From an uncultured Sphingorhabdus sp. (GTDB lineage Bacteria; Pseudomonadota; Alphaproteobacteria; Sphingomonadales; Sphingomonadaceae): a stretch of DNA of 64,000 nucleotides. Shown in pieces: positions 1 through 64,000 of this stretch. Each line of letters starts with the position of its first letter. Within the stretch, counting starts at the first letter, position 1. The notes below the pieces were generated by a model. It was not told where the DNA came from. It worked only from the letters and a program-made list of their open reading frames with translations, and ran no database searches. A program made the translations under genes and the position numbers. The stretch is taken from the NCBI GenBank assembly GCA_964597055.1, contig CAZQWC010000008.1, forward strand, positions 121,603 through 185,602, in the 5' to 3' direction.

Positions 1-656
1 GAACGCCCGCCTTTATCTGTACCACTCTGGGCTATGGCCTTGTCTCGCTGGCTGCTTATGCGTTGAGCTTCTGGTCGGCACCCTATGCCGAAATCGTCCT
101 GAAACTGCCCAAGGCGGAACTGGCTTTCATCCTGGGTGCCAATGGCGCATTGAGCGGTTTCCTGGGCGTCATCATCGGCGGACGGATGGCCGATGCGTTG
201 CGGATGAAAAATCCCGCAGGCCGGATATTGATGATCATATTCGGCGTGGTCGGCCCGATCATTCCGATCTGGATCGGCTATACCACCGAAGATTCAACAC
301 TCTTCTACACAATGAACTTCATTGCAGGAATGCTAGGCGCGACCGCGCTGGGTGCCGCCGCAGCAACCACGCAAGACCTTGTGTTACCCCGCATGCGTGG
401 CACGGCGACAGCGGCCTTCTTCCTCGGCACCACCTTGGTTGGTCTGTCCTTTGGCCCCTATATGGTCGGGCAGATTTCCGACCTTGCGGGGACAATGGTC
501 GACGGCAAACTGGTTGGCGACCTGCGCGTTGGCATATTGTCGCTGATCGCCGTAGCCCCGATCGCGCTAGGATTGCTGATTGCGGCCTATCGCATGGTTC
601 CCGCAGCAGAGCGCACGTTGGTCGCCCGGGCACGTGAGGCTGGCGAACCGGTTTAA
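1..656 (+). CDS. MFS transporter (spinster-like), C-terminal part; 5' end outside window
   Basis: Frame is open from position 3 (TPAFICTTLGYGLVSLAAYAL...). Multiple TM segments and MFS motifs GGRMAD and QDLVLPRMRGTATA. Confidence 0.85.
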   Translation, partial: TPAFICTTLGYGLVSLAAYALSFWSAPYAEIVLKLPKAELAFILGANGALSGFLGVIIGGRMADALRMKNPAGRILMIIFGVVGPIIPIWIGYTTEDSTLFYTMNFIAGMLGATALGAAAATTQDLVLPRMRGTATAAFFLGTTLVGLSFGPYMVGQISDLAGTMVDGKLVGDLRVGILSLIAVAPIALGLLIAAYRMVPAAERTLVARAREAGEPV

Positions 657-675
657 TCATACGGTTAAATTCTTG

Positions 676-693
676 CTTGACGCTTGCGTAAAC
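676..693 (+). promoter_or_regulatory. LiuR-like (MerR-family) operator upstream of acyl-CoA dehydrogenase
   Basis: CTTGACGCTTGCGTAAAC; similar to the sites at 10444 and 20851 and to the recalled LiuR consensus sTTTACGTwwACGTAAAs. Confidence 0.55.
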
Positions 694-736
694 TTGCTGT
701 TTCTGGCGGCCAGAACAGCCTTAGGAGACTCGCGCC

Positions 737-1891
737 ATGTCGCTCGATGCATTGCACCGCACCGTTTACAACGAAGATCATGAAGCCTTCCGCTCGACGG
801 TCCGCCAGTTTGTCGCCAAAGAGATCGAGCCCAATGCCGACAAATGGGATGCAGACGGCCTCGTCCCGCGCGATGTTTGGCCCAAGGCGGGCGAGCTTGG
901 CCTGCTTTGCCCCACCGTTCCAGAGGAATTTGGCGGCCTTGGCCTGGATTTTGGCTATAACGCCATCATCAACGAGGAATTCGGCTACAACACCGACGTC
1001 GCAACGGGCTTTTCGCTACAGACCGATATCGTTGCCAACTACATCATCCAATATGGCTCCGAAGAGCAGAAAAATCAGTGGCTGCCGAAAATGGTTTCGG
1101 GTGAGGTCATCACCGCCATCGCCATGACCGAGCCGGGCACCGGTTCCGACCTACAGGGTATGCGCACCACCGCAAAGAAGGATGGCAACCACTATGTCGT
1201 CAACGGCGCAAAGACCTACATCACCAACGGCCAGAATGCCGACCTGATCCTCGTCTGCTGCAAGACCGACCCCGATGCGAACCCGGCCTATAAGGGCGTT
1301 TCAATCGTCCTCGTCGAAGCGGATCGCGAGGGTTTCAAGCGCGGCCGCAACTTGGACAAGGTCGGCCTCGATGCTGCCGACACATCGGAACTCTTCTTCG
1401 AAGATGTCCGCGTGCCGATCACCAACTGCCTCGGGCAGGAAGGCATGGGCTTCATCTATCTGATGAGCGAATTGCCGCAGGAACGTCTTTCGATTGCCAT
1501 CGGCGCGCAAACCGGTGCGCAGCGCAGCTTTGACCAGACGGTTGAATTCGTCCGCGAGCGCAAGGCATTCGGCAAACCGATCCTCGATTTCCAGAACACC
1601 CGTTTCGTGCTGGCAGACCTGAAGACCAAGCTGCAGGTGGGTTGGGCCCATATCGACTGGGCTCTAGCCCGCCACATCAAGAAGGAGCTGACTCCCGAAG
1701 AAGCATCGGCGGCAAAACTGTGGCATACAGAGCTGCAAGGCGAAGTCGTTGATAAGTGCCTTCAGCTTCATGGCGGTGCGGGCTTCATGAACGAATACCC
1801 CATTGCCAAGCAGTTCCGCGGCGCGCGCGTGACCCGCATCTTCGGCGGCACCAGCGAAATTATGAAAGAACTGATCGGGCGCAAGCTGTAA
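737..1891 (+). CDS. Acyl-CoA dehydrogenase (long-chain type)
   Basis: AIAMTEPGTGSDL, GAKTYITNG, LQLHGGAGF and IFGGTSEIMK motifs; SD AGGAG upstream. Confidence 0.95.
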   Translation: MSLDALHRTVYNEDHEAFRSTVRQFVAKEIEPNADKWDADGLVPRDVWPKAGELGLLCPTVPEEFGGLGLDFGYNAIINEEFGYNTDVATGFSLQTDIVANYIIQYGSEEQKNQWLPKMVSGEVITAIAMTEPGTGSDLQGMRTTAKKDGNHYVVNGAKTYITNGQNADLILVCCKTDPDANPAYKGVSIVLVEADREGFKRGRNLDKVGLDAADTSELFFEDVRVPITNCLGQEGMGFIYLMSELPQERLSIAIGAQTGAQRSFDQTVEFVRERKAFGKPILDFQNTRFVLADLKTKLQVGWAHIDWALARHIKKELTPEEASAAKLWHTELQGEVVDKCLQLHGGAGFMNEYPIAKQFRGARVTRIFGGTSEIMKELIGRKL

Positions 1892-2331
1892 TGGCGAAAC
1901 CCGAAGGTTGGCGGCTTAACCTGGCCGCCTATCCCATCATCCTCGAAAGCGACACGCGCTTTCAGGATATGGATATCAACGGGCATCTCAACAATGTCGC
2001 TTTCGCGTCGTTGTTCGAGAATGCCCGCGTCCAGTTGCACCGAAAGGCGCGGCCATGGACCGAGCGGCCAAAGAATGAGCGCACCATGGTCGCCTCGGTC
2101 GAGATCAATTACCTGCGTGAAGGAAATTTTCCCGCCCCGGTAACTATAGGTTCGGGCATTGGCCGCATCGGCAATTCAAGCTGGGTTGTGGTGCAGGCAA
2201 TGTTCCAGAAAGGTCAATGCATTGGTACCTGCGACAGCGTGATCGTCTGCCGCACCGACAATGAGGCCAAGCCCCTGCGTGCCGAGGTGGTTGCCGAGCT
2301 TGAAGAGATGATGGCGAAACCGGTTGATTAA
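1891..2331 (+). CDS. Acyl-CoA thioesterase (4HBT/FadM-like hotdog fold)
   Basis: TRFQDMDINGHLNNVAFASLFENAR motif; start overlaps the upstream stop (TAATG). Confidence 0.88.
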   Translation: MAKPEGWRLNLAAYPIILESDTRFQDMDINGHLNNVAFASLFENARVQLHRKARPWTERPKNERTMVASVEINYLREGNFPAPVTIGSGIGRIGNSSWVVVQAMFQKGQCIGTCDSVIVCRTDNEAKPLRAEVVAELEEMMAKPVD

Positions 2332-2339
2332 CTTCTTCT

Positions 2340-2361
2340 CCCCTCCCCTAAACGGGAGGGG
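2340..2361. repeat. Short REP-like hairpin between convergent genes (possible bidirectional terminator)
   Basis: CCCCTCCC-CTAAAC-GGGAGGGG; same stem type as 5635-5654 and the ends of the 13836-13974 element. Confidence 0.6.
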
Positions 2362-2370
2362 AATTAGGCC

Positions 2371-3174
2371 TTAGTCCGCGAAATTCGGTTTCCGCTTCTG
2401 CATTTCAGACATCACCGCCTCCATCTGGTTAGGCGTGCGAATAACCTTCAACTGCTCGTCGCTTTCCATCTGAAGCAGTTCGGCATCACTTGATGTCGCC
2501 AGCGCGTTGCACATGCGTTTGGCACCGCGGATGGCATGCGGGTTCTTGTTTGCGATTACCTGGGCCAAATCCATCGCCTTGGCGTGCGGTTCGTCGGAAA
2601 CATGGGTCGCAAAGCCCATTTCCTTGGCCTCGACGCCGTTGAATTCGCGGTTGGTGTAAATCATTTCGCGCAGCACATCGTCGGCCACCTGCGTGCGCCA
2701 CAGCGGCATGCCGCCGACATCGGGCACGAGGCCCCATTTCATTTCCATGATCGCAATGCGCGTATCGGGGTGGACAATGCGGATGTCAGCACCCGCCATG
2801 ATCTGGCTGCCCGCGCCGAATGCCACGCCATGCACGGCAGCAATCACCGGCACCGGAAGCTCGCGCCAGCCATAAGCGGCATATTGCGCGTTGTTCGAAA
2901 TGCCCTTGGTGCGATCGCCGAGCGATCCGCCCGCACTGCTCGCGCCCGGATCACGTTCGCTTTGCAGACTGGCAAGATCAAGGCCGGCACAAAATGCACG
3001 CCCTTCGCCAGAAAGCACAACAACACGAAGGCCTGGCGTTGCTTTCAACTGGTCTATTGCCTCTACCAACGCATTCCATTGTGCACCGTCGAGGGCGTTC
3101 ATCTTGTCAACGCGGGTCATGCGGACATCGGCGATGCCGTCTTCCAGCATAGCGATTGAAATGCGGTCGTTCAT
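2371..3174 (-). CDS. Enoyl-CoA hydratase/isomerase (crotonase family)
   Basis: SGEGRAFCAGLDL, VHGVAFGAGSQI and MEMKWGLVPDVGG motifs. Confidence 0.93.
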   Translation of the reverse strand: MNDRISIAMLEDGIADVRMTRVDKMNALDGAQWNALVEAIDQLKATPGLRVVVLSGEGRAFCAGLDLASLQSERDPGASSAGGSLGDRTKGISNNAQYAAYGWRELPVPVIAAVHGVAFGAGSQIMAGADIRIVHPDTRIAIMEMKWGLVPDVGGMPLWRTQVADDVLREMIYTNREFNGVEAKEMGFATHVSDEPHAKAMDLAQVIANKNPHAIRGAKRMCNALATSSDAELLQMESDEQLKVIRTPNQMEAVMSEMQKRKPNFAD

Positions 3175-3788
3175 TGCTTTTCTCTCCCAAGCGCCGCCTC
3201 AACCAAGGGCAGCTGATCATTGCCAAAATACATGTCGGTCCCGTCGACAAAAATCGAGGGCGATCCATATCCGCCGCGCGTAATCACCTCTTCGGTGTTG
3301 GTGCGCAGACATGCTTTCACGTCATCGCTTTGGGCAGCCGCCTTCAGCGCCGCGCCATCAAGGCCAATGCTGTCAGCGACCGAAGCCAAAACATCTGCGT
3401 CGTCCAGATTTTCCTGAGCGCCAAAATAGCTTTCGAACGCAGCCTTCGAAAATCGGCGGAGTGCATACTGATCACTTTCCAATGCGCAGGCAAAGCGCAT
3501 CGCATTCACACTCTTCGCCGGATGCCATTTGGATGGGAAGTTCATCTCCACCCCGGCCAGCGCGGCCCAATCGAGCAAAACCTTCCAGCTATGCTTGAGC
3601 TTGCGGTTGTCGGTCATTTCGCGCGCGGCATAGACTGATTGGTTCACCGCGTTGAACACTCCACCGACGAGGATCGGACGCAGCACGGCCTGCTCACCAG
3701 TCCGTTCCAGCAACGGCCACAAATTGGTGAAGGCCAGATAAGTCCATGGGCTGGAAAGGTCGTAGAAAAACTCGACGCGCGCGTTCAT
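3171..3788 (-). CDS. 2-hydroxychromene-2-carboxylate isomerase / GST-kappa (DsbA-like) family protein
   Basis: EFFYDLSSPWTYLA, RPILVGGVF and GGYGSPSIFVDG...YFGNDQL motifs. Confidence 0.9.
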   Translation of the reverse strand: MNARVEFFYDLSSPWTYLAFTNLWPLLERTGEQAVLRPILVGGVFNAVNQSVYAAREMTDNRKLKHSWKVLLDWAALAGVEMNFPSKWHPAKSVNAMRFACALESDQYALRRFSKAAFESYFGAQENLDDADVLASVADSIGLDGAALKAAAQSDDVKACLRTNTEEVITRGGYGSPSIFVDGTDMYFGNDQLPLVEAALGREKQ

Positions 3789-4255
3789 TCAGCTGGAACC
3801 TCCTCCAGCAAAGGCGCATTTTCGGCCTTGGCATCGAACTTCAGAAACACGTCCTTGATCCATTCGGGAAAAGGCATCGGCCGGTGGCTTTCCAGATCGA
3901 CGAACACGCTGACCAGTTCCACCTCTGCGCGCAGATCGTCCGAACCATCCTCGGTTGCGCCGTGGATTTCGACGACCTTGGTGATGCTGCTCCGCCCCAT
4001 CTTGGTGGTGCGGCACATCACCTCGATCATTTCGTCCGGGAAGATCGGTGCGTTCCAGAGCACGGTTGCCTTTTTGACATGGAACTCAAGCGGTTCATCG
4101 GGATTGACCAGCCGCAACCCGCAGGCTCGCCAATATTCGGTCACGGCGACGTCGGCATAATCGAGATAGCGCGCGTTGAAGACAACGCCCTGCGCGTCGG
4201 TCTCTGCCCAACGGACGCGCAACGGATAGCGGAATGCGAAATCTTTTTTGGCCAT
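3785..4255 (-). CDS. YbgC/FadM-family acyl-CoA thioesterase
   Basis: LRVRWAETDAQGVVFNARYLDY motif. Confidence 0.9.
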   Translation of the reverse strand: MAKKDFAFRYPLRVRWAETDAQGVVFNARYLDYADVAVTEYWRACGLRLVNPDEPLEFHVKKATVLWNAPIFPDEMIEVMCRTTKMGRSSITKVVEIHGATEDGSDDLRAEVELVSVFVDLESHRPMPFPEWIKDVFLKFDAKAENAPLLEEVPAE

Positions 4256-4278
4256 GCAAATTCGATGGCGGATTGCAA

Positions 4279-4312
4279 CCGATTAGGCAAGAGGCTGAAC
4301 CTGCCTAATCGG
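4279..4312. terminator. 11-bp inverted repeat after alaC (terminator-like or mRNA-stabilising hairpin)
   Basis: CCGATTAGGCA-N12-TGCCTAATCGG; no clear U-tract. Confidence 0.4.
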
Positions 4313-4328
4313 CTATCATTTCTTGTTA

Positions 4329-5540
4329 CTAAATTGCCTTCGCCTGCGTCGGCGTATTCACACCCATCGATTGCAGATAGCGTTTGATGTTGCGCGCGGC
4401 CTGCCGCAGCCGGTGTTCATTTTCGACCATCGCGATGCGGACAAAGCCTTCGCCATCCTCGCCATAGCCGACGCCTGGGGCAACTGCGACCTTGGCTTCG
4501 GTCAGCAATTGCTTCGAAAATTCGAGGCTACCCAAATGCGCGAGTGCGGGGGGCAGTGGCGCCCATGCGAACATCGATGCGCGCGGCGCAGGGATTTCCC
4601 ATCCGGCACGGCCAAAGGCCTCTACCAGTACATCGCGGCGCTTGTGATAAAGCTCGCGGTTTTTCTCGACGATATCCTGCGGGCCGTTGAGCGCCGCGCA
4701 CGCAGCCGCCTGAATCGGGGTGAATGCCCCATAATCGAGATAGCTCTTCACCCGCGTCATTGCGGCAATCAGCTGCTTGTTGCCCACGGCAAAGCCGATG
4801 CGCCAACCGGCCATCGAATAGGTTTTCGACAGCGAGGTGAATTCAATGGCAACATCCTTCGCACCCTTGACCTGCAGGATCGAAACTGTCGGATTTCCGT
4901 CAAAATAGAGCTCGGAATAGGCTAGGTCGGACAGGATCCAGACCTTGTTCTCCTTCGCCCAAGAAACCAACCGCTCATAGAATGCAAGGTCAACCGTTTC
5001 AGCGGTCGGGTTCGACGGATAGTTGACCACAAGGATCGACGGGCGTGGCACGGTGAACGCCATGGCGCGGTCGAGCGCGCGGAAATAATTCTCGTCCGGC
5101 GTTGTTGGAACGCTGCGGATTGTCGCGCCGGCGATAATGAATCCAAAGGTATGGATTGGATAGCTGGGATTGGGTGCGAGCACGACATCGCCGGGTGCAG
5201 TGATCGCGGTGGCAAGGCTGGCAAGCCCTTCCTTCGATCCCATGGTCACGACCACTTCGGTCTCGGGATCAACATCGACACCGAAACGGCGACCATAATA
5301 GTTCGCCTGCGCGCGGCGGAGGCCCGGAATGCCCTTTGACGCGGAATAGCCATGCGCATCGGGTTTCTGCGCAACCTCGACAAGCTTGTCGATGACATGC
5401 TGGGGCGGCGGCAGATCAGGATTGCCCATGCCGAGGTCGATAATGTCCTCTCCCGCCGAACGGGCGGCCGCTCGCATCGCATTCACTTCAGCGATGACAT
5501 AGGGCGGCAAGCGCTTCATGCGGTAGAATTCTTCGGACAT
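4329..5540 (-). CDS. alaC: PLP-dependent class I aminotransferase, AlaC/YfdZ-like (often annotated LL-DAP aminotransferase)
   Basis: RLPPYV..., DIIDLGMGNPD, GSKEG and SLSKTYSMAGWRIGF motifs, close to recalled E. coli YfdZ. Confidence 0.8.
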   Translation of the reverse strand: MSEEFYRMKRLPPYVIAEVNAMRAAARSAGEDIIDLGMGNPDLPPPQHVIDKLVEVAQKPDAHGYSASKGIPGLRRAQANYYGRRFGVDVDPETEVVVTMGSKEGLASLATAITAPGDVVLAPNPSYPIHTFGFIIAGATIRSVPTTPDENYFRALDRAMAFTVPRPSILVVNYPSNPTAETVDLAFYERLVSWAKENKVWILSDLAYSELYFDGNPTVSILQVKGAKDVAIEFTSLSKTYSMAGWRIGFAVGNKQLIAAMTRVKSYLDYGAFTPIQAAACAALNGPQDIVEKNRELYHKRRDVLVEAFGRAGWEIPAPRASMFAWAPLPPALAHLGSLEFSKQLLTEAKVAVAPGVGYGEDGEGFVRIAMVENEHRLRQAARNIKRYLQSMGVNTPTQAKAI

Positions 5541-5634
5541 CGGACTCCAGCGGCTCCTTGTTACAAATAGGTTAGAGAGCCGCCCTCATGCGCGATGTTT
5601 CATCGATTTGCCAGAAAAACCGGCGCTGCCGCTT

Positions 5635-5654
5635 CCCTCCCGCAAGCGGTAGGG
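5635..5654. repeat. REP-like hairpin downstream of DEAD-box helicase
   Basis: CCCTCCCGC-AA-GCGGTAGGG. Confidence 0.45.
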
Positions 5655-5661
5655 GGATTTG

Positions 5662-7443
5662 TCAACGCGGACGGTTGCCCTTGGCCTTGTGCTTTACGCC
5701 ATGCTTCGACGGAGCCCCACCTTGGCGGAAAGGGCGCTTGCCCTCGCCTGCGCCACCATCACCGCGCGGCCCCTTGAACGGGCGCGGACTGTGCCGGGGT
5801 GTAGCTTCATTGGCTCGGCCCTTGCGCTTGTTCTCGCGGGCCGCCTGACGCGGCGGGCCTTCGGCCTCGATGATTTCGACATCATTGTCTTCGTCATGTC
5901 CGCGTTGTGCCACTGCCTTGGCGAAATGCCGCGCAGCGGCAGCCGAAATACCGACATAGGTTTCATCGGCTGCAATGCGGATTGCGCCGATATCATTTTT
6001 GGTCACCCCGCCTCTGCGGCAAAGCAAGGGCAAGAGCCATTTGGGATCGGCATTGTTCCGGCGACCGATATTGAGTTTGAACCAGACTGAATCGTCAAAG
6101 CCTGCACGGCGATTGTCCGGCATCCGTTCCCCGCTGCCATTGTCGAGCAACTCTTCGGGGGCGGGCATTTTGGCGCGGTGCGCGCGGACCAACGCTGCAG
6201 CCACATCCTCGGCGCTCATCGATTCAAGCAAGCGTGCACCCAGCGCGCGATCTTCCTCTTCGGCTTCGACCGGGGTCAAAAGCATTTCGAGCAAGCGTTC
6301 ATGGTCTTTGGCACGGATATCGTCGGCGGTCGGAACCTTGATCCATTCCGCCTCGATCCGCGCACCGCGCAGCATCGATTCGACGCGCTTGCGCCGCTGA
6401 TAGGGGACGACAAGCACAGCTGTGCCTTTCTTGCCCGCACGCCCCGTACGGCCCGAGCGGTGCTGCAAGCCTTCGGCATCGCGCGGCAATTCAACATGGA
6501 TGACGAGCGACAGATTGGGAAGGTCGATCCCGCGCGCGGCAACGTCGGTGGCGACGCAGACACGGGCACGGCGGTCGCGCAACGCCTGCAGCGCCTGGTT
6601 GCGCTCGCTCTGGCTATGCTCGCCCGACAGCGCGACGGCATTGAAGCCGCGATTGGTCAGCTTTGAATAGAGATGCCGCACGCTTTCACGCGTCGCGCAA
6701 AACAGGATCGCGGTTTCCGCCTCGTGCAGCCGAAGCAGATTGACCACGGCATTCTCAATGTCGGGCGGCGCGACAGTGACTACCTGGTAGCTGATGTCAC
6801 CGTGGCCGCGATCTTCCCCCACGGTTGAAATGCGCAGCGCATCATTTTGGTAGCGCTTGGCGAGCGCGACGATCGGTTTCGGCATCGTCGCCGAGAACAG
6901 CAAAGTACGCCGATCTTCGGGCGTGGCGTTGAGGATGTCTTCCAGTTCCTCACGAAAGCCCATGTCGAGCATCTCGTCTGCTTCGTCGAGCACCGCAACT
7001 TTCAGCGCCGACAGGTCGAGTGCACCGCGTTCAAGATGGTCGCGCAGGCGCCCCGGCGTGCCGACCACAATTTGCGGGCCGGTTTGCAGGTTGCGGCGCT
7101 CTTTAGAGGCATCCATGCCGCCGACGCAGGTGGCGATGCGCACACCCGCCTTGCCATAAAGCCACATCAGTTCGCGGCTGACCTGCAGCGCCAGTTCGCG
7201 GGTGGGTGCGATGATCAAAGCGGCAGGTTCGCGCGCAAGGCTGATCAGCCCGCCGTCGAGAATCTGCGGCGCCATGGCGAGGCCAAAAGCAACAGTCTTT
7301 CCCGAGCCGGTTTGCGCCGAAACAATAAGGTCGCGGCCATCGGCTTCTTCGGCGATTACAGCAGTTTGCACGGGGGTAAGCGCGGTATAGCCGCGCGCGG
7401 TGAGCGCTTCGCCAAGAAGCGCGGGTAGGTTTTCAAATGTCAT
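5662..7443 (-). CDS. DEAD-box RNA helicase with C-terminal DbpA-type RNA-binding domain
   Basis: AQTGSGKT, PTRELA, DEAD, SAT, HRSGRTGRAG motifs; C-terminal WFKLNIGRR...IGAIRI. Confidence 0.95.
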   Translation of the reverse strand: MTFENLPALLGEALTARGYTALTPVQTAVIAEEADGRDLIVSAQTGSGKTVAFGLAMAPQILDGGLISLAREPAALIIAPTRELALQVSRELMWLYGKAGVRIATCVGGMDASKERRNLQTGPQIVVGTPGRLRDHLERGALDLSALKVAVLDEADEMLDMGFREELEDILNATPEDRRTLLFSATMPKPIVALAKRYQNDALRISTVGEDRGHGDISYQVVTVAPPDIENAVVNLLRLHEAETAILFCATRESVRHLYSKLTNRGFNAVALSGEHSQSERNQALQALRDRRARVCVATDVAARGIDLPNLSLVIHVELPRDAEGLQHRSGRTGRAGKKGTAVLVVPYQRRKRVESMLRGARIEAEWIKVPTADDIRAKDHERLLEMLLTPVEAEEEDRALGARLLESMSAEDVAAALVRAHRAKMPAPEELLDNGSGERMPDNRRAGFDDSVWFKLNIGRRNNADPKWLLPLLCRRGGVTKNDIGAIRIAADETYVGISAAAARHFAKAVAQRGHDEDNDVEIIEAEGPPRQAARENKRKGRANEATPRHSPRPFKGPRGDGGAGEGKRPFRQGGAPSKHGVKHKAKGNRPR

Positions 7444-7495
7444 TGGGGTTCCAGTTATCAGGCCCCCTTATGCGCCATATTTATTCGAATGTCCA

Positions 7496-7510
7496 TGTTG
7501 CACTGCACAA
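7496..7510. promoter_or_regulatory. PhaR-like operator in the helicase/phaC divergent region
   Basis: TGTTGCACTGCACAA; core TGCACTGCACAA is shared with two sites before the phasin gene. Confidence 0.65.
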
Positions 7511-7556
7511 CAAATAGTTGTTTCGCCAATTTGCCCGCATGGGTTATGCATCGTGC

Positions 7557-9200
7557 ATGGCCGATTCATCCAACATCCCGCCCGTCATGGACCCCGAACA
7601 GCTTGCAAAAATGGCAGAAAGTTTCGGTGCAGGTGCGGCGGACCCGCTGTCCGCCTATAAGCATGCGCTTGATGCCTGGGGTGAGGTGTTGGCGCCGCTG
7701 GCCAAGGCAGGGCACGACAAGGTCAATCCCAAGGATCGCCGCTTTGCTGCGCCGCAGTGGGAACATCCCGTTTTCGATCTGATGCGGCAAGGTTATCAAC
7801 TGATGTCCGATTACATGATCGGCGCGGCGCACGAGATAGAGCATCTGTCAAGGGCGGACAAAGCGAAACTCGAATTTGCGGTACGCACCGTTGTCGAGGC
7901 GATGAGCCCGGCCAATTCCCCGCTGACCAATCCGGTCGCACTCGAAAAAGCCATCGAAACCAAAGGGCAAAGCCTGATGACAGGCGTCAGCCACATGCTG
8001 GCCGACATGCAGCGCGGGCAATTGACCCATACCGATCCGCAAGCCTTCCGGCTGGGTGAGAATATCGCCTGCACCCCCGGTAAGGTTGTGCACCAGACGC
8101 CGCTCTATCAGTTGCTGCAATATACGCCGACGACCGACAAGGTTTTCGAAACCCCGCTGGTCATCTTCCCGCCATGGATCAACCGGTTCTACATCCTCGA
8201 TCTGACCGCCGAGAAAAGCTTCATCAAATGGTGCGTCGATCAAGGCATCACGGTTTTCGTGGTATCGTGGAAATCAGCTGACGCATCAATGCGCGACGTG
8301 GTGTGGGACGATTATATCGCGGCACAAATCGATGCGATTGAAACGATCCGTGATGCCTTGGGCGTCGAGAGCGTACACACCATCGGCTATTGCGTCGCCG
8401 GCACCACGCTAGCCGCAACTTTGGCAATCCTCGCCGCACGCGGAGAAGCGGATAAGGTCAAAAGTTCCACATTCTTCACCGCGCAGGTCGATTTCACCCG
8501 CGGAGGCGAACTGCTCAACTTCATCGACGAACACCAGTTGAAGATGATTGAATCGCTGGCTTCACAGCAAGGTTTCCTTGATGGCCGGTATCTGGCATTG
8601 ACCTTCAACCTGTTGCGTGGAAACGACCTCATCTGGTCGACTATCAACAAGCATTATCTACTTGGCGAGGAATATCCCGCTTTCGATCTGCTGCACTGGA
8701 ATGGTGATGTCACCAACCTGCCTGCCAAATGGCACAAAGATTATCTGTGTGACCTTTATCGCGACAACAAACTGGTCGAGCCGGGCGTTCTATCCGCGCT
8801 GGGCACACCGATAGACCTGCGCAAGGTGGAAACGCCGACTTATGTCCAAGCTGGGCGCGAAGATCATATTGCACCCGCCAGCAGCGTTTGGAAAATCCGC
8901 GACCATTTCAAAGGTCCGGTGCGTTTCGTGCTGGCAGGTAGCGGCCATATTGCAGGCGTGGTCAACCCGCCTGCGCAGGGCAAATATCAATATTGGCTCA
9001 ACGAAGATCCCAAGGTCGGAAGCCTCGACGAATATATCGAAGGCGCGAACGAGACTAAGGGCAGCTGGTGGCCCGATTGGCTGAACTGGCTTTCCGGACA
9101 AGCCCCCAAGCAGGTCGCCGCCAAAGGCGCCCGTCAACCGGGTGAAGGCAAGCTAAAGGCGCTGGAGGAAGCGCCGGGGAGCTATGTCAAAACGCGCTGA
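7557..9200 (+). CDS. phaC: Class I poly(3-hydroxyalkanoate) synthase
   Basis: PPWINRFYILDL, lipase-box GYCVAGT with catalytic Cys, DHIAP and SGHIAG motifs. Start at 7557 is inferred. Confidence 0.95.
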   Translation: MADSSNIPPVMDPEQLAKMAESFGAGAADPLSAYKHALDAWGEVLAPLAKAGHDKVNPKDRRFAAPQWEHPVFDLMRQGYQLMSDYMIGAAHEIEHLSRADKAKLEFAVRTVVEAMSPANSPLTNPVALEKAIETKGQSLMTGVSHMLADMQRGQLTHTDPQAFRLGENIACTPGKVVHQTPLYQLLQYTPTTDKVFETPLVIFPPWINRFYILDLTAEKSFIKWCVDQGITVFVVSWKSADASMRDVVWDDYIAAQIDAIETIRDALGVESVHTIGYCVAGTTLAATLAILAARGEADKVKSSTFFTAQVDFTRGGELLNFIDEHQLKMIESLASQQGFLDGRYLALTFNLLRGNDLIWSTINKHYLLGEEYPAFDLLHWNGDVTNLPAKWHKDYLCDLYRDNKLVEPGVLSALGTPIDLRKVETPTYVQAGREDHIAPASSVWKIRDHFKGPVRFVLAGSGHIAGVVNPPAQGKYQYWLNEDPKVGSLDEYIEGANETKGSWWPDWLNWLSGQAPKQVAAKGARQPGEGKLKALEEAPGSYVKTR

Positions 9201-10381
9201 GTGTTCAATTTGACGAAAAGGAAAGCCGTTGCGGCGATGATGTAAGAGACGACGGCTCCAGCTTGGAAAAGGTCATAACTGCCAGTCCAGTCATGAATCT
9301 TACCAAACAGAAGTACGCCGCATAGCGTACCCGTCCAGCCCGCAACCTGCACCCAGCCATAGATCGAACCATAGCGATCCAGGCCGAACCGACGGGCGAC
9401 AAAATAAGCAAGCAAGTCGATTTCCGCACCTTGCTGAACCCCAATCGCCGCAACCGCAAACAGGGCCGCGGCGTAATAGTTTTGCGTCTGCCAGAGCATC
9501 ACGCAGCCTATCGCCGGTATCAATGTAAAGAAAAACGCAGTGCGTTGGGGATGCACACGGTCCAGCATCCAGCCGCAGGCGAGCCTTCCAAAAAACTGGC
9601 CGGCGGCAAATGCCGATATTCCTATGGCCGCCTGTGCCGAGGTGAGTCCTTCTTCCAGCATCATCGGTGCCATTTGGCTGAGCATACCAGAGGCAGGCAT
9701 ATTGATTCCGATATAACTGAGGGCAATCAGCCAGAAAGCGGCGCTGCGGTGAAAGGGATCGGGTCCTTCTTCAGCCAGAATTGCGCGATCTGCGTCATTG
9801 GGCTTCCTAGGGGGAGTATCTGAAACCAGAAAAAGAATCGACGGCAGGCCAATCAGCAGCGCCAAAGCCGCGAGCATGAAATAGCCTGTGCGCCATCCTT
9901 CGAGCGTGATGATTCGCTCGAGCACAGGCGGCATGAAAATGGCTGCGAGCGAAAGCCCAGTCGCCGATAGGGCGAGCGCCAAACCGCGCTGCGAAGAAAA
10001 CCAGCCGTTGACAGCTCGCGTATAAGAAATCGAGGTTGTCGCGACACCAATTAAACCGGTCGCAAAAACCATGATCCCGAACAAGGCTGGGATGACGGCT
10101 GCAAAACCCAGGAAAAGATAAAGCAGGGCAATCGCAACCATGCCGGATGCCCAGACCTTGCGGCAACCAAAACGGTCCATTGCCCAGCCGACTAACGGTG
10201 CAGCGAGCGAGCCAATGCCAACCAGTGCTTGCAGTTGCGAAAACTCACCCAACGTCCAACCGGTTTCCTTTTGGAGTTGCGGGATGAACAGGCTGAAGAC
10301 AAAATAGAGCAGGTTGACGCCGGTGGCGGCCGCCAATGCTGCACCCAAAACGGTACGCCAGCCGCGCCGCCATTCCTCCAT
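9182..10381 (-). CDS. MFS transporter (12 TM)
   Basis: GWAMDRFGCR and GWMLDRVH repeats, GQFFGRL. SD GAGG before ATG 10381. 3' end overlaps the phaC 3' end by 19 bp. Confidence 0.88.
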   Translation of the reverse strand: MEEWRRGWRTVLGAALAAATGVNLLYFVFSLFIPQLQKETGWTLGEFSQLQALVGIGSLAAPLVGWAMDRFGCRKVWASGMVAIALLYLFLGFAAVIPALFGIMVFATGLIGVATTSISYTRAVNGWFSSQRGLALALSATGLSLAAIFMPPVLERIITLEGWRTGYFMLAALALLIGLPSILFLVSDTPPRKPNDADRAILAEEGPDPFHRSAAFWLIALSYIGINMPASGMLSQMAPMMLEEGLTSAQAAIGISAFAAGQFFGRLACGWMLDRVHPQRTAFFFTLIPAIGCVMLWQTQNYYAAALFAVAAIGVQQGAEIDLLAYFVARRFGLDRYGSIYGWVQVAGWTGTLCGVLLFGKIHDWTGSYDLFQAGAVVSYIIAATAFLFVKLNTQRVLT

Positions 10382-10443
10382 TATTGTCCTCTCCAAAGAC
10401 AAAAACCTCGATCACATCATGTTGGTAAAATACATGCAGGTCA

Positions 10444-10464
10444 ATTGACGTTTACGTAAACGTC
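10444..10464. promoter_or_regulatory. LiuR-like operator containing a perfect 18-bp palindrome
   Basis: GACGTTTACGTAAACGTC (10447-10464). ATTGACGTTTACGTAAAC matches the recalled LiuR box at 16/18. Confidence 0.75.
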
Positions 10465-10554
10465 CGGTAATCCAAAAAGCAGTCGGAAACGGTGCGAGTC
10501 GGCTCGCCATGCGAGATCGTGCGCGCTACACTGCCGCAACTGAGGAGAGCTGAC

Positions 10555-11748
10555 ATGGATATGGAATTCACCGCCGAAGACCTCGCTTTCCGTGACGAGG
10601 TCCGGGCATTTATCGCCGAAAATTACCCGCAGGAACTGCGCGGAAAGCAGGATGAAGGGGACGAACTGGGCAAAGAGGATTTCCTCGCCTGGCACCGCAT
10701 TTTGCACAAAAAGGGCTGGGTCGCCCCCGCATGGCCGGTTGAATATGGCGGCACGGGCTGGAGCCCCACCCAGCGCTATATCTGGTCGGAAGAAACCGCC
10801 CGCGCCGATTGCATCCGCCTGATGCCCTTCGGCCTGTCGATGGTCGGCCCGGTCATTTACACCTTTGGCACACCCGAACAGAAAGCCAAATTCCTTCCCC
10901 GCATCCTTTCGGGTGAGGATTGGTGGTGCCAGGGCTATTCGGAACCTGGCTCGGGCTCGGACCTTGCCTCGCTGCGCACCAAAGCCGTGCGCGATGGCGA
11001 ACATTATGTCGTCAACGGCCAGAAAACCTGGACGACGATGGCACAGCATGCCGATTGGGGTTTCTTCCTTGTCCGCACCGATTCCGATGCGAAGCAGCAG
11101 GAGGGCATTAGCTTCCTCCTTGTAGACATGAAAACGCCTGGCATCACCGTGCGCCCGATCATCACCTTGGGCGGCGAGCATGAAGTGAACGAAGTCTGGC
11201 TTGAGGACGTCCGCGTTCCGGTTGAAAACCGCGTTTACGAGGAGAATAAAGGCTGGACCTGCGCCAAGTTCCTGCTTGCCCACGAACGTACGGGCATTGC
11301 CGGCGTCGCGGCCTCAAAGCGCGGTATCGAGCGCATCAAGGATATCGCCCGTTCCGAACAGGATGGCGATCGTCCGCTGCTCGCCAACCCCTTCTTCAAG
11401 CGCAAGGTGGCCGAGCTGCAGACCGACCTGACTGCACTCGAATTCACCGAGCTGCGTAGCCTGGCGGGTGAAGCGGCAGGGCGTGGCCCCGGACCGGAAT
11501 CGAGCCTGCTCAAGATCAAGGGCTCGGAAATCCAGCAGCGCATTACTGAACTAGCATTGGAAGCGGTCGGCCATTATGGCGCGCCTTACTTCCGTGGCTT
11601 TGGCGAGGGCGACAACGAGCATCCGATCGGCCCGGACTATGCGCACCGCACCGCGCCGAGCTATTTCAACATGCGCAAGACCACCATTTATGGCGGATCC
11701 AACGAGATCCAGCATAACATCATCGCCAAGATGGTTCTGGGTCTTTGA
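10555..11748 (+). CDS. Acyl-CoA dehydrogenase, large subunit of a PimC/PimD-type pair
   Basis: WCQGYSEPGSGSDLASL, NGQKTWTT and TIYGGSNEIQ motifs; SD GAGGAG. Confidence 0.92.
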   Translation: MDMEFTAEDLAFRDEVRAFIAENYPQELRGKQDEGDELGKEDFLAWHRILHKKGWVAPAWPVEYGGTGWSPTQRYIWSEETARADCIRLMPFGLSMVGPVIYTFGTPEQKAKFLPRILSGEDWWCQGYSEPGSGSDLASLRTKAVRDGEHYVVNGQKTWTTMAQHADWGFFLVRTDSDAKQQEGISFLLVDMKTPGITVRPIITLGGEHEVNEVWLEDVRVPVENRVYEENKGWTCAKFLLAHERTGIAGVAASKRGIERIKDIARSEQDGDRPLLANPFFKRKVAELQTDLTALEFTELRSLAGEAAGRGPGPESSLLKIKGSEIQQRITELALEAVGHYGAPYFRGFGEGDNEHPIGPDYAHRTAPSYFNMRKTTIYGGSNEIQHNIIAKMVLGL

Positions 11749-11762
11749 GAGGATAAGCAAAA

Positions 11763-12899
11763 ATGGATTTTACCTACAACGAAACCCAGGGGATGATCCG
11801 CGACACGCTCGCGCGTTTTCTGGCCGACACTTATGATTTCGATACTCGCCAGAAAATGATTGCGACCGATGTGGGCCGTGATCCGGGCATTTGGAATGCA
11901 TTGGCCAATGATTTGGGCCTGCTGGGCGCTGCCTTTGACGAAGAGCATGGCGGCCTTGGTGGCGGAGCATTGGAAAATGCTTTGCTGATGGAAGAATTCG
12001 GCAAGGTTATCGCGATTGAGCCTTACCTTCAGACTGTCGTCATCGGCGGCGGCGCGCTGAAGGCAGTCGGCGGCGCACAGGCGGCGGCGCATATTCCGGG
12101 CATCATCTCTGGCGAAACCATCGTCGCCTTCGCCTATGCCGAACCGCAGGGTCGTTATGACCTCGCAAATATCCGCACGACGGCCAAGGCCGACGGCAGC
12201 GGTTATATCCTCAACGGTCACAAAGGCGTTGTGTACTGCGCGCCATGGGCAACGCATCTGCTGGTCACCGCCCGCACCGGCGGATCAACCCGCGAACGCA
12301 ACGGTGTCGAACTGTTTTTGATCGAAGCCAACCTGCCCGGCATCACGCGCCGCGATTATCCGACCGTCGACGGCAATCGCGCTTCGGAAGTCTATTTCGA
12401 AAATGTTGCGATCCCCGGCGATGCCTTGCTCGCTGGCGGGATGGATCTGATCGACCATGTGGTCGACGAAGCAACCGTCGCAGTCTGTGCAGAAGCCACC
12501 GGCGTGATGGCAAAGCTGCACGAAGGCACGCTCGACTATTCGAAACAGCGTCAGCAGTTTGGCCAGCCCATTGCTCGCTTCCAGGTGCTGCAGCACCGCA
12601 TGGTCGACATGTTCATGGAGGTCGAGCAGGCCAAGTCGATGACGACCTATGCCACGCTGCACCTCGACAAGCCCGCGCACGAGCGCATGGCCGCCGTATC
12701 GCAGTGCAAAGCCAAGGTTTCGCGCGGTGCCAAATTTGTCGGCCAGAACGCGATTCAGACGCATGGCGGCATCGGCATCACGCAAGAACTGGCGATCGGT
12801 CACTACTTCAAGCGCGCGACGCTCATCGAAGGCCAATTCGGTTCTGCCGATTATCACTATGACCGGTTTGAACGGCTCGTTATCGACGAAGCCGCATAA
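11763..12899 (+). CDS. Acyl-CoA dehydrogenase, small (PimD-type) subunit
   Basis: AYAEPQGRY, RQQFGQPIARFQVLQHR and IQTHGGIG motifs; follows its partner directly. Confidence 0.9.
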   Translation: MDFTYNETQGMIRDTLARFLADTYDFDTRQKMIATDVGRDPGIWNALANDLGLLGAAFDEEHGGLGGGALENALLMEEFGKVIAIEPYLQTVVIGGGALKAVGGAQAAAHIPGIISGETIVAFAYAEPQGRYDLANIRTTAKADGSGYILNGHKGVVYCAPWATHLLVTARTGGSTRERNGVELFLIEANLPGITRRDYPTVDGNRASEVYFENVAIPGDALLAGGMDLIDHVVDEATVAVCAEATGVMAKLHEGTLDYSKQRQQFGQPIARFQVLQHRMVDMFMEVEQAKSMTTYATLHLDKPAHERMAAVSQCKAKVSRGAKFVGQNAIQTHGGIGITQELAIGHYFKRATLIEGQFGSADYHYDRFERLVIDEAA

Positions 12900-12916
12900 A
12901 GTACGCATCGCCTGAA

Positions 12917-12949
12917 CTGTCCCCGGGACCATCCCCGGGGACAGCTTTT
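12917..12949 (+). terminator. Rho-independent terminator
   Basis: CTGTCCCCGGG-loop-CCCGGGGACAG followed by CTTTT. Confidence 0.7.
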
Positions 12950-12983
12950 CCCACAATCCGCTGTAAAAGGCGGATTTTATTTT

Positions 12984-13045
12984 TTGTGCACTGCACAATT
13001 TTCATTGACTCCCACCCCCTGAATCATTATTGTGCACTGCAACAA
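12984..13045 (+). promoter_or_regulatory. Two PhaR-like operators upstream of phasin
   Basis: TTGTGCA-C-TGCACAA perfect inverted repeat (12984-12998) and TTGTGCACTGCAACAA (13030-13045). Confidence 0.75.
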
Positions 13046-13065
13046 AACAGAAATGGTGCATGAAA

Positions 13066-13689
13066 ATGGCAAGCAAGGCTGAAACGACCGCAACTAAAGC
13101 CCGCAAGACTGCGGCGCCCAAGGCTGCACCCGCAAAGCCGGTTGTCACTGCAACCGAAGCAACGCCTGCAAAGGCAGAGCAGCTGGTGACGAGCATTGTC
13201 TCTGTGGATGACAAACCCCTCTCTGAAGGAGTCAAGAAAATGACTGACACCGTAGAAAAGACCGCCAAGGAAGCACAGGCCAAGGCTGCAGACTTTTTCG
13301 CCGACGTTCGCGAAAAGGCAACCGAAGCTGCTGAAAAGGGCAAGAAGTTTGCTGCTGAAGCAACCGAGTTCAACAAGGCCAACCTCGAAGCACTGGTTGA
13401 AGCCGGCAAGATCGTCGCCAAGGGCGCTCAGGATCTGGGCAAGACCAACCTCGAATATGCCAAGAAGAACTTCGAAGAAGCTCAGGCAGCCGTCAAGGAA
13501 GTCACTGGCGTGAAGAACCCGACCGACTTCGTGAAGCTGCAGGGCGAATGGATGCGCAAGGGCTTTGACACTGCGGTTGCGCAGGGTTCGAAGAACACCG
13601 AAGCGCTCGTGAAGCTTGCAAACGACATGTTCCAGCCGATCTCGAACCGTTTCGCGGTCGCTGCCGACTTTTTCAAGAAGGCTGCATAA
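13066..13689 (+). CDS. phaP: Phasin (PHA granule protein) with Ala/Lys/Pro-rich N-terminal extension; alternative start at 13240
   Basis: Ala/Lys/Glu-rich helical phasin core (FNKANLEALVEAGK...KNPTDFVKLQ), PhaR-like boxes and PHA gene context. Confidence 0.88.
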   Translation: MASKAETTATKARKTAAPKAAPAKPVVTATEATPAKAEQLVTSIVSVDDKPLSEGVKKMTDTVEKTAKEAQAKAADFFADVREKATEAAEKGKKFAAEATEFNKANLEALVEAGKIVAKGAQDLGKTNLEYAKKNFEEAQAAVKEVTGVKNPTDFVKLQGEWMRKGFDTAVAQGSKNTEALVKLANDMFQPISNRFAVAADFFKKAA

Positions 13690-13705
13690 GCCCTCCTGAA
13701 AGATT

Positions 13706-13778
13706 GCGCCGGGGCGTTAGAGCACCTGCCCCCTCTCTCCTCTCCTCCCTGGAGGCAGGAAACCACACAAACCGGCGC
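13706..13778 (+). ncRNA. Structured phasin 3'-UTR with a C-rich (anti-SD-like) loop
   Basis: Outer stem GCGCCGG/CCGGCGC, inner stem CCTGCC/GGCAGG, loop containing TCTCCTCTCCTCCC. Confidence 0.4.
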
Positions 13779-13784
13779 ATTTTG

Positions 13785-13825
13785 AAAGAGCCGTCCTTCC
13801 CAATCGGAAGGGCGGCTTTTTCTTT
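13785..13825 (+). terminator. Rho-independent terminator after phasin
   Basis: AGCCGTCCTTCC-CAATC-GGAAGGGCGGCT followed by TTTTCTTT. Confidence 0.85.
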
Positions 13826-13835
13826 GCTCATCTCG

Positions 13836-13974
13836 ATCCTCCCCATCGACTTGCGATGGGGAGGGGGACCGTTCGGCGCGCAGCGGCGAATGGTGGAGGG
13901 GACTGCAACGGTGCAATTCCCCTCCGTCATCGCTTCGCGATGCCACCTCCCCATCGCTAGTCGATGGGGAGGAT
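13836..13974. repeat. 139-bp MITE/RIME-like palindromic element
   Basis: Perfect 15-bp terminal inverted repeats ATCCTCCCCATCGAC/GTCGATGGGGAGGAT plus four internal hairpins. Confidence 0.8.
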
Positions 13975-14031
13975 AACATTTACCATTAACAGCACTTGCG
14001 GAACGCCCCCACCTTACCCTATTTTCGGGAC

Positions 14032-14397
14032 ATGGCTTTGGACCGGAATTCAAATATGCGCGTTACAGCGGGACCAGATGGCGATCGGGACGATACACGC
14101 GGCCCGGGCGTCGGGCTTGCCACGCGTACGCGGCCCAAAACCAAGAAGCCCAGCCAGTATAAAGTGCTGCTGCTCAACGACGACTACACGCCGATGGAAT
14201 TCGTTGTCCATGTCCTGAAAGCTTTCTTTCAGATGGATACTGAGCAAGCGACGCGTGTCATGCTGCATGTTCATCAAAAGGGCGTCGGCGTTTGCGGTAT
14301 CTTTACCTATGAGGTTGCCGAAACCAAGGTGAATCAGGTGATGGACTTCGCCAAAAAGCACCAGCACCCACTGCAATGCACGCTCGAAAAAGCCTGA
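14032..14397 (+). CDS. clpS: ATP-dependent Clp protease adaptor ClpS
   Basis: [17 protein letters not shown]...[10 protein letters not shown]...AETKV...HPLQCTLE. Start uncertain (14032 or 14057). Confidence 0.95.
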
Positions 14398-14400
14398 TTG

Positions 14401-16092
14401 CTATTTCGGCGAACTGTCTGCCAAACCGCCAAACACAGTCTTTCCGTCCTTGATCGTCGCAACAACGCGCAGCTTGTAAAGATCTGCTGGGTCGGCGGTC
14501 AGTGGATTGCCATCTAGCAAGACAAGGTCGGCGCGCTTGCCGGGCTCAATGCTGCCCTTGTCCTTATCCTCGCCAATTTGCCATGCAGCGTTGATTGTTA
14601 CCTGCTGCAATGCGCGATAGACCGGAATACGTTCCAATGGCCCCAAAATGTCGCCTGTCTGCGTGCGGCGGTTCACTGACGACCAGACCAACCGCATGAT
14701 ATCAGGGGGAACGACCGGCGAATCGTTATGCGCAGTCGGGCGCAAGCCCAGCGACCAGGCGGTTGCCTGCGGCGAGATGAAGTCGGCGCGCTTTGGCCCC
14801 AATGCCATATCGCGGTGCCAGTCCCCCCAATAGTAAGTGTGGTTGGCAAAAAAGCTCGGCTGGATGTCGAGCGTCTTCATCTCCTCAAGCTGGCCGCGCT
14901 GGACGACCTGGCTGTGGATCGCGATCGTCCGTTTGCCGGAAAGCCCGTTGGCGCGGACGCCATCGATCAAGGCCTGCGCGGCAGCATCCCCGTTCACATG
15001 GGCAAAGACCTGCCAGCCATTTTTTGCCGCATCGGAGAGTTTTTCATTAAACTGCTTCAGATCGATCGCCGGATATCCGGCATAGCCTTCCTTCTGCCCG
15101 TCTGGCGGGACAGGAACCGGGTCCTTCAGCCACGCCGTCCGGCCCTGCGGCGAACCGTCGAGGGTAAGCTTGATGCCGGCGATACGGAGATTGCCGCTAT
15201 AGCTCTTTCCTATGCGTCCTCTAACTTCTTCCGGCCAATTACGTTCGAAAGACACTAAGGTGACGATATCAATTGGGAACAAACCGCGCTTGGCGGCTTC
15301 ATCAAGTGCAGCCCAGTTTTCGGGCATTACACGCCCATCCTGCCCGGTTGTAATGCCATTTGCGGCGTAAATCTTCGCCCCGGCCACCAGCGGAGCAATT
15401 GCGGCATCAATGCTGGCGGGGGTGAGGATCTTGATTATGGGATACATGGCCGTTTCTTCGACCACGCCATTTGGCGTCTTTCCGTCTGCCTCCCGCCGGA
15501 TTACGCCACCTTGCGGATCGGGTGTGTCGGGCCCGTAGCCGACAAGCTTAAGCATGGCAGAATTCATTGACGCGAAATGGCCGCTCACATGGATGATCAG
15601 GATCGGGATGTCAGTCGACACCATATCGAGATCGGCCCGTGTCGGGTGACGTCGCTCGGTTAGTTGAGAATCGTCATAGCCATTGCCAATCAGCAACGGC
15701 ATACCATCGGGACGCTTATAATTACGCAGCGCGTCCAGCAACTCTGCCATATTGGTCACCCGTGCAACCGGCGGGGGTTGCAATTGGGCCATCGCAGCGT
15801 TTTGACCGACATATCCCATATGCCCGTGCGCATCGATAAACCCGGGGAGCAAAGTCCTCCCTTTTAGGTCAACCATCTCAACCTTACCGCGAGCGACCTT
15901 TTTCACTTCCGCCAGTTTTCCGGTGGCCGCAATACGACCCTCGCGTAACAGAACCGCCTCGACAGACGCCGCCTCATCGCCCGCCATGGTGATGATCGGT
16001 CCACCTGTCAGGATTGTGTCAGGCGCCTTGGGCGGCGTCGCGGCGAGCAACAGCGGCGCAAGCAGTAACAGGTGATGGCGGCGCATTTTCAT
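14401..16092 (-). CDS. Secreted amidohydrolase-3 (YtcJ-like) metal-dependent hydrolase
   Basis: Signal peptide, LPGFIDAHGH, HVNGDAA and GSIEPGKRADLVLL motifs; SD GGGAGG. Confidence 0.88.
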   Translation of the reverse strand: MKMRRHHLLLLAPLLLAATPPKAPDTILTGGPIITMAGDEAASVEAVLLREGRIAATGKLAEVKKVARGKVEMVDLKGRTLLPGFIDAHGHMGYVGQNAAMAQLQPPPVARVTNMAELLDALRNYKRPDGMPLLIGNGYDDSQLTERRHPTRADLDMVSTDIPILIIHVSGHFASMNSAMLKLVGYGPDTPDPQGGVIRREADGKTPNGVVEETAMYPIIKILTPASIDAAIAPLVAGAKIYAANGITTGQDGRVMPENWAALDEAAKRGLFPIDIVTLVSFERNWPEEVRGRIGKSYSGNLRIAGIKLTLDGSPQGRTAWLKDPVPVPPDGQKEGYAGYPAIDLKQFNEKLSDAAKNGWQVFAHVNGDAAAQALIDGVRANGLSGKRTIAIHSQVVQRGQLEEMKTLDIQPSFFANHTYYWGDWHRDMALGPKRADFISPQATAWSLGLRPTAHNDSPVVPPDIMRLVWSSVNRRTQTGDILGPLERIPVYRALQQVTINAAWQIGEDKDKGSIEPGKRADLVLLDGNPLTADPADLYKLRVVATIKDGKTVFGGLADSSPK

Positions 16093-16178
16093 TGTCCCCT
16101 CCCAAGGAATATTTGTGCCTGTATCGATTGCAAATTCGCAACTGGCAAGCAATCCTGCGATGACGAGGAGAATCATCA

Positions 16179-16904
16179 ATGGCCGCAGCATTGATTATCG
16201 GGGCAGGTGACGCGACGGGCGGTGCCATCGCCAAGGCCTTTGCCACAGAAGGCTACACAGCCTGCGTCAACCGCCGCCCGCGACATTCCGATAAGCTGGA
16301 GGAGCTGGCGCAATCGATACGCGACGCCGGACATAAGGCTCAGGCCTATCCGGCGGATGCGCGCGACGAGGATGCGATGGTAGCATTGGTCGAGACTATC
16401 GAACGCGATGTCGGGCCTATCGAAGTCGCGGTCTTCAACATAGGGGCCAATGTCCGCTTCGGTATCACCGAGACGACGGCTCAGGTTTATCGAAAGGTCT
16501 GGGAGATGGCGACTTTTGCCGGCTTCCTGATGGGGCGTGAGGTTGCACGGCATATGGTGCAGCGGCAGCGCGGCACGATTATCTTTACCGGTGCAACTGC
16601 CTCAATCCGCGGCGGCGCAGGCTATTCGGCATTTTCAGGAGCCAAGGCCGCGCTGCGTATGCTGGCACAATCTATGGCGCGCGAGTTGGGGCCGCAGAAT
16701 ATCCATGTAGCGCACAGCATCATCGACGGCGGTATCGACACCGAATTTATACGCGGCATCCGTCCTGATTTCGACGACGCCAAGGCAAATGAACTGGTGC
16801 TGTCGCCAGAGGCCATTGCTGCGCAATATGTTGCACTGCATAAGCAGCATCGCAGCGCGTGGACCCACGAGCTGGACCTGCGCCCTTGGGGAGAAACATG
16901 GTGA
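16179..16904 (+). CDS. SDR family oxidoreductase
   Basis: IGAGDATGGAIA, FTGATAS and AFSGAKAALR motifs. Confidence 0.9.
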   Translation: MAAALIIGAGDATGGAIAKAFATEGYTACVNRRPRHSDKLEELAQSIRDAGHKAQAYPADARDEDAMVALVETIERDVGPIEVAVFNIGANVRFGITETTAQVYRKVWEMATFAGFLMGREVARHMVQRQRGTIIFTGATASIRGGAGYSAFSGAKAALRMLAQSMARELGPQNIHVAHSIIDGGIDTEFIRGIRPDFDDAKANELVLSPEAIAAQYVALHKQHRSAWTHELDLRPWGETW

Positions 16905-17503
16905 GCAAAAGCTTTGAATTCCTGTTTGATTTCGGCGGCCCCAACAGCTTCCTTGCCCACAAAGTTCTACCAGATCTGTGCAAGGAAACAGGCGCAACGG
17001 CCACCTATGTGCCTATCCTGCTGGGCGGACTTTTCAAAATCACCAACAATCAAGCGCCTATGATGCGCTATGCCGAAACGCCGGCAAAGCGCGACTATGA
17101 AATGCTTGAGTTCAACCGTTTCGTAAAGGCGCATAACCTTCCATTCAAAATGAACCCCAATTTCCCCATCAACTCGCTGCACCTGATGCGCGGTGCAGTT
17201 GCTGCGCAGCATTTGGGCTGCTTCATGCCCTATGTCGAAGCGATCATGGCGGCGATGTGGGAGGATGGTGCGAATATGGGCGATCCGGCGGTTGTCAAAG
17301 ATGTACTCGATGCAGCCGGGCTGGATGGAGCAGCTCTGCTTGCCAAAGCCGAGGACGCGGAGGTGAAGGCTGAACTTGTTACAAACACCGAAAAGGCCGC
17401 TGCACGCGGTGCATTTGGCGTGCCCACTTTCTTCGTCGGCAATGAAATGTTCTGGGGCAAAGAGCGACTGGGCCAGGTAGCGGAAGCGCTGCGCAAAGGA
17501 TGA
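16898..17503 (+). CDS. 2-hydroxychromene-2-carboxylate isomerase / GST-kappa family protein
   Basis: FLFDFGGPNSFL, PILLGG and GAFGVPTFFVGNEMFWGKERL motifs; overlaps the SDR stop. Confidence 0.88.
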   Translation: MVSKSFEFLFDFGGPNSFLAHKVLPDLCKETGATATYVPILLGGLFKITNNQAPMMRYAETPAKRDYEMLEFNRFVKAHNLPFKMNPNFPINSLHLMRGAVAAQHLGCFMPYVEAIMAAMWEDGANMGDPAVVKDVLDAAGLDGAALLAKAEDAEVKAELVTNTEKAAARGAFGVPTFFVGNEMFWGKERLGQVAEALRKG

Positions 17504-17539
17504 GCTTGCACGCGGCGCGCATCGCGCTAAACCGCTGCG

Positions 17540-18823
17540 ATGGACAAAATAATCATTCGCGGTGGCAATAAGCTCAAAGGCAAAATTCCAATTTCGGGAG
17601 CGAAAAACAGCGCGTTGACGCTGCTGCCTTGCGCGCTTCTCACTGACGAGCCGCTTACACTTCGAAACTTGCCGCGCTTGGCCGATATTGACGGCTTCCA
17701 GCACCTGATGAACCAGTTCGGCATTTCGACGACGATTGCCGGTTCGCGTCCCGAGGATTTTGGCCGGGTGATGACGCTGGAGGCAACGCGCATCACTTCG
17801 TCGGTTGCACCCTATGAACTGGTCCGCAAGATGCGTGCCTCGATACTCGTGCTTGGCCCGATGCTCGCTCGTATGGGTGAAGCGACCGTGTCGCTGCCCG
17901 GTGGCTGCGCAATCGGCAACCGCCCGATTGACCTCCATTTGAAGGCGCTCGAAGCCTTTGGTGCAGAGATTGAGTTGGCCTCAGGGTACGTCAAGGCAAC
18001 CGCGCCCAAGGGAGGGCTACCAGGGGGCAGTTATACCTTCCCCGTGGTTTCGGTTGGCGCGACTGAAAATGCTTTGATGGCAGCCGTGCTCGCCAAGGGC
18101 ACGTGCGTGCTGCACAATGCCGCTCGCGAACCCGAAATCGTTGATCTTTGTAATTTGCTCGTCGCCATGGGCGCTGAAATCGAAGGCATTGGTAGCTCTG
18201 ACCTTACCATCCACGGCAAGGATAGGCTGCACGGTGCCACCTACAGGGTGATGGGGGATCGTATCGAGGCGGGCAGCTATGCTTGCGCGGTTGCCACAAC
18301 CGGCGGCGAAGTTGAACTTATCGGTGCCAATGAAAGCGAAATGCAGGCAACTGTCGATGCGCTGCGGGCATGCGGCGTTACCGTTGAATCGATCAAGGGT
18401 GGCTTACGTGTGGCCGCAGAAGGTCGCCTGAAACCGCTGACCATCTCAACCGCCCCCTATCCCGGCTTTGCCACCGATATGCAGGCACAGTTCATGGCGA
18501 TGCTATGCATGGCCGATGGTGCCAGCGTGCTGACCGAAACCATCTTCGAAAACCGCTATATGCATGTCCCCGAGCTGAACCGCATGGGTGCGCATATCGA
18601 AACCAAGGGGCGCACCGCCATCGTGCACGGCGTGCCCAAGCTGACCGGTGCACCGGTGATGGCCACCGACTTGCGCGCCTCGATGAGCCTTATCATCGCA
18701 GGCTTGGTCGCCGAAGGACAGACTGAGGTCAGCCGCATCTACCACCTCGATCGCGGTTATGAACGGTTGGAGGAAAAACTGAGCCTCGTTGGAGCGGACA
18801 TTGAACGGGTCGGGGCGGACTAA
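17540..18823 (+). CDS. murA: UDP-N-acetylglucosamine 1-carboxyvinyltransferase
   Basis: [35 protein letters not shown] and HLDRGYE motifs. Confidence 0.98.
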
Positions 18824-18888
18824 AGGATTTTGCAGCCACTTGATAAGCATGTGAACTTCGGGCAATTTACCTGCAGAGGGATTGTTCG

Positions 18889-19512
18889 ATGAAGTCTGTT
18901 AAGTCCATTTCTGGCAACCGGCATCCTGTGCTGGAATCAATCCGTTATAGCCCGATTGCCACCGTTGTCAGCGACCCTCGGCAAACCGACAACCCATTGA
19001 TCGCCGTCAATCAGGCCTTCCTTGACCTGACCGGCTATGATGAAGATGAGGTAGTTGGCCGGAATTGCCGATTTTTGCGCGGCGCAAAAACCGAAACCGC
19101 ACAGACCGAAAAGCTGCGTGTCGCCATCGAACAGCGAACACCAACAATCGCAGAGTTGGTGAATTACAAAAAGGACGGCACCCAGTTTCGCAACGCCGTG
19201 ATGATCGCGCCATTGTTCGATGCCGATGGAGAAATCGAATATTTTGTCGGTTCGCAGATTGAAATTGCCAAAACAGACGACAGCATCACCGCGATCCGCC
19301 AACAGCAGGCAGCGGCGCTTGTCGACACATTGTCGCCGCGTCAACGCGAGATACTGAAGCTGATGGCACAGGGATATCGCACAAAACAGATTGCCTATAT
19401 GCTGACCCTCAGCGAAAAGACCGTGCAGATGCATCGCATGCTGTTGTTCAAGAAATTGTCGACATCGAATGCCGCTGATGCTGTACGGATAGCTGTAGAA
19501 GCAGGTATTTAA
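18889..19512 (+). CDS. EL222-like LOV-HTH (LuxR-type) blue-light transcription factor
   Basis: LOV signature GRNCRFL and DNPLIAVNQAF; C-terminal LSPRQREIL...LSEKTVQMHR...AVRIAVEAGI HTH. Confidence 0.92.
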   Translation: MKSVKSISGNRHPVLESIRYSPIATVVSDPRQTDNPLIAVNQAFLDLTGYDEDEVVGRNCRFLRGAKTETAQTEKLRVAIEQRTPTIAELVNYKKDGTQFRNAVMIAPLFDADGEIEYFVGSQIEIAKTDDSITAIRQQQAAALVDTLSPRQREILKLMAQGYRTKQIAYMLTLSEKTVQMHRMLLFKKLSTSNAADAVRIAVEAGI

Positions 19513-19574
19513 CCCCGACGTTCCTCCTATGGGCGAAAAGCGGTATGGCTAAACTGTGGGTTGAGGAGCAAACC

Positions 19575-19685
19575 ATGTTCACGGAGCGGTTGATGCAATC
19601 ATCGCACCGGCCAAGTGCGGACCCTGAATCCCTCCCTTATACCGCACCTCACATTGTCGCCAATTTCCCCCCGATTTGGCGATGA
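19575..19685 (+). CDS. Candidate small protein, 36 aa (MFTERLMQSSHRPSADPESLPYTAPHIVANFPPIWR)
   Basis: Strong SD GAGGAG; stop overlaps the next ATG (ATGA). Below the ORF-track cutoff. Confidence 0.4.
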   Translation: MFTERLMQSSHRPSADPESLPYTAPHIVANFPPIWR

Positions 19686-19858
19686 CAAAGCCGGTACAGA
19701 TTGCCGCTTCCGCGACGCGGTTATTTACCGAAAATGTCGAGCCATCCTCTTGGGTTGGCGTCGGGTCGCAACTGGTGCCGCTCCTGCGCATGCAGGGCGG
19801 CATCTTGTTTATGTGGCGCTATTGGTTTTCAGCCTCTCGACCAGCCAGATCCGGATAG
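19682..19858 (+). CDS. Candidate small protein, 58 aa
   Basis: ATGA-coupled to the 36-aa ORF, but overlaps the convergent RHH gene by 50 bp. Confidence 0.3.
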   Translation: MTKPVQIAASATRLFTENVEPSSWVGVGSQLVPLLRMQGGILFMWRYWFSASRPARSG

Positions 19859-20060
19859 CACCAGCAAGACCACTGGGCGTCGGCGAAGCGAGCCGCTCAT
19901 TATCGATCGCTGCAACAAGCGCATTGACCGGCAACCCTGTTTCTTCCGAAGCTGCCTTCAGCATATCCCAAAACAGCGGCTCCAGACTGATCGAAGTCTG
20001 GTGCCCTGATATGGTGACGCTGCGCTTGACCGGCGGGTGATAAGGTGACCGGCCAGCCAT
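19809..20060 (-). CDS. Ribbon-helix-helix domain protein (RHH_4-like)
   Basis: KRSVTISGHQTSISLEPLFWDML...LAGAIRIWL motif. Confidence 0.85.
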   Translation of the reverse strand: MAGRSPYHPPVKRSVTISGHQTSISLEPLFWDMLKAASEETGLPVNALVAAIDNERLASPTPSGLAGAIRIWLVERLKTNSAT

Positions 20061-20062
20061 TA

Positions 20063-20785
20063 TCAATACATATGCTGTCCGCCGTTGATCGACAGGGTCG
20101 ATCCGGTGATAAAGCCCGCATTGTCGCTGGTCAGGAATTCGACGCCGCGCGCGATTTCATCGGCCTGGCCGAGGCGGCCTATGGGGATCTGCGCGACAAT
20201 TTTTTCCATCACATTGTCAGGGATCGTCGCGAGCATTTCGGTCGCAATATAACCTGGCGCGATGGCATTGGCGGTGACGCCAAAACGCGCACCTTCCATC
20301 GCCAGCGACTTGGTGAAGCCATGGATGCCAGACTTGGCAGCAGCATAATTGACCTGGCCGATCTGCCCACCCTGACCGTTGACCGAACCGACATTGACGA
20401 TGCGTCCCCATTTGCGTTCGCGCATTCCGGCAAACACAGCCTTCGCCATGTTAAAGCAACCGGTCAGGTCGACGCGGATAACCTCATCCCATTGCTCGAA
20501 TGTCATTTTGACCATCGTTGCATCGCGGGTGATGCCCGCATTGTTGACCATGATGTCGACGGGCCCGAACTCGGCTTCGATGGCTGCGCATGCGTCCAAA
20601 CAAGCCTGATGATTGCCCACATCCCATTTGCGCACAGCGATACCAGTACGGTCGGAAAACTCCTTGGCAGCCGCATCATTGCCGCCATAGTTGGCGATGA
20701 CAAAGCGTCCCTTCTCCTTCAGCTTCAGGCTGATTGCCTCACCAATTCCGCGTGTGCCGCCGGTAACCACCGCAATGCGCGTCAT
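20063..20785 (-). CDS. phbB: Acetoacetyl-CoA reductase
   Basis: VTGGTRGIG, NNAGITRD, SVNGQGGQIGQVNYAAAKSG and LSINGGQHMY motifs; SD AGGAG. Confidence 0.92.
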   Translation of the reverse strand: MTRIAVVTGGTRGIGEAISLKLKEKGRFVIANYGGNDAAAKEFSDRTGIAVRKWDVGNHQACLDACAAIEAEFGPVDIMVNNAGITRDATMVKMTFEQWDEVIRVDLTGCFNMAKAVFAGMRERKWGRIVNVGSVNGQGGQIGQVNYAAAKSGIHGFTKSLAMEGARFGVTANAIAPGYIATEMLATIPDNVMEKIVAQIPIGRLGQADEIARGVEFLTSDNAGFITGSTLSINGGQHMY

Positions 20786-20850
20786 CTCATCCACTCCTGA
20801 CTGTTTAATCGTCTTATGAGCGGCATAACCAGAGTTGGGGCGGGCAACAA

Positions 20851-20868
20851 GTTTCCGTAAACGTCAGT
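20851..20868 (-). promoter_or_regulatory. LiuR-like operator upstream of phbB
   Basis: Minus-strand ACTGACGTTTACGGAAAC(TTG); shares the AAACTTG tail with the 676 site. Confidence 0.55.
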
Positions 20869-20878
20869 GCATCGCTAT

Positions 20879-21877
20879 TCACAGCCAGCCGGAAAGTTCC
20901 CGCCGCACAAGGGCTTCAAGCATGTCCATGCCGGGTTCGCTGTCATTCAGGCACGGCAGATAGGCATAATGCTCCCCACCTGCTTCCTCGAACTGCTCCT
21001 TGCCCTGCATCGCCAGCTCTTCGAGCGTTTCAAGGCAGTCGGCTGAGAAGCCAGGCGCGAAAATGGCGATCTTCTTTTTGCCTTCGTTCGCGAGCCTTTT
21101 GATTGTGTCTTCGGTTGACGGCTCAAGCCATTTTGCTCGACCGAAGCGTGACTGGAAAGCGATCGTCAGCGGCTTGCCCAATGCTTCGGACAGCAATCGC
21201 GCGGTCTTTTGGCAGTGGCAGTGATAGGGGTCGCCCAGATGCAAAGTCCGCTCCGGCATGCCGTGGAAGCTGGCGACGATAGCTTCTGGTTCGAAATCGA
21301 GCTTTGCCAGCTCCGCATTCAACGTTGCGGCTAACGCCGCTATATGCGCCGGATCGTCGTGATAGGCAGGCAAAGTCCGCAATGCCGGTTGCCAGCGCAT
21401 AGCCGCGAGCGCGCGTCCAACTTCGTCAATGACAGTTGCGGTCGTCGCGCCCGAATATTGCGGATAGAGCGGCGCTACAAGGATTCTGTTGCAGCCATCG
21501 GCCTTCATAGCGGACAGCTGTGAAGCGATAGCGGGCTGCCCATAGCGCATCGCGACGCGGACATCGGCTGCGCTGCCCAGCCTGCTTTGCAACGCGGCTG
21601 CCTGCCGGTTTGTATAAACCGCGAGCGGCGAGCCTTCATCCATCCAGACCTTGGCATAGTTAGCAGCGGACTTGACCGGTCGCGTGCGCAGGATGATGCC
21701 GTGCAATATGGGTTTCCAGACCAATGGCGGAATTTCCACTACACGTCGGTCAGAGAGGAATTCCGCCAGATAGCGGCGTACCGCCGCCGTATCGGGGGCA
21801 TCGGGCGTGCCAAGATTGACAAGCAGCACACCGACATTGGGTGCCGCGACAGGGGGATGATTGGCTGGTAACATCAT
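20879..21877 (-). CDS. hemH: Ferrochelatase
   Basis: LLVNLGTPD, PLYPQYSGATT, SFHGMP, FQSRFG and DCLETLEE motifs. Confidence 0.96.
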   Translation of the reverse strand: MMLPANHPPVAAPNVGVLLVNLGTPDAPDTAAVRRYLAEFLSDRRVVEIPPLVWKPILHGIILRTRPVKSAANYAKVWMDEGSPLAVYTNRQAAALQSRLGSAADVRVAMRYGQPAIASQLSAMKADGCNRILVAPLYPQYSGATTATVIDEVGRALAAMRWQPALRTLPAYHDDPAHIAALAATLNAELAKLDFEPEAIVASFHGMPERTLHLGDPYHCHCQKTARLLSEALGKPLTIAFQSRFGRAKWLEPSTEDTIKRLANEGKKKIAIFAPGFSADCLETLEELAMQGKEQFEEAGGEHYAYLPCLNDSEPGMDMLEALVRRELSGWL

Positions 21878-21892
21878 GCGCCCCGTTAGCCG

Positions 21893-24163
21893 TTACAATC
21901 CGCGCGACAATAAGGGGAGTTCCCGTAGTCGAACCCCAGCAGCGGAAAACAGCGCGTTGGCAATCGCAGGGGCCACGGCGGGCACACCAAGCTCACTCAC
22001 GCCTCCGGGTTCTTCATCGCTGCGGATGAATTCGACTTCAATCTCCGGAATATCGGCAAGTACCGGCAAATCGATGTCGCGCAACCGGCGCGCAAGCGGC
22101 AGGCCGTTTTCATATTCTGTCGCAGACCCCAGCGCCTGAGCGAGACCAAAGATGATTCCGCCTTCGATTTGTTGCCGGGCAATTTCCGGATTGATCAACC
22201 GACCGCAATCGACGGCAGCCGATATCCGGTCAACCCTTACGCCTTGGTCGCCGGTTCGCGCCGAAGCGATGACTGCGATGTGACTGCCGTACATCGAATG
22301 GCAGGCCAGCCCTTTGCCGCTGGCCCCTGCGCCACCATCCCAACCTGACAATGTGGCAACCGTCGTCAGGCAACGGGCGAGCCGTGTTTGGCCGACGAGC
22401 ATCTGCATCCTATAGGAAAGCGGTTCGACGCCAGCGGCAGCGGCCAGTTCGTTGATAAAGCTTTCAACAAAAAACGCCGTGTAGCTATGCGCGTTCCCGC
22501 GCCACAAGCCGGTCGGCAGCGGCAGATCGACCGGGAAATGATCGACGGTCAAATTGGGGATGGCATAGGGTGGCATCGCCCCGTCTATCGCGAGCGGATC
22601 ATGCGTATCCGACGTGTCGGCGATGGCATCCACCGCGCTATCGCCCTGCAGACGGCGCCATTGCTGCCGCGCCGTCGCCGGAACGGCAATGCGCACGGCC
22701 AGTCCCTCAATCCGTCCGCCGCGTCCCATTGCCGCGGTCATGCGCGCATGCGCCGGCGGGCGGACCGCATCGCGCATGAAATCCTCCGGCCTTGACCAGA
22801 TAAGCTGCACCGGACGCTCGACATGTTTTGCTAGTACCGCGGCCTGCGCGGCGATTTGCGATTCAAGGTTTCGGCCAAAGCTGCCGCCTGCCATCATCTG
22901 GATTATCGCGACGGCGTCAGGCTCGATCCCGATAGCCTTGGCAGCGGCAAGTCGCGCAGCTTCGGGCGCTTGCGTCGCCAGCCACAAGGTCAACCGCCCG
23001 TTACGATATTCCGCCGTAGCACTGCGTGTTTCAATCGGCGCGTGTAGTGCGGCCTGCACGGCATATTGGCTTTTGAAAACCTTGGTGCCTGCCGACTTTT
23101 CAAGCGAAGCATCGACCGAACCGATATCAACCAGACGCGCGCCCGGCCCTTTGTTGAGGGCACGCTCCAGCGCTTCGCTGATGCTGGGACTTTCAGGCAT
23201 TCGGCCTTTGGTCGAAAACACCGGAGCGATTGCATCTAGTGCCTTGTTGGCAGCCCACCAATTTGTGGCCAGCGCTGCCACCCATGTATCGGTGCGCACA
23301 ACGTCGACCAGACCCTTGATTCCAGCAGCACCTGCACGATCAATTTCCTTGAGATGCGTTTCGCCAATCGGCCCCGCCCGGACTGACGCATAGAGCATGT
23401 CGGGGAGCCGGATGTCGCCGGCAAAATTGGCACTGCCGTCAACTTTGGCCGCAACATCAAGCCGCAATACCTCTTTGCCCGAAAGGCCGTTTTGCGGGGT
23501 TGGCCGTAGCGGTACAGGATCGGGCACATCATACCCCGATGCGTCCGCGACCAGTTCGGCAAATGCGATCTTCTTTTTGCCGAAAAAGACAAAGCCACCG
23601 CCGGTTTCGCAATTCTCCCACATCGTATCCCACCGGGCGGCAGCGGCCTGACACAGCATCACGCGCGCCGCAGCACCTGCCATGCGGCAGGGCATTTCGA
23701 ACTGGCGAATGGAAGTCGATCCTGCCGTTATCATGAAGCTGTTATTCTCGGCCCAGCGCTCGCTCCAATCATCGAGCATAGCGCTGCCCGCGATGCCCCC
23801 CACAGCAGCGGGTATCATGGCGGAGCGCCATTCCCTGACAAACAGATCATTTGCGAAAAGCGGGCTATTCAAGGCTGGCTGGACTGCTACCGTGCGCCAG
23901 TCTGCTCCCAGTTCGCCGGCGACAATTTGCGCCAGTGAGGTATAGACACCCTGCCCCATTTCGCTTTGTGGAACGGCAATGGTAATCTTGCCATCTTCAG
24001 CAATTTTCAGCCAGCTGCCGAACACATATTCGCCTTCGTCGGCAGCCAGATTGGGGCGATATTCGCGCGGCCAGAATTGCCATGCGACCAAAAGGCCGAC
24101 ACCCACACCGCCGCCAATTAGCAGGCTACGCCGAGACGGCTGAAAGTCCCTAAATTTGCTCAA
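21893..24163 (-). CDS. Molybdopterin-binding subunit, isoquinoline 1-oxidoreductase beta (IorB)-like, with Tat-like N-terminus
   Basis: SRRSLL, SEMGQGVYT, GGSFGR, QQIEGGIIFGL and GGVSELGVPAVAPAIANA motifs. Confidence 0.9.
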   Translation of the reverse strand: MSKFRDFQPSRRSLLIGGGVGVGLLVAWQFWPREYRPNLAADEGEYVFGSWLKIAEDGKITIAVPQSEMGQGVYTSLAQIVAGELGADWRTVAVQPALNSPLFANDLFVREWRSAMIPAAVGGIAGSAMLDDWSERWAENNSFMITAGSTSIRQFEMPCRMAGAAARVMLCQAAAARWDTMWENCETGGGFVFFGKKKIAFAELVADASGYDVPDPVPLRPTPQNGLSGKEVLRLDVAAKVDGSANFAGDIRLPDMLYASVRAGPIGETHLKEIDRAGAAGIKGLVDVVRTDTWVAALATNWWAANKALDAIAPVFSTKGRMPESPSISEALERALNKGPGARLVDIGSVDASLEKSAGTKVFKSQYAVQAALHAPIETRSATAEYRNGRLTLWLATQAPEAARLAAAKAIGIEPDAVAIIQMMAGGSFGRNLESQIAAQAAVLAKHVERPVQLIWSRPEDFMRDAVRPPAHARMTAAMGRGGRIEGLAVRIAVPATARQQWRRLQGDSAVDAIADTSDTHDPLAIDGAMPPYAIPNLTVDHFPVDLPLPTGLWRGNAHSYTAFFVESFINELAAAAGVEPLSYRMQMLVGQTRLARCLTTVATLSGWDGGAGASGKGLACHSMYGSHIAVIASARTGDQGVRVDRISAAVDCGRLINPEIARQQIEGGIIFGLAQALGSATEYENGLPLARRLRDIDLPVLADIPEIEVEFIRSDEEPGGVSELGVPAVAPAIANALFSAAGVRLRELPLLSRGL

Positions 24164-25134
24164 CCAGCGCTCCGATGATTATCGACCCACGTCACGACCT
24201 TGCCGGCAATCTGGCCGAATGCCTGACCGATCAGGCCATCGGTCAGCGCCGGAGGCATGCCTTCGTCGCTAGCTGTGCGGATCGAGATGTCCAAGGGAAT
24301 GCGCCCCAGAAAGGGAATTCCCAGTTCACGGGCTGCGGCCTCTGCCCCGCCGATGCCAAATGGATCGCTGACTTCGCCGCAATGCGGGCAGACATAGCCT
24401 GCCATATTTTCAACCAGTCCGATGATCGGAACCTTGGCGGTTTCAAAAAAGGCAATCGCGCGGGTTGCATCCATCAATGCAAGGTCTTGAGGGGTTGAGA
24501 CAATCACCGCACCGACCGGCTTGTGTTTCTGGATCATCGACAACTGGATGTCGCCAGTCCCCGGCGGCATATCGACAACGATGTCGCGGACGTCCCCCCA
24601 GACCGCATCGACCAGTTGCGACAGTGCCTGCCCCGCCATCGGCCCGCGCCAAGCGATGGCCTGTCTCGGTGCCGCCAGCTGGCCCATCGACAGAAAGGGA
24701 ACGCCGCCTGCACCAACCGTCGGAACCAGTTTTTTGCCCTCGGCCTCTGGCTTCACGCCTTCAACGCCCAGCAGCCGCGGCTGTGACGGCCCATAAATGT
24801 CGGCATCAACGAGGCCTGCCGCGCGCCCGGCTTTGCGCATGGCGACAGCCAGATTGGTCGACAGGGTCGATTTGCCAACCCCGCCTTTGCCACTGGCAAC
24901 TGCAATCAACCGGGGCACAATCCGTTCGGCAGTCTGCAATATGCGGATGACGCGGCCGGGGACCGCCGCCTCCATCACCCGGTGTAATTCTTCCGCAAGT
25001 TGCTCGCGCTGCTGCGCGCCGAGCCCGGCCACATCGAGAACCAGCGAAACCTTGTCGTCCGCAAGCTTGAGTCCGCTTGCCCGCTCTCCTGCAACCTGTT
25101 CGATTGCGGATTGGATTTTTTGAACATCAACCAT
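24160..25134 (-). CDS. mrp: Mrp/NBP35 (ApbC) Fe-S cluster carrier ATPase
   Basis: SGKGGVGKST, DADIYGPS, DMPPGTGD and ENMAGYVCPHCG motifs. Confidence 0.93.
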   Translation of the reverse strand: MVDVQKIQSAIEQVAGERASGLKLADDKVSLVLDVAGLGAQQREQLAEELHRVMEAAVPGRVIRILQTAERIVPRLIAVASGKGGVGKSTLSTNLAVAMRKAGRAAGLVDADIYGPSQPRLLGVEGVKPEAEGKKLVPTVGAGGVPFLSMGQLAAPRQAIAWRGPMAGQALSQLVDAVWGDVRDIVVDMPPGTGDIQLSMIQKHKPVGAVIVSTPQDLALMDATRAIAFFETAKVPIIGLVENMAGYVCPHCGEVSDPFGIGGAEAAARELGIPFLGRIPLDISIRTASDEGMPPALTDGLIGQAFGQIAGKVVTWVDNHRSAG

Positions 25135-25197
25135 CGTTGACCGAATAGAATCAGATTTTCGGGAATGACACTGTTTTTCTCGAAAAGGCGTTCCTAT

Positions 25198-26346
25198 ATG
25201 TCGAACATGATGAAAAACGAGGAAGGGGGAGCAGCCCGGCCCATGAGTAATGAAGGCAAGGGGCCATGGGACGCTCCAGACAATGGCGACACCAAGGGTC
25301 AGGGCGGAACGCCTCAACCCACATCGGCCAATGGTAGCAACGGCAATGATGCCCAACCCTCAAGCCCATGGGAACCAAGCCCGCAGCGCGGATCGAATGC
25401 GCGCGGCCCCTCACTCGAAGATCTTTTCCGCCGCAAGGCCGGTGGTGGCGGAGGCGGTTTTGGCGGCCTTCCCCAGCGCCCCGATGGCAAAAGCTGGTGG
25501 CCGATTGTTGCAGGCGGCTTGGTCGCAATCTGGCTGCTATGGACCAGCGTTCACCGCATCGGCCCCGAGCAGGAAGGCGTAGTAACCCTGTTCGGCAGCT
25601 ATTCGCGCACCGTTCAGCCCGGTATCGCGCTGACCCTGCCTGCCCCGATCGAGCGGCTCGAAAAGGTCGATACGCAACAAATTCGCACCACCTCCATCGG
25701 TTCGGTCCGGGCGAATGCGGAAAATCTGGTGCTGACCAAAGACCAGAATCTGGTCGACATGGCTTATGACATCCGCTGGTCGATCAAGGATCCCGAGCTT
25801 TATCTGTTCCAGCTCGATCAGCCTGACGCCAGTGTGCAGGAAGTTGCAGAAAGCGCCATGCGTGCGGCGGTGGCCAATTTCAATCTTATTCAGGCAATCG
25901 GCGGCAGCCGGTCCGAAATCGAGGCGCAGGTGCGTCAGCGGATGCAGGCAATTCTCGACGAATATCGGTCGGGCGTGATGGTTCGCAGCATTTCGATCCG
26001 CGAATCCGACCCACCGGCCGAGGTCAACGACGCCTTCCGCGAAGTGAACGCGTCGCAGCAGCGTCGCGAAAGCTATCTGAATGACGCCCGTGCCTATGCC
26101 AGCCGCGTGACCGAACTAGCGCTGGGTGAAACGGCCGAATTCGACAAGATTTACGAGCAATATAGAACCGCACCCGAAGTGACGCGGCGACGTATCTACT
26201 ATGAAACCATGGAGCAGGTGCTGAGCAAGGTCGACAAGACCATCGTGGAAAGCGGAAGCGTGACCCCCTATCTGCCGCTGCCCGAAATTCAGCGCCGCGC
26301 GGCGGCTGCCACCGATACCGTGACAGTTACGGGGAAAAAGCAATGA
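25198..26346 (+). CDS. hflK: FtsH protease modulator HflK (start uncertain: 25198 or 25243)
   Basis: N-terminal GPW...PW, Gly-rich linker, SPFH domain, YRTAPEVTRRRIYYETM. Confidence 0.92.
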   Translation: MSNMMKNEEGGAARPMSNEGKGPWDAPDNGDTKGQGGTPQPTSANGSNGNDAQPSSPWEPSPQRGSNARGPSLEDLFRRKAGGGGGGFGGLPQRPDGKSWWPIVAGGLVAIWLLWTSVHRIGPEQEGVVTLFGSYSRTVQPGIALTLPAPIERLEKVDTQQIRTTSIGSVRANAENLVLTKDQNLVDMAYDIRWSIKDPELYLFQLDQPDASVQEVAESAMRAAVANFNLIQAIGGSRSEIEAQVRQRMQAILDEYRSGVMVRSISIRESDPPAEVNDAFREVNASQQRRESYLNDARAYASRVTELALGETAEFDKIYEQYRTAPEVTRRRIYYETMEQVLSKVDKTIVESGSVTPYLPLPEIQRRAAAATDTVTVTGKKQ

Positions 26347-27203
26347 GCAGAACTTTTCTTCAGAATCCTGTCGCTCTCGGCTTCAGCGGGCTTGCGGCAC
26401 TCGTGCTGCTTGGCATGTCAGTTTCGGTAGTCCCCGAAACGAAGCAGGTCATAATTAGCAGTTACGGCCAGGTTATGCGCGTTCGCAACGCATATGATCC
26501 AAAGCAACAATTTGGAAACACTGAGGCAGGATTGGTCTGGCGGATCCCATTCGTAGAGCAGGTTCAATTTGTCGACAAAAGAGTCTTAAGCGTCGAAATG
26601 GAACGCCAGGAAGTTCTGTCGACCGACCAGTTGCGCTTGCAAGTGGATGCCTTTGCACGGTTTCGGGTAACCCAGCCTGCCCTTATGTACCGCACCATTC
26701 GCACCGAAGACCGGTTGCGCGAACAGCTGCGGACGATTCTCGGCTCTTCGCTCCGTAACGAGCTGGGTCGTCGCTCCTTTGCGACCATGCTCAGCCCGGA
26801 GCGCGGCGAGGTGATGGAAAATGTCCAGAAATCACTGAACCGCGAAGCCCGCAAATATGGCGCGGAAATCATCGACGTGCGCATCAAGCGCGCCGACCTG
26901 CCCGATGGTGCACCGCTCAAATCCGCGTTCCAGCGGATGCGCAGCGCGCGCCAACAGGAAGCAATCGCGATCGATGCCGAAGGCCAGAAGGAAGCGCAGA
27001 TCATTCGCGCCAATGCCGAGGCCGAAGCCGCACGCATTTATGCCGCGAGCTATGGCAAGGATCCCGAATTCTACGATTTCTATCGCGGAATGCAGTCCTA
27101 TCGCCGCACTTTCGTCCAGGAAGGCCAGGATGGTGCAGGCAAGACCACGTTCGTGCTGTCGCCAAATAATGATTATTTGAGGAAATTTCGTGAAGGCCGC
27201 TGA
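26343..27203 (+). CDS. hflC: FtsH protease modulator HflC
   Basis: DVRIKRADLP, RMRSAR and YGKDPEFYDFYR motifs; ATGA overlap with hflK. Confidence 0.93.
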   Translation: MSRTFLQNPVALGFSGLAALVLLGMSVSVVPETKQVIISSYGQVMRVRNAYDPKQQFGNTEAGLVWRIPFVEQVQFVDKRVLSVEMERQEVLSTDQLRLQVDAFARFRVTQPALMYRTIRTEDRLREQLRTILGSSLRNELGRRSFATMLSPERGEVMENVQKSLNREARKYGAEIIDVRIKRADLPDGAPLKSAFQRMRSARQQEAIAIDAEGQKEAQIIRANAEAEAARIYAASYGKDPEFYDFYRGMQSYRRTFVQEGQDGAGKTTFVLSPNNDYLRKFREGR

Positions 27204-27265
27204 TTAAGTGACGTTCGTCGAAGCTGGTTTGCCGTTTGCATGACCCAAACCGGCGGACGACAATT

Positions 27266-27280
27266 GTTCAATTGGCGTTC
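27266..27280. promoter_or_regulatory. Alphaproteobacterial LexA-box-like GTTC-N7-GTTC upstream of Do protease
   Basis: GTTC-AATTGGC-GTTC in the intergenic gap; could be a chance match. Confidence 0.3.
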
Positions 27281-27342
27281 ATTAATGTATCGCAAGGACG
27301 ACCGGGATTAGCCCGGAAAAGTCCGGCAATGAATGAAGAGGA

Positions 27343-28842
27343 ATGACTATCGTGCGTTATGCTTATGGAGTTACTGCTCTGCTTCTGCTTTCGGGCAGCG
27401 CCTTTGCGCTTTCGACCGGAAACGCAGGGCCGGTTCCCGCTCCGGGTGCCGTTACGATTGCACAATCAGGCCTTGCGCCGCGCGGTGCGCCGAACAGCTT
27501 CGCTGATCTGGCAGCCCAGCTGCAGCCCGCCGTGGTCAACATCGCGACCAAGCAAAAGGTTCAGGTTGCCACCAGCTTCAACCCCTTCACCGGCGAACGC
27601 CGCCCCGTCACGCAGGAACAGCAGAGCGGTGGTTCGGGCTTTTTCATCAGCGCCGACGGCCTGATCGTCACCAACAACCACGTCATCGCTGGCGGCCCTA
27701 AAGGTGATGCTGTCGATGAAGTCAATGTGACCCTGTTCGATGGCCGCGAATTCAAGGCGGAAATTCTTGGCCGCGACGCAACGTCGGATCTCGCGTTGCT
27801 CAAGATCAAAGTGAGCGGCGTTCCCTTTGTCGAAATGCAGACCTCGGAAAGCAATCGTGTCGGTGACTGGGTGATTGCGATCGGCAACCCGCTTGGCCTT
27901 GGCAGCACGGTTACAGCGGGCATCATTTCGGCCTTGCAGCGCAACATTGGCGCAGGCGGTGCTTATGACCGCTTCATCCAGACCGATACCGCGATCAATC
28001 CCGGCAATTCGGGTGGCCCGCTGTTCAACCTCGACGGCAAGGTTATCGGTATCAACAACCGCCTGATTTCGCCGGTTGGTGCAAATATCGGCGTCGGTTT
28101 TGCCATACCTGCCGAAGAAGCCATTCCCGTAATCGATTCGCTGCGCAAGGGCGTCCGTCCCGAACGTGGCTATCTGGGGATTGGTATCCAGCCTGTGGGT
28201 GCGGACATGGCCGATGCACTGGGCATCGACAAGAACAAGGGTGAGTTCGTCACCCGCATCGTCAAAGATGAAGCCGCCGACAAGGCTGGCCTGAAAGAGG
28301 GCGACATTGTTCTGAAGGTCAATGGCCGTGACGTGACCCCCGACGACACGCTGTCCTACATTGTCGCTAACATCAAACCCGGCACCAAAATCCCGCTCGA
28401 CATCCTGCGCGAGGGCAAGCCAATGCGGTTGACCGCAACCGTTGGCACACGCCCAACCGAAGAGAAATTGGCGCAAAGCAATTTTGATCCGGACGAAAAC
28501 AAGGACTTCGACCAGAAGGGCGACGATGCCGATACCAAGGCTATCCGCGATGCGCTGGGCGTGAGCGTCATTCCGCTCGACCCTGAAATTGCTCGCCAGC
28601 TTGGTATGGGCACCGACATCAAGGGTGTTGTTGTCGACATTCCGGGTGCAGGTTCGGCGGCGCAGGCAGGTATCCGCCGCGGCGATGTGATCGTCTCGGT
28701 CAACTATAAGGCCGTGACCACCACCGCGCAATTTGCTGCTGCGGTCAGCGAGGCCAAAAAGGCCGGACGCAGCGCAGTTCTCTTGGGTGTCAAGCGTCGC
28801 GGTGCGCCAACGCAATATGCCACGGTGCGGCTGGATGACTGA
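27343..28842 (+). CDS. degP: DegP/DegQ (Do) periplasmic serine protease with two PDZ domains
   Basis: GSGFFI, TNNHV, DLALLK and AINPGNSGGPL catalytic-triad motifs; start may be GTG 27352. Confidence 0.9.
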   Translation: MTIVRYAYGVTALLLLSGSAFALSTGNAGPVPAPGAVTIAQSGLAPRGAPNSFADLAAQLQPAVVNIATKQKVQVATSFNPFTGERRPVTQEQQSGGSGFFISADGLIVTNNHVIAGGPKGDAVDEVNVTLFDGREFKAEILGRDATSDLALLKIKVSGVPFVEMQTSESNRVGDWVIAIGNPLGLGSTVTAGIISALQRNIGAGGAYDRFIQTDTAINPGNSGGPLFNLDGKVIGINNRLISPVGANIGVGFAIPAEEAIPVIDSLRKGVRPERGYLGIGIQPVGADMADALGIDKNKGEFVTRIVKDEAADKAGLKEGDIVLKVNGRDVTPDDTLSYIVANIKPGTKIPLDILREGKPMRLTATVGTRPTEEKLAQSNFDPDENKDFDQKGDDADTKAIRDALGVSVIPLDPEIARQLGMGTDIKGVVVDIPGAGSAAQAGIRRGDVIVSVNYKAVTTTAQFAAAVSEAKKAGRSAVLLGVKRRGAPTQYATVRLDD

Positions 28843-28884
28843 TCCCGCTACCAACTGATCCAAAGGGGTGTTAGTGAGCGTTGC

Positions 28885-30108
28885 ATGACGCTGACCGACA
28901 CCCCCCAAAACACCACTATGTGGCGCGATGACGCCGAAAGCCTGCTTCCTGACCTTGTAGAACTCCGCCGCGCGATCCATCGCGAGCCCGAACTCGGCCT
29001 GCAGAACCCCAAAACGCTGGCGAAGATAAAAGCCGCACTCGCCGGACTTCCGCTCGAGTTTCGCGAGGGGCCATCGACAACTGGTTTGCTCGCCATATTG
29101 CGCGGCCCTTCAAATGGTCGCACCGTATTACTGCGCGGCGATATGGATGCGCTTCCGCTGCACGAGGATACAGGCCTCGACTTTGCATCCGAGACAAACG
29201 GCGCGATGCACGCTTGCGGACATGACACCCATGTCGCGATGCTGGTGGGTGCGGCAAAGATGCTGTGTGCGCGCAAGCAGCAACTGACCGGTACCGTCTA
29301 CTTCATGTTCCAGCCGGGCGAGGAGGGCCATCATGGCGCGCGCTTCATGCTCGACGACGGCTTGCTCGATCCGCTACCCGATGCGGCCTTTGCGCTCCAT
29401 ATCATGCCCAATGCACCGCGCGGGATTTTCACCGGTCGTGCGGGCCCGCTGCTGGCCTCGTCCGATGTTTTGTCGATCAGGATCATGGGCAAGGGCGGCC
29501 ATGCTTCTATGCCGCACGATGCAGTGGATCCCATTCCGGTCGCCTGCGAAATCGTCTCGGCAATCCAGACGATGGTGACGCGCAAGGTATCGGTGTTTGA
29601 CCCCGCGGTTATCACAATAGCCAAGATCGAAGCGGGGACGACCAACAACATCATTCCCGAAACCGCCCATTTGCTCGGCACCATCCGCACGCTCAGCCCG
29701 CGCCGCCGCGCGATGGTGGCAGAAGAACTGCACCGCCTCGCCCCCGGCATTGCTGCCGCGCACGGATGTGAAGCGCAGGTGCATATCGAGCAAGGCTTTC
29801 CGGTCACGCTATGCGACGACCGCGCGGTCCGTTTCGGGCAAGAGGTGGTCGAAGCTACTTTCGGCGCCGAAAGCTGGAAGACACTCGACGCCCCGATAAT
29901 GGGGGCAGAGGATTTCGCCTATGTGCTGGAAAAGGTTCCCGGCGCGATGTTTTTCCTGGGAGCCAGCCATGAGGGTGATGACTGGCGGCAATGTTGCGGC
30001 CTGCATTCGAGCCGTATGGTGCTCGACGAAAGCGTGATGGCCAAGGGGGCAGCGCTGCACGCTGCTATTGCCGAACGCTTCCTTGCCGACGGTTTCGACG
30101 CAAGCTAA
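28885..30108 (+). CDS. M20D family amidohydrolase (hippurate hydrolase-like)
   Basis: HREPELG, LRGDMDALP, MHACGHD, QPGEEG and GAEDFA motifs. Confidence 0.92.
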   Translation: MTLTDTPQNTTMWRDDAESLLPDLVELRRAIHREPELGLQNPKTLAKIKAALAGLPLEFREGPSTTGLLAILRGPSNGRTVLLRGDMDALPLHEDTGLDFASETNGAMHACGHDTHVAMLVGAAKMLCARKQQLTGTVYFMFQPGEEGHHGARFMLDDGLLDPLPDAAFALHIMPNAPRGIFTGRAGPLLASSDVLSIRIMGKGGHASMPHDAVDPIPVACEIVSAIQTMVTRKVSVFDPAVITIAKIEAGTTNNIIPETAHLLGTIRTLSPRRRAMVAEELHRLAPGIAAAHGCEAQVHIEQGFPVTLCDDRAVRFGQEVVEATFGAESWKTLDAPIMGAEDFAYVLEKVPGAMFFLGASHEGDDWRQCCGLHSSRMVLDESVMAKGAALHAAIAERFLADGFDAS

Positions 30109-30142
30109 CACACCCAAAGAATATATAACTCAGGGGAAATCC

Positions 30143-31048
30143 ATGCCATCCGGTCTCGCCGCGCTTCTTGACGACATCGCTACTATCGCCAAGGTCGCTG
30201 CTGCCTCAGTTGACGATGTTGCCGCTGCTGCAGGCAAGGCTGGCAGCAAGGCTGCCGGGGTGGTGATCGATGACACTGCGGTTACCCCGCAATATGTGAC
30301 CGGTTTCACTCCTGATCGCGAACTGCCGATTATCTGGCGCATCGCCAAGGGATCGCTGATCAACAAGATTATCATCATTCTGCCAGTGGCGTTGTTGCTC
30401 AGCTTCTTCCTGCCATGGGCGATTACCCCGCTGCTTATGCTTGGCGGAGCGTTCCTTTGCTTTGAAGGGGCTGAAAAAGTCCTCGAAAAACTGATCCCAC
30501 ATGAGGAAGAGACGCTAGCCGAGGAATTTGCCGAGGTCTGCAGCAAGACGCATGAAGAAAATATGGTGAAGGGCGCGGTGCGGACCGACTTCATCCTCTC
30601 GGCCGAAATTATGGCGATAGCCTTGAACGAAGTGAAAGGCCTCGCTGAAACCTCCATCTGGTTGGAGGCCGCTGTATTGGCGCTGGTTGCCGTGGTAATC
30701 ACCATCGCGGTTTATGGTGTGGTCGGTTTCATCGTGAAGATGGACGATATCGGCCTGCACATGGCGCAACGCGAAAATGGCACGACACAGGCGCTGGGTC
30801 GCGGTTTGGTCAAGGGCATGCCCAAATTGATGACTTTCCTGTCAGTCGTTGGCACCGCAGCAATGCTGTGGGTTGGTGGACAGATCATCGTCCACGGCTT
30901 TGGCTTGCACCCTGCGGAATGGTTCGGCCTGCACGCAGCTGCGCTTGCATGGATCGTCGATGCAGGGCTATCCGGTGTCGCAGGGTTGGCAATTGGTACC
31001 GCTATTGTCGGCGTGCACCATCTATGGGCAGCACGCAAAAAAGCCTAA
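30143..31048 (+). CDS. DUF808 (YedI-like) inner-membrane protein
   Basis: GLAALLDDIA, GVVIDDTAVTP, ELPIIWRIAKGSL and RTDFILSAEIM motifs. Confidence 0.9.
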   Translation: MPSGLAALLDDIATIAKVAAASVDDVAAAAGKAGSKAAGVVIDDTAVTPQYVTGFTPDRELPIIWRIAKGSLINKIIIILPVALLLSFFLPWAITPLLMLGGAFLCFEGAEKVLEKLIPHEEETLAEEFAEVCSKTHEENMVKGAVRTDFILSAEIMAIALNEVKGLAETSIWLEAAVLALVAVVITIAVYGVVGFIVKMDDIGLHMAQRENGTTQALGRGLVKGMPKLMTFLSVVGTAAMLWVGGQIIVHGFGLHPAEWFGLHAAALAWIVDAGLSGVAGLAIGTAIVGVHHLWAARKKA

Positions 31049-32637
31049 GGAACCAGCACCGTATCGCGCGCCTCGGGCAGCAGCTTGGGGTAATCGAGCG
31101 TATAGTGCAGCCCGCGGCTTTCCTTACGGGATAGCGCGGAGCGGATGATGAGATCGGCCACTTCTACCAGATTGCGCAGTTCGATCAGGTCGGGTGTCAC
31201 GCGGAAGTGGCTGTAATAATCCTCCACCTCCCGCCGCAGCAGGTCGATGCGGTGTTTGGCGCGTTCGAGCCGCTTGGTGGTACGGACGATACCGACGAAA
31301 TTCCACATGAACTGGCGGATTTCGCGCCAACATTGGGCGATCACAACCTCTTCATCGCTGTCGGTGACGCGGCTTTCATCCCAGGGCCGGATGGCAGGCG
31401 GCGGCGGTAATTCATCCCAATGCGCATCGATATGCGCGGCGCAGGCATCGCCGAAGACGAAACATTCGAGCAGGCTGTTTGAGGCAAGGCGGTTCGCCCC
31501 GTGCAGCCCTGACTGGGTCACTTCGCCTGCCGCATATAGTCCTGGCGCGTCAGTACGACCATCCAGATCGACCAGCACTCCGCCACAAGTATAATGCTGT
31601 GCTGGCACAACCGGGATTGGTTCTTTGGTGATATCGATGCCCAGCCCAATCAGCTTTTCATAGATATTGGGGAAATGTTCGCGAACGAATTCGGGGTCCT
31701 TATGGCTGATATCCAGATGGACATAATCAAGGCCGTCGCGCTTGATTTCCCCATCATTTGCCCGCGCCACAATATCGCGCGGGGCAAGCTCTGCACGCTC
31801 GTCATAATCGGGCATATAGCGGTGCCCGCTCTTCGGGTTTTTGAGGATACCGCCCTCCCCGCGCACCGCCTCGGTAATCAGGAAATTCTTGACCTCCAGA
31901 TTATAGAGGCAGGTCGGGTGGAACTGCATCATTTCCATATTCGACACGCGGCATCCCGCGCGCCAGGCCATGGCTATGCCATCGCCGGTCGCACCGCGTG
32001 GTGCAGTGGAATAGAGGTAGGTGCGCCCTGCCCCGCCGGTCGCAAGGATGGTGGCGCGCGCGGTGAACGCCTCCACCTTCCCGCTCTTCCGGTTGAGCGC
32101 ATAAATGCCATGCACCCGCCCGCTGGTTGAAAAGCGCTCCTGATGGCGGCCAACGATCAGGTCTATCGCGACCATATCGGGCACCAAAGTGATATTGGGG
32201 TTTTCACGCGCAGCGGCTTCCAACGCCTGCTGCACCGCCCAGCCGGTCGCGTCATTGACATGGACGATACGGCGATGACTGTGCCCGCCTTCGCGCGTCA
32301 GATGCCAGTTTTCGCCAAATTCGTTGGTAGGCCCGCCCAGGTTGAAGGGCACACCCAGCTTGGCCAACCGGTCGATCGCCTGAGGAGCGTGTTCGATGAC
32401 AAATTCGACGGTCGCACGGTTGTTCAGCCCCGCGCCAGCTACCATCGTGTCTTCGATATGGCTTTCAAAGGTATCGCCCGGCTCGAGCACCGCCGCAATC
32501 CCGCCCTGCGCCCATGCCGTGGCACCATCGGACAGCGCGCCTTTCGCCAATACGCTAACCTTGTGCTTCTGCGCCAGCTGCAGCGCCGCTGTCAGCCCTG
32601 CCGCACCAGATCCGATGATGAGGACATCGGTTTCCAC
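31045..32637 (-). CDS. nadB: L-aspartate oxidase
   Basis: DVLIIGSGAAGL, WAQGGIAAV, TREGGHS, QFHPT and GLHGANRLASNSLLE motifs; GTG start 4 bp after the ABC gene stop. Confidence 0.96.
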   Translation of the reverse strand: METDVLIIGSGAAGLTAALQLAQKHKVSVLAKGALSDGATAWAQGGIAAVLEPGDTFESHIEDTMVAGAGLNNRATVEFVIEHAPQAIDRLAKLGVPFNLGGPTNEFGENWHLTREGGHSHRRIVHVNDATGWAVQQALEAAARENPNITLVPDMVAIDLIVGRHQERFSTSGRVHGIYALNRKSGKVEAFTARATILATGGAGRTYLYSTAPRGATGDGIAMAWRAGCRVSNMEMMQFHPTCLYNLEVKNFLITEAVRGEGGILKNPKSGHRYMPDYDERAELAPRDIVARANDGEIKRDGLDYVHLDISHKDPEFVREHFPNIYEKLIGLGIDITKEPIPVVPAQHYTCGGVLVDLDGRTDAPGLYAAGEVTQSGLHGANRLASNSLLECFVFGDACAAHIDAHWDELPPPPAIRPWDESRVTDSDEEVVIAQCWREIRQFMWNFVGIVRTTKRLERAKHRIDLLRREVEDYYSHFRVTPDLIELRNLVEVADLIIRSALSRKESRGLHYTLDYPKLLPEARDTVLVP

Positions 32638-32641
32638 GGCC

Positions 32642-33565
32642 TTATTCCGCGCTGCCGCTGGTAAGGCTGAGGAACACATCCTCGAGGTCAGCCTCTTTGG
32701 TAGTCACGTCGACAATGCCCAAGCCAAGCCCTTGCACCGCTGCCAGTACTTCACCCGCATTCATCCGGTCCTTATTATAGGTGATCTCGACCGTCCGGTC
32801 GGCGACCAGTTCGGTCTTTTCAAAGGCATCATGTCTGGGGGCTTCGCTAACGTCGCGGTCGAGCGTCAACACCACTGCCTTTTCGCGCGCCATACCCACC
32901 AACTCTTTCGTCGGCTTGTTAGCGATCAGCTTGCCATGGTTGATGATCGCAATGCGGTCGCAAAGCTGCTCGGCTTCTTCAAGATAGTGGGTGGTCAACA
33001 CTACTGTCGTACCCTGCTTGTTGAGTTCGACCACATATTCCCAAAGCTGTTGGCGCAATTCGATATCGACGCCTGCGGTAGGCTCATCAAGCACGATCAC
33101 CGGCGGCGAATGCACCATCGCCTTGGCCACCAGCAGCCGCCGCTTCATCCCGCCCGACAGCGTGCGCGCATAGGCATCTGCCTTGTCCTCCAGCCGAACG
33201 GCCTTGAGCAACTCCATAGATTGGCGCTTTTCCTTGGGGACACCATAAAGTCCGGCAAACAATTCCAATGTTTCGAACGGTGTGAAGAAGGGATCGAACA
33301 TGATCTCTTGCGGCACAATGCCAATCGACGCCTTGGCGTTGCGCGGATTGACGTCGATGTCGAAGCCCCAGATACTCGCACTACCCGAGGTCTTTTGCAC
33401 CATTCCCGCCAATATGTTGATAATCGTCGATTTTCCGGCACCATTTGGTCCAAGAAGGCCGAAAATCGAACCACGTTCGACATCAAAACTGACGCCGTCG
33501 AGCGCCTGTTTGCCGTTGGAATAGCGTTTGGTGAGTTCGCGGATCGAAATGGCGGCTTGTGTCAT
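32642..33565 (-). CDS. ABC transporter ATP-binding protein (YadG-like)
   Basis: GPNGAGKST, LSGGMKRR and LDEPTAGVD motifs; no permease adjacent. Confidence 0.92.
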   Translation of the reverse strand: MTQAAISIRELTKRYSNGKQALDGVSFDVERGSIFGLLGPNGAGKSTIINILAGMVQKTSGSASIWGFDIDVNPRNAKASIGIVPQEIMFDPFFTPFETLELFAGLYGVPKEKRQSMELLKAVRLEDKADAYARTLSGGMKRRLLVAKAMVHSPPVIVLDEPTAGVDIELRQQLWEYVVELNKQGTTVVLTTHYLEEAEQLCDRIAIINHGKLIANKPTKELVGMAREKAVVLTLDRDVSEAPRHDAFEKTELVADRTVEITYNKDRMNAGEVLAAVQGLGLGIVDVTTKEADLEDVFLSLTSGSAE

Positions 33566-33624
33566 AGATGTTAATCGATAGCCGAGGCCCGACCCGCACG
33601 CAACGCAAGGCTTTGCATCAAAGG

Positions 33625-33643
33625 GTTAAGGACAATTAACCAT
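33625..33643 (+). promoter_or_regulatory. CtrA-like half-sites upstream of the DUF4402 genes
   Basis: GTTAA-N6-TTAACCAT; spacing is one base short of TTAA-N7-TTAA, but TTAACCAT is a recalled half-site. Confidence 0.3.
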
Positions 33644-33687
33644 AAGCGCTAACGCAATATTGCACCCTGTCCTGCCATTGCACCCCT

Positions 33688-34243
33688 ATGCGTGGGGCAA
33701 AAACCCAGAACTTATGCGCGCGATTCGCGCTGGCTGCGGCTGTATTGGCTGCGGTATCGATGCCCGCACGTGCCGAAACCGAAGCGATGGATTCGCAAGT
33801 CGCCGTCGTCGCTCCGGGAAGTTTCTACAAAGTTCGGGATCTTTACTTCGGCGTCATTTCGTCAAGCCTGCTTCCGGGCACGGTAACCGTTGCGCCCAAT
33901 GGCACCCGCACCGCAACCGGCGGCGTGACACTGATCGGGAACAGCCACCATCCCGCTGAATTTGCAGGAATGAAGCCGACCCAAGCGAACCGTCCTGTCC
34001 GGATGCGGGTTGCGTCGAACACGGTTTTGCTGACTGGTCCTGGAACACCAATGGTAGCCAGCCTGTTTCGCGCCAATACCAATCCCGGCATACCGTTATC
34101 TACCATCACGCGCAACTATCAGGTCCAGCAGACCAGCAATGGCACCTTTGCGCTCTCTGTTGGCGCAACGCTGACCGTAAAATGCCAACCAGCAGCCCGG
34201 CACCTTTACCGGAACCTGGTTCCTGACCCTCGACTACCAATAA
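33688..34243 (+). pseudogene. DUF4402 (pilin/Csu-like secreted) protein, copy 1, frameshifted by +1 A at 34179-34182
   Basis: Removing one A from GTAAAAT gives LTVNANQQPGTFTGTWFLTLDYQ-stop (TAA 34241-34243), matching the paralog end LEVNANQAPGTYSGIWTITLNYQ. Confidence 0.85.
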
Positions 34244-34328
34244 GCGTAAGCGACCATATGCCCAACGTGCCCTTTCCGATAAGCCGCTGTTTACCATATG
34301 GTTATAACCTTTCGGCTATGGCTTTGGC

Positions 34329-34877
34329 ATGAGTGCGTTCCGTCTGCTCCCCTATGCCCCGCTTGCCTTGGTAGCATGCTGGCTTTCCTGCATGGCTTCA
34401 CCCGCTTTTGCCCAGAATGCCACCGAGCAAGTCCAGGCCCAGGTCGGCGTCGTGACCCCATTGAGCTTTATCCAGACCGAAGAGCTGAACTTCGGGAAAA
34501 TCTTTGCCAGCAACACCGCCGGAACAGTAACAGTCGCCCCCAATGGCACGCGCACACGCACTGGCGGGGTGACCTTGTTTGGCAGCGACCATCAGCCCGC
34601 CGAATTTGCCGGCATGGGCAGCTTCAACCAGCGCGTTCAGGTATCGCTCGGCAGCAACACGATATTCCTGACGGGCCCCGGTGTCCGAATGCGCGCGCGA
34701 ACCTTTACCATTGGCAGTACGCCGACCGCGGTACTTTCGACCAACCCCCAGGTTTTCCGCATAGCTGCGGCGACCGGCGCTTTCCGCTTCCCGGTCGGGG
34801 CAACTTTGGAGGTCAACGCCAATCAGGCGCCCGGGACCTATAGCGGCATCTGGACGATCACGCTCAACTATCAGTGA
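34329..34877 (+). CDS. DUF4402 (pilin/Csu-like secreted) protein, copy 2
   Basis: Signal peptide ending AFA-Q; LNFGKI...GTVTVAPNG; VGATLEVNANQAPGTYSG. Confidence 0.85.
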   Translation: MSAFRLLPYAPLALVACWLSCMASPAFAQNATEQVQAQVGVVTPLSFIQTEELNFGKIFASNTAGTVTVAPNGTRTRTGGVTLFGSDHQPAEFAGMGSFNQRVQVSLGSNTIFLTGPGVRMRARTFTIGSTPTAVLSTNPQVFRIAAATGAFRFPVGATLEVNANQAPGTYSGIWTITLNYQ

Positions 34878-34922
34878 AAAGTCCCGTTGCGGCTGCGCAG
34901 GTGCTTTGCTAACGGCGACGAC

Positions 34923-35126
34923 ATGACAGACGCACCCGAAACCATCCTTGTCCGCACGCACCGCATCGCTTGCGACGGAAGTGGCGATGGCGTTCCTGCC
35001 GCGCTTGGCCATCCACGCGTGTGGCTGGAAATCGACGAAAGCGGCATGGTCGAATGTGGCTATTGCGATCGCCGCTATGTGCTTGTCGGCGGACCTGCCG
35101 ATAATGGGACGCCAAACAAGGGCTGA
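34923..35126 (+). CDS. zf-CHCC zinc-finger protein
   Basis: IACDG...LGHPRVWLEI...VECGYCDRRY motif. Confidence 0.9.
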   Translation: MTDAPETILVRTHRIACDGSGDGVPAALGHPRVWLEIDESGMVECGYCDRRYVLVGGPADNGTPNKG

Positions 35127-35166
35127 AGCCCCTTCCGTTCCGTGCCACAGTCCTTATATCGGTGGC

Positions 35167-36594
35167 ATGAGCATTTCAGACCCGCGCAGCTTCCTTTACC
35201 AACCCGGCCTTCTCGATCCCGATGGATCCATGCGAGTCACGCGTGACGCCCTGAAGGCGTGCGACGATGGCGAACTCTATCTGCAATATAGTGCTAGCGA
35301 GAGTTTCGGCTTTGACGATGGTCGCCTGAAAATGGCCGATTACTCAACCGCTTCCGGCTTTGGCCTGCGCGGCGTATCGGGGGAAATGACAGGTTTCAGC
35401 CACGCCAACGATCTGAGCGAAGGCGCGATCCGCCGCGCGGCAGAGACGCTGCAACTGCTTGATCCTGCAAAAGGACAGGTCGCGCCGCCACCGCGCAAGA
35501 ATAACCGCCACTTGTACACCGATGGCAACCCGCTCGATCTGGTTCCGTTCGCCAAGAAGGTTGCCCTGTGTCAGCAGATTGATGCCGCCGCCCGAGCACG
35601 CGACCCCCGTGTCGCGCAGGTTTCGGTTTCGCTGGCAGGCAGCTGGTCGGTGATTGAAATCGTCCGCGCCGATGGTTTTGTCGCGACCGACATCCGCCCG
35701 CTGGTGCGCCTCAACGTTTCAATCGTCACCGAGGAGAATGGCCGTCGCGAAACCGGCACCTACGGTTTTGGCGGGCGCAAGCTCTATGACGATCTATTCG
35801 ATGAAGCCGCCTGGAACCACGCCATCGACGAAGCATTGGCGCAGTCGCTCACCAACCTGCGCTCGGTCGATGCCCCCGCGGGCGAAATGACCGTGCTGCT
35901 CGGCCCCGGCTGGCCCGGCGTGTTGCTGCACGAAGCGGTCGGGCATGGTCTTGAAGGCGATTTTAATCGTAAGGGCACCAGCGCCTTTTCGGGCAAGATC
36001 GGGCAGCGGGTAGCAGCACCCGGCGTGACCGTTGTCGATGACGGCAGCATGGCGGATCGACGTGGCTCGCTGTCGATCGATGATGAAGGCACACCGACGC
36101 AGGAGAATATCCTGATCGAGGACGGCATCCTGAAAGGCTATATGCAGGACCGGCTGAACGCCCGGCTGATGGGTGTCGAGCCCACCGGCAATGGCCGCCG
36201 CCAGAGCTATGCCCACGCCCCGATGCCGCGCATGACCAATACCTTCATGCGCGGGGGCAATGACGATCCCGCCGAACTGCTGAGCCGCGTCAAGGACGGC
36301 ATCTTCGCCAAGAGTTTCGGGGGCGGTCAGGTCGACATTGTTTCGGGCAAATTCGTCTTCAGCTGCACCGAGGCCTATCGCGTCAAAAATGGCAAACTCG
36401 GCGATCCGATTAAGGGCGCGACGCTGATCGGCGATGGCCCGACGTCGCTCACCAAGATTATCGGCATCGGCAATGACATGGCGCTCGACGAAGGCATCGG
36501 CGTCTGCGGCAAGGGCGGACAGAGCGTGCCTGCGGGCGTAGGCCAGCCGACGACACTGGTCAGTGCGTTGACCGTTGGCGGCACTGCTGGATGA
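35167..36594 (+). CDS. tldD: Metalloprotease TldD
   Basis: GVLLHEAVGHGLEGDFNRKG, PMPRMTNT and CGKGGQSVPAGVGQPT motifs. Confidence 0.96.
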   Translation: MSISDPRSFLYQPGLLDPDGSMRVTRDALKACDDGELYLQYSASESFGFDDGRLKMADYSTASGFGLRGVSGEMTGFSHANDLSEGAIRRAAETLQLLDPAKGQVAPPPRKNNRHLYTDGNPLDLVPFAKKVALCQQIDAAARARDPRVAQVSVSLAGSWSVIEIVRADGFVATDIRPLVRLNVSIVTEENGRRETGTYGFGGRKLYDDLFDEAAWNHAIDEALAQSLTNLRSVDAPAGEMTVLLGPGWPGVLLHEAVGHGLEGDFNRKGTSAFSGKIGQRVAAPGVTVVDDGSMADRRGSLSIDDEGTPTQENILIEDGILKGYMQDRLNARLMGVEPTGNGRRQSYAHAPMPRMTNTFMRGGNDDPAELLSRVKDGIFAKSFGGGQVDIVSGKFVFSCTEAYRVKNGKLGDPIKGATLIGDGPTSLTKIIGIGNDMALDEGIGVCGKGGQSVPAGVGQPTTLVSALTVGGTAG

Positions 36595-37169
36595 TCGACG
36601 ACGACGAAGTGGAGGTTGTTGAACCGCCCTCAGACTGGGCTGAACAGCTTCTTCGCTTCTGGTTTGTCGAGCATGGACTTGCCGACTGGTTCAAGGGCGG
36701 TGATGCTTTTGATGTTGCCGTGACCGCAGGCTTTACGGATTGGCGCCATGCGTTGCGCGAACTGCCGACCGAGAGTTTTCTAACCGACCCGCACACCGCA
36801 CTTGCGGCAGTTATCCTGTTCGACCAAGTGCCGCGCAATGCGTATCGCGGAAACGCCGAAGCCTTTGCAACCGATCATCTTGCGCTGGCGATTGCCAAGG
36901 CAGCCATAGCGGGTGCGTTCGACGCCAGCCTTTCGAAAGACGAACGGCTTTTCCTTTATCTGCCTTTCGAACATAGCGAAAATCGCGACGACCAGCGCGA
37001 ATCCGTCCGCCTAACCAGCCAGCTTGGCGATCAGGACCTGCTGAAATTTGCGCAAGATCATCAGGCTATGATCGAACGCTTCGGGCGCTTTCCGCACCGC
37101 AACAAGACACTTGGCCGCGCAGATCGCCCGGGCGAGGCAGAGGCTGTTGCCGCAGGTAACAAGTGGTAA
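36591..37169 (+). CDS. DUF924 family protein
   Basis: ILFDQVPRNAYRG, FLYLPFEHSE and IERFGRFPHRN motifs. Confidence 0.92.
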   Translation: MIDDDEVEVVEPPSDWAEQLLRFWFVEHGLADWFKGGDAFDVAVTAGFTDWRHALRELPTESFLTDPHTALAAVILFDQVPRNAYRGNAEAFATDHLALAIAKAAIAGAFDASLSKDERLFLYLPFEHSENRDDQRESVRLTSQLGDQDLLKFAQDHQAMIERFGRFPHRNKTLGRADRPGEAEAVAAGNKW

Positions 37170-37173
37170 TTGC

Positions 37174-37189
37174 TGGCACTATAACTGCT
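37174..37189 (+). promoter_or_regulatory. Possible sigma54 -24/-12 promoter
   Basis: TGGCACTATAACTGCT has GG-N10-GC, with two mismatches to TGGCACGNNNNTTGCW. Confidence 0.3.
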
Positions 37190-37289
37190 AATCGCTTGCG
37201 CTGCATCAATGCAGACATATAACTTAAGCACATAGAATCGGGTCGCACAGGTTCCAGGCGCAATAGCGTCGAACGGAAGGAGTTTTGCC

Positions 37290-38486
37290 GTGCGTACCAT
37301 GTACCGATTTGCTTCAATCGCCACCCTTGCCACCGCATTGGCGGTTGTTCCCGGCTCCGCCCAGAAAACGACAGGCCCCAAGGCAACTTATGCCATGGAC
37401 GTGCAGACCATGTCGGGAATGGGCATGGGGGCCATGATGGGCGGCGGCCTAGGCAGCCTGCTCGGTGGTGGTGGCGACAATTATATGCTCGAACTGCGGC
37501 TGACTTCGGCCACGCCGTCGCCGGTCCAACCGGAAAAGGGCGACCATTTCTTCCAGCCGCAAGCGAAGATGGGCAAGTCGGTGCCCTTGCTCGGCGATGC
37601 ACCCGGCGAGTCAAAGCCGGATCGCGATTATGACCCAAACCAGACGATGGAAAAGCCCAAGGGCCGCATCCTGATGTTCTGGGGCTGCCACGCAAACGCG
37701 CCAAAGGGCCAGCCGTTCATCATCGACTTCGCCAAGATGCCGACCGCCAAGATGCCCGCCAACATGCCGCAACAGATGCAGCGCTATGAGGCACAAGCCA
37801 AGGCGCGCGATGCGAACGCCGCATGGTGGCCCAATGGCAAGAGCGGAAAGCAACCCAAATCGGGCTCCTCGCTGCGCGGCGAGCACCGCATCGCCAGTGC
37901 GTTCACACCTGAAATCAAGTTCGCGCTGGTCAATGATTATATGGCCTCACTGAACGTGAACACGAATGACTCAGGTGCCCCGATCCTGCTCAACTGGAAC
38001 AGTGTACCGACCGCCACGGGCTATGTTGCCTGGGCGATGGGTGGCATGGAGCGCGCAGGTCAAGGCGGCGACATGGTGATGTGGACCTCAGCCAACAACC
38101 GCGATTTTGGCGAAGGCATGGGCTGGCTGTCGCCCGCCGAAGTGCAGCGCCAGATCGCCGCCAAAAATGTGATGCCGCCGTCGCAGACCAGTTGCCAGAT
38201 CCCGGCTGAGGCCAAATCGGCAGCCGGGGGCATGATGTTCGGCAGCATGAATGCCTTTGGCCCTGAAGAAAATTTTGCCTTCCCGCCCAAACCCACCGAT
38301 CCCAAAGCTGTCTGGAACATCGAATGGACCGCCAAGGCCCGCTTCCGTGCCTTTGCGAGCTTCATGACCGGAATGGGAAATAGCGGAATGGGCGGCATGG
38401 GCGACGGCGGGACTGCACCTGCGCCGAAGAAAAAGAAGCCGTGTAAGGGCCCGCTTGGGATTCCCATCCCCGGGACCGAGTGCTGA
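37290..38486 (+). CDS. Hypothetical secreted Met/Gly-rich protein
   Basis: 398-aa ORF, GTG start with SD AGGAG, signal peptide ending GSA-Q, host-like codon usage. Confidence 0.8.
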   Translation: MRTMYRFASIATLATALAVVPGSAQKTTGPKATYAMDVQTMSGMGMGAMMGGGLGSLLGGGGDNYMLELRLTSATPSPVQPEKGDHFFQPQAKMGKSVPLLGDAPGESKPDRDYDPNQTMEKPKGRILMFWGCHANAPKGQPFIIDFAKMPTAKMPANMPQQMQRYEAQAKARDANAAWWPNGKSGKQPKSGSSLRGEHRIASAFTPEIKFALVNDYMASLNVNTNDSGAPILLNWNSVPTATGYVAWAMGGMERAGQGGDMVMWTSANNRDFGEGMGWLSPAEVQRQIAAKNVMPPSQTSCQIPAEAKSAAGGMMFGSMNAFGPEENFAFPPKPTDPKAVWNIEWTAKARFRAFASFMTGMGNSGMGGMGDGGTAPAPKKKKPCKGPLGIPIPGTEC

Positions 38487-38527
38487 TCAGCCTTTGCGTC
38501 GAACCGTTCATTCTTGTCCAAGACCTT

Positions 38528-38617
38528 GTCACCGCCGACTTGATCGGGGGCCATGGCCTGAGCAATCGGCTTAAATTTCAGTGTCAGACCATGGATTCCC
38601 GCTTTCGCGGGAATGAC
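38528..38617. repeat. REP pair (BIME-like), alphaproteobacterial type
   Basis: GTCACCGCCGACTTGATCGGGGGCCATGG ... CCATGGATTCCCGCTTTCGCGGGAATGAC. Confidence 0.8.
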
Positions 38618-38665
38618 ATATAAATCGTGCTGGACGCCACACCCGCGCTTTGGCACATCAGGCAC

Positions 38666-39226
38666 ATGTCCGAATTTTTCGACGCCCTGAACGACAAGCA
38701 TGTCGAGATGATCGGCAAGCAGCCGGTATTCTTTGTGGCGACGGCTGCTTCGGACGGTCGGATCAACTTGTCACCCAAAGGCTATGACAGCTTTCGCGTC
38801 TTGTCGCCCAGCCAATTTGGCTATCTCGACCTTGGCGGATCGGGAAATGAAACGCATGCACATTTATCGGTCGACGGGCGCATCACCTTCATGTTTTGCA
38901 ATTTCGAACAGCCTGCGCTGATCCTGCGCATTTATGGGCGTGGCCGACCCGTGCTGCCGCAGGATTCCGAATGGGAAGAACTGGCCAGCCATTTCGAAAT
39001 CCTCCCCGGAACGCGGCAAATCATAGTGGCAGACGTCGATAGCGTGCAGACCAGTTGCGGCTGGGGCGTGCCCTTCATGGCCTTTGATCGTGAACGCGAA
39101 ACACTGAAGAAAGCGCATGCAGCTATGGATGCGGACGCTTGGATAGCAAAAGCTCAAGGCCGGACCAAAAGCATCGATGGAATATCGACCCGCCCGACCG
39201 ACCGCTATTTTGGGCCAGCCGACTGA
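38666..39226 (+). CDS. Pyridoxamine 5'-phosphate oxidase-like FMN-binding protein
   Basis: INLSPKG, YLDLGGSGNET, RITFMFCNF and VQTSCGWGVP motifs. Confidence 0.88.
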   Translation: MSEFFDALNDKHVEMIGKQPVFFVATAASDGRINLSPKGYDSFRVLSPSQFGYLDLGGSGNETHAHLSVDGRITFMFCNFEQPALILRIYGRGRPVLPQDSEWEELASHFEILPGTRQIIVADVDSVQTSCGWGVPFMAFDRERETLKKAHAAMDADAWIAKAQGRTKSIDGISTRPTDRYFGPAD

Positions 39227-39228
39227 CC

Positions 39229-39930
39229 GTGCCGTCCATCAAGGTCGCAACCTACAATATCCGCAAATGCGTCGGTACCGATCGCCGCCGCAATCCGGAG
39301 CGCATTTTAGAGATACTGGGTGAAATCGACGCCGACATCGTCGCACTTCAGGAGGCCGACAGACGTTTCGGAAACCGGCTGAGCGCGATCCCCTACCATT
39401 TGCTGCTCGAGCAGGGCTTGTATCGACCCGTTGAAATCGGCGGGCGGCCGCAAAGCATCGGCTGGCATGGCAATGCCCTACTGGTGAAGCGGGGCATCGA
39501 GGTCAGGCACAGCGAGATTGTTCCGTTACCGACCCTAGAACCACGTGGCGCCGTGCTCGCCGATCTGGTCGTCGACGGCCATCCGCTGCGCGTCATCGGT
39601 ACGCATCTTGACCTTTCGGGGCTCTGGCGGCGGCGGCAAATCCGCGCGCTGCTGGCCCGGCTCGACGGCGCGTTTCACCATCTGCCCACCGTGCTGATGG
39701 GGGATTTCAACCAATGGTCGGATCGCGGCGCGCTTTCGGAGTTCGCATTCCACCACCACCGGCTGGTCAAAACACCGCCCAGTTTCCACAGCAACCGCCC
39801 CGTGGCGCGGCTTGATCGCATCATCGTCAGCCATGATATCGCGGTAGAGAGCAGCGGCGCGCATATCTCAGACCTGTCGAAACGGGCATCAGACCATCTG
39901 CCCCTTTGGGCGACACTCAAGCATGCCTAA
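39229..39930 (+). CDS. Endonuclease/exonuclease/phosphatase family protein
   Basis: VATYNIRK, ALQEAD, MGDFN and SDHLP motifs. Confidence 0.9.
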   Translation: MPSIKVATYNIRKCVGTDRRRNPERILEILGEIDADIVALQEADRRFGNRLSAIPYHLLLEQGLYRPVEIGGRPQSIGWHGNALLVKRGIEVRHSEIVPLPTLEPRGAVLADLVVDGHPLRVIGTHLDLSGLWRRRQIRALLARLDGAFHHLPTVLMGDFNQWSDRGALSEFAFHHHRLVKTPPSFHSNRPVARLDRIIVSHDIAVESSGAHISDLSKRASDHLPLWATLKHA

Positions 39931-39969
39931 TTTTTATACAGCTAAATATCGATGATTATTTTTTAGGCA
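39924..39969. promoter_or_regulatory. Tandem NtrC-like enhancer sites
   Basis: Two 17-bp sites, TGCCTAA-TTT-TTATACA and TGATTAT-TTT-TTAGGCA, together defining TGCCTAA-N3-TTAGGCA, upstream of a sigma54 promoter. Confidence 0.6.
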
Positions 39970-40021
39970 TTGTATCGAAGACTTGAGTCTGCAACCCGCG
40001 GAATCCAAGGCTTTCTAATTC

Positions 40022-40037
40022 TGGCACACCCTTTGCA
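40022..40037 (+). promoter_or_regulatory. sigma54 -24/-12 promoter of glnK-amtB
   Basis: TGGCACACCCTTTGCA: GG-N10-GC, near consensus. Confidence 0.88.
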
Positions 40038-40070
40038 TCGTGCATTGCACAACCACAAAAGGGGGCGTGC

Positions 40071-40409
40071 ATGAAATATATCATTGCCATCATCAAGCCG
40101 CACAAGCTGGACGAGGTGCGCGAAGCACTCGCCGGATTGGGCGTGTCGGGCATGACCGTGACCGAAGTCAAAGGCTTTGGCCGCCAGAAAGGGCAGACCG
40201 AAGTTTATCGCGGCGCGGAATACACCACCAATATGGTGCCCAAGATCAAGATCGAAGTCGCATGCACCAGCGAGAGCGCAGGGGCGGTGGTCGAAGCAAT
40301 CCAGGCTGCCGCAGCCACCGGATCAATCGGTGACGGCAAGATCTTCGAAATCGAACTCGCTGCAGCAACGCGTATCCGCACCGGCGAAGCCGGCGACGCG
40401 GCGCTGTAA
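40071..40409 (+). CDS. glnK: P-II nitrogen regulatory protein
   Basis: AIIKPHKLDEV, GFGRQKGQTEVYRGAEY and GDGKIF motifs; 112 aa, directly upstream of amtB. Confidence 0.93.
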   Translation: MKYIIAIIKPHKLDEVREALAGLGVSGMTVTEVKGFGRQKGQTEVYRGAEYTTNMVPKIKIEVACTSESAGAVVEAIQAAAATGSIGDGKIFEIELAAATRIRTGEAGDAAL

Positions 40410-40443
40410 CCAGAACATCCGGACTAACCAGGGAAGAAAGCAT

Positions 40444-41907
40444 ATGCTTAAACACATGAAATGGGTTGGCGCGACGGGGGCGGCGGTATTTGCCGCACTC
40501 CCCGCTTTCGCGCAGGAGGCAGCCGAAGCGGCTGCAGAGGGTGCTGCCGCCGCAACGGCTGCGGTCGCTGATGGCCCGATCAAGGCCCCCACCGTCGAAC
40601 AGATGGCGGGCATGGTCGACAAGGGCGACACCACCTGGATGCTGATCAGCTCCGCACTTGTGCTGCTGATGTCGATCCCGGCGCTCGCGCTTTTCTACGG
40701 CGGCCTCGTTCGCACCAAGAACATGCTCAGCCTGCTGATGCAGGTGTTCATGATCGTTTCGGTCGCGGCGCTTGTCTGGGTCAGCTATGGCTACAGCCTT
40801 GCCTTCACCAGCGGCGGGCCATTTATCGGCGGTTTCTCCAAGGCATTCCTCGCAGGCGTCGATGCGACCACACTCGCAGCGACCTTCAGCAACAATGTCT
40901 ACATTCCGGAATATGCCTTTGTCGTGTTCCAGATGACCTTTGCTTGCATCACGCCGGCGCTGATTGTCGGTGCCTTTGCAGAGCGCATCAAGTTCACGCC
41001 GCTGATCATCTTCACGGTATTGTGGCTGACTTTTGCCTATTTCCCCATCGCACACATGGTGTGGTACTGGGCTGGCCCGGACTTCCTGCCCGACGCACCG
41101 ACTGATTTCGGTTACCTGTGGGGCATGGGAGCTCTGGATTTCGCAGGCGGCACCGTTGTCCACATCAATGCTGGTATCGCTGGTCTTGTCGGATGCCTCA
41201 TCATCGGCAAACGCGTCGGCTATGGCAAGGAAGCCACCCCGCCGCACAGCCTTACCATGACCATGATCGGCGCTTCGCTGCTGTGGGTGGGCTGGTTCGG
41301 CTTCAACGCTGGTTCCAACCTTGAAGCCAACGGCCTTGCTGCGCTCGCCTTCATCAACACCTTCGTCGCCACCGCTGCAGCAGCTGTTGCATGGTGCATC
41401 ATCGAGCAGTTCCACCACGGCAAGCCTTCATTGCTTGGCGCGGTTACGGGTGCAGTTGCCGGCCTTGTGGCAATCACGCCGGCCAGCGGGTTCGCGGCAC
41501 CCATGACCTCAATCCTGCTTGGCTTCGCAGCTTCGGCCGTCTGCTACCTCTTCGTCGCAGTGGTGAAGAACAAGCTGAAATATGACGACACCCTCGACGT
41601 ATTCGGTGTGCACGGTATCGGTGGTATCGTTGGCGCCATCGGTACCGGCATCGTTGCAGACCCAGCACTCGGCGGACAGGGCTTCTTTGACTACACCGTG
41701 TTCCCGGCTGTTCCTGGCACCTATGACATGGCAGCCCAAGTGATCACCCAGATCAAGGCTGTCGGCATCACCGTGGTGTGGACCGGCGTTGTCTCGGCGG
41801 TTCTTTTCTACGCGCTCAAATTCACCCTCGGCCTGCGCCCGAGCGAAGAAGCCGAACGCGAAGGGCTCGACCTCTCCGAACATGGCGAACGCGCCTACAA
41901 CTACTAA
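40444..41907 (+). CDS. amtB: Ammonium transporter
   Basis: GDTTWMLIS, FQMTFACIT, DFAGGTVVHINAG, WVGWFGFNAGS and DDTLDVFGVHG motifs. Confidence 0.97.
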   Translation: MLKHMKWVGATGAAVFAALPAFAQEAAEAAAEGAAAATAAVADGPIKAPTVEQMAGMVDKGDTTWMLISSALVLLMSIPALALFYGGLVRTKNMLSLLMQVFMIVSVAALVWVSYGYSLAFTSGGPFIGGFSKAFLAGVDATTLAATFSNNVYIPEYAFVVFQMTFACITPALIVGAFAERIKFTPLIIFTVLWLTFAYFPIAHMVWYWAGPDFLPDAPTDFGYLWGMGALDFAGGTVVHINAGIAGLVGCLIIGKRVGYGKEATPPHSLTMTMIGASLLWVGWFGFNAGSNLEANGLAALAFINTFVATAAAAVAWCIIEQFHHGKPSLLGAVTGAVAGLVAITPASGFAAPMTSILLGFAASAVCYLFVAVVKNKLKYDDTLDVFGVHGIGGIVGAIGTGIVADPALGGQGFFDYTVFPAVPGTYDMAAQVITQIKAVGITVVWTGVVSAVLFYALKFTLGLRPSEEAEREGLDLSEHGERAYNY

Positions 41908-41961
41908 GGTTATGGAAGGCGGAGCTGGGTAGGCGACGCTTTCCACCAAATTTCAGAGCTT

Positions 41962-42068
41962 GGCGGCGGGGTTTATTCCTCCCTCTCCCAAATCCCGCTG
42001 CCTCCCGATGTTCCTCCCGCGAACGTCCAACTTCCACGCCCGGGTCCGAAATGGCCCGGGCTTTTTTT
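41962..42068 (+). ncRNA. Candidate 3'-UTR sRNA with two CCUCCC-loop hairpins (cuckoo/alpha-r14-like architecture)
   Basis: Hairpin GGCGGCGGGGTTT/AAATCCCGCTGCC with loop ATTCCTCCCTCTCCC; hairpin GATGTT/AACGTC with loop CCTCCCGCG; then a terminator. Confidence 0.6.
42038..42068 (+). terminator. Rho-independent terminator
   Basis: GCCCGGGTCC-GAAAT-GGCCCGGGC followed by a T7 tract. Confidence 0.88.
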
Positions 42069-42199
42069 GTGGCATAAATGTTACAATTCGCAGGGTATTT
42101 GCAGGACAACACGATTGGGGGTGCCGCAAACCGCCTTATCCCGACTATAAAAGGACCACTGCGGACCTAGATAACCGTGGACAAATTCGGGAGTAGGAC

Positions 42200-44590
42200 A
42201 TGAAAAACTTGAAAAGCCGCACTTCGGCTCGCCATTTCATTCAACTTGTCGCCGGAACCTCGCTCGCCGCCCTGATTGCGCAGGGTGCGACGGCGCAGGA
42301 TGCCGAGGAACAAGCCGATGACAATGTCATCATCGTCACCGCGACCAAGCGTGACGCCAACCTGCAGGACATTCCTTTTTCGATTAACGCCCAGACCGCA
42401 GCGGACATTCAACGCTCGGGCGCAGTCACGCTTGAAGATCTGTCGCGCAATGTCGCTGGCCTTGCCGTCCAGAATCTCGGGCCCGGCCAAAGCCAGGTTT
42501 CGGTTCGCGGCGTGTCTGCAGGGCAAGTCGTGCGCGACCAACCTGGCGTAAAAGAGCAAGTCGGCGTCTACCTCGATGAATCAGTGGTCTCGTTGTCGCT
42601 GTTTACGCCTGACCTTGACCTGTTCGACCTCAACCGTGTTGAAACCCTGCGCGGGCCGCAAGGCACATTGTTCGGTTCGGGCTCGGTCGGCGGTACAATC
42701 CGCTATATCACTAACCAGCCCCGCATCGGAACCACCGAAGGCATGGTCGAAGGCAATCTGAACCTTGTCGATGGTGATGATATTGGCGGCCATTTGAAAG
42801 GTGCCGTGAACGTTCCGCTCGGTGACAATGCCGCGCTTCGCGCCGTCGGCTACTTCACCCGCTATGGCGGCTTCATCAATGCCATCGGCCCGGCTGGTGG
42901 CGAAGATGTCAACAGCGGCGAACGCTATGGCGGTCGTCTGGCGCTGACCTTTGAACCTTCGGACAGCGTCAGCATAACGCCGCGAGTGGTTTATCAGAAG
43001 GTGAAGGCTGACGGCTTCAACCGGCAGGAAATCTACAGCCTCTTCGCGAACCGCTTCACCACAACACGGCCAGCCGTCACCTTTGACGAGCGCGAGCAAT
43101 ATCTGTTGCTCCGCGAAGGTTTTGAAGACGAAACGCTGATTGCCGATGCGACGATCAAGATCGGCATGGGCGGTGTGGATTTGACCTCGGTCACCTCGTA
43201 CATCGACCGCAGCATTTTGGTAAGCCGCGATGCAAGCGCGCTGACCGGTTCGGTGTCGGTTGACCTTGGCTATCCCGACGCAGCCGTCCTGTTGCCCTCC
43301 AACCTTCGCGACACCACCGACCTACAGACGTTCACGCAGGAACTTCGCCTGTCTTCGAACGGCGATGGCCCGCTGCAGTGGGTTTTTGGCGGCTTCTACT
43401 CGAAAATCGATCGCGCTTATGCCCAGCGCCTCCCAACGCCGGGCTATGACGCGTTTACCGATGCCACGCTGGGTGCAGGCACTTCGGCTGCTGTCGCAAA
43501 TGGCTTCCCGGCCAATTCGCCGTTCAACTCCGATCTGCCTTATGACATCAAGCAGTTCGCGATTTTCGGTGAAGTTTCCTACGATCTGACCGACGCGCTC
43601 AACGTGACTGCGGGCGGGCGTTATTATGATTTCAAAGAAGAACGCACGATCACTACGGGCGGCCTATTTGCCAATGGCGACAATGGTGTTGTCGACAGAA
43701 CGAAGTCCGATGGTTTCACGCCGCGGCTGTTGCTCAGCTATGATGTCAGCGAAGATGTGACAATCAATGCGCAGGCCTCGAAAGGCTTCCGTCTGGGCGG
43801 CGTCAACGATCCGCTCAACACCCCGCTCTGCAACGCGCAGGATCTTGCCCTGTTTGGCGGTTTTCAGAATTATGATGACGAAACGCTGTGGAACTATGAA
43901 CTGGGCATCAAGACCCAGGGCGATGGTTTCACGTTCAACGCGGGCGCCTTCTACAACGACATCAAGAACCTGCAGGTTACGCTTGATGCCGGAAGCTGCT
44001 CGTCGCGCATCGTCTTCAACGTCGACAAGGCGCACAGCGCGGGCGTCGAGTTCGAGCTTGGCCTCGAGCCTGCCGAAGGGCTTGACCTTTCACTTTCAGG
44101 CAGCCTCATCGAAGCCGAATTCGATACCACGCTCCCCGGCGCGCTGGCTCCGGCAACCGGTATCCGCGAAGGCAATCGCCTGCCGTCAGTGCCGAAGTTC
44201 CAATTGTCGGCAGCCGCCAGCTATGAATGGCCGATCAGCGATGGTGCAGACGCCTATGTCTCGGCATCGTTCCAGCATGTCGGCAATCGCTTTACCCAGC
44301 CAGCGGATCAGGAGAACAACCCGCGCACCTTTACCCACGGTCTTCCCTTTGGTGGGCAGCCTGTGGGCTCGGCGACAACGGTCAACCTGCGCCTGCCGAG
44401 CTATGAGTTGGTCAATCTGAGTGCAGGCGTTGATTTTGACGGCGGCCTATCGCTGGTCGCTTATGTCAACAACCTGTTCGACGAAAATGCGCTGTTGTCG
44501 TTTGACCGTGAACGTGGCGGACGGGCGCGTCTTGGTTATAATGTCGGCCAGCCACGCACCTTCGGCATCACCGCACGCCAGAAATTCTGA
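42200..44590 (+). CDS. TonB-dependent outer-membrane receptor
   Basis: Signal peptide, TonB box IIVTATKR, ETLRGPQGTLFG, terminal Phe (ITARQKF). Confidence 0.95.
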   Translation: MKNLKSRTSARHFIQLVAGTSLAALIAQGATAQDAEEQADDNVIIVTATKRDANLQDIPFSINAQTAADIQRSGAVTLEDLSRNVAGLAVQNLGPGQSQVSVRGVSAGQVVRDQPGVKEQVGVYLDESVVSLSLFTPDLDLFDLNRVETLRGPQGTLFGSGSVGGTIRYITNQPRIGTTEGMVEGNLNLVDGDDIGGHLKGAVNVPLGDNAALRAVGYFTRYGGFINAIGPAGGEDVNSGERYGGRLALTFEPSDSVSITPRVVYQKVKADGFNRQEIYSLFANRFTTTRPAVTFDEREQYLLLREGFEDETLIADATIKIGMGGVDLTSVTSYIDRSILVSRDASALTGSVSVDLGYPDAAVLLPSNLRDTTDLQTFTQELRLSSNGDGPLQWVFGGFYSKIDRAYAQRLPTPGYDAFTDATLGAGTSAAVANGFPANSPFNSDLPYDIKQFAIFGEVSYDLTDALNVTAGGRYYDFKEERTITTGGLFANGDNGVVDRTKSDGFTPRLLLSYDVSEDVTINAQASKGFRLGGVNDPLNTPLCNAQDLALFGGFQNYDDETLWNYELGIKTQGDGFTFNAGAFYNDIKNLQVTLDAGSCSSRIVFNVDKAHSAGVEFELGLEPAEGLDLSLSGSLIEAEFDTTLPGALAPATGIREGNRLPSVPKFQLSAAASYEWPISDGADAYVSASFQHVGNRFTQPADQENNPRTFTHGLPFGGQPVGSATTVNLRLPSYELVNLSAGVDFDGGLSLVAYVNNLFDENALLSFDRERGGRARLGYNVGQPRTFGITARQKF

Positions 44591-44613
44591 CGCACATCGA
44601 AAAGCAGACAAAG

Positions 44614-44644
44614 AAAAGGGCGGCTCTCGGGCCGCCCTTTTTAT
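44614..44644. terminator. Bidirectional Rho-independent terminator
   Basis: AAAAGGGCGGC-loop-GCCGCCCTTTTT between the convergent TBDR and dnaN. Confidence 0.88.
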
Positions 44645-44660
44645 TTGGCTTTGCAGTTGA

Positions 44661-45776
44661 TTAAACGCGCATCGGCATCAGCACGTAGAGCGCTGGCGAT
44701 TTGTCATTTTCGCGGATCAATGTCGGGGCGCTGGCGTCTGCAAGGTGCAGCTCAACGGTATCGCCCTCAATTTCGCCCAAAATGTCGAGCAGATAGCGGG
44801 CATTGAAACCGATTTCGAAGCCGTCGTCCGAATAGCTGCCCGGAACCTCTTCGGCCGCGGTGCCATTTTCCGGCGAAGTGACCGACAAGGTGATCTTGTC
44901 CTTGTCGAGCGCCATCTTGACTGCACGGGTCTTTTCGGTGGCGATGGTCGCGACGCGATCGACGCCTTCAGAAAAGCTCTTCGGGTCGATTTTCAGCAAC
45001 TTGTCGTTACCGGTCGGGATAACGCGGCTGTAATCGGGGAAGGTGCCATCGATCAGCTTCGACGTCAGCACGGCGCTGTCGAACGTGAAGCGGATTTTGG
45101 ACGCAGACAAATCGATCTGGATCGCATTGCTGCCGCTTTCATCAAGCAGCTTGCGCAATTCTGCAACGCATTTGCGCGGTACAATCACATCGGGCATGCC
45201 CTCTGCACCCGCCGGACGCGGAAGGGTAACGCGCGCAAGGCGGTGACCATCAGTGGCAGCTGCCTTCAGCATCGGATCGCCATCGTCGGTGACGTGCAGG
45301 AAAATGCCGTTGAGATAATAGCGCGTTTCTTCGGTCGAGATCGCAAAGCGCGTCTTGTCGATTATCTGGATCAGCGAAGGCGCGGGCAGTTCGAAACTGG
45401 TCGGCAGTTCACCTTCGGCAATCATCGGAAAATCGTCGCGCGGCAATGTCGCAAGGCTGAAGCGTGCGCGGCCCGCGTTGACCGCCATACGGCCATCGGC
45501 AGCATTCAGCTGCACCTGGCTGCCGTCGGGCATTTTGCGCGCGATTTCAAATAGCGTATGCGCTGAAACCGTGGTTGCGCCGGGGATTTCGACATCGCCC
45601 GCGATGGTTTCGACAATCTGCAGGTCAAGGTCAGTCGCGGTCAGGCGGATAGCGCCATTTTCGCTCGCCTCAATCAGCACATTCGAGAGAATGGGGATGG
45701 TGTTACGCCGTTCCACCACCGATTGCACATGGCCAAGGCTCTTCAGCAGTGTGGCGCGCTCGATCGTCGCTTTCAT
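44661..45776 (-). CDS. dnaN: DNA polymerase III beta clamp
   Basis: VERRNTIPILSN, TEETRYYLNG, ATDGHRL, LIDGTFPDY and VLMPMRV motifs. Confidence 0.98.
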   Translation of the reverse strand: MKATIERATLLKSLGHVQSVVERRNTIPILSNVLIEASENGAIRLTATDLDLQIVETIAGDVEIPGATTVSAHTLFEIARKMPDGSQVQLNAADGRMAVNAGRARFSLATLPRDDFPMIAEGELPTSFELPAPSLIQIIDKTRFAISTEETRYYLNGIFLHVTDDGDPMLKAAATDGHRLARVTLPRPAGAEGMPDVIVPRKCVAELRKLLDESGSNAIQIDLSASKIRFTFDSAVLTSKLIDGTFPDYSRVIPTGNDKLLKIDPKSFSEGVDRVATIATEKTRAVKMALDKDKITLSVTSPENGTAAEEVPGSYSDDGFEIGFNARYLLDILGEIEGDTVELHLADASAPTLIRENDKSPALYVLMPMRV

Positions 45777-45963
45777 CGTCCGGTCATTCCCCTTAAGCCG
45801 CTTCCAGATGGAAACGGCAATTCTTCCTAAATTGCCAAAGGGTCAAAACCCCCAATTTCGGCGAATCTTCCTTAACAAGTTGGAGACCTAGGGCAAGCCG
45901 ATTGCCTTTACAGCGCCGATTAATCTGTGGAAGAAGGCTGATGAAGCAAAAGGGGTTAGGATT

Positions 45964-46608
45964 TTGAGCACAAACGGAAAAAGACTGTTCATTGCGCGGC
46001 ACGGCGAAACGGTATTCAACGCAGTCGCGCGGATGCAGGGGCAGCAGGCGGTACACACTCCGTTGACCCGCGCGGGGTTTTTGCAGGCTGACGCGATGGG
46101 CCGAGCTTTGGCTCCTTGGTTTGAAGGTAAGCCGACGCCGATTTTATGGTCGTCAACTGCCGGTCGTGCTTTGCAAACGCTGGCTATCGTTGCGGAGCAT
46201 GTCGGCGCAGATTGGCATCAGACAAAGGCGGATGACCGACTGCAGGAAATCGATGTCGGCGACTGGTCCGAACGCACTTATGCCGATATCCACGCCGAAA
46301 TCGGTCCCTTCGTCGATCATGATGCAGGGCTTTTCACCGTGCGCCCGCCCAATGGCGAATGGTATGATGACATTGCCCACCGCCTGAACGACTGGATCGC
46401 CGATGCCACCTCAGAGCCGGGTGATGCGATTGTCCTGATGCACGGCATGTCGGCCCGGGTATTGCGCGGCCTGCTGCTCGGTGTTGAACCGCACCCACTG
46501 TGTGATGTGCCTATCGCCGACAGCCTGCCGCAGGGCAGTATGGTGATGATACAGGATGGCGTGGAGCAGATTGTCACCTTGGGCGAAGGGCAATTGGAGC
46601 GCGCTTGA
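45964..46608 (+). CDS. Histidine phosphatase (phosphoglycerate mutase-like)
   Basis: IARHGET, LQEIDVGDW and LMHG motifs; TTG start. Confidence 0.88.
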   Translation: MSTNGKRLFIARHGETVFNAVARMQGQQAVHTPLTRAGFLQADAMGRALAPWFEGKPTPILWSSTAGRALQTLAIVAEHVGADWHQTKADDRLQEIDVGDWSERTYADIHAEIGPFVDHDAGLFTVRPPNGEWYDDIAHRLNDWIADATSEPGDAIVLMHGMSARVLRGLLLGVEPHPLCDVPIADSLPQGSMVMIQDGVEQIVTLGEGQLERA

Positions 46609-47078
46609 AACATCTCATGCTCCTTGCTGCGGTACTAATCGCTGCCCCTGCCCTCGCCAAGGAACGTTTGGGCGCTTGGCAAAGCTGGGCGGCGTTCCGC
46701 GATGCCGAAACACCCCGCTGCTACGCCATCGGAGCACCCGAGGAATCGAGCGGCGAAGGGGGCTATGTGTCGGTCGGCTTCTGGCCTAAGCGTGGATTGG
46801 GGCATCAGATCTATGTCCACCTTTCACGGGCAAGATCCGAAAATAGCGGCATCACCCTCAGCGCAGGCGGGCGCCGTTTCCGTCTGATAGCCAAAGGCAA
46901 TAGCGGCTGGGCCAAGGACCGACAGACCGACATGGCGATCATCGCTGCGATCCGGTCCTCGCAGTCGTTGAGCATCACTAGCATGGCCCGCGACGGTCGC
47001 ACGATCGTCGATGCCTATGCCACCCGTGGGGCCGCCAGTGCAATCGATGCAGCCGCCTTGGGGTGTGCGGGGCGATAG
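46605..47078 (+). CDS. Invasion-associated locus B (IalB)-like secreted protein
   Basis: Signal peptide; GAWQSWAAF...CYA; [16 protein letters not shown]; TTGA overlap with upstream gene. Confidence 0.7.
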
Positions 47079-47128
47079 CCAGCCAAGACTCGCTTTTCCC
47101 GACCGACCTCCCTATATCGCCGCGCATC

Positions 47129-48370
47129 ATGCAGATACCCGGCCATATCGATCCCGTAGTCACTCCGCGCGCCATCACGCCGCGTTCCGATGGTCGTATC
47201 GACCTGATGGGGCTCTCGCATCTGCAGATCAAACAGATTTTCCTGGAAAGCCAGCTCGACGACAAAGCGGCCAAGCTGCGCTCGAAGCAGGTGTTCCACT
47301 GGATCTACCATCGCGGTGTCACCGATTTTGAGATGATGACCGACATCGCCAAGACGATGCGCCCCTGGCTGGCGCAACGTTTCGTGATTGGTCGTCCCGA
47401 AGTGATCGAGGCGCAGGTCAGCAGCGATGGTACCCGCAAATGGCTGCTGCGTACCGACGACGCGCAGGACTATGAAATGGTCTTCATCCCCGATGCGGAT
47501 CGCGGCACGCTGTGCATCTCTTCGCAGGTCGGTTGCACACTCAACTGCCGTTTTTGCCACACCGGTACGATGCGGCTGGTGCGCAACCTGACGCCGGGTG
47601 AGATTGTCGGTCAGGTCATGCTGGCGCGCGACGCGCTGGGAGAATGGCCAAAGGGCAATATGGCCGGATTCGGCGAAGAGGATGACGAGGACGACGATAC
47701 CGGCCACTACACCTCCGATGGCCGGATGCTCACCAACATCGTGCTGATGGGCATGGGGGAGCCGCTGTATAATTTCGACAATGTCCGTGATGCGCTGAAG
47801 GTCGTGATGCATGGCGACGGGCTTGCCTTGTCGAAGCGGCGCATCACATTGTCGACCAGCGGCGTTGTGCCGATGATGGAAAAGGCGGGCGAGGAAATCG
47901 GTGTGAACCTCGCCGTGTCACTCCATGCCATCAGCAAGGAAATCCGCGATGAGATCGTTCCATTGAACCGCAAATATGGCATTGAGGAACTGCTGCAGGC
48001 CTGCGCCGACTATCCGGGCGCGAATAATGCGCGGCGCATCACTTTCGAATATGTAATGCTGAAGGACAAGAATGACAGCGACGATGATGCCCGCGAACTG
48101 GTGCGCCTTATCAAGCAGTACAAACTTCCCGCCAAGGTCAATCTGATCCCGTTCAACCCCTGGCCGGGCGCACCCTATGAATGCTCAACTCCCGAGCGTA
48201 TCCGCGCCTTTAGCAACCTGATCTTTGAACATGGCATTAGCGCGCCTGTACGTACCCCACGCGGGCGCGACATCATGGCGGCGTGCGGCCAGCTGAAATC
48301 GGCGGCTGAGAAGAAGAGCCGGGCCGAACTGGACCGGCTAGCAGAGGAAAAACTGGCGGCTTTGGGGTAA
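47129..48370 (+). CDS. rlmN: 23S rRNA m2A2503 / tRNA m2A37 methyltransferase
   Basis: [15 protein letters not shown] radical-SAM motif, MGMGEPL and [12 protein letters not shown]. Confidence 0.97.
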
Positions 48371-48379
48371 CTGAAGGGT

Positions 48380-48976
48380 TCAAGCGAACGAAGCCAATAC
48401 AAGTAAGTGACTACGTAATGCGTTCCTCCATTCAGCGCCTTTATGCCTGAAAGCGTAGCCTAATTCCTCTATGTCACCAATAATTCTTGCTGCGACTTTT
48501 GCGAAGCTATGTAAACCGGAAACCTCAATCGACCACCCTTGTGGCTGGAAATGAACGAACTGATTGCGAATTTCGTCGTGGAGCCTCTTGATCCATTGAT
48601 ATTCTTGATCTGAAATCGGAATCCCGTGCGTATTGCTTCGATCACCTGCAGAATGGTCTTTTCGTGTGGCCTTCAAAAGGTCAGGAAGTGTCATCAGGCG
48701 CGTTTTTGGCCGAATGGCATTCGGATCATTACGCTGTTGCTCATAGTAAGCCAGCCACTCGTCCACATTGCACACGATGCCGATGGGTGGAGCAGTTGTG
48801 ACGAGATGGCACACGCAAGCGCCTTGAAGAGCCGAGTGAAGGGCAAGCATGATCCACTTCCAAGCCTGCTCGTCCTGATTCACGACAGCAAAACATCGGA
48901 TCGCATGTCTAACCGAACCAGCTACGTCCTCTGCCTCATCGGTGCTGATCCAGTGAGCATCGCTCATTCGTGACAT
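48380..48976 (-). CDS. Hypothetical protein with HEPN-like RxxxxH motif
   Basis: Visibly AT-richer ORF; IRNQFVHF in a predicted helical context; SD GGAGG before ATG 48976. Confidence 0.65.
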   Translation of the reverse strand: MSRMSDAHWISTDEAEDVAGSVRHAIRCFAVVNQDEQAWKWIMLALHSALQGACVCHLVTTAPPIGIVCNVDEWLAYYEQQRNDPNAIRPKTRLMTLPDLLKATRKDHSAGDRSNTHGIPISDQEYQWIKRLHDEIRNQFVHFQPQGWSIEVSGLHSFAKVAARIIGDIEELGYAFRHKGAEWRNALRSHLLVLASFA

Positions 48977-49015
48977 TGCGTTCCCTCCATCAAATCCTGC
49001 GCGAAATCTATCCAC

Positions 49016-49093
49016 GTCGCCCCGCACTTGATGCGGGGCTTGGCTTTTCACCGTCGCCAGAAAAGCCTAACCCCGTGTCAAGCACGGGGTGAC
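49016..49093. repeat. REP pair with central hairpin (BIME-like)
   Basis: GTCGCCCCGCACTTGATGCGGGGC ... GGCTTTTC/GAAAAGCC ... ACCCCGTGTCAAGCACGGGGTGAC; same family as 38528. Confidence 0.8.
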
Positions 49094-49595
49094 GAAGTCC
49101 GGCAATTAATCGTTCGCCACGTGGTTGGCATGCTTTGCCCGCTGAGCAGCTTGGCTGCCTTAGATAGCCGCAATGGTGTCGCCATCGAGTTCTTCCGTCA
49201 GCAACGCTTTTTGTTCCCAAGGCCCGTCAAACAGAGCCTCCATCTCAGAATTGAGCGCATTTATATCGTCGGGACCGATAAACCCGCTCTTGGACAGGCC
49301 CCATATGGATTTAGGCTGTTCAACCGGCATGCAGCCATTTCAAGCCAACGGCCGCACAATGTCAACGTTGAAACATACCACTTTTGTTCTTGCAATGTAG
49401 GATATGTTTTGCTCCAAACTAGCTATGAACCAGAATTGCTCCCCAAACCGCACTGCATCTCATTCCAAGCACGCGCCTGTTTTGCGGCTGCTTTCAGCGC
49501 GCAAAGGGCAAGGCCGGGAATATGTTTCAGGTGAGACTTTTGGCCCCGCGCACTGTCACGCCACGACTCAAAAACGACGCTTTTGCGCCAAATAG

Positions 49596-50369
49596 TCAAA
49601 CAAAAAGCGCGACCGACTGCATGCCCGTCATCATCGGCTCGCCCCTGCTGTTCCAGACCGTCATATATTGGCTGCTCGCGCCATGCACCGCATGGTGGGT
49701 TTCGCTTTCGAGGAACCACCAGCCGTTTTCGGTATCGGGCGCATCGGTGAGCAGGTTGATCTGCCAGTTGATCGAGCTGATCATGCCTTCCTTCTTCATC
49801 AACCCCATCGTCGAAGGCGGCAGGGCATCGCCCATGCAGATCAAATTGGCCACAGGATCAAGGCCTTCACGCTCTTTCAAGCGATGCCAGTTGGCAAGAC
49901 GTGGCTTATCCATGCCAAGGATCAGCCGCTTTTCGGGATAATCCATATTGTGGGTAAAAAATTCGGGCGGGCCGCTGCGGGTTTTGCCATCTTCGGGGAT
50001 AGGCGGGAATTCCGGGCGGGGCAGGCCTTCATAGTCGATATGGCTTTCGCGGCGCGCCATGAAAACGAAGACGCAGCTCAGGCCGACCTCTTCGCCCACC
50101 GTAATTTCGCTCTTGATAAAGGCGCTGTTGCGGCCACGGCGCAGAACCTTGCTGTGGATCTCCACCTCGCCCGACAGCGGCCCCGAAAAGGCGATCTGCG
50201 CGGTCAACAGCGGCGGCAGATCCGGTGCGGCCAGCTTTGCCGACTGATAGGCCAATGCCGAACTCAAACCGCCATAGGCCGTCCGCCCCTGATGCCAGGT
50301 CGAGGGGATGGTGATTTTCTGGTCGGTCGTGTCAGCGCGGAACTGCGCGAGGATGTCTGCAAGGTTCAT
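49596..50369 (-). CDS. TesB-like acyl-CoA thioesterase (double hotdog)
   Basis: WHQGRTAYGGL, VLRRGRNSAF, CMGDALPP and GASSQYMTVW motifs. Confidence 0.88.
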   Translation of the reverse strand: MNLADILAQFRADTTDQKITIPSTWHQGRTAYGGLSSALAYQSAKLAAPDLPPLLTAQIAFSGPLSGEVEIHSKVLRRGRNSAFIKSEITVGEEVGLSCVFVFMARRESHIDYEGLPRPEFPPIPEDGKTRSGPPEFFTHNMDYPEKRLILGMDKPRLANWHRLKEREGLDPVANLICMGDALPPSTMGLMKKEGMISSINWQINLLTDAPDTENGWWFLESETHHAVHGASSQYMTVWNSRGEPMMTGMQSVALFV

Positions 50370-50420
50370 AACATCCGCTTATCGCGGGCATTGCCGTGCG
50401 ACAAGGTTGGAAGACAATAT

Positions 50421-50458
50421 GGGGTTCTCGTGACCAAACCGCAAAAAGTGCCGTTAAG
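50421..50458 (+). mobile_element. Tn3-family terminal inverted repeat (left end)
   Basis: 38 bp GGGGTTCTCGTGACCAAACCGCAAAAAGTGCCGTTAAG: starts GGGG and ends CGTTAAG like the Tn3 IR. Flanking 5-mer AATAT is the predicted target duplication. Confidence 0.8.
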
Positions 50459-50524
50459 CATGTGTTTGATATAATTGAATAAACAATAACAGAATTATCG
50501 CAACCAATTGAATCTGAACAAAAT

Positions 50525-51097
50525 TCAGATATTTGATCTTTCTTCCTGAACCGATTCGAGTGCTCGGTAGAGCGTGGCATGGTGGCATTTGAGGAGTTTG
50601 GCGGCTTCTCTGACCGACGTTCCCTCGTTCACCAAGCGACTTCCCAGCATAATTTGGTCTGCTGTCAGCTTCGGTGGTCGACCAAAACGGACCCCGCGCG
50701 CCTTTGCCGCGATACGACCAGAGCTTGTGCGCTGGTGGATGAGCGCGCGCTCGAATTCTGCGATCCCGGCAAAAACGGTCAACACCATTCGACCGGCGGG
50801 GGAAGTTGTGTCAGCCCAAGGCTCAGCCAATGATTTAAGGCCGGTGCCGTGCTCATTCAAACGTTCCGCAATTTCGAGAAGGTCGCGGGTAGAGCGTGCG
50901 AGGCGATCGAGTCGGGTGACAATGACCACATCTTCGGAGCGAATGTTATCGAGCAACCGGGCCAATTCGGGCCGATCTCGGCGTGCTCCTGAAATCTTCT
51001 CTTCAAAAATCCGCGTGCAGTCGGCAGCATTGAGTGCTGCCCTCTGGAGCGTGAGGTCCTGATCGTCCGTCGAGACGCGTGCATAGCCAATCAACAT
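50525..51097 (-). CDS. tnpR: Serine recombinase / Tn3-family resolvase
   Basis: MLIGYARVSTDDQ, VTRLDRLARS, DTTSPAGRM, AEFERALI, GVRFGRPPKL and C-terminal HTH. Confidence 0.93.
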   Translation of the reverse strand: MLIGYARVSTDDQDLTLQRAALNAADCTRIFEEKISGARRDRPELARLLDNIRSEDVVIVTRLDRLARSTRDLLEIAERLNEHGTGLKSLAEPWADTTSPAGRMVLTVFAGIAEFERALIHQRTSSGRIAAKARGVRFGRPPKLTADQIMLGSRLVNEGTSVREAAKLLKCHHATLYRALESVQEERSNI

Positions 51098-51210
51098 GTC
51101 GCATATATGTATCGAAACTAGAGGCTTTAGCAACAGATATTTGCGACACGCATTGATGCCATTATTCATGGCTCACCGACAGTGTCGCAGAAATTAGGAG
51201 TTATGCGACA
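51097..51210. promoter_or_regulatory. Putative res site (resolvase subsites)
   Basis: TGTCGCA (51097)...TGCGACA (51142) and TGTCGCA-N14-TGCGACA (51183-51210), overlapping the tnpR start. Confidence 0.7.
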
Positions 51211-51307
51211 GGCATGCCCCTAATTGAGGCGTATCGTAACGGCAGCAAAGTTGGGGAGTCCGGACAGGCGGCTTTCGGCTAGCTCATAGCCTGAAATGGA
51301 CATTCGT

Positions 51308-51667
51308 TCATCGCTCCGCGCTGGGCTGAGGTTTTAAGCTCGCCGTCCTCCACGCGCACACGGCAAGCCCAGCAAACAATAGCCCTCCGACAATGACCTG
51401 TGGTCCGGGAAGGACCGACCATGCAGCTGCAAAGAATCCAACCATCATCGCGTTTATGATCACCAAGACTGATCGACTTGCGCGATCCTGTGCGTTCATC
51501 GCAACCAGGTTTGCCGCTGCTCCAATTACAATGGCGAAACCGGTGCCAACGAACCACAAGGTGTCGGCATTCCACCTGCTATAGATCAACGTGGCCAATG
51601 CAATGTGCACCAGCCCAAGCAGGCCAGCAGCGACTACTAAGGCGATCGTAATTCGGCGTAGCGTCAT
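51308..51667 (-). CDS. Hypothetical 4-TM membrane protein (119 aa)
   Basis: Four hydrophobic segments; ATG overlaps the stop of the reconstructed upstream gene (ATGA). Confidence 0.75.
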   Translation of the reverse strand: MTLRRITIALVVAAGLLGLVHIALATLIYSRWNADTLWFVGTGFAIVIGAAANLVAMNAQDRASRSVLVIINAMMVGFFAAAWSVLPGPQVIVGGLLFAGLAVCAWRTASLKPQPSAER

Positions 51668-51696
51668 TTTGTGAGCCTTTTCCGTTGCTCGACCCA
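51664..51696 (-). pseudogene. Detached C-terminal stub (W-VEQRKRLTK-stop) of the membrane-protein gene interrupted at 63646
   Basis: In frame with ...IAIGVPAW at 63646 when the CCCA junctions are joined; its TGA overlaps the next ATG. Confidence 0.8.
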
Positions 51697-51762
51697 GAAG
51701 AGGAATCCAATAATTTCAGTATTTTATTGATATAAAAATGGAATCCCCGTTTGATTTTGGCG

Positions 51763-51782
51763 TTGCCCCAACGCCTTGCCCC
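51763..51782. repeat. Putative integrase arm-type sites, left end
   Basis: TTGCCCCAA (51763) and TTGCCCC (51776), 13 bp apart. Confidence 0.6.
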
Positions 51783-51815
51783 GGGACTATTTCGATTGAC
51801 TGGTTCGAGTACTAA

Positions 51816-52010
51816 GCAGCTTTAAAACCGGTTTCGAATCGCTTCGAATTTGCCATTTTCAATGCCAATGACGAGATGGAATTGGTAGCAGCGATGAACG
51901 GCCAAACCAATGTACTTAGCACGCACAATGTCCGCGACTTTCAAAGGCTGTAGAACGGCTCGGGCTTCGGGTATTGCGACTGGGGGGAGAGAGGCTCGAC
52001 CGGTCGGGGA
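51816..52010 (+). pseudogene. Degenerate PIN-domain toxin gene
   Basis: NANDEMELVAAMNGQTNVLSTHNVRDF-stop(51951), then shifted frame AVERLGLRVLRLG; resembles the PIN C-terminal motif DPxDxxVLxxAxxGxAxxLVTxNxRDF. Confidence 0.65.
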
Positions 52011-52267
52011 CGAGCTCTGATAGGTTCGAAAAGCTGCTATGCTGATCGTATTCAGCAGTTGCAGTGTTTTTGAACCCGAACCGATTCAGCTTTGCGCCAT
52101 TCTTATTGCTGTCCCGCTATTCTTAAATAACGCCGCTCAGTTTTAAGGTTTGTGACACAGCCATTAAAATAAAATGTTATTGGCAGCACAAGTACATCAT
52201 ATCTGGCTCGACGAGTGGTGTAACATGCACTAGCTAAGCATCTCAATAGCAGGGGAAAGAGGGAAGC

Positions 52268-55264
52268 GTGCCAGGCACATTTTACGAGCAGCCGATCCTT
52301 AACTCGCCTTACAGCGAGCCGCGCTACCATCACCCCTTGGATGATCACGGGCAGCCGCTTGACCAACCCGCAGTTGAAGGGCGTCGGACATCCAAGTTTA
52401 TCGTTCCCGTCCCGAAATCGCGAAAAGTGGCAGCAGCCGCGCAGGCTTCGCTCGACCTCGAAACCTATACACCCAATAGCCTGATTAACGAGATCAGAGG
52501 CTATGTCGATGCTTGGCGCAAGACACCAAACCCGGCAGATTGGGGAGTCACGCCAACTACGGCCCGGCTTTTGGACTATTGGCGCAATCACAATTTTTCA
52601 TCTGTTCGCCCCTTCTTTTGTCAGGTCGAAGCAGTCGAAACGATTATCTGGCTAACCGAAGTCGCGCCGAAGCGAGCAGCTACGAAGGGTCTGCTAGATC
52701 AAATCCAGAGAGCCAATGACGAGGCAAATCCGGCGCTATTCCGACTAGCCATGAAGATGGCGACCGGCAGCGGCAAAACAACGGTCATGGCGATGCTGAT
52801 CGCATGGCAGACGGTTAACGCCGTACGGCGCGATTCGAAGCTATTTAGCCGCGCCTTCCTGATCGTTGCGCCGGGGATCACCATCAAAGACCGCCTGCGC
52901 GTCCTGATGCCAAGCGCGCCCGATAATTATTACGAAGAGCGCGAGCTAGTTCCGCCTGAAATGCTGAACGAAGTGAAGCGTGCTGAGATTGTGATCACCA
53001 ATTATCACGCCTTTCAGCACCGCGAGACCGGCCCGACCGGCAAAGTCGCGAAAGGCCTGCTTCAGGGTAACGACCCTGAGCCGATCCGCACCACCGAAAG
53101 TGACGGCGAAATGCTGCGCCGGGCTTGTGGCCATCTTCTCAATCACAAAAACGTCAATGTCATCAATGATGAGGCGCACCACTGCTATCGCCACAAGACC
53201 GGCGGCGAAGAGGAAAAGCTGACCGGCGACGACAAGAAGGAAGCCGAGGCTAACGAGGAAGCTGCCCGGCTGTGGATCAACGGCATCGAGGCATTGAAGC
53301 GCAAAGTCGGAGTGCGTGCCGTCCTTGATCTATCCGCCACACCTTTCTTCTTACGTGGCTCGGGCTATCCCGAAGGCTTCCTCTTCCCGTGGGTCGTTTC
53401 GGATTTCAGCCTGATGGATGCGATTGAATGCGGTATTGTCAAACTGCCGCGCGTTCCGGTCTCTGACAATCTCCCACAGACAGAGACACTTGTTTACCGC
53501 GATTTATGGAAACATGTCGGTAAACACCTGCCCAAAAGTGCCGCTGCTGCTGGCAAACTTGACCCCTCCAGCCTGCCCAACGAGTTGAAGACCGCACTTT
53601 ACGCACTCTACAGCCACTACAAAGAAACCTTTGAACTGTGGGATCGTGAGGGCATCGACGTGCCCCCAGTTTTCATCGTGGTTTGCCAGAATACCGCCAT
53701 TTCCAAGTTAGTGTTTGAATGGATCGCTGGCTTTGAACGCGACTTGGGCGAGGATGGCAGTGATCGCGCACGATTTGAGATCGGCAATCTTGAACTATTC
53801 AGCAATTACGATCCCACAGGCGGACGTTTCCCGCGCCCCCGAACGCTCCTGATCGACTCCCGCCAGATCGAAGCGGGCGACGCGCTCGACAAAAGTTTCC
53901 GCGACATGGCCGAAAGCGAAATCGAGCAATTCAAGCGCGAACTGAACCAGCGCGATGGCGCGGGTAGCGGCGACAAGGTGAGCGATGGAGAACTGCTCCG
54001 CGAAGTGATGAACACTGTTGGGCGCAAGGGTAAGCTGGGCGAGCAAATCCGTTGCGTCGTTTCGGTCTCAATGCTGACCGAGGGATGGGATACCAACACC
54101 GTAACGCACATCCTGGGCGTCCGCGCGTTCGGCACGCAATTGCTGTGTGAACAGGTCGTTGGGCGTGGCCTGCGTCGGCAGTCCTACGATCTCGATCCCG
54201 AAACCGGCCTGTTCCCGGTTGAATATGCCGACATTATGGGCATCCCGTTCGACTTCTCAGGCAAGCCGCAGACGGCAACGCCAATCAAGCCGCGCCCCGT
54301 CACGCGCGTTCACGCGATCAAAGAGCGTAGCGAGCTTGAGATCATCTTCCCGCGTATCAGCGGCTACCGTAAGGAATTGCCAGAAGAGCGGCTTGAGGCA
54401 GAGTTTGACGAAGAGTCCAAGCTGATCATCACCACAGCCGATATTGGGCCGACATCTGTCTTAATGGAGGGCATTGTTGGCCAAAGCACGCTGATCACAA
54501 CGCAGGTGCTGGAAAGCCTTCGCCCGTCGGAAATCAGCTTCAATCTCGGCAAATATTTACTCAACAATCATTTCCGCGACAATGATGGCCTCGCCAAGCG
54601 GCACTTGTTCCCGCAAATTCAGCGGATTGCCCGGCGCTGGATCGATGGCGGTTATCTGGTTTGCGCAGGCGTGCCGATTGGGGCGATCCTCTATGAAGAC
54701 CAACTCGCCCGCGCCGCGCAGAAGATCAACATTGCGCTGTCCCGAGCGAGCGACAGCCCGGTGAAGGCGGTGCTTGATCCTTACAATCCCAAGGGATCGA
54801 CGCGATTTGTCAACTTCATCACCTCGAAGGCGTGCTGGACGACCGGGGCGCGGCCTCCCAAAAGCCATATCAGCCATGTCGTGCTCGATAGCAGCTGGGA
54901 GGAGCAGCTGGCAGGCGTGCTGGAAAACCATCCGCGCGTCATCGCCTATGCCAAGAACCAGGCATTGGGATTTGAAGTGCCTTATCTGGATGGCGCGGTC
55001 TTGCGCCGCTACGTCCCCGATTTTCTGGTGCGGCTTGATGTCGGTCAGGCCGAGCCTTTGAACCTTGTGCTGGAGGTGAAGGGCTATCGCGGCGAGGATG
55101 CCAAGCTCAAGGCTCAAACGATGCGCGACCTGTGGGTGCCCGGCGTCAACCAGATGGGCGGCTTTGGCCGGTGGGCGTTTGCGGAATTTAGCGATTGGGC
55201 GGTGATGGAAGAGGATTTCGCGGCGCTGGTTGAGCGGTTGATTGGGAGTACGGGGCATGAGTGA
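52268..55264 (+). CDS. res: Type III restriction endonuclease Res subunit (BPTD_3080-like, res-before-mod subfamily)
   Basis: KMATGSGKT, NDEAHH, SVSMLTEGWD and C-terminal YVPDF...LEVKG PD-(D/E)xK nuclease. Confidence 0.93.
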   Translation: MPGTFYEQPILNSPYSEPRYHHPLDDHGQPLDQPAVEGRRTSKFIVPVPKSRKVAAAAQASLDLETYTPNSLINEIRGYVDAWRKTPNPADWGVTPTTARLLDYWRNHNFSSVRPFFCQVEAVETIIWLTEVAPKRAATKGLLDQIQRANDEANPALFRLAMKMATGSGKTTVMAMLIAWQTVNAVRRDSKLFSRAFLIVAPGITIKDRLRVLMPSAPDNYYEERELVPPEMLNEVKRAEIVITNYHAFQHRETGPTGKVAKGLLQGNDPEPIRTTESDGEMLRRACGHLLNHKNVNVINDEAHHCYRHKTGGEEEKLTGDDKKEAEANEEAARLWINGIEALKRKVGVRAVLDLSATPFFLRGSGYPEGFLFPWVVSDFSLMDAIECGIVKLPRVPVSDNLPQTETLVYRDLWKHVGKHLPKSAAAAGKLDPSSLPNELKTALYALYSHYKETFELWDREGIDVPPVFIVVCQNTAISKLVFEWIAGFERDLGEDGSDRARFEIGNLELFSNYDPTGGRFPRPRTLLIDSRQIEAGDALDKSFRDMAESEIEQFKRELNQRDGAGSGDKVSDGELLREVMNTVGRKGKLGEQIRCVVSVSMLTEGWDTNTVTHILGVRAFGTQLLCEQVVGRGLRRQSYDLDPETGLFPVEYADIMGIPFDFSGKPQTATPIKPRPVTRVHAIKERSELEIIFPRISGYRKELPEERLEAEFDEESKLIITTADIGPTSVLMEGIVGQSTLITTQVLESLRPSEISFNLGKYLLNNHFRDNDGLAKRHLFPQIQRIARRWIDGGYLVCAGVPIGAILYEDQLARAAQKINIALSRASDSPVKAVLDPYNPKGSTRFVNFITSKACWTTGARPPKSHISHVVLDSSWEEQLAGVLENHPRVIAYAKNQALGFEVPYLDGAVLRRYVPDFLVRLDVGQAEPLNLVLEVKGYRGEDAKLKAQTMRDLWVPGVNQMGGFGRWAFAEFSDWAVMEEDFAALVERLIGSTGHE

Positions 55265-55265
55265 T

Positions 55266-55321
55266 GTACGATTTTCGTACGAAATTAATTGCGAAGTAGG
55301 ACATTACGTCCTATGTAAGCT
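55266..55321 (+). promoter_or_regulatory. Palindrome-rich internal promoter/operator region between res and NYN
   Basis: GTACGA-TTT-TCGTAC, TTTCGTACGAAA (55273-55284), TAGGAC-ATTAC-GTCCTA (55297-55313). Confidence 0.45.
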
Positions 55322-55329
55322 TCACATCT

Positions 55330-55394
55330 GCCCCTTGAGAGTAGGTTGGCCCGTTAATCGAGGGCCGTACCGAAATCTTGGGGCTTATTTTTTT
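55330..55394 (+). ncRNA. Structured RNA leader of the NYN gene, ending in a U-tract
   Basis: GCCCC..GAGA / TCTT-GGGGC outer stem, GGCCC/GGGCC inner hairpin, then TTATTTTTTT; 14 nt before the ATG. Confidence 0.6.
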
Positions 55395-55408
55395 CAGGGC
55401 CAGCGCAT

Positions 55409-56230
55409 ATGAATGGCGGCCCCATCCTTACCCGACAAATTGCAATCATGATCGACGGCGGTTTCTTTCTGCGCCGTGCGGAATCAATGGGTTTAATTCG
55501 GCGCATCGGTGATGTTGATACAATCGCCGCTCTGTTGCGGCGCATGTGCCGCCGTCATGTCCAGATGCTGACGGGGCAAGACGGCAAAAACTGGCACCGT
55601 CACATTTACCGCATATTTTATTATGACGCGCATCCCTATTCCGGCGTCGCCCACCATCCGCTTCACAATCAGCAATTCTTCTATGAAAAAAGCGACATGG
55701 CCGTATTCCGGCGCGCGCTGTTCGAACGATTGCGGCAAGAGCGCAACGTGGCGCTCCGCCTAGGCGAGGTTATCCGGCACGATGAATGGGTGATCCCCAC
55801 GCACAAGCTAAAGCCGCTTTTGCCTTCACGGGATTGGTTCGCCGGGATCGATTTTGACGCAGTGGACGATCAGGGCCGGATCACGCTTTCCGCCGAAGCA
55901 CTGGAAACGGCAAAGCGGCTGCAGGGCAAATGGCAGAATTTGCAGAACGACGATGTGTCACTAGATCTGCGTCAAAAGGGTGTTGATATGCGGATCGGGC
56001 TGGATATCGCTGCTCTCGCACTCAAAAGGTTCGTAAACACGATCATCCTTGTAACTGGCGACAGCGATTTTGTGCCTGCCGCCAAACTGGCCCGACGCGA
56101 AGGAATACAATTCATCCTCGATCCGCTTTGGCAACCGCGCAAGGTGGATGAATTGCTTGAACATATCGATGGCCTGCAATCCGGCCTCCCCAAACCCAGA
56201 CCACCCAAACCGGCAGGAAACCCCGCATAA
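55409..56230 (+). CDS. NYN-domain (LabA/DUF88, PIN-fold) ribonuclease
   Basis: IMIDGGFF, QKGVDMRIGLD and LVTGDSDFVPAAKLARREG motifs; stop overlaps the mod start (TAATG). Confidence 0.9.
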   Translation: MNGGPILTRQIAIMIDGGFFLRRAESMGLIRRIGDVDTIAALLRRMCRRHVQMLTGQDGKNWHRHIYRIFYYDAHPYSGVAHHPLHNQQFFYEKSDMAVFRRALFERLRQERNVALRLGEVIRHDEWVIPTHKLKPLLPSRDWFAGIDFDAVDDQGRITLSAEALETAKRLQGKWQNLQNDDVSLDLRQKGVDMRIGLDIAALALKRFVNTIILVTGDSDFVPAAKLARREGIQFILDPLWQPRKVDELLEHIDGLQSGLPKPRPPKPAGNPA

Positions 56231-59169
56231 TGGCCCGCGCCCCGAAATCGCCTAAATCCGTTGATGCGCTGAAGCATGATGCGGCATCGCGCCGAAATAT
56301 TCCTACAGCGGAGATGGAGAGTTTCTTCCTGCGGGAAGAGGATAATGCGCCGATGCCGCCGGTGGCTTATCCGCGCGCGCGGCCGTTGGCAGCGGGGGAG
56401 ACGCGGACGGAGGATGAGGTTTCCAGCCCCGAGCTGATCTGGAACGGCGCGAAGATTAAAATAACGCCCGCGCAGATGGAACAGCTTGCCACCACCGGCG
56501 AGCTGGAGCTGGGCGATGCGCAACTGGTGTGGCGGGGGAAGGATACGCAGGACTGGCAAGACCTGATCGTCAATGTGCCGCCGCTCTATATTCAGGAGAA
56601 GATCCACCCCAAGGCGATCATCGACGATCTGAAACGCCGGGCGGCGCAGAACAAGGAGGCGGCCAGCGCCGCGCCTGATCTGTTCGCCGATTTCAACGGT
56701 GTGCCGCCGGATGCGCGCGCGGAATTTTACCAGCACGACCAGCACTGGTCGAACCGGATGATCCTGGGCGACAGCCTTCAGGTGATGGCCAGCCTGGCCG
56801 AGCGCGAATCCTTACGCGGTAAGGTGCAGTGCATCTATTTCGATCCGCCCTACGGGATCAAATTCAACAGCAATTGGCAGGTATCGACGCAAAGCCGCGA
56901 CGTGAAGGACGGCAAGCAGGCCGACATCAGCCGCGAGCCCGAACAGGTGAAGGCGTTCCGCGATACCTGGAAGGACGGCATCCACTCCTACCTCACCTAC
57001 CTCCGCGACCGCCTGACCGTGATGCGCGACCTGCTGACCGACAGCGGCAGTATTTTTGTGCAGATTGGCGATGAAAATGTGCATCGGGTGCGCGCGGTGA
57101 TGGACGAGGTGTTTGGGGAAGAGAATTTCCGCTCCTGCATTTACTTTGCCACCACAGGAGGCCTTGCGACGAATGGGTTAAGCCGCATCGGGGATTACGT
57201 TCTTTGGTTTTCGAGGTCGGATCAGCCCAAAATTCGCCCGCTCTTTGTCGAGAAGAGGGGCGCCGATGACGATACAAGTGCCTACAAAAGTATCGAATTG
57301 TTGGACGGGACGCGCCGTCGTCTCACCGTAGCCGAACAGCAAAACACCGAATTGCTACCGGAGGGATCGAAGGTATTCCGCATTAGCGATTTATGTGGTC
57401 AGGGTCCGCCTAATCAGCCGACACCTTTCGATTTTGATGGCATCACATACAATCCGACCAAGAGCAGCCATTGGAAGCCAAACTACCCGAACGGGATGCG
57501 CCGTTTAGCCCGTAGCCAGAGATTTTACGGCACCGGAAAAACTCTAAACTACGTCCGCTATTTCGAAGATTACGCCGTGTCTCCATTCAATGATGTATGG
57601 CTAGACACCGGTCACTCGGGTTTCGCCTACGATAAGCTCTATGTCGTGCAAACTGCAACAAAAGTCATCGAACGCTGCATCCTGATGGCGACCGATCCCG
57701 GCGATCTCGTTCTCGATCCCACCTGCGGCTCTGGCACTACTGCCTATGTCGCCGAGCAATGGGGGCGGCGCTGGATCACGATGGACACCAGCCGGGTCGC
57801 GCTTGCGCTGGCCCGCACCCGCATCATGGCGGCGCGATACCCTTGGTATTTGCTCGCCGACAGCAAGGAAGGCCGCGCCAAGGAAGCCGCGCTCACTCAG
57901 CGCGTGCCCGCCGAAACGCCCGTCCATCACGATATCCGCCAAGGCTTCGTCTATGAACGCGTGCCGCACATCACACTGAAAAGCATCGCCAACAATCCGC
58001 TGATCGATGAGATCTGGGAGAAGTGGCAGGCGGTGCTTGAACCACTGCGGGCGGCGTTGAATGCGGCCTGCGGCGAGACGTGGGAAGAATGGCAAATTCC
58101 GCGTGAATTGCCCGCGACCACTCCGCCATCTGCCGCCGATCCTCACGCCAAATGGTGGGAGGCGCGCATCGCCCGCCAGCAGGAAATCGACGCCAGCATC
58201 GCCGCGCGCGCCGATGTGGAATATCTTTATGACAAGCCCTATCAGGACAATGCCCGCGTCCGCGTCGCGGGGCCGTTCACCGTCGAAAGCCTCTCCCCCC
58301 ACCGCGTCCTTCCCGCCAGCGAAGAGGAGCTTATCGAAGAGGTTGAGGCTGCCGAGGGCAAACGCCGCCGCGTCACCGGCGATGCGGTGGACAGCGATTT
58401 CGTGCCCAATGTGCTCGATTACCTCAAATCCGAAGGCGTGAAGCAGCAGGACAAGGGCGACCGCATCACCTTTGAAAGCCTGTCCCCCTGGCCCGGCCAC
58501 TGGATTGGCGCGCAGGGCGTTTTCATGGAGGGCTCGGAAGGCCAGCAGGTGGAGCGCCGCGCGGCCATATTGATCGGGCCGGAATTCGGCACGCTGGGCC
58601 GCGCCGACCTCGTTGCCGCCGCGCGTGAGGCCGCCGATGCGCGCTTCGACCTCGTCATCGCCTGCGCTTTCAACTTTGACGCCCATTCATCAGAACTGGG
58701 CAGCCTCGGGTCTTTGCGCATCCTGAAGGCGCGCATCAACCCCGACATGCAAATGTCCGGCGAGCTGAAGAATACCGGACGTGGAAACATGTTCATCGTC
58801 TTTGGCGAACCCGATGTGGAGATATTGGACGACGGCGGCGAAACCATCCGCGTGAAGGTGAACGGCGTCGATGTGTTCGACCCCAATACCGGCGATATCC
58901 GCAGCAACGACACCAAGGGCATCGCCGCATGGTTCATCGACACCGACTATAACGAAGAAAGCTTTTTCGTCCGCCACGCCTATTTCCTCGGCGCGAACGA
59001 TCCGTACAAATCACTGAAAACTGCGTTGAGGGCGGAGATTGATGAGGAGGCGTGGGCTACGCTCTATGCCGACACCTCCCGCCCGTTCGAGCGGCCAGCA
59101 GGCGGCCGGATTGCGGTGAAGGTGATCAATCACTTCGGCGATGAAGTGATGAAGGTGTTTGGGGTTTAG
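56230..59169 (+). CDS. mod: Type III RM Mod subunit (beta-class N6-adenine methyltransferase, long C-terminal extension)
   Basis: YFDPPYG (motif IV), then a variable TRD, then VLDPTCGSGTT (motif I); directly linked to Res. Confidence 0.93.
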   Translation: MARAPKSPKSVDALKHDAASRRNIPTAEMESFFLREEDNAPMPPVAYPRARPLAAGETRTEDEVSSPELIWNGAKIKITPAQMEQLATTGELELGDAQLVWRGKDTQDWQDLIVNVPPLYIQEKIHPKAIIDDLKRRAAQNKEAASAAPDLFADFNGVPPDARAEFYQHDQHWSNRMILGDSLQVMASLAERESLRGKVQCIYFDPPYGIKFNSNWQVSTQSRDVKDGKQADISREPEQVKAFRDTWKDGIHSYLTYLRDRLTVMRDLLTDSGSIFVQIGDENVHRVRAVMDEVFGEENFRSCIYFATTGGLATNGLSRIGDYVLWFSRSDQPKIRPLFVEKRGADDDTSAYKSIELLDGTRRRLTVAEQQNTELLPEGSKVFRISDLCGQGPPNQPTPFDFDGITYNPTKSSHWKPNYPNGMRRLARSQRFYGTGKTLNYVRYFEDYAVSPFNDVWLDTGHSGFAYDKLYVVQTATKVIERCILMATDPGDLVLDPTCGSGTTAYVAEQWGRRWITMDTSRVALALARTRIMAARYPWYLLADSKEGRAKEAALTQRVPAETPVHHDIRQGFVYERVPHITLKSIANNPLIDEIWEKWQAVLEPLRAALNAACGETWEEWQIPRELPATTPPSAADPHAKWWEARIARQQEIDASIAARADVEYLYDKPYQDNARVRVAGPFTVESLSPHRVLPASEEELIEEVEAAEGKRRRVTGDAVDSDFVPNVLDYLKSEGVKQQDKGDRITFESLSPWPGHWIGAQGVFMEGSEGQQVERRAAILIGPEFGTLGRADLVAAAREAADARFDLVIACAFNFDAHSSELGSLGSLRILKARINPDMQMSGELKNTGRGNMFIVFGEPDVEILDDGGETIRVKVNGVDVFDPNTGDIRSNDTKGIAAWFIDTDYNEESFFVRHAYFLGANDPYKSLKTALRAEIDEEAWATLYADTSRPFERPAGGRIAVKVINHFGDEVMKVFGV

Positions 59170-59178
59170 GGGGAAATC

Positions 59179-59796
59179 ATGCCGAAGACAGTCGAGTGGT
59201 ATCCTAAAATTCGGAACCAAAGCCTCGCCCTTGCGGTGCGTGAGGCTGGCTTTGATCTAACAATGTTTGATGAATATTCGGAAGCAACACAGACCGAAAT
59301 TCGGAAACGCGCTATCAAAATTGTTCTCCGAAACATTGCAGAGGAATTTGAGAACGTCACTGGCAAGGAGCTATCCGACATACGCCAAGGTGTGTACGTC
59401 ATTTGTGTTTCTAGTCCTTTTACAATCGGATACGAGTCGGGATGTAGCGAGGTAATTTACATCGGCATCGGTAAGATCGCATCGCGATTGGAATCTCATT
59501 TCAACAAAAGTCTTTTCGATTTTATGATGAGCGTTGCAGGCGCAAATTTCGACTTTTATCTGACCGAGCCAAAAGGCTCTCCTGGTGATTTGTACTACAA
59601 GCACATCGAATATATGCTTCTCGAAAAGTTTTGGGATAAGCATGATTGCTATCCGCTCCTGAATACCAACGCAGGCAGTCGCAAAGAATTTGACGAAATA
59701 GGGAAGGGTTGGGACAAGCCGCTTAAGGCATCGGGTAAAAAGCCGATTTGGGAAATTCGCGCGACCAAACATTGCGAATTTGCAAAGTTGGATTGA
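59179..59796 (+). CDS. GIY-YIG-like nuclease
   Basis: GVYVI...VIYIGIG...RLESH...IEYMLLE...PLLN matches the GIY-YIG R/E/N catalytic layout; visibly AT-richer. Confidence 0.7.
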   Translation: MPKTVEWYPKIRNQSLALAVREAGFDLTMFDEYSEATQTEIRKRAIKIVLRNIAEEFENVTGKELSDIRQGVYVICVSSPFTIGYESGCSEVIYIGIGKIASRLESHFNKSLFDFMMSVAGANFDFYLTEPKGSPGDLYYKHIEYMLLEKFWDKHDCYPLLNTNAGSRKEFDEIGKGWDKPLKASGKKPIWEIRATKHCEFAKLD

Positions 59797-61866
59797 ATGA
59801 ACTTCCTCATCGCCGACACCTTCACAGCATCCTTCAACCGCCTGTCAGGGCAGGATCAGAAGGCGGTGAAAGCGAGCGTGTTCGACCTGCAAATGGACCC
59901 AACGGGCAACGGGCTACAACTTCACCGGATTGATCAATCAAAAGATGCAAACTTCTGGTCGGCGCGGGTCAACCGCGATGTCCGGCTGATCGTCCACAAA
60001 ACCACAAGCTCGATGCTGGTTGCCTATGTTGATCATCATGACAAGGCCTATGCCTGGGCCGAACGCCGCCGGATTGAAGCGCATCCGAAAACCGGTGCGA
60101 TCCAGATCGTCGAAGTGCGCGAGTTGGTGGAGGAGGTTGCGCCACCCGAAACCTTCGATTTTGTCTTTCCGGCACAAACCGCCCCCGCAGCATCCGAAAG
60201 CCTGCGCCACTTTGCCTCGCTCAGCGATGAAGCCTTGCTGTCTGTTGGAGTGCCCGCGGATTGGTTGGCCGATGTCCGCGCGGCAAGCGAGGACGATTTC
60301 TTCACCCTCGCCGATCATTTGCCCGCAGAGGCAGCTGAGGCCCTTCTGGAATATGCGGATACGGGCAAGCTTGTCGTGCCCGCGCCGGTAGCGGCAGCCG
60401 ATCCCTATACCCACCCCGATGCACTGCGCCGCATCCGCCCGATTGCCGATCAGGTAGAGCTCGAACAGGCGCTGGCCTTCCCTTGGGAAAAATGGGGCGT
60501 TTTTCTGCACCCTTCGCAACGCGAAATTGTGGAACGGAGTTATTCCGGGCCAGCTCGTGTCGCCGGTTCGGCGGGTACCGGCAAGACCGTGGTCGCATTG
60601 CATCGCGCGGTCAGGCTTGCACGCGAGAACCCCGCCGCGCGTGTGTTGCTGGCCAGCTTTTCACAACCGCTTGCAGATGCCTTGACCAAAAAGGTGTCAG
60701 TGCTTGCGCCCGATACCGGCACCGTCGTTCCACGTATTACGACTGCTTCATTCCAAGGTATCGCAGATCAACTGCATCAGCTTGAACATGGCGTGCGGCC
60801 ACGCATTGCGTCTGAACCTGTCCTTCGCGAGCGGATAGCAGAAGCGGCAAAGTCGTTTCAGATAACCGGCTTTTCAGAACGCTTCCTGCTTTCCGAATGG
60901 ACCAACGTGATCGACGCGTGGGGGATCAGGACGGAGGGCGAGTATGTAGATGTGCAGCGCATGGGTCGCAAAGCCAGGTTGGGGCCGAAACAACGCGAGC
61001 GCCTTTGGCCCGTCTTTGACGCTGTTCGCCAAGCCTTGGCCGCCGAACGTTACACCACTTGGCCAGTTGTATTTTCAGACTTGGCCCAGCGCTTTGAGAG
61101 CAAAACTGCCAAGCCGTTTGACCATATCCTGATCGATGAAGCACAGGACCTAGGACCGTCAGAACTGCGTTTTTTCGCGGCCATTGCGCCCGACCATTCA
61201 GACGCGCTTTTTCTGGCTGGCGATTTGGGGCAACGCATTTTCCAGCATCCTTTTTCGTGGAAAGGTTTGGGCGTCGATGTGCGCGGACGGTCCTTCACAT
61301 TGAAAGTTTGTTATCGAACATCGCAGGAAATCCGCCAAGCTGCTGACGGATTGTTACCCACTGTGTTGCGGGACGTCGACGGCAATGAGGATGAACGGCG
61401 CGGGACAATTTCGGTGTTCAGCGGACCGGAACCTTATGTAAAAATCAATGCTTCGACCGGCGAGGAATCGGCCATCGTACGTGCCTTCATCGAGAAGGCT
61501 CTGGCGGACGGGATCAGCGCGAATGAGATTGGTATTTTTGTTCGATCTCCTGCCCAGGTTGAACGCGCGCTCACATGCGTTTCAGACATTGCAGGTCGGG
61601 AACAGATTACGGTGAATGTAATGCATCTCGCTAAAGGCCTGGAGTTTCGCGCGGTCGCAATAATGGCCTGTGATGAGGGCATCCTCCCCTTGGATGAACG
61701 GGTCGCAGAAGCCACTGACGATGCGGAACTGGACGACGTTTACGAGACCGAGCGCCGGTTGCTATATGTTGCCTGTACGCGGGCTCGAGAACGATTGATG
61801 GTGAGTGGGGTCGCCCCCGGATCGGAATACCTCAACGATCTAAATTCGGCACAAAACACCGACTAG
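59797..61866 (+). CDS. SF1 UvrD-like helicase with N-terminal RelE/ParE-like domain
   Basis: GSAGTGKT, IDEAQD, GDLGQRI, YRTS, HLAKGLEF and LYVACTRA; N-terminal about 88 aa (FTASFNRL...FWSARVNRDVRLIVH...YVDHHD). Confidence 0.88.
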   Translation: MNFLIADTFTASFNRLSGQDQKAVKASVFDLQMDPTGNGLQLHRIDQSKDANFWSARVNRDVRLIVHKTTSSMLVAYVDHHDKAYAWAERRRIEAHPKTGAIQIVEVRELVEEVAPPETFDFVFPAQTAPAASESLRHFASLSDEALLSVGVPADWLADVRAASEDDFFTLADHLPAEAAEALLEYADTGKLVVPAPVAAADPYTHPDALRRIRPIADQVELEQALAFPWEKWGVFLHPSQREIVERSYSGPARVAGSAGTGKTVVALHRAVRLARENPAARVLLASFSQPLADALTKKVSVLAPDTGTVVPRITTASFQGIADQLHQLEHGVRPRIASEPVLRERIAEAAKSFQITGFSERFLLSEWTNVIDAWGIRTEGEYVDVQRMGRKARLGPKQRERLWPVFDAVRQALAAERYTTWPVVFSDLAQRFESKTAKPFDHILIDEAQDLGPSELRFFAAIAPDHSDALFLAGDLGQRIFQHPFSWKGLGVDVRGRSFTLKVCYRTSQEIRQAADGLLPTVLRDVDGNEDERRGTISVFSGPEPYVKINASTGEESAIVRAFIEKALADGISANEIGIFVRSPAQVERALTCVSDIAGREQITVNVMHLAKGLEFRAVAIMACDEGILPLDERVAEATDDAELDDVYETERRLLYVACTRARERLMVSGVAPGSEYLNDLNSAQNTD

Positions 61867-62160
61867 AAGCGACCGAAGTTTCGATGGTTATGAGCAGCAA
61901 ATGCTCGCGCAATTCAGCACGCGGCATATTCGCGCTTGCAATTCGAGACTGTTGACCGGATCGGGACCAGCAGCATGGAATAGGCTAGCACACCCTACAC
62001 ATTGAAATGTAGCGATTTTTGGCGGTTTTGTGCGGGTTTGCGAGGATGGCAGCTTTCAAGTTGAATCCAAGTCATTGACTTACATACAAGTCAACCTGCC
62101 ATAAGCACATGATTTATATTGATATATTTGGCGCTCAGGTCAAAAATTGGCGACTTGAAT

Positions 62161-63417
62161 TCAAATCACCCTAGGCCCCATCCGAGCAGTCCCTTTCCCA
62201 AGGTCCGGGCCTGGAAACTGTACCACTTCACCACCAGATCGAAGTTGATCTAGATAGTCGCTCCACCATTGATGCATCGCCACGCGTTCATCCCAATAGC
62301 GTCCCCGGTTGTATGTCGCGCGCACCGCGTTGCTATCCGCATGGGCCAGAGATCGTTCAATGGCATCGGGGTTCCACTTGCCGCTTTCGTTCAACAGCGT
62401 GGACGCCGTGGTGCGCCATCCGTGCGCTGTCATCTCGCTTGTTGTGTACCCCATCCGGCGCAGCGCCTGATTAATAGTGTTCTCGCTCATGGGCCGCAGC
62501 GATGTGTGAAATGCGGGAAATACGAAGCCGGTTGGGCCGGTCAGCGGATGCAAATCAGCGAGATACCCCATTACCTGTCGGGAGAGCGGAACCGAGTGAG
62601 GACGCCGCGCTTTCATCCTTCCTTGGGGGACAGTCCACACCGCCTTCTCGAAGTCAAATTCGTGCCATTCGGAAAGGCGCAGCTCGCCAGGTCGGGACAT
62701 TAGATGGGGCGCGATTTGCATCGCGATGCGAGTGATCGCCGAACCCGAATAAACATCGATAGCGCGCAGCAACTCGCCCACCGCCTTGGGCTCTATAATG
62801 GCTGCATGGTGCGTGACCTTGGGCGTTATTAGCGCGCCGGAAAGAACTACGGCGGGATCGTGTTCCGCCCTCGCCGTTGCAATTGCATAACGGAAAACCC
62901 GACTGGCAAATGAACGGCAACGTCGGGCGGTCTCATACTTGCCTTTAGCTTCCAATCGGCGCAGCGCAGCAAGCACTTCGATGGGTCGAATATCCGCAAC
63001 TGGCATCTTTGCGATGGGCTCCAGCTGCTGCAACAGCCAAACCGCTTTGGTGACGGTCACTTCCGCCTTTTGTTCGGCAATCATCTTGCGCTGGATATAT
63101 TCGCGCGCGACATCGCCAAACACATTGGCCGCGCTGATTGAAGCAATCAGGCGCTTGCGTTGACGCTCTGCGGAGGGATCAATGCCATCGTCCAACAGCC
63201 GCCGCGCGTCTTCTTGTTTGCGGCGGGCAGCAGAGAGCGACACCGCTGGATAGCGCCCGAGCGAGAACCGCTTTTCCTTGCCGCGAAAAGTATATTTGTA
63301 CCGCCACAGTTTGGAGCCGTTCGGCTCGACCTCGATATATAGTCCGCGCTGATCGACTTTCTTGTATCGTTTGTCGGCGGGCTTGAGCGAGCGAAGCATG
63401 GCATCAGTAAGCGGCAC
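62161..63417 (-). CDS. int: Tyrosine integrase, P4-like with N-terminal arm-DNA-binding domain
   Basis: GLYIEVEPNGSKLWRYKY, SRPGELR, HGWRTTAST, LAHAD and YNRGRY motifs; GTG start with SD AGGAG. Confidence 0.93.
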   Translation of the reverse strand: MPLTDAMLRSLKPADKRYKKVDQRGLYIEVEPNGSKLWRYKYTFRGKEKRFSLGRYPAVSLSAARRKQEDARRLLDDGIDPSAERQRKRLIASISAANVFGDVAREYIQRKMIAEQKAEVTVTKAVWLLQQLEPIAKMPVADIRPIEVLAALRRLEAKGKYETARRCRSFASRVFRYAIATARAEHDPAVVLSGALITPKVTHHAAIIEPKAVGELLRAIDVYSGSAITRIAMQIAPHLMSRPGELRLSEWHEFDFEKAVWTVPQGRMKARRPHSVPLSRQVMGYLADLHPLTGPTGFVFPAFHTSLRPMSENTINQALRRMGYTTSEMTAHGWRTTASTLLNESGKWNPDAIERSLAHADSNAVRATYNRGRYWDERVAMHQWWSDYLDQLRSGGEVVQFPGPDLGKGTARMGPRVI

Positions 63418-63475
63418 AATCGAACTCCTTCTTGGTCCGGGGTCGATCACGTATCGCCACAGCAAATTTATGTGC

Positions 63476-63526
63476 TGGGGCAACCGGTTCGGGTCACCTC
63501 AAACTGCCCCAAATTTCTGCCCCAAA
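63476..63526. repeat. Putative integrase arm-type sites, right end
   Basis: CTGCCCCAAA at 63504 and 63517 (13 bp apart) plus inverted TGGGGCAA at 63476. Confidence 0.6.
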
Positions 63527-64000
63527 ATCACATTGGAAGCACTGGAACAAATGTGAACAACGCCAGACAGCGAAGTGCCATAAATGGCAGATTTCTGCCG
63601 TTTTGTCGAGATACAATGAGATGTACTAAGAAGAACAAATGGTGCCCAAGCCGGAACCCCAATCGCAATCATCATGGCCAGCAAGAGGATGGCGACGTAC
63701 TCAATTGCAATCGCCCTGTAGAAGTGGGCGAATGCTTGGGGAGGCAGCAAATGATCGATGCCGATAGCGACGAAGCCAGACACGACAATTACCGGGGTAG
63801 CCAATAGGACTGCGGCGCGCAGCCCTCTCACCGCAGTGAAAAACGCACCCATGGCAATTGCGGCTGCCGCAAAATAGGCGAGCATCGAAGGTATGGTAGC
63901 ACCAGAGGCCGAAAGTTGTCCGGCCAGCCGGATATGGAGAACACTCCATGCCACGGCACAGAGAACCAACGTCCAGCGAGCGGCATTGAGAATGGTCGTT
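63499..64000 (-). CDS. Membrane protein, 5' end outside window, interrupted after Trp at 63646 and now ending in 48 element-derived residues
   Basis: Frame is open to the window edge; hydrophobic helices up to IAIGVPAW, then non-TM sequence to the stop at 63499. Confidence 0.75.
   Translation of the reverse strand, partial: TTILNAARWTLVLCAVAWSVLHIRLAGQLSASGATIPSMLAYFAAAAIAMGAFFTAVRGLRAAVLLATPVIVVSGFVAIGIDHLLPPQAFAHFYRAIAIEYVAILLLAMMIAIGVPAWAPFVLLSTSHCISTKRQKSAIYGTSLSGVVHICSSASNVILGQKFGAV

Follow-up and report, generated by a model that had tools for sequence, protein, structure and literature searches.

A conserved hairpin RNA directly upstream of an NYN ribonuclease gene in a type III-like restriction-modification locus: a candidate RNA family that may control the nuclease

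The window analysed here, a stretch of 64,000 nucleotides from an uncultured Sphingorhabdus sp., contains a restriction-modification locus whose genes and features, as described below, lie on the plus strand. A gene for a type III-like restriction subunit (res, 52268..55264; a helicase/endonuclease of 998 aa matching PF04851 ResIII and also, at 1249 bits, the NCBIfam BPTD_3080 family restriction endonuclease NF046055) lies upstream of an RNA element of about 70 nt (55324..55394). The latter is followed by the gene of a NYN/LabA-like PIN-fold ribonuclease of 273 aa (55409..56230; PF01936) and by mod, encoding a type III-like N6/N4 DNA methyltransferase (56230..59169; PF01555, PADLOC MTase_III 1200 bits). 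Pfam and PADLOC searches place two more genes further downstream, one (59179-59796) for a protein of 205 aa without a family match and the other (59797-61866) for a UvrD/GajB-like SF1 helicase; a helicase also follows Mod in approximately 17 related genome loci. The restriction-modification context of res, NYN and mod had been recognised in the initial annotation, and the combination of an SF2-helicase Res with an N6/N4 Mod in one locus is that of a type III-like system. The res-X-mod gene order and the additional UvrD-like helicase are atypical for this type. The NYN stop codon and the mod ATG overlap by one base (ATAATG), and so mod is part of an operon headed by the RNA element. This coupling is frequent, the two genes overlapping or lying at most 10 nt apart in 34 of 41 loci, and the order Res-RNA-NYN-Mod recurs in about 42 of 80 genome loci.

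The predicted NYN ribonuclease identity, proposed earlier, is supported by a PF01936 match of 35 bits (cutoff 24.2 bits) that spans profile positions 73-120 only, the C-terminal third, and by the retention of the putative catalytic acidic residues. Among 20 homologues D16, D73, D193, D199 and D218 never vary, and at least 90% keep D220. PADLOC recognises the protein weakly, and only through its own NYN model. The AlphaFold model has a mean pLDDT of 78; a Foldseek comparison against the PDB retrieved no match at E <= 0.001, and no sequence relative is present in that database. The subfamily comprises more than 7,500 relatives with database names NYN or LabA/DUF88. No conserved protein partner was found beside NYN among the homologous loci.

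Between res and NYN, nucleotides 55330-55384 fold into a stable hairpin of -29.2 kcal/mol (RNAfold), against -17.4 +/- 2.9 kcal/mol in dinucleotide shuffles (z = -4.07; 0 of 200 as good). The element, defined by fold, covariance model and covariation, opens with a 5' tail, ACAUCU (55324-55329). A G+C-rich closing stem of 5 bp, P1, pairs GCCCC (55330-55334) with GGGGC (55380-55384) and is followed by P1b (55337-55338 with 55376-55377), an internal loop in which AGUA (55340-55343) faces GAA (55372-55374), the upper stem P2 (55345-55352 with 55362-55370, including the inner hairpin GGCCC 55348-55352 : GGGCC 55362-55366) and an apical loop (55353-55361). In the DNA, the linkers hold AGTA at 55340-55343 and CCGAAA at 55370-55375. 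A U-tract (T-tract in the DNA), TTATTTTTTT, occupies 55385-55394 and ends exactly 14 nt before the NYN ATG at 55409. Both the two-stem structure and the T-tract had been pointed out from the bare sequence, and both are present as described. By its form, with the GCCCC/GGGGC stem immediately followed by the T-tract, the element is a predicted intrinsic terminator; a simple terminator scanner passes over it, since a structured insert of 45 nt takes the place of the "loop". The covariance model finds one copy only within the window (77 bits, E = 1e-19). Folding of the spacer (RNAfold) yields a second, weaker hairpin, GGCC...GGCC (55398..55421), whose span takes in the NYN start codon together with part of the Shine-Dalgarno region. 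Inspected by eye, many homologous loci have comparable hairpins, variable in sequence, between U-tract and start codon.

The collection of NYN homologues and the search for covariation upstream of them, a check suggested in the initial annotation, found the structure conserved in more than 150 related loci, with compensatory changes in the stems. A hairpin of about 58 nt plus U-tract lies directly 5' of NYN in 80 of 80 genome loci examined (69 strong model matches, 8 weak ones at the same place and 3 variant hairpins assigned by eye). About 35 of these loci are stand-alone, with neither Res nor Mod nor any other conserved neighbour. Viral NYN loci match in approximately 36 of 48 cases, the remainder having variant hairpins, and the motif accompanies NYN on plasmids of Xanthomonas, Thermus and Aeromonas; a search of E. 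coli genomes found no copy. The distance from the RNA to the start of NYN varies from 15 to 60 nt. Across alignments 97-98% of cells are paired. The MAFFT alignment (97.4% of cells paired) contains 43 double changes versus 9.8 in shuffles, with slid controls dropping to 14-60%. Compensatory changes affect 7 of 15 pairs in that alignment, while double changes in all 15 pairs (166 cells versus 34.7) come from the model-fitted alignment of 84 sequences. Among unpaired positions, AGUA, GA(A) and two elements AUCC, in the apical loop and in the 5' tail, are nearly invariant, and the 10 nt following P1 hold a mean of 7.6 T (151 loci). A set of the related loci averages some 50-67% G+C, yet the stretch after P1 is T-rich. 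An alternative GGCA/UGCC pairing in the internal loop fails in the window, and at alignment columns 17/68 a change from G-C to A-U backs the chosen register. An RNA from the opposite strand was also rejected: about 29 G-U cells of the 84-sequence alignment would become A-C mismatches, and promoter and U-tract are found on the plus strand. Among matches to an 18-mer pattern, about 27 from metagenomes and all 4 from viruses came without the full motif and were dismissed as chance.

The motif corresponds to no family in Rfam 15, whether in the window at gathering score or in 10 diverse homologous loci; when 55100-55600 was scanned sensitively, only the sub-threshold, terminator-like TEG147 (E = 0.015) appeared. 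The literature searched contained no paper describing the motif or linking NYN to an RNA partner. The pattern of conservation argues that the hairpin is a conserved structured RNA, not a chance terminator, and the motif is well supported as a candidate new RNA family. It is very hard to believe that the element is instead the ordinary intrinsic terminator of res, placed by chance before NYN, or a short coding sequence. A hairpin with a T-run does look like a terminator, as the weak TEG147 match reflects, and in several loci an open reading frame runs across the motif (in the window 55242-55412, 56 aa, frame HIRPLAVRPL). However, a terminator would not be conserved between phyla in its sequence, its length and its unpaired loops. 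The motif also accompanies NYN in loci without res, and a promoter is predicted directly upstream of it. As for coding, the stem substitutions are compensatory, not synonymous; the reading frames lack a consistent start codon and would open before the point where transcription is predicted to begin. The HIRPLAVRPL frame was rejected on the grounds of covariation and of this predicted start.

The predicted promoter is of the sigma70 type (55289..55317), with a -35 box TTGCGA (55289-55294), a 17-nt spacer and a -10 box TATGTA (55312-55317); lacking the final T of the -10 box, it goes unlisted in a simple consensus scan. In the window the spacer includes an inverted repeat, TAGGAC-N5-GTCCTA. In an ungapped, hairpin-anchored pile-up of 70 loci, TTGAC(A/G) appears at -42..-37 and a TAnAAT-like box at -19..-14. 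Given this fixed spacing, transcription is expected to start about 6 nt ahead of the hairpin, near 55324, and the RNA is thus predicted to be transcribed from its own promoter. With this dedicated promoter, the terminated leader of the original reading is not one of the res transcript. In a cultured relative, two RNA-seq runs yield contigs beginning at positions 10562 and 10569 of locus L093, where the predicted start is 10560, with a depth 2-5x that of the flanks. RNA-seq contigs cross the U-tract into NYN, indicating read-through; the data are at contig level, from libraries unable to reveal a 70-nt species. Since mod sits behind the terminator and must be expressed, termination cannot be tight. 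One metatranscriptome contig equals window positions 55237-55414. The organism of the window is found in sludge and bioreactor metagenomes only. An upstream antiterminator was also considered: in the window 55252-55264 and 55322-55334 form a 13-nt pair, 77% complementary, that could be an alternative to P1 in res-derived transcripts. In a set of 39 loci the mean length of the best upstream complement is 3.3 nt, versus 3.8 nt in shuffles, and so the pair was treated as chance.

The structure with its conservation and covariation was directly observed, as were the promoter-like boxes, the U-tract, the tie to NYN and transcripts running across the element into NYN. The best reading, at about even chances, is that the RNA controls the NYN RNase. 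The RNA of about 70 nt and the NYN gene would then form a mobile two-part module. The RNA folds into one long hairpin, with a closing stem, two internal loops (one of them AGUA/GA(A)) and a covarying upper stem, and P1 together with the U-tract would act as an intrinsic terminator. In cis, the terminator and the start-codon hairpin would let only a fraction of transcripts reach NYN, and a discrete short RNA would hence be in excess over NYN transcripts. In trans, the RNA would keep the nuclease in check, most likely by binding to NYN or by serving as its substrate. ToxI/ToxN and RCd22/AbiF operate in this manner. In the window, the module would also supply promoter and leader for mod, translationally coupled to NYN.

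Type III toxin-antitoxin systems (ToxIN, CptIN, TenpIN) consist of a constitutive promoter, an antitoxin RNA, a Rho-independent terminator and an endoribonuclease gene (PMC8860590, PMC5086642). The NYN module similarly has an RNA upstream of an RNase gene, with its own predicted promoter and a predicted terminator between the two. Plasmid and phage locations, a link to phage defence, here a putative one, and the lack of a protein antitoxin are further likenesses (PMC8860590, PMC5086642). In contrast, the type III antitoxin is a tandem direct-repeat array processed by the toxin, whereas the present RNA is single-copy: Tandem Repeats Finder and a repeat search detected no array in 55100-55600, and the homologues are likewise single-copy. 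The toxins differ as well, Kid/MazF-like in ToxN/CptN/TenpN and a PF01936 NYN with PIN-like fold here, and cyclic RNA-protein complexes and RNA processing by the toxin are described for type III, whereas NYN is known from its sequence. Thus, for the type III-like module first suggested for this locus, the promoter-RNA-terminator-RNase layout and the constant NYN partner hold, while tandem repeats, which help to define type III, and a ToxN-like toxin are absent. The experimental precedent for the same layout is AbiF (Abi_2) with its upstream ncRNA RCd22, or abiF motif, from a C. difficile prophage (PMC12373285). There too the gene of a toxic protein predicted to target RNA is immediately preceded by a structured, non-repeat RNA, in a prophage-borne promoter-RNA-toxin gene arrangement (PMC12373285). 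Yet the protein is a HEPN-like Abi_2 in place of a PIN-like NYN, and the RNAs are unrelated, RCd22 having two abiF motifs versus a single hairpin whose closing stem would serve as terminator (PMC12373285).

We tentatively extend the reading of the RNA as controller of NYN, with the chances somewhat against this extension: hairpin RNA and NYN may constitute a previously unrecognised, very widespread RNA-protein toxin-antitoxin/abortive-infection class, acting like PrrC as a second-line guard in restriction-modification loci. Such a class would have as its antitoxin a single-copy RNA whose internal loop is loop-E-like and whose closing stem doubles as terminator. Should an infecting phage stop host transcription or target the restriction system, decay of the short-lived RNA would free a presumably toxic RNase. 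Prophage lysogeny regions, restriction-modification islands and conjugative plasmids, among them those of Xanthomonas and of the Campylobacter pTet type, harbour the module; toxin-antitoxin and abortive-infection genes typically reside at such sites. The anticodon nucleases PrrC and RloC are embedded in type I restriction-modification loci, and PrrC is kept latent by restriction-modification proteins, not by RNA. They share with NYN the position of a ribonuclease gene between restriction-modification subunit genes, which suggests a back-up layer of the abortive-infection type, but belong to another nuclease family, and the NYN module also occurs alone, without a restriction-modification system. 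PIN-like nucleases apparently co-transcribed with restriction-modification subunits are noted in the PIN-superfamily survey of Matelska et al. 2017 (PMC5499597), for type I systems, whereas the system here is type III-like. The same survey proposes the DUF955(ImmA/IrrE)-HTH/Xre plus DUF4411 pair as toxin-antitoxin-like, a pair that is one of the alternative cargoes behind the present RNA, and it gives the function of bacterial NYN.COG1432 proteins as unknown and reports no RNA partner (PMC5499597).

If the RNA restrains the RNase, it would bring to RNA-based toxin control a new toxin fold and a repeat-free antitoxin RNA design, and the module would be a candidate defence or addiction module of phages, conjugative plasmids and restriction-modification islands. 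The family of bacterial NYN/LabA-like proteins is very large, and tying one large branch of it to an obligate covarying RNA provides a testable mechanism. In an alternative scenario, which we regard as improbable, the RNA is purely an autoregulatory substrate: NYN would recognise and cleave the 5'-terminal hairpin of the mRNA that encodes it and mod, giving a negative feedback that, in the restriction-modification context, would be comparable at the RNA level to a controller (C) protein tuning mod. The RNA would then be no antitoxin and NYN need not be toxic. Such a role would suit a hairpin that forms the 5' end of a transcript in which NYN and mod are so regularly coupled. It would equally suit the location of NYN between helicase/nuclease and methylase genes in two unrelated systems, those of the window and of a Thermus plasmid, and the second RNA copy that locus L033 carries in front of mod. 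Precedents exist in RNase III, which acts on the rnc leader, RNase E, which acts on the rne 5' UTR, and Regnase-1, a protein of PIN/NYN-like fold that recognises stem-loops and acts on its own mRNA. All have a conserved stem-loop in the nuclease's own mRNA, but with no built-in terminator or promoter at +1, and they are not mobile modules. Moreover, the universally kept U-tract is superfluous for a cleavage target and suggests that the terminated RNA or the U-tail matters, and where the module stands alone, in prophages and on plasmids, there is no further gene to control.

In about 20% of the loci found through the RNA another gene follows it (ORF6N, Bro-N, OLD-like, ImmA/IrrE+DUF4411, or mod directly), with the motif intact at 74-94 bits. 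Loci L187 and L090 are approximately 97% identical over promoter, RNA, leader and the first 8 nt of coding sequence, and unrelated thereafter. Different genes behind an intact RNA suggest that the RNA can serve genes other than NYN. These observations, together with the L033 copy before mod, favour the main rival to control of NYN by the RNA, which we consider rather unlikely: a cis-acting leader independent of NYN, that is, a portable promoter and hairpin cassette of which NYN is merely the commonest cargo. Its reader would be universal, namely RNA polymerase, a host RNA-binding protein or RNase, or a small ligand (riboswitch), and it would act by attenuation, pausing, antitermination or 5' stabilisation on the mobile or defence gene that follows. 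The conservation of the unpaired loops across phyla fits such a universal partner, and an RNA beginning at about +1 of transcripts that continue into NYN is in keeping with a leader. However, NYN is the sole constant neighbour across Firmicutes phages, Bacteroidota, Chloroflexota, Thermus and Campylobacter plasmids, the non-NYN cargoes all fall in a recent proteobacterial-type radiation, and several are visibly deletions or replacements of NYN, remnants of which persist in L155 and L175. In addition, a transcript starting 6 nt before P1 leaves no room for an upstream antiterminator, for which no conserved complement was found, and the motif matches no Rfam riboswitch or leader family. If the RNA does act without NYN, a portable promoter-leader cassette common to several defence-type genes would also be new. 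NYN without the RNA was never seen and the RNA without NYN was, an asymmetry expected for a toxin and its antidote. That NYN never occurs without the RNA is equally expected from a mere obligatory promoter and leader.

The res-NYN spacer holds, on the forward strand, a closing stem P1 (GCCCC/GGGGC, 55330-55334 with 55380-55384), an inner hairpin (GGCCC/GGGCC, 55348-55352 with 55362-55366) and a T-tract (TTATTTTTTT, 55385-55394) that ends 14 nt before the NYN ATG at 55409, exactly as the initial annotation described. The predicted folding energy of the 68-nt stretch is -29.2 kcal/mol, whereas dinucleotide shuffles average -17.4 +/- 2.9 (z = -4.07; 0 of 200 as stable). The reported gene context is also borne out: NYN (55409-56230, +; PF01936, 35 bits against a 24.2-bit cutoff, matching the C-terminal part of the profile only) lies between the type III-like Res subunit (52268-55264, +; PF04851, NCBIfam BPTD_3080 family) and Mod (56230-59169, +; PF01555, PADLOC MTase_III, 1200 bits), whose ATG overlaps the NYN stop codon. 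Downstream, a 205-aa ORF (59179-59796, +) without a match in Pfam, NCBIfam or PADLOC is a singleton, clustering with no ORF called in 80 related genome loci, and is followed on the same strand by a UvrD/GajB-like helicase gene identified by family searches. All of 20 homologues keep the acidic NYN residues D16, D73, D193, D199 and D218, and nearly all keep D220; NYN is probably an active nuclease. A separate hairpin (GTACGA-TTT-TCGTAC, 55266-55282), in A+T-rich sequence immediately 3' of the stop codon of res, may act as a weak terminator for that gene. A serine resolvase/invertase gene (PF00239 and HTH_7, 50525-51169, minus strand) approximately 1.1 kb upstream of res suggests that the RM/NYN cluster resides on a mobile island.

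The comparison set comprised 80 genome loci from many phyla encoding NYN relatives with 40-55% identity. Approximately 42 of these have the order Res-NYN-Mod, often with a UvrD-like helicase next, and all of them carry in the res-NYN spacer a motif with the consensus (C)ACAUCC-GCCCC-UUGG-cAGUA-[variable stem, 9-nt loop NNNNAUCCN]-GCCGAA-cCCcU-GGGGC-UUUU..., in which the stems vary in sequence from locus to locus while complementarity is kept. Thirty-nine copies aligned with MAFFT have standard pairs in 97.4% of cells and 43 compensatory double changes, versus 9.8 +/- 2.5 in shuffles (0/500 as high); sliding the 3' partners by 1-3 columns reduces pairing to 14-60%. A covariance model made from this alignment has a single hit in the window (55322-55394, 77 bits) and detects, directly upstream of NYN, a strong copy (E < 1e-8) in 69 of the 80 genome loci and a weak one in eight; the remaining three have visibly related hairpins ahead of NYN. 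An 84-copy alignment with phage and plasmid versions shows compensatory changes in 15/15 pairs, 166 double-change cells versus 34.7 in shuffles and 98.4% of cells paired, figures that are biased towards the model's own structure since the alignment is model-fitted. On comparative grounds, the hairpin is a conserved RNA and not a chance terminator; its assignment to the + strand rests on some 29 G-U cells as well as on the promoter and U-tract. No Rfam 15 family matches it in the window, in a sensitive scan of 55100-55600 or in 10 diverse homologous loci, and literature searches turned up no account of it.

The most conserved part of the RNA is unpaired: the 5' AUCC (83-94%), AGUA (95-100%), the apical-loop AUCC (82-99%) and GAA (G 95%, A 99%). 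AGUA facing GAA is characteristic of loop-E / sarcin-ricin (bulged-G) motifs, to which proteins often bind, and the internal loop may be of this kind. The highly conserved AUCC occurs twice in single-stranded form, in the 5' tail and in the apical loop (AUCU 55326-55329 and AUCG 55357-55360 in the window); no conserved GGAU partner emerged for either, and these twin elements may be recognition or cleavage sites.

An ungapped pile-up of 70 loci anchored on the first G of P1 reveals a -35-like TTGAC(A/G) at -42 to -37, a TAnAAT-like box at -19 to -14 and a purine at -6 followed by conserved AUCC. The corresponding predicted promoter in the window (TTGCGA 55289-55294, 17-nt spacer, TATGTA 55312-55317, +) places transcription start about 6 nt ahead of the stem, near 55324. 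Consequently, the initial view of the RNA as the terminated tail of the res transcript gives way to a separate unit with its own predicted promoter. Two further readings, an ordinary terminator of res and a short peptide, are all but ruled out. The 10 nt after P1 contain on average 7.6 T (151 loci), which is not background, given that a set of loci examined earlier averages approximately 50-67% G+C. The cargo start codon follows 15-60 nt further downstream, often, as seen by eye, within a further hairpin whose sequence varies; a fold of the window's spacer places this hairpin around the NYN ATG (55398-55421, +). An inverted repeat (TAGGAC-N5-GTCCTA, 55297-55313) within the window's predicted -35/-10 spacer, with similar repeats at this spot in the sphingomonad-type relatives L003 and L002 (TAGGAC..GGTCCTA, TAGGG..CCCTA), is a possible operator site for a dimeric regulator.

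The organism of the window was found in sludge and bioreactor metagenomes only, and one wastewater metatranscriptome yielded a 178-nt contig corresponding exactly to 55237-55414, with flanks lacking coverage. For L093, a near-identical stand-alone module with a Marinobacter-type NYN, assembled RNA-seq contigs of cultured organisms extend from the motif across the U-tract into NYN, so read-through occurs; this library type cannot show a 70-nt RNA. In two runs a contig of 2-5x higher depth starts at 10562 or 10569, the predicted start being 10560, and ends approximately 65 nt inside the coding sequence; further runs show read-in from upstream. Coverage at L093 repeatedly stops 60-150 nt inside NYN. 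Among Marinobacter-type strains, the RNA, leader and first ~80 nt of NYN (10559-10757) are identical in the RNA-seq contigs, with ~5% divergence just upstream of the RNA. A stable 5' fragment or a site of processing may lie behind this pattern.

Around 35 of the 80 loci are stand-alone NYN loci, and these have no further conserved neighbor in common, which reduces the conserved core to promoter, RNA and NYN. The NYN family occurs on conjugative plasmids of Xanthomonas, Campylobacter jejuni (pTet type) and Aeromonas salmonicida (pAsa5), on a Thermus megaplasmid, where the genes on its two sides, one helicase-related and the other for an N6-methylase, are unrelated to the Res and Mod of the window, and on 246 viral contigs, in the lysogeny region next to Xre-type repressors and serine recombinases. 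The deep and exclusive NYN association, lack of a conserved protein partner, intact catalytic residues, conserved terminator and mobile-element location argue that RNA and nuclease work together. We favor, at about even odds, the reading that the RNA controls NYN: in cis it would attenuate NYN transcription, and in trans it would probably be bound or cut by the protein. The type III toxin-antitoxin-like module originally proposed holds as to layout, which is the same; however, the RNA element lacks a tandem repeat array, the type III hallmark, and the toxin fold differs from that of NYN, so the module is not a member of that family. AbiF/RCd22 is a closer layout match, in which an upstream structured RNA has been shown experimentally to lower toxin transcription and to neutralize the protein by binding (PMC12373285). 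An RNA restraining an adjacent RNase is an already known concept; the RNA family, its single-hairpin design with built-in terminator and the NYN pairing appear new with respect to Rfam 15 and the searchable literature. A 2017 PIN-superfamily survey listed bacterial NYN.COG1432 proteins as of unknown function (PMC5499597). The comparative evidence is unusually strong, and the family is large and mobile.

Metagenomes were also scanned with the 5' half of the motif, counting loci that had the complete motif and sufficient sequence beyond it. The next gene was NYN in 70 and another in 18, namely ORF6N proteins then mod (six), Bro-N proteins (three), mod directly, NYN remnants, OLD-like ATPase-Toprim proteins and HTH-ImmA/IrrE plus DUF4411 (two each), and one ambiguous case; about 27 further matches were chance 18-mers missing the full motif. 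Between loci L187 (NYN) and L090 (ORF6N), identity is ~97% over a stretch that starts at the end of res and takes in promoter, RNA, leader and the first 8 nt of coding sequence (ATGAGCAG); beyond it they are unrelated. By sequence comparison, the cargo has been exchanged cleanly while the head stayed constant. The middle position of res-X-mod behaves, in these alignments, like a cassette socket. In 34/41 loci, moreover, NYN and mod either overlap or are at most 10 nt apart, which makes mod, in RM contexts, dependent on the promoter and leader of the RNA, and locus L033 has a second RNA copy ahead of mod. Such swaps, and the position of mod behind the terminator, would suit a portable leader independent of NYN and recognized by a universal factor or ligand, which we regard as possible but doubtful. 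They would also suit pure autoregulation, in which the RNA is solely a target of NYN, and NYN thereby adjusts its own level and that of mod, much as a controller protein does but at the RNA level, a scenario we find distinctly improbable.

The same replacement of NYN by an ORF6N protein after the first 8 nt of coding sequence also involves loci L132 and L157. In L140 (10079-11706) and L195, the RNA head is followed by an HTH-ImmA/IrrE (Peptidase_M78) gene and a DUF4411 (PIN-like) gene, a pair proposed as a toxin-antitoxin-like system (PMC5499597); in L182 and L197 the gene behind the RNA head encodes an OLD-like AAA_21+Toprim protein. Plasmid and viral NYN loci have variant hairpins ahead of NYN. 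The C. jejuni pTet-type version (L202, 2880-3000), too divergent for the covariance model, keeps UUGGCAGUAACC...GGCAAACCC, with a separate hairpin and T-rich run in place of the missing adjacent U-tract. On the Xanthomonas vesicatoria plasmid pLM159.3 (L203), a C4 antisense RNA (2185-2276; Rfam RF01695, 67.6 bits) lies on the opposite strand approximately 0.7 kb upstream of the RNA-NYN module.

Follow-up and report, generated by a model that had tools for sequence, protein, structure and literature searches.

What a RelE-like domain does at the head of an SF1 helicase, with no antitoxin gene beside it, is the question raised by the last gene (P0001) of an operon in a 64-kb window, that is, the whole stretch of DNA analysed, from an uncultured Sphingorhabdus sp. 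RNases of the RelE family usually act as free toxins under the control of antitoxins, and one case is known of an effector activated by a CRISPR signal. A preliminary description made from the letters alone had proposed a sensor-effector protein, in which the helicase detects phage DNA or Res-generated intermediates and unleashes translation arrest. The features of the operon and of P0001, all on the + strand, are as follows.

52268-55264, +, Res, SF2 helicase-endonuclease encoded at the start of the operon (matched by NCBIfam NF046055, BPTD_3080 family restriction endonuclease, with 1248 bits over a cut-off of 800; Pfam ResIII)
55409-56230, +, NYN-domain protein in the variable slot between Res and Mod (Pfam NYN, E=2.5e-8)
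56230-59169, +, Mod, Type III-type DNA methyltransferase, 979 aa (PADLOC MTase_III PDLC03632, 1200 bits; Pfam N6_N4_Mtase)
59179-59796, +, 205-aa protein in the variable slot between Mod and the helicase (GC dip to 0.49)
59797-61866, +, whole P0001 gene, 689 aa, ArmD-family fusion of a predicted RelE fold and an SF1 helicase (open reading frame and translation)
59797-60036, +, predicted RelE/YoeB-fold domain, residues 1-80 (AlphaFold2, Foldseek, hhalign)
59923-59925, +, His43, candidate general base (alignment of clades)
59965-59985, +, Arg57 to Arg63 on strands b3 and b4 (aligned to YoeB Arg59 and Arg65)
60037-60114, +, helix a3 (residues 81-89) and beta-hairpin (residues 91-106), motif HDxAYxWAxRR..HPxTGxxQ (AlphaFold2)
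60037-60051, +, His81-Asp82 to Tyr85 (His81 aligned to YoeB His83)
60115-60225, +, Pro/Ala-rich variable linker, residues 107-143 (low model confidence)
60226-60501, +, helical region, residues 144-235 (AlphaFold2 and alignment; no family match)
60502-61863, +, UvrD/GajB-like SF1 ATPase core (Pfam UvrD-helicase, UvrD_C, AAA_19)

A Type III-like system with P0001 as its conserved third component

The ATG of P0001 lies immediately 3' of the stop codon of the upstream gene. As in classical Type III restriction-modification (RM; EcoP15I and EcoP1I), a Mod and an SF2 ATPase-nuclease Res are paired in the operon, but here res precedes mod, Mod is about 980 aa long, and a conserved third gene and cargo slots are added. 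The PADLOC model REase_III matched this Res weakly, and the classical Type III Res model of NCBIfam gave 24.6 bits against a cut-off of 564; the Res was therefore assigned to a distinct Type III-like family.

Among 51 genome loci whose upstream DNA extends for 9 kb or more, 48 have Res and Mod 5' of the helicase gene in the same orientation; of the other three, two carried Mod with Res past the contig edge and one was disrupted by an IS. The order Res-Mod-helicase also recurs on IMG/VR contigs, and the connection to Res made in the preliminary description was borne out. Alongside a Res of the BPTD_3080 family and a large Mod of Type III, P0001 forms the conserved third component of the system, and members of its clade are the last gene of a frame with variable cargo slots. 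The system lies on a small element adjoining a convergent integrase gene (62161-63483) downstream of P0001. At least 577 loci of the P0001 clade were counted across many phyla (one-genome-per-species data), and its 2063 clusters at 50% identity make it very common. The sequencing runs that matched P0001 were from sludge and wastewater metagenomes, with no RNA-seq run among them.

The two cargo genes of this locus are rarely seen in their slots: the NYN protein occupies the Res/Mod slot in just 2 of 80 loci, and a homologue of the 205-aa protein, which had no match in Pfam, NCBIfam or PADLOC searches, was found in the Mod/helicase slot of no more than 3 of the 80 loci, a fourth having a fragment at its edge. 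Since the 205-aa protein is not a conserved partner, it is not a candidate antitoxin. No open reading frame of 50 aa or more was found between the stop codon of P0001 (61866) and the integrase gene, and none recurred within 1.5 kb downstream of the helicase gene in 67 loci; on the upstream side only Mod recurred near the helicase gene (68 loci). The earlier statement that an antitoxin gene is lacking was thus upheld, the flanks of 67-68 related loci holding no conserved antitoxin-like open reading frame.

Predicted fold and catalytic positions of the N-terminal domain

The structure of residues 1-125 was predicted using AlphaFold2 with a pLDDT of 88.1. The order of elements is strand, helix, helix and four strands (b1, 2-6; a1, 7-13; a2, 18-33; b2, 42-44; b3, 53-57; b4, 62-68; b5, 72-80). 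When the head was searched against the PDB by Foldseek, 49 of the best 50 matches were RelE/ParE-superfamily toxins or Cami1, rank 47 being an insecticidal toxin; YoeB, RelE3, YafQ, ParE, HigB and Cami1 (8phj/8phb) were included, with YoeB as the best (2a6r_C, E=3.2e-5) and a target TM of 0.78 for RelE3 (3bpq_B). Residues 51-81 were aligned with E. coli YoeB by hhalign (E=3e-5), and the local family motif nFWSxRv..d.RLiv...sLL.a.v.hH corresponds to YoeB 53-83. The three motifs quoted in the preliminary description were located at residues 53-58 (FWSARV), 61-66 (DVRLIV) and 77-82 (YVDHHD), and the RelE-type fold that it had proposed on them was recovered in the model.

Direct sequence searches with the head remained below thresholds. 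Pfam HigB-like_toxin gave 15-19 bits against a cut-off of 27 (E=0.029 for the whole protein, 0.0015 for the domain alone), and PDB searches by phmmer and profile hmmsearch gave E=0.08-1.3 (about 1 for YoeB). The fold prediction was therefore relied upon. A fold search of BFVD gave weak RelE-like phage proteins only. A relative, P0270, exceeds the Pfam gathering score for HigB-like_toxin (31.4 bits, cut-off 27), and some ArmD-clade proteins are annotated as RelE by JGI. The model clearly predicts a RelE/ParE-superfamily fold for the N-terminus of P0001.

The N-terminal region had been put at about 88 aa; the region is real, but the conserved unit extends to about 106 aa and includes the helix and hairpin that follow the fold. 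Residues 81-106 are the best-conserved stretch of the family, with a mean pairwise identity of 0.80 and 13 invariant columns of 26, against 0.55 for the SF1 core. The following linker (residues 107-143) has a pLDDT of about 50 in the full-length model, a mean pairwise identity of 0.36 and no invariant columns, and its ~35 residues are presumably flexible. Recombination at the cargo slot, leaving decayed 5' copies, could be a partial cause of the strong conservation in the 5' part of these genes; neither a second copy of the N-domain nor a decayed helicase start was found in the 64-kb window.

In YoeB, Glu46 is the general base, Arg59 and Arg65 stabilise the transition state and His83 is the general acid, and in YafQ the general base is His50 (PMC3814384). 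Equivalents of these residues are kept in P0001. Position 43 is His in all 65 aligned full-length sequences of the P0001 clade and Glu in all 119 ArmD-clade sequences; the latter Glu aligns with the one in the S. aureus YoeB motif 'sfEKL' and is assigned by homology as the catalytic Glu, counterpart of E. coli YoeB Glu46. Neither clade varies at Ser55, Arg57, Arg63, His81, Asp82 or Tyr85, and F53-W54 and H67 are invariant in the P0001 clade and differ in ArmD. The position of YoeB Tyr84 is occupied by Asp82, and Tyr85, one helical turn past His81, is a candidate for the base-stacking aromatic. This invariance at the catalytic positions of YoeB makes it plausible that the head serves as an effector, and P0001 may carry an active, tethered RNase.

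The C-terminal core is intact, as had been stated: Walker A (G257-T264, GSAGTGKT, 60565-60588), motif II (DEAQD, 447-451, 61135-61149), GDxxQ and the TRAR of motif VI do not vary among 65 homologues. By Foldseek the full-length model matched UvrD, PcrA and Rep (E about 1e-18), and GajB was the best PADLOC family (E=1e-22), the match spanning parts of the core only. Scores with the NCBIfam UvrD/Rep/PcrA equivalogs were 48-55 bits, below cut-offs of 911-1168. The helical region between linker and core, for which neither a covering Pfam family nor a PDB sequence relative (query residues 130-247) was found, has invariant residues that include G151, P153, W156, P176, E181, H206-P207-D208 and R211-R212.

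Comparison with ArmD and other known systems

ArmD belongs to the ARMADA type II phage-defence system (E. coli NCTC 12900 / EDL933 OI-172, WP_000218177.1; Bell et al. 2025, PMC12458937; Li et al. 2025, 10.1101/2025.09.22.677730). It was found here via a published mutagenesis primer, and the sequence was taken from the non-pathogenic E. coli ATCC 8739. By BLASTP, P0001 was 32% identical to this protein over residues 5-670 (E=5e-98), the helical region 144-235 included, and the two clades are 34% identical; blastn of the P0001 gene against 5,426 E. coli genomes gave no match. On this sequence relationship P0001 is an ArmD-family protein. The fusion, handled as unknown in the preliminary description, had been described in 2025 as ArmD. 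When the literature was searched for 'BPTD_3080' or for RelE-UvrD fusions in Type III RM, the two ARMADA preprints were all that came up, and no earlier description of the Res-Mod context of a RelE-headed helicase was found.

Both proteins have a RelE-like head, the HDxAYxWA helix-hairpin, a linker, a helical region and a GajB-like SF1 core, with the HDxAYxWA and HPxTGxxQ motifs invariant in the two clades and the position of the Walker A lysine almost unchanged (K263 in P0001, K266 in ArmD). Each is encoded by the last gene of a defence operon for a methyltransferase plus a helicase/nuclease, without an antitoxin. The partners differ, being for P0001 a Type III-like Res that combines ResIII with an endonuclease and a Mod of the beta-class N6_N4 type, versus a Snf2-like ArmA, a PglX-like ArmB and a YprA/DUF1998 ArmC in ARMADA. 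The ARMADA II set (BrxHII/Snf2-like ArmA, ArmB and ArmC) is absent upstream of P0001, and giant DEAD+Helicase_C+MZB proteins are encoded upstream in ArmD-clade loci. The general-base position is His in the P0001 clade and Glu in ArmD, and variable cargo slots 5' of the helicase gene are a feature of the P0001 clade, unlike ArmD.

ArmD is required for defence by its four-gene system, and its Walker A and B motifs are needed for function, as judged from the K266A and D454N phenotypes (PMC12458937). In EDL933, the defect caused by deleting armD was less severe than those of the other arm mutants. The mechanism of ARMADA II was reported as direct and non-abortive (PMC12458937), and strains carrying ARMADA grow normally (10.1101/2025.09.22.677730); these two observations are evidence against general translation arrest.

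ArmD was termed GajB-like by the ARMADA authors. GajB of Gabija and P0001 are both UvrD-like SF1 ATPases of a defence system, but GajB has no RelE head, and the GajA (OLD/TOPRIM) partner was not found among the five operon proteins by PADLOC or Pfam. The toxins of YefM-YoeB, DinJ-YafQ and RelBE have the same fold as that predicted for the head; YoeB, YafQ and RelE are ribosome-dependent mRNA interferases. They are free proteins of about 85 aa, whereas the head of P0001 is fused C-terminally to ~600 more residues, and as type II toxins they have a cognate antitoxin gene, which P0001 does not. Cami1, a CARF-RelE protein, is an ancillary effector of type III CRISPR. Like P0001 it joins a RelE-fold domain to another domain, and it is an immune effector without an antitoxin, but its sensor is a cyclic-oligoadenylate-binding CARF domain with the RelE domain C-terminal, in contrast to a helicase with the RelE head N-terminal; beyond the fold, the two have no sequence relationship.

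Possible function of the tethered head

The best explanation of these results, which we regard as somewhat probable, is that P0001 is an ArmD-family third component in which a DNA-engaged SF1 motor licenses local RNA cutting by the tethered head. Res-Mod would distinguish unmethylated invader DNA from self and then act on the invader. The SF1 motor, presumably needing ATP like GajB and ArmD, would engage DNA ends or single-stranded intermediates, and this engagement would license the head. The head, through the YoeB/YafQ-type acid-base set of His43, Arg57, Arg63 and His81, plus Tyr85, would then cut RNA, most likely mRNA on ribosomes translating near the engaged DNA. It may be kept inactive in cis, or become active only once positioned by the motor, and for either reason an antitoxin would be dispensable. 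Since the RNase would stay attached to the DNA motor, it would act locally and would not bring about a cell-wide arrest.

Several observations touch on the reading of the head as an RNase effector. Cami1, a precedent for a RelE fusion serving as a defence effector on ribosomes, is among the fold matches, which counts for it. On the other side, the chain runs past the catalytic C-terminus into the conserved helix-hairpin, which could reshape or bury the site. The replacement of YoeB Tyr84 by Asp82, the sub-threshold RelE sequence matches, the non-abortive ARMADA II and the milder armD deletion also count against it.

It is possible, and not to be called probable, that the RelE-fold head is instead a binding or adaptor module, docking the motor on a partner such as the ribosome, RNA polymerase, nucleic acid, or the Res/Mod or ArmC machinery; P0001 would then contribute helicase/NTPase activity only to restriction, for example in end processing or GajB-like nucleotide hydrolysis. 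Conservation peaks in the helix-hairpin that follows the fold and not in the fold itself, and the non-abortive ARMADA also suits this role. The N-module (residues 1 to about 226) also appears to occur joined to unrelated C-termini, as an adaptor might be. ParE_like is the commonest Pfam match (11 of 22 members), and to our knowledge ParE-type proteins are not RNases. An adaptor, however, would not account well for acid-base residues used in catalysis only that are invariant across two clades of such low identity, or for the clade-specific His/Glu swap at the general base, which mirrors YafQ and YoeB; and Res/Mod and the ArmA-C systems have no obvious protein partner in common.

We consider it decidedly unlikely that P0001 is a self-contained toxin with a cis-antitoxin, that is, an addiction or abortive-infection module stabilising a mobile element as a passenger of the RM operon. 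Such a passenger could explain why the gene is always last, beside variable cargo and on mobile or integrative elements, why related N-modules are found outside RM operons in defence islands and on phage-like contigs, and why one helicase copy (L014) persists without Res/Mod. Against this, the synteny with Res-Mod is near-universal across phyla despite cargo turnover, the ArmD relative is needed for defence, and carriers show no growth defect. There is next to no probability that P0001 is simply a UvrD/Rep/PcrA orthologue serving housekeeping repair, with a chance RelE resemblance: the Pfam UvrD domains and structural matches to UvrD, PcrA and Rep would fit, but the NCBIfam scores (about 50 bits against 900-1150), the RM operon beside an integrase gene and the specific match to the RelE-toxin fold, conserved in more than 2000 clusters, contradict it.

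If the licensed-RNase explanation preferred here is correct, a RelE head permanently wired to a DNA motor within restriction systems would be another mode of toxin control, linking DNA-level and RNA-level immunity. A bolder form of it, which we hold to be rather unlikely, is that of an unrecognised three-component system of many phyla, in which Res-Mod would cut DNA, the DNA-bound motor would bring an RNase of the YoeB/YafQ type to the transcription-translation machinery coupled on the same DNA, and invader messages would be destroyed locally without cell death; the N-module would then act as a movable 'tethered RNase' cassette, open to fusion with other sensors. New defence genes may also be traceable through the conserved frame of Res, Mod and helicase with its cargo slots.

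Gene organization and structure of P0001

P0001, the 689-residue helicase under study (residue numbers refer to it), is encoded by the last of five same-strand genes:

52268-55264, +, Res, restriction endonuclease (NCBIfam 'BPTD_3080 family restriction endonuclease', 1248 bits; Pfam ResIII)
55409-56230, +, NYN-domain protein, second gene of five
56230-59169, +, Mod, Type III-type DNA methyltransferase (PADLOC MTase_III, 1200 bits; Pfam N6_N4_Mtase)
59179-59796, +, 205-aa protein with no match in Pfam, NCBIfam or PADLOC
59797-61866, +, P0001, ORF of 689 aa

The stop codon of the 205-aa gene abuts the ATG of P0001 with zero gap, and a convergent ORF (62161-63483) lies downstream. The GC content of the 205-aa gene (59179-59796) is 0.49, below that of the neighbouring genes. 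The window sequence is present in sludge and wastewater metagenomes.

Sequence methods gave a mere hint of RelE identity for the head (residues 1-80): Pfam HigB-like_toxin matched P0001 at E=0.029, and a phmmer search of the PDB reached YoeB at E=1.3, with a striking local match (nFWSaRv..d.RLiv....sLlvAyv.hH versus gFWSRRItEEHRLVYavtddsLLIAacrYH). A structure model of residues 1-125 (pLDDT 88.1), built with 41 of the 2063 clusters at 50% identity that were matched by a 120-residue query, consists, in this order, of one strand, a pair of helices, four strands, an additional helix (81-89) and a hairpin (91-106). The top 50 Foldseek matches of this model in the PDB were all RelE/ParE-superfamily toxins with the sole exception of rank 47, and included YoeB (2a6r_C, E=3.2e-5), RelE3 (3bpq_B, target TM 0.78), YafQ, ParE, HigB and the CARF-RelE effector Cami1. 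The model, these matches and the score of a relative, P0270, above Pfam's own HigB-like_toxin cut-off confirm the RelE fold; structure prediction, proposed in the preliminary description as a check, thus returned the fold claimed there. The intact UvrD core claimed with it was borne out by the invariance of Walker A, DEAQD, GDxxQ and motif VI TRAR across 65 full-length homologues and by the match of the full-length model (pLDDT 85, pTM 0.77) to UvrD/PcrA/Rep at E about 1e-18.

Head and core are separated by a low-confidence linker that is not conserved (residues 107-143) and by a helical region (residues 144-235) for which no known relatives were found. The helix-hairpin (residues 81-106, window 60037-60114, motif HDxAYxWAxRR..HPxTGxxQ), common to ArmD, is the best-conserved segment of the family, with 13 of 26 columns invariant and a mean pairwise identity of 0.80, versus 0.67 for the RelE fold and 0.55 for the core; it could be part of the active site, a lid or an interface.

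Relationship to ArmD and linkage to Res-Mod

The armD gene, the last gene of the ARMADA type II phage-defence system, was traced via a published primer, and its sequence was taken from E. coli ATCC 8739, a non-pathogenic strain. P0001 and ArmD share 32% identity over residues 5-670 (E=5e-98), an alignment that spans head, helix-hairpin, helical region and core and by which P0001 is assigned to the described ArmD family. Because of this end-to-end homology the RelE-helicase fusion is to be regarded as already known and published; what differs is the system around the Res-Mod-linked clade, for which literature searches found no describing paper. ArmD-clade genes are preceded by a giant DEAD/Helicase_C/MZB (YprA-like) gene, whereas those of the P0001 clade are preceded by Res-Mod.

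In a data set of one genome per species, the N-domain profile matched at least 577 loci, and those listed fall in Alpha-, Beta- and Gammaproteobacteria, Planctomycetota, Verrucomicrobiota (including Akkermansia), Nitrospirota, Acidobacteriota, Dehalococcoidia and Bdellovibrionota. The head was joined to linker and SF1 core in all 80 loci fetched. Upstream DNA of 9 kb or more was available for 51 loci. In 48 of these, Res and Mod homologues were located upstream on the helicase strand; Mod was present with Res beyond the edge in two, and the remaining locus (L014) was broken by an IS481-type element. The Res-Mod-helicase order was also found in 25 contigs of an independent IMG/VR set; ten ArmD-like IMG/VR contigs (about 34% identity) were without it. 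P0001 is a very widespread ArmD-type variant in a Type III-like restriction context.

Mod and the helicase gene are separated by as little as a few bases and by as much as 8.3 kb; the gap does not exceed 60 bp in 18 loci and is longer than 1 kb in 32, which indicates a cargo slot between them. Res and Mod have a further slot between them. The content of the Res-Mod slot is variable (NYN protein in the window, 55409-56230, and in L011 and L057), and of the slots looked at in L001 and L002, that of a Bradyrhizobium locus holds a PDDEXK_13/REase-ARP protein and that of a Blastomonas locus a 307-aa protein without assigned family. In a Microbulbifer genome (L087:870-3522), two Fic-domain genes stand ahead of an ArmC-ArmD pair, in place of the ArmA/ArmB genes expected upstream in ARMADA II.

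Candidate active-site residues, lack of an antitoxin and proposed mode of action

When 65 P0001-clade sequences were aligned with 119 ArmD-clade sequences, F9, Q21, S55, R57, R63, V78, H81, D82, A84, Y85, W87, A88, G100 and Q103 were invariant in both clades, and position 43 was His in 100% of the former versus Glu in 100% of the latter. R57, R63 and H81 correspond to R59, R65 and H83 of E. coli YoeB (hhalign), and in a two-clade profile (E=0.078) the ArmD-clade Glu falls on the Glu of the S. aureus YoeB 'sfEKL' motif, which is taken to be the catalytic Glu, counterpart of E. coli YoeB Glu46. In YoeB, Glu46 acts as general base, His83 as general acid and Arg59/Arg65 as transition-state stabilisers, and YafQ has His50 where YoeB has Glu (PMC3814384). 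The strict, clade-specific His/Glu choice would be expected of a working acid-base site and is the strongest argument for a putative activity of the head. Against catalysis count the replacement of YoeB Tyr84 by Asp82, although Tyr85 lies one helical turn further on, and the continuation of the chain, unlike that of YoeB, into the highly conserved helix-hairpin; a head serving as a non-catalytic adaptor is conceivable but rather unlikely.

No ORF of at least 50 aa was found from the P0001 stop to the next gene in the window, and none recurred within 1.5 kb downstream of the helicase gene in 67 related loci; the sole recurrent upstream ORF was Mod (68 loci). The absence of an antitoxin gene, noted in the preliminary description, therefore stands. 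Of the 80 loci, only 3 (L020, L023, L048) have a homologue of the 205-aa gene in the slot between Mod and the helicase gene, and a fourth has an edge fragment; the 205-aa protein is no conserved partner of the helicase. An autonomous toxin with a cis-antitoxin, as a mere passenger of the operon, is quite improbable. A repair helicase, to which the UvrD-like core would correspond, is ruled against by the NCBIfam search scores and the gene context and is extremely improbable.

In the mechanism preferred here, Res-Mod acting on unmethylated DNA would make or expose DNA structures that the SF1 motor engages, and this engagement would license the tethered head for RNA cutting. Deletion of armD or the Walker A mutation K266A abolished defence and D454N weakened it, with the RelE site left unmutated, and ARMADA II was ascribed a 'direct, non-abortive mechanism' (Bell et al., PMC12458937). 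The delta-armD defect was milder than that of the remaining arm mutants, and no growth cost was seen in ARMADA carriers (Li et al., 10.1101/2025.09.22.677730). Given the non-abortive action of ARMADA and the normal growth of its carriers, RNA cleavage confined to the vicinity of the engaged DNA, or strict cis-inhibition, would be favoured over cell-wide translation arrest; the preliminary description was thus confirmed in its observation and supported in part in its interpretation, the cell-wide arrest being disfavoured.

N-module fusions and decayed gene copies

The N-module (about residues 1-226: head, helix-hairpin, linker and helical region) is kept in several complete-looking ORFs with unrelated C-termini (P0224, P0228, P0247, P0259, P0270, P0271 and P0252; loci L088, L089:5619-6995 and L090:5654-7012). 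These C-termini had no Pfam match, and the break point lies just ahead of PWEKW..FLHPxQ, the start of the SF1 core. The ORFs may represent a portable module or insertion-disrupted genes. GmrSD_N, DUF499, DUF1016, AAA_15/DUF3696 and Gp49 genes neighbour P0271. Degenerate copies of the 5' part of the helicase gene are present in the Mod-helicase cargo slot (L028:5880-6092, L067:5233-6015, with a frameshift after about residue 70, and L069:1964-2113), which suggests that cargo is swapped through recombination for which the conserved 5' end of this gene serves as the anchor.
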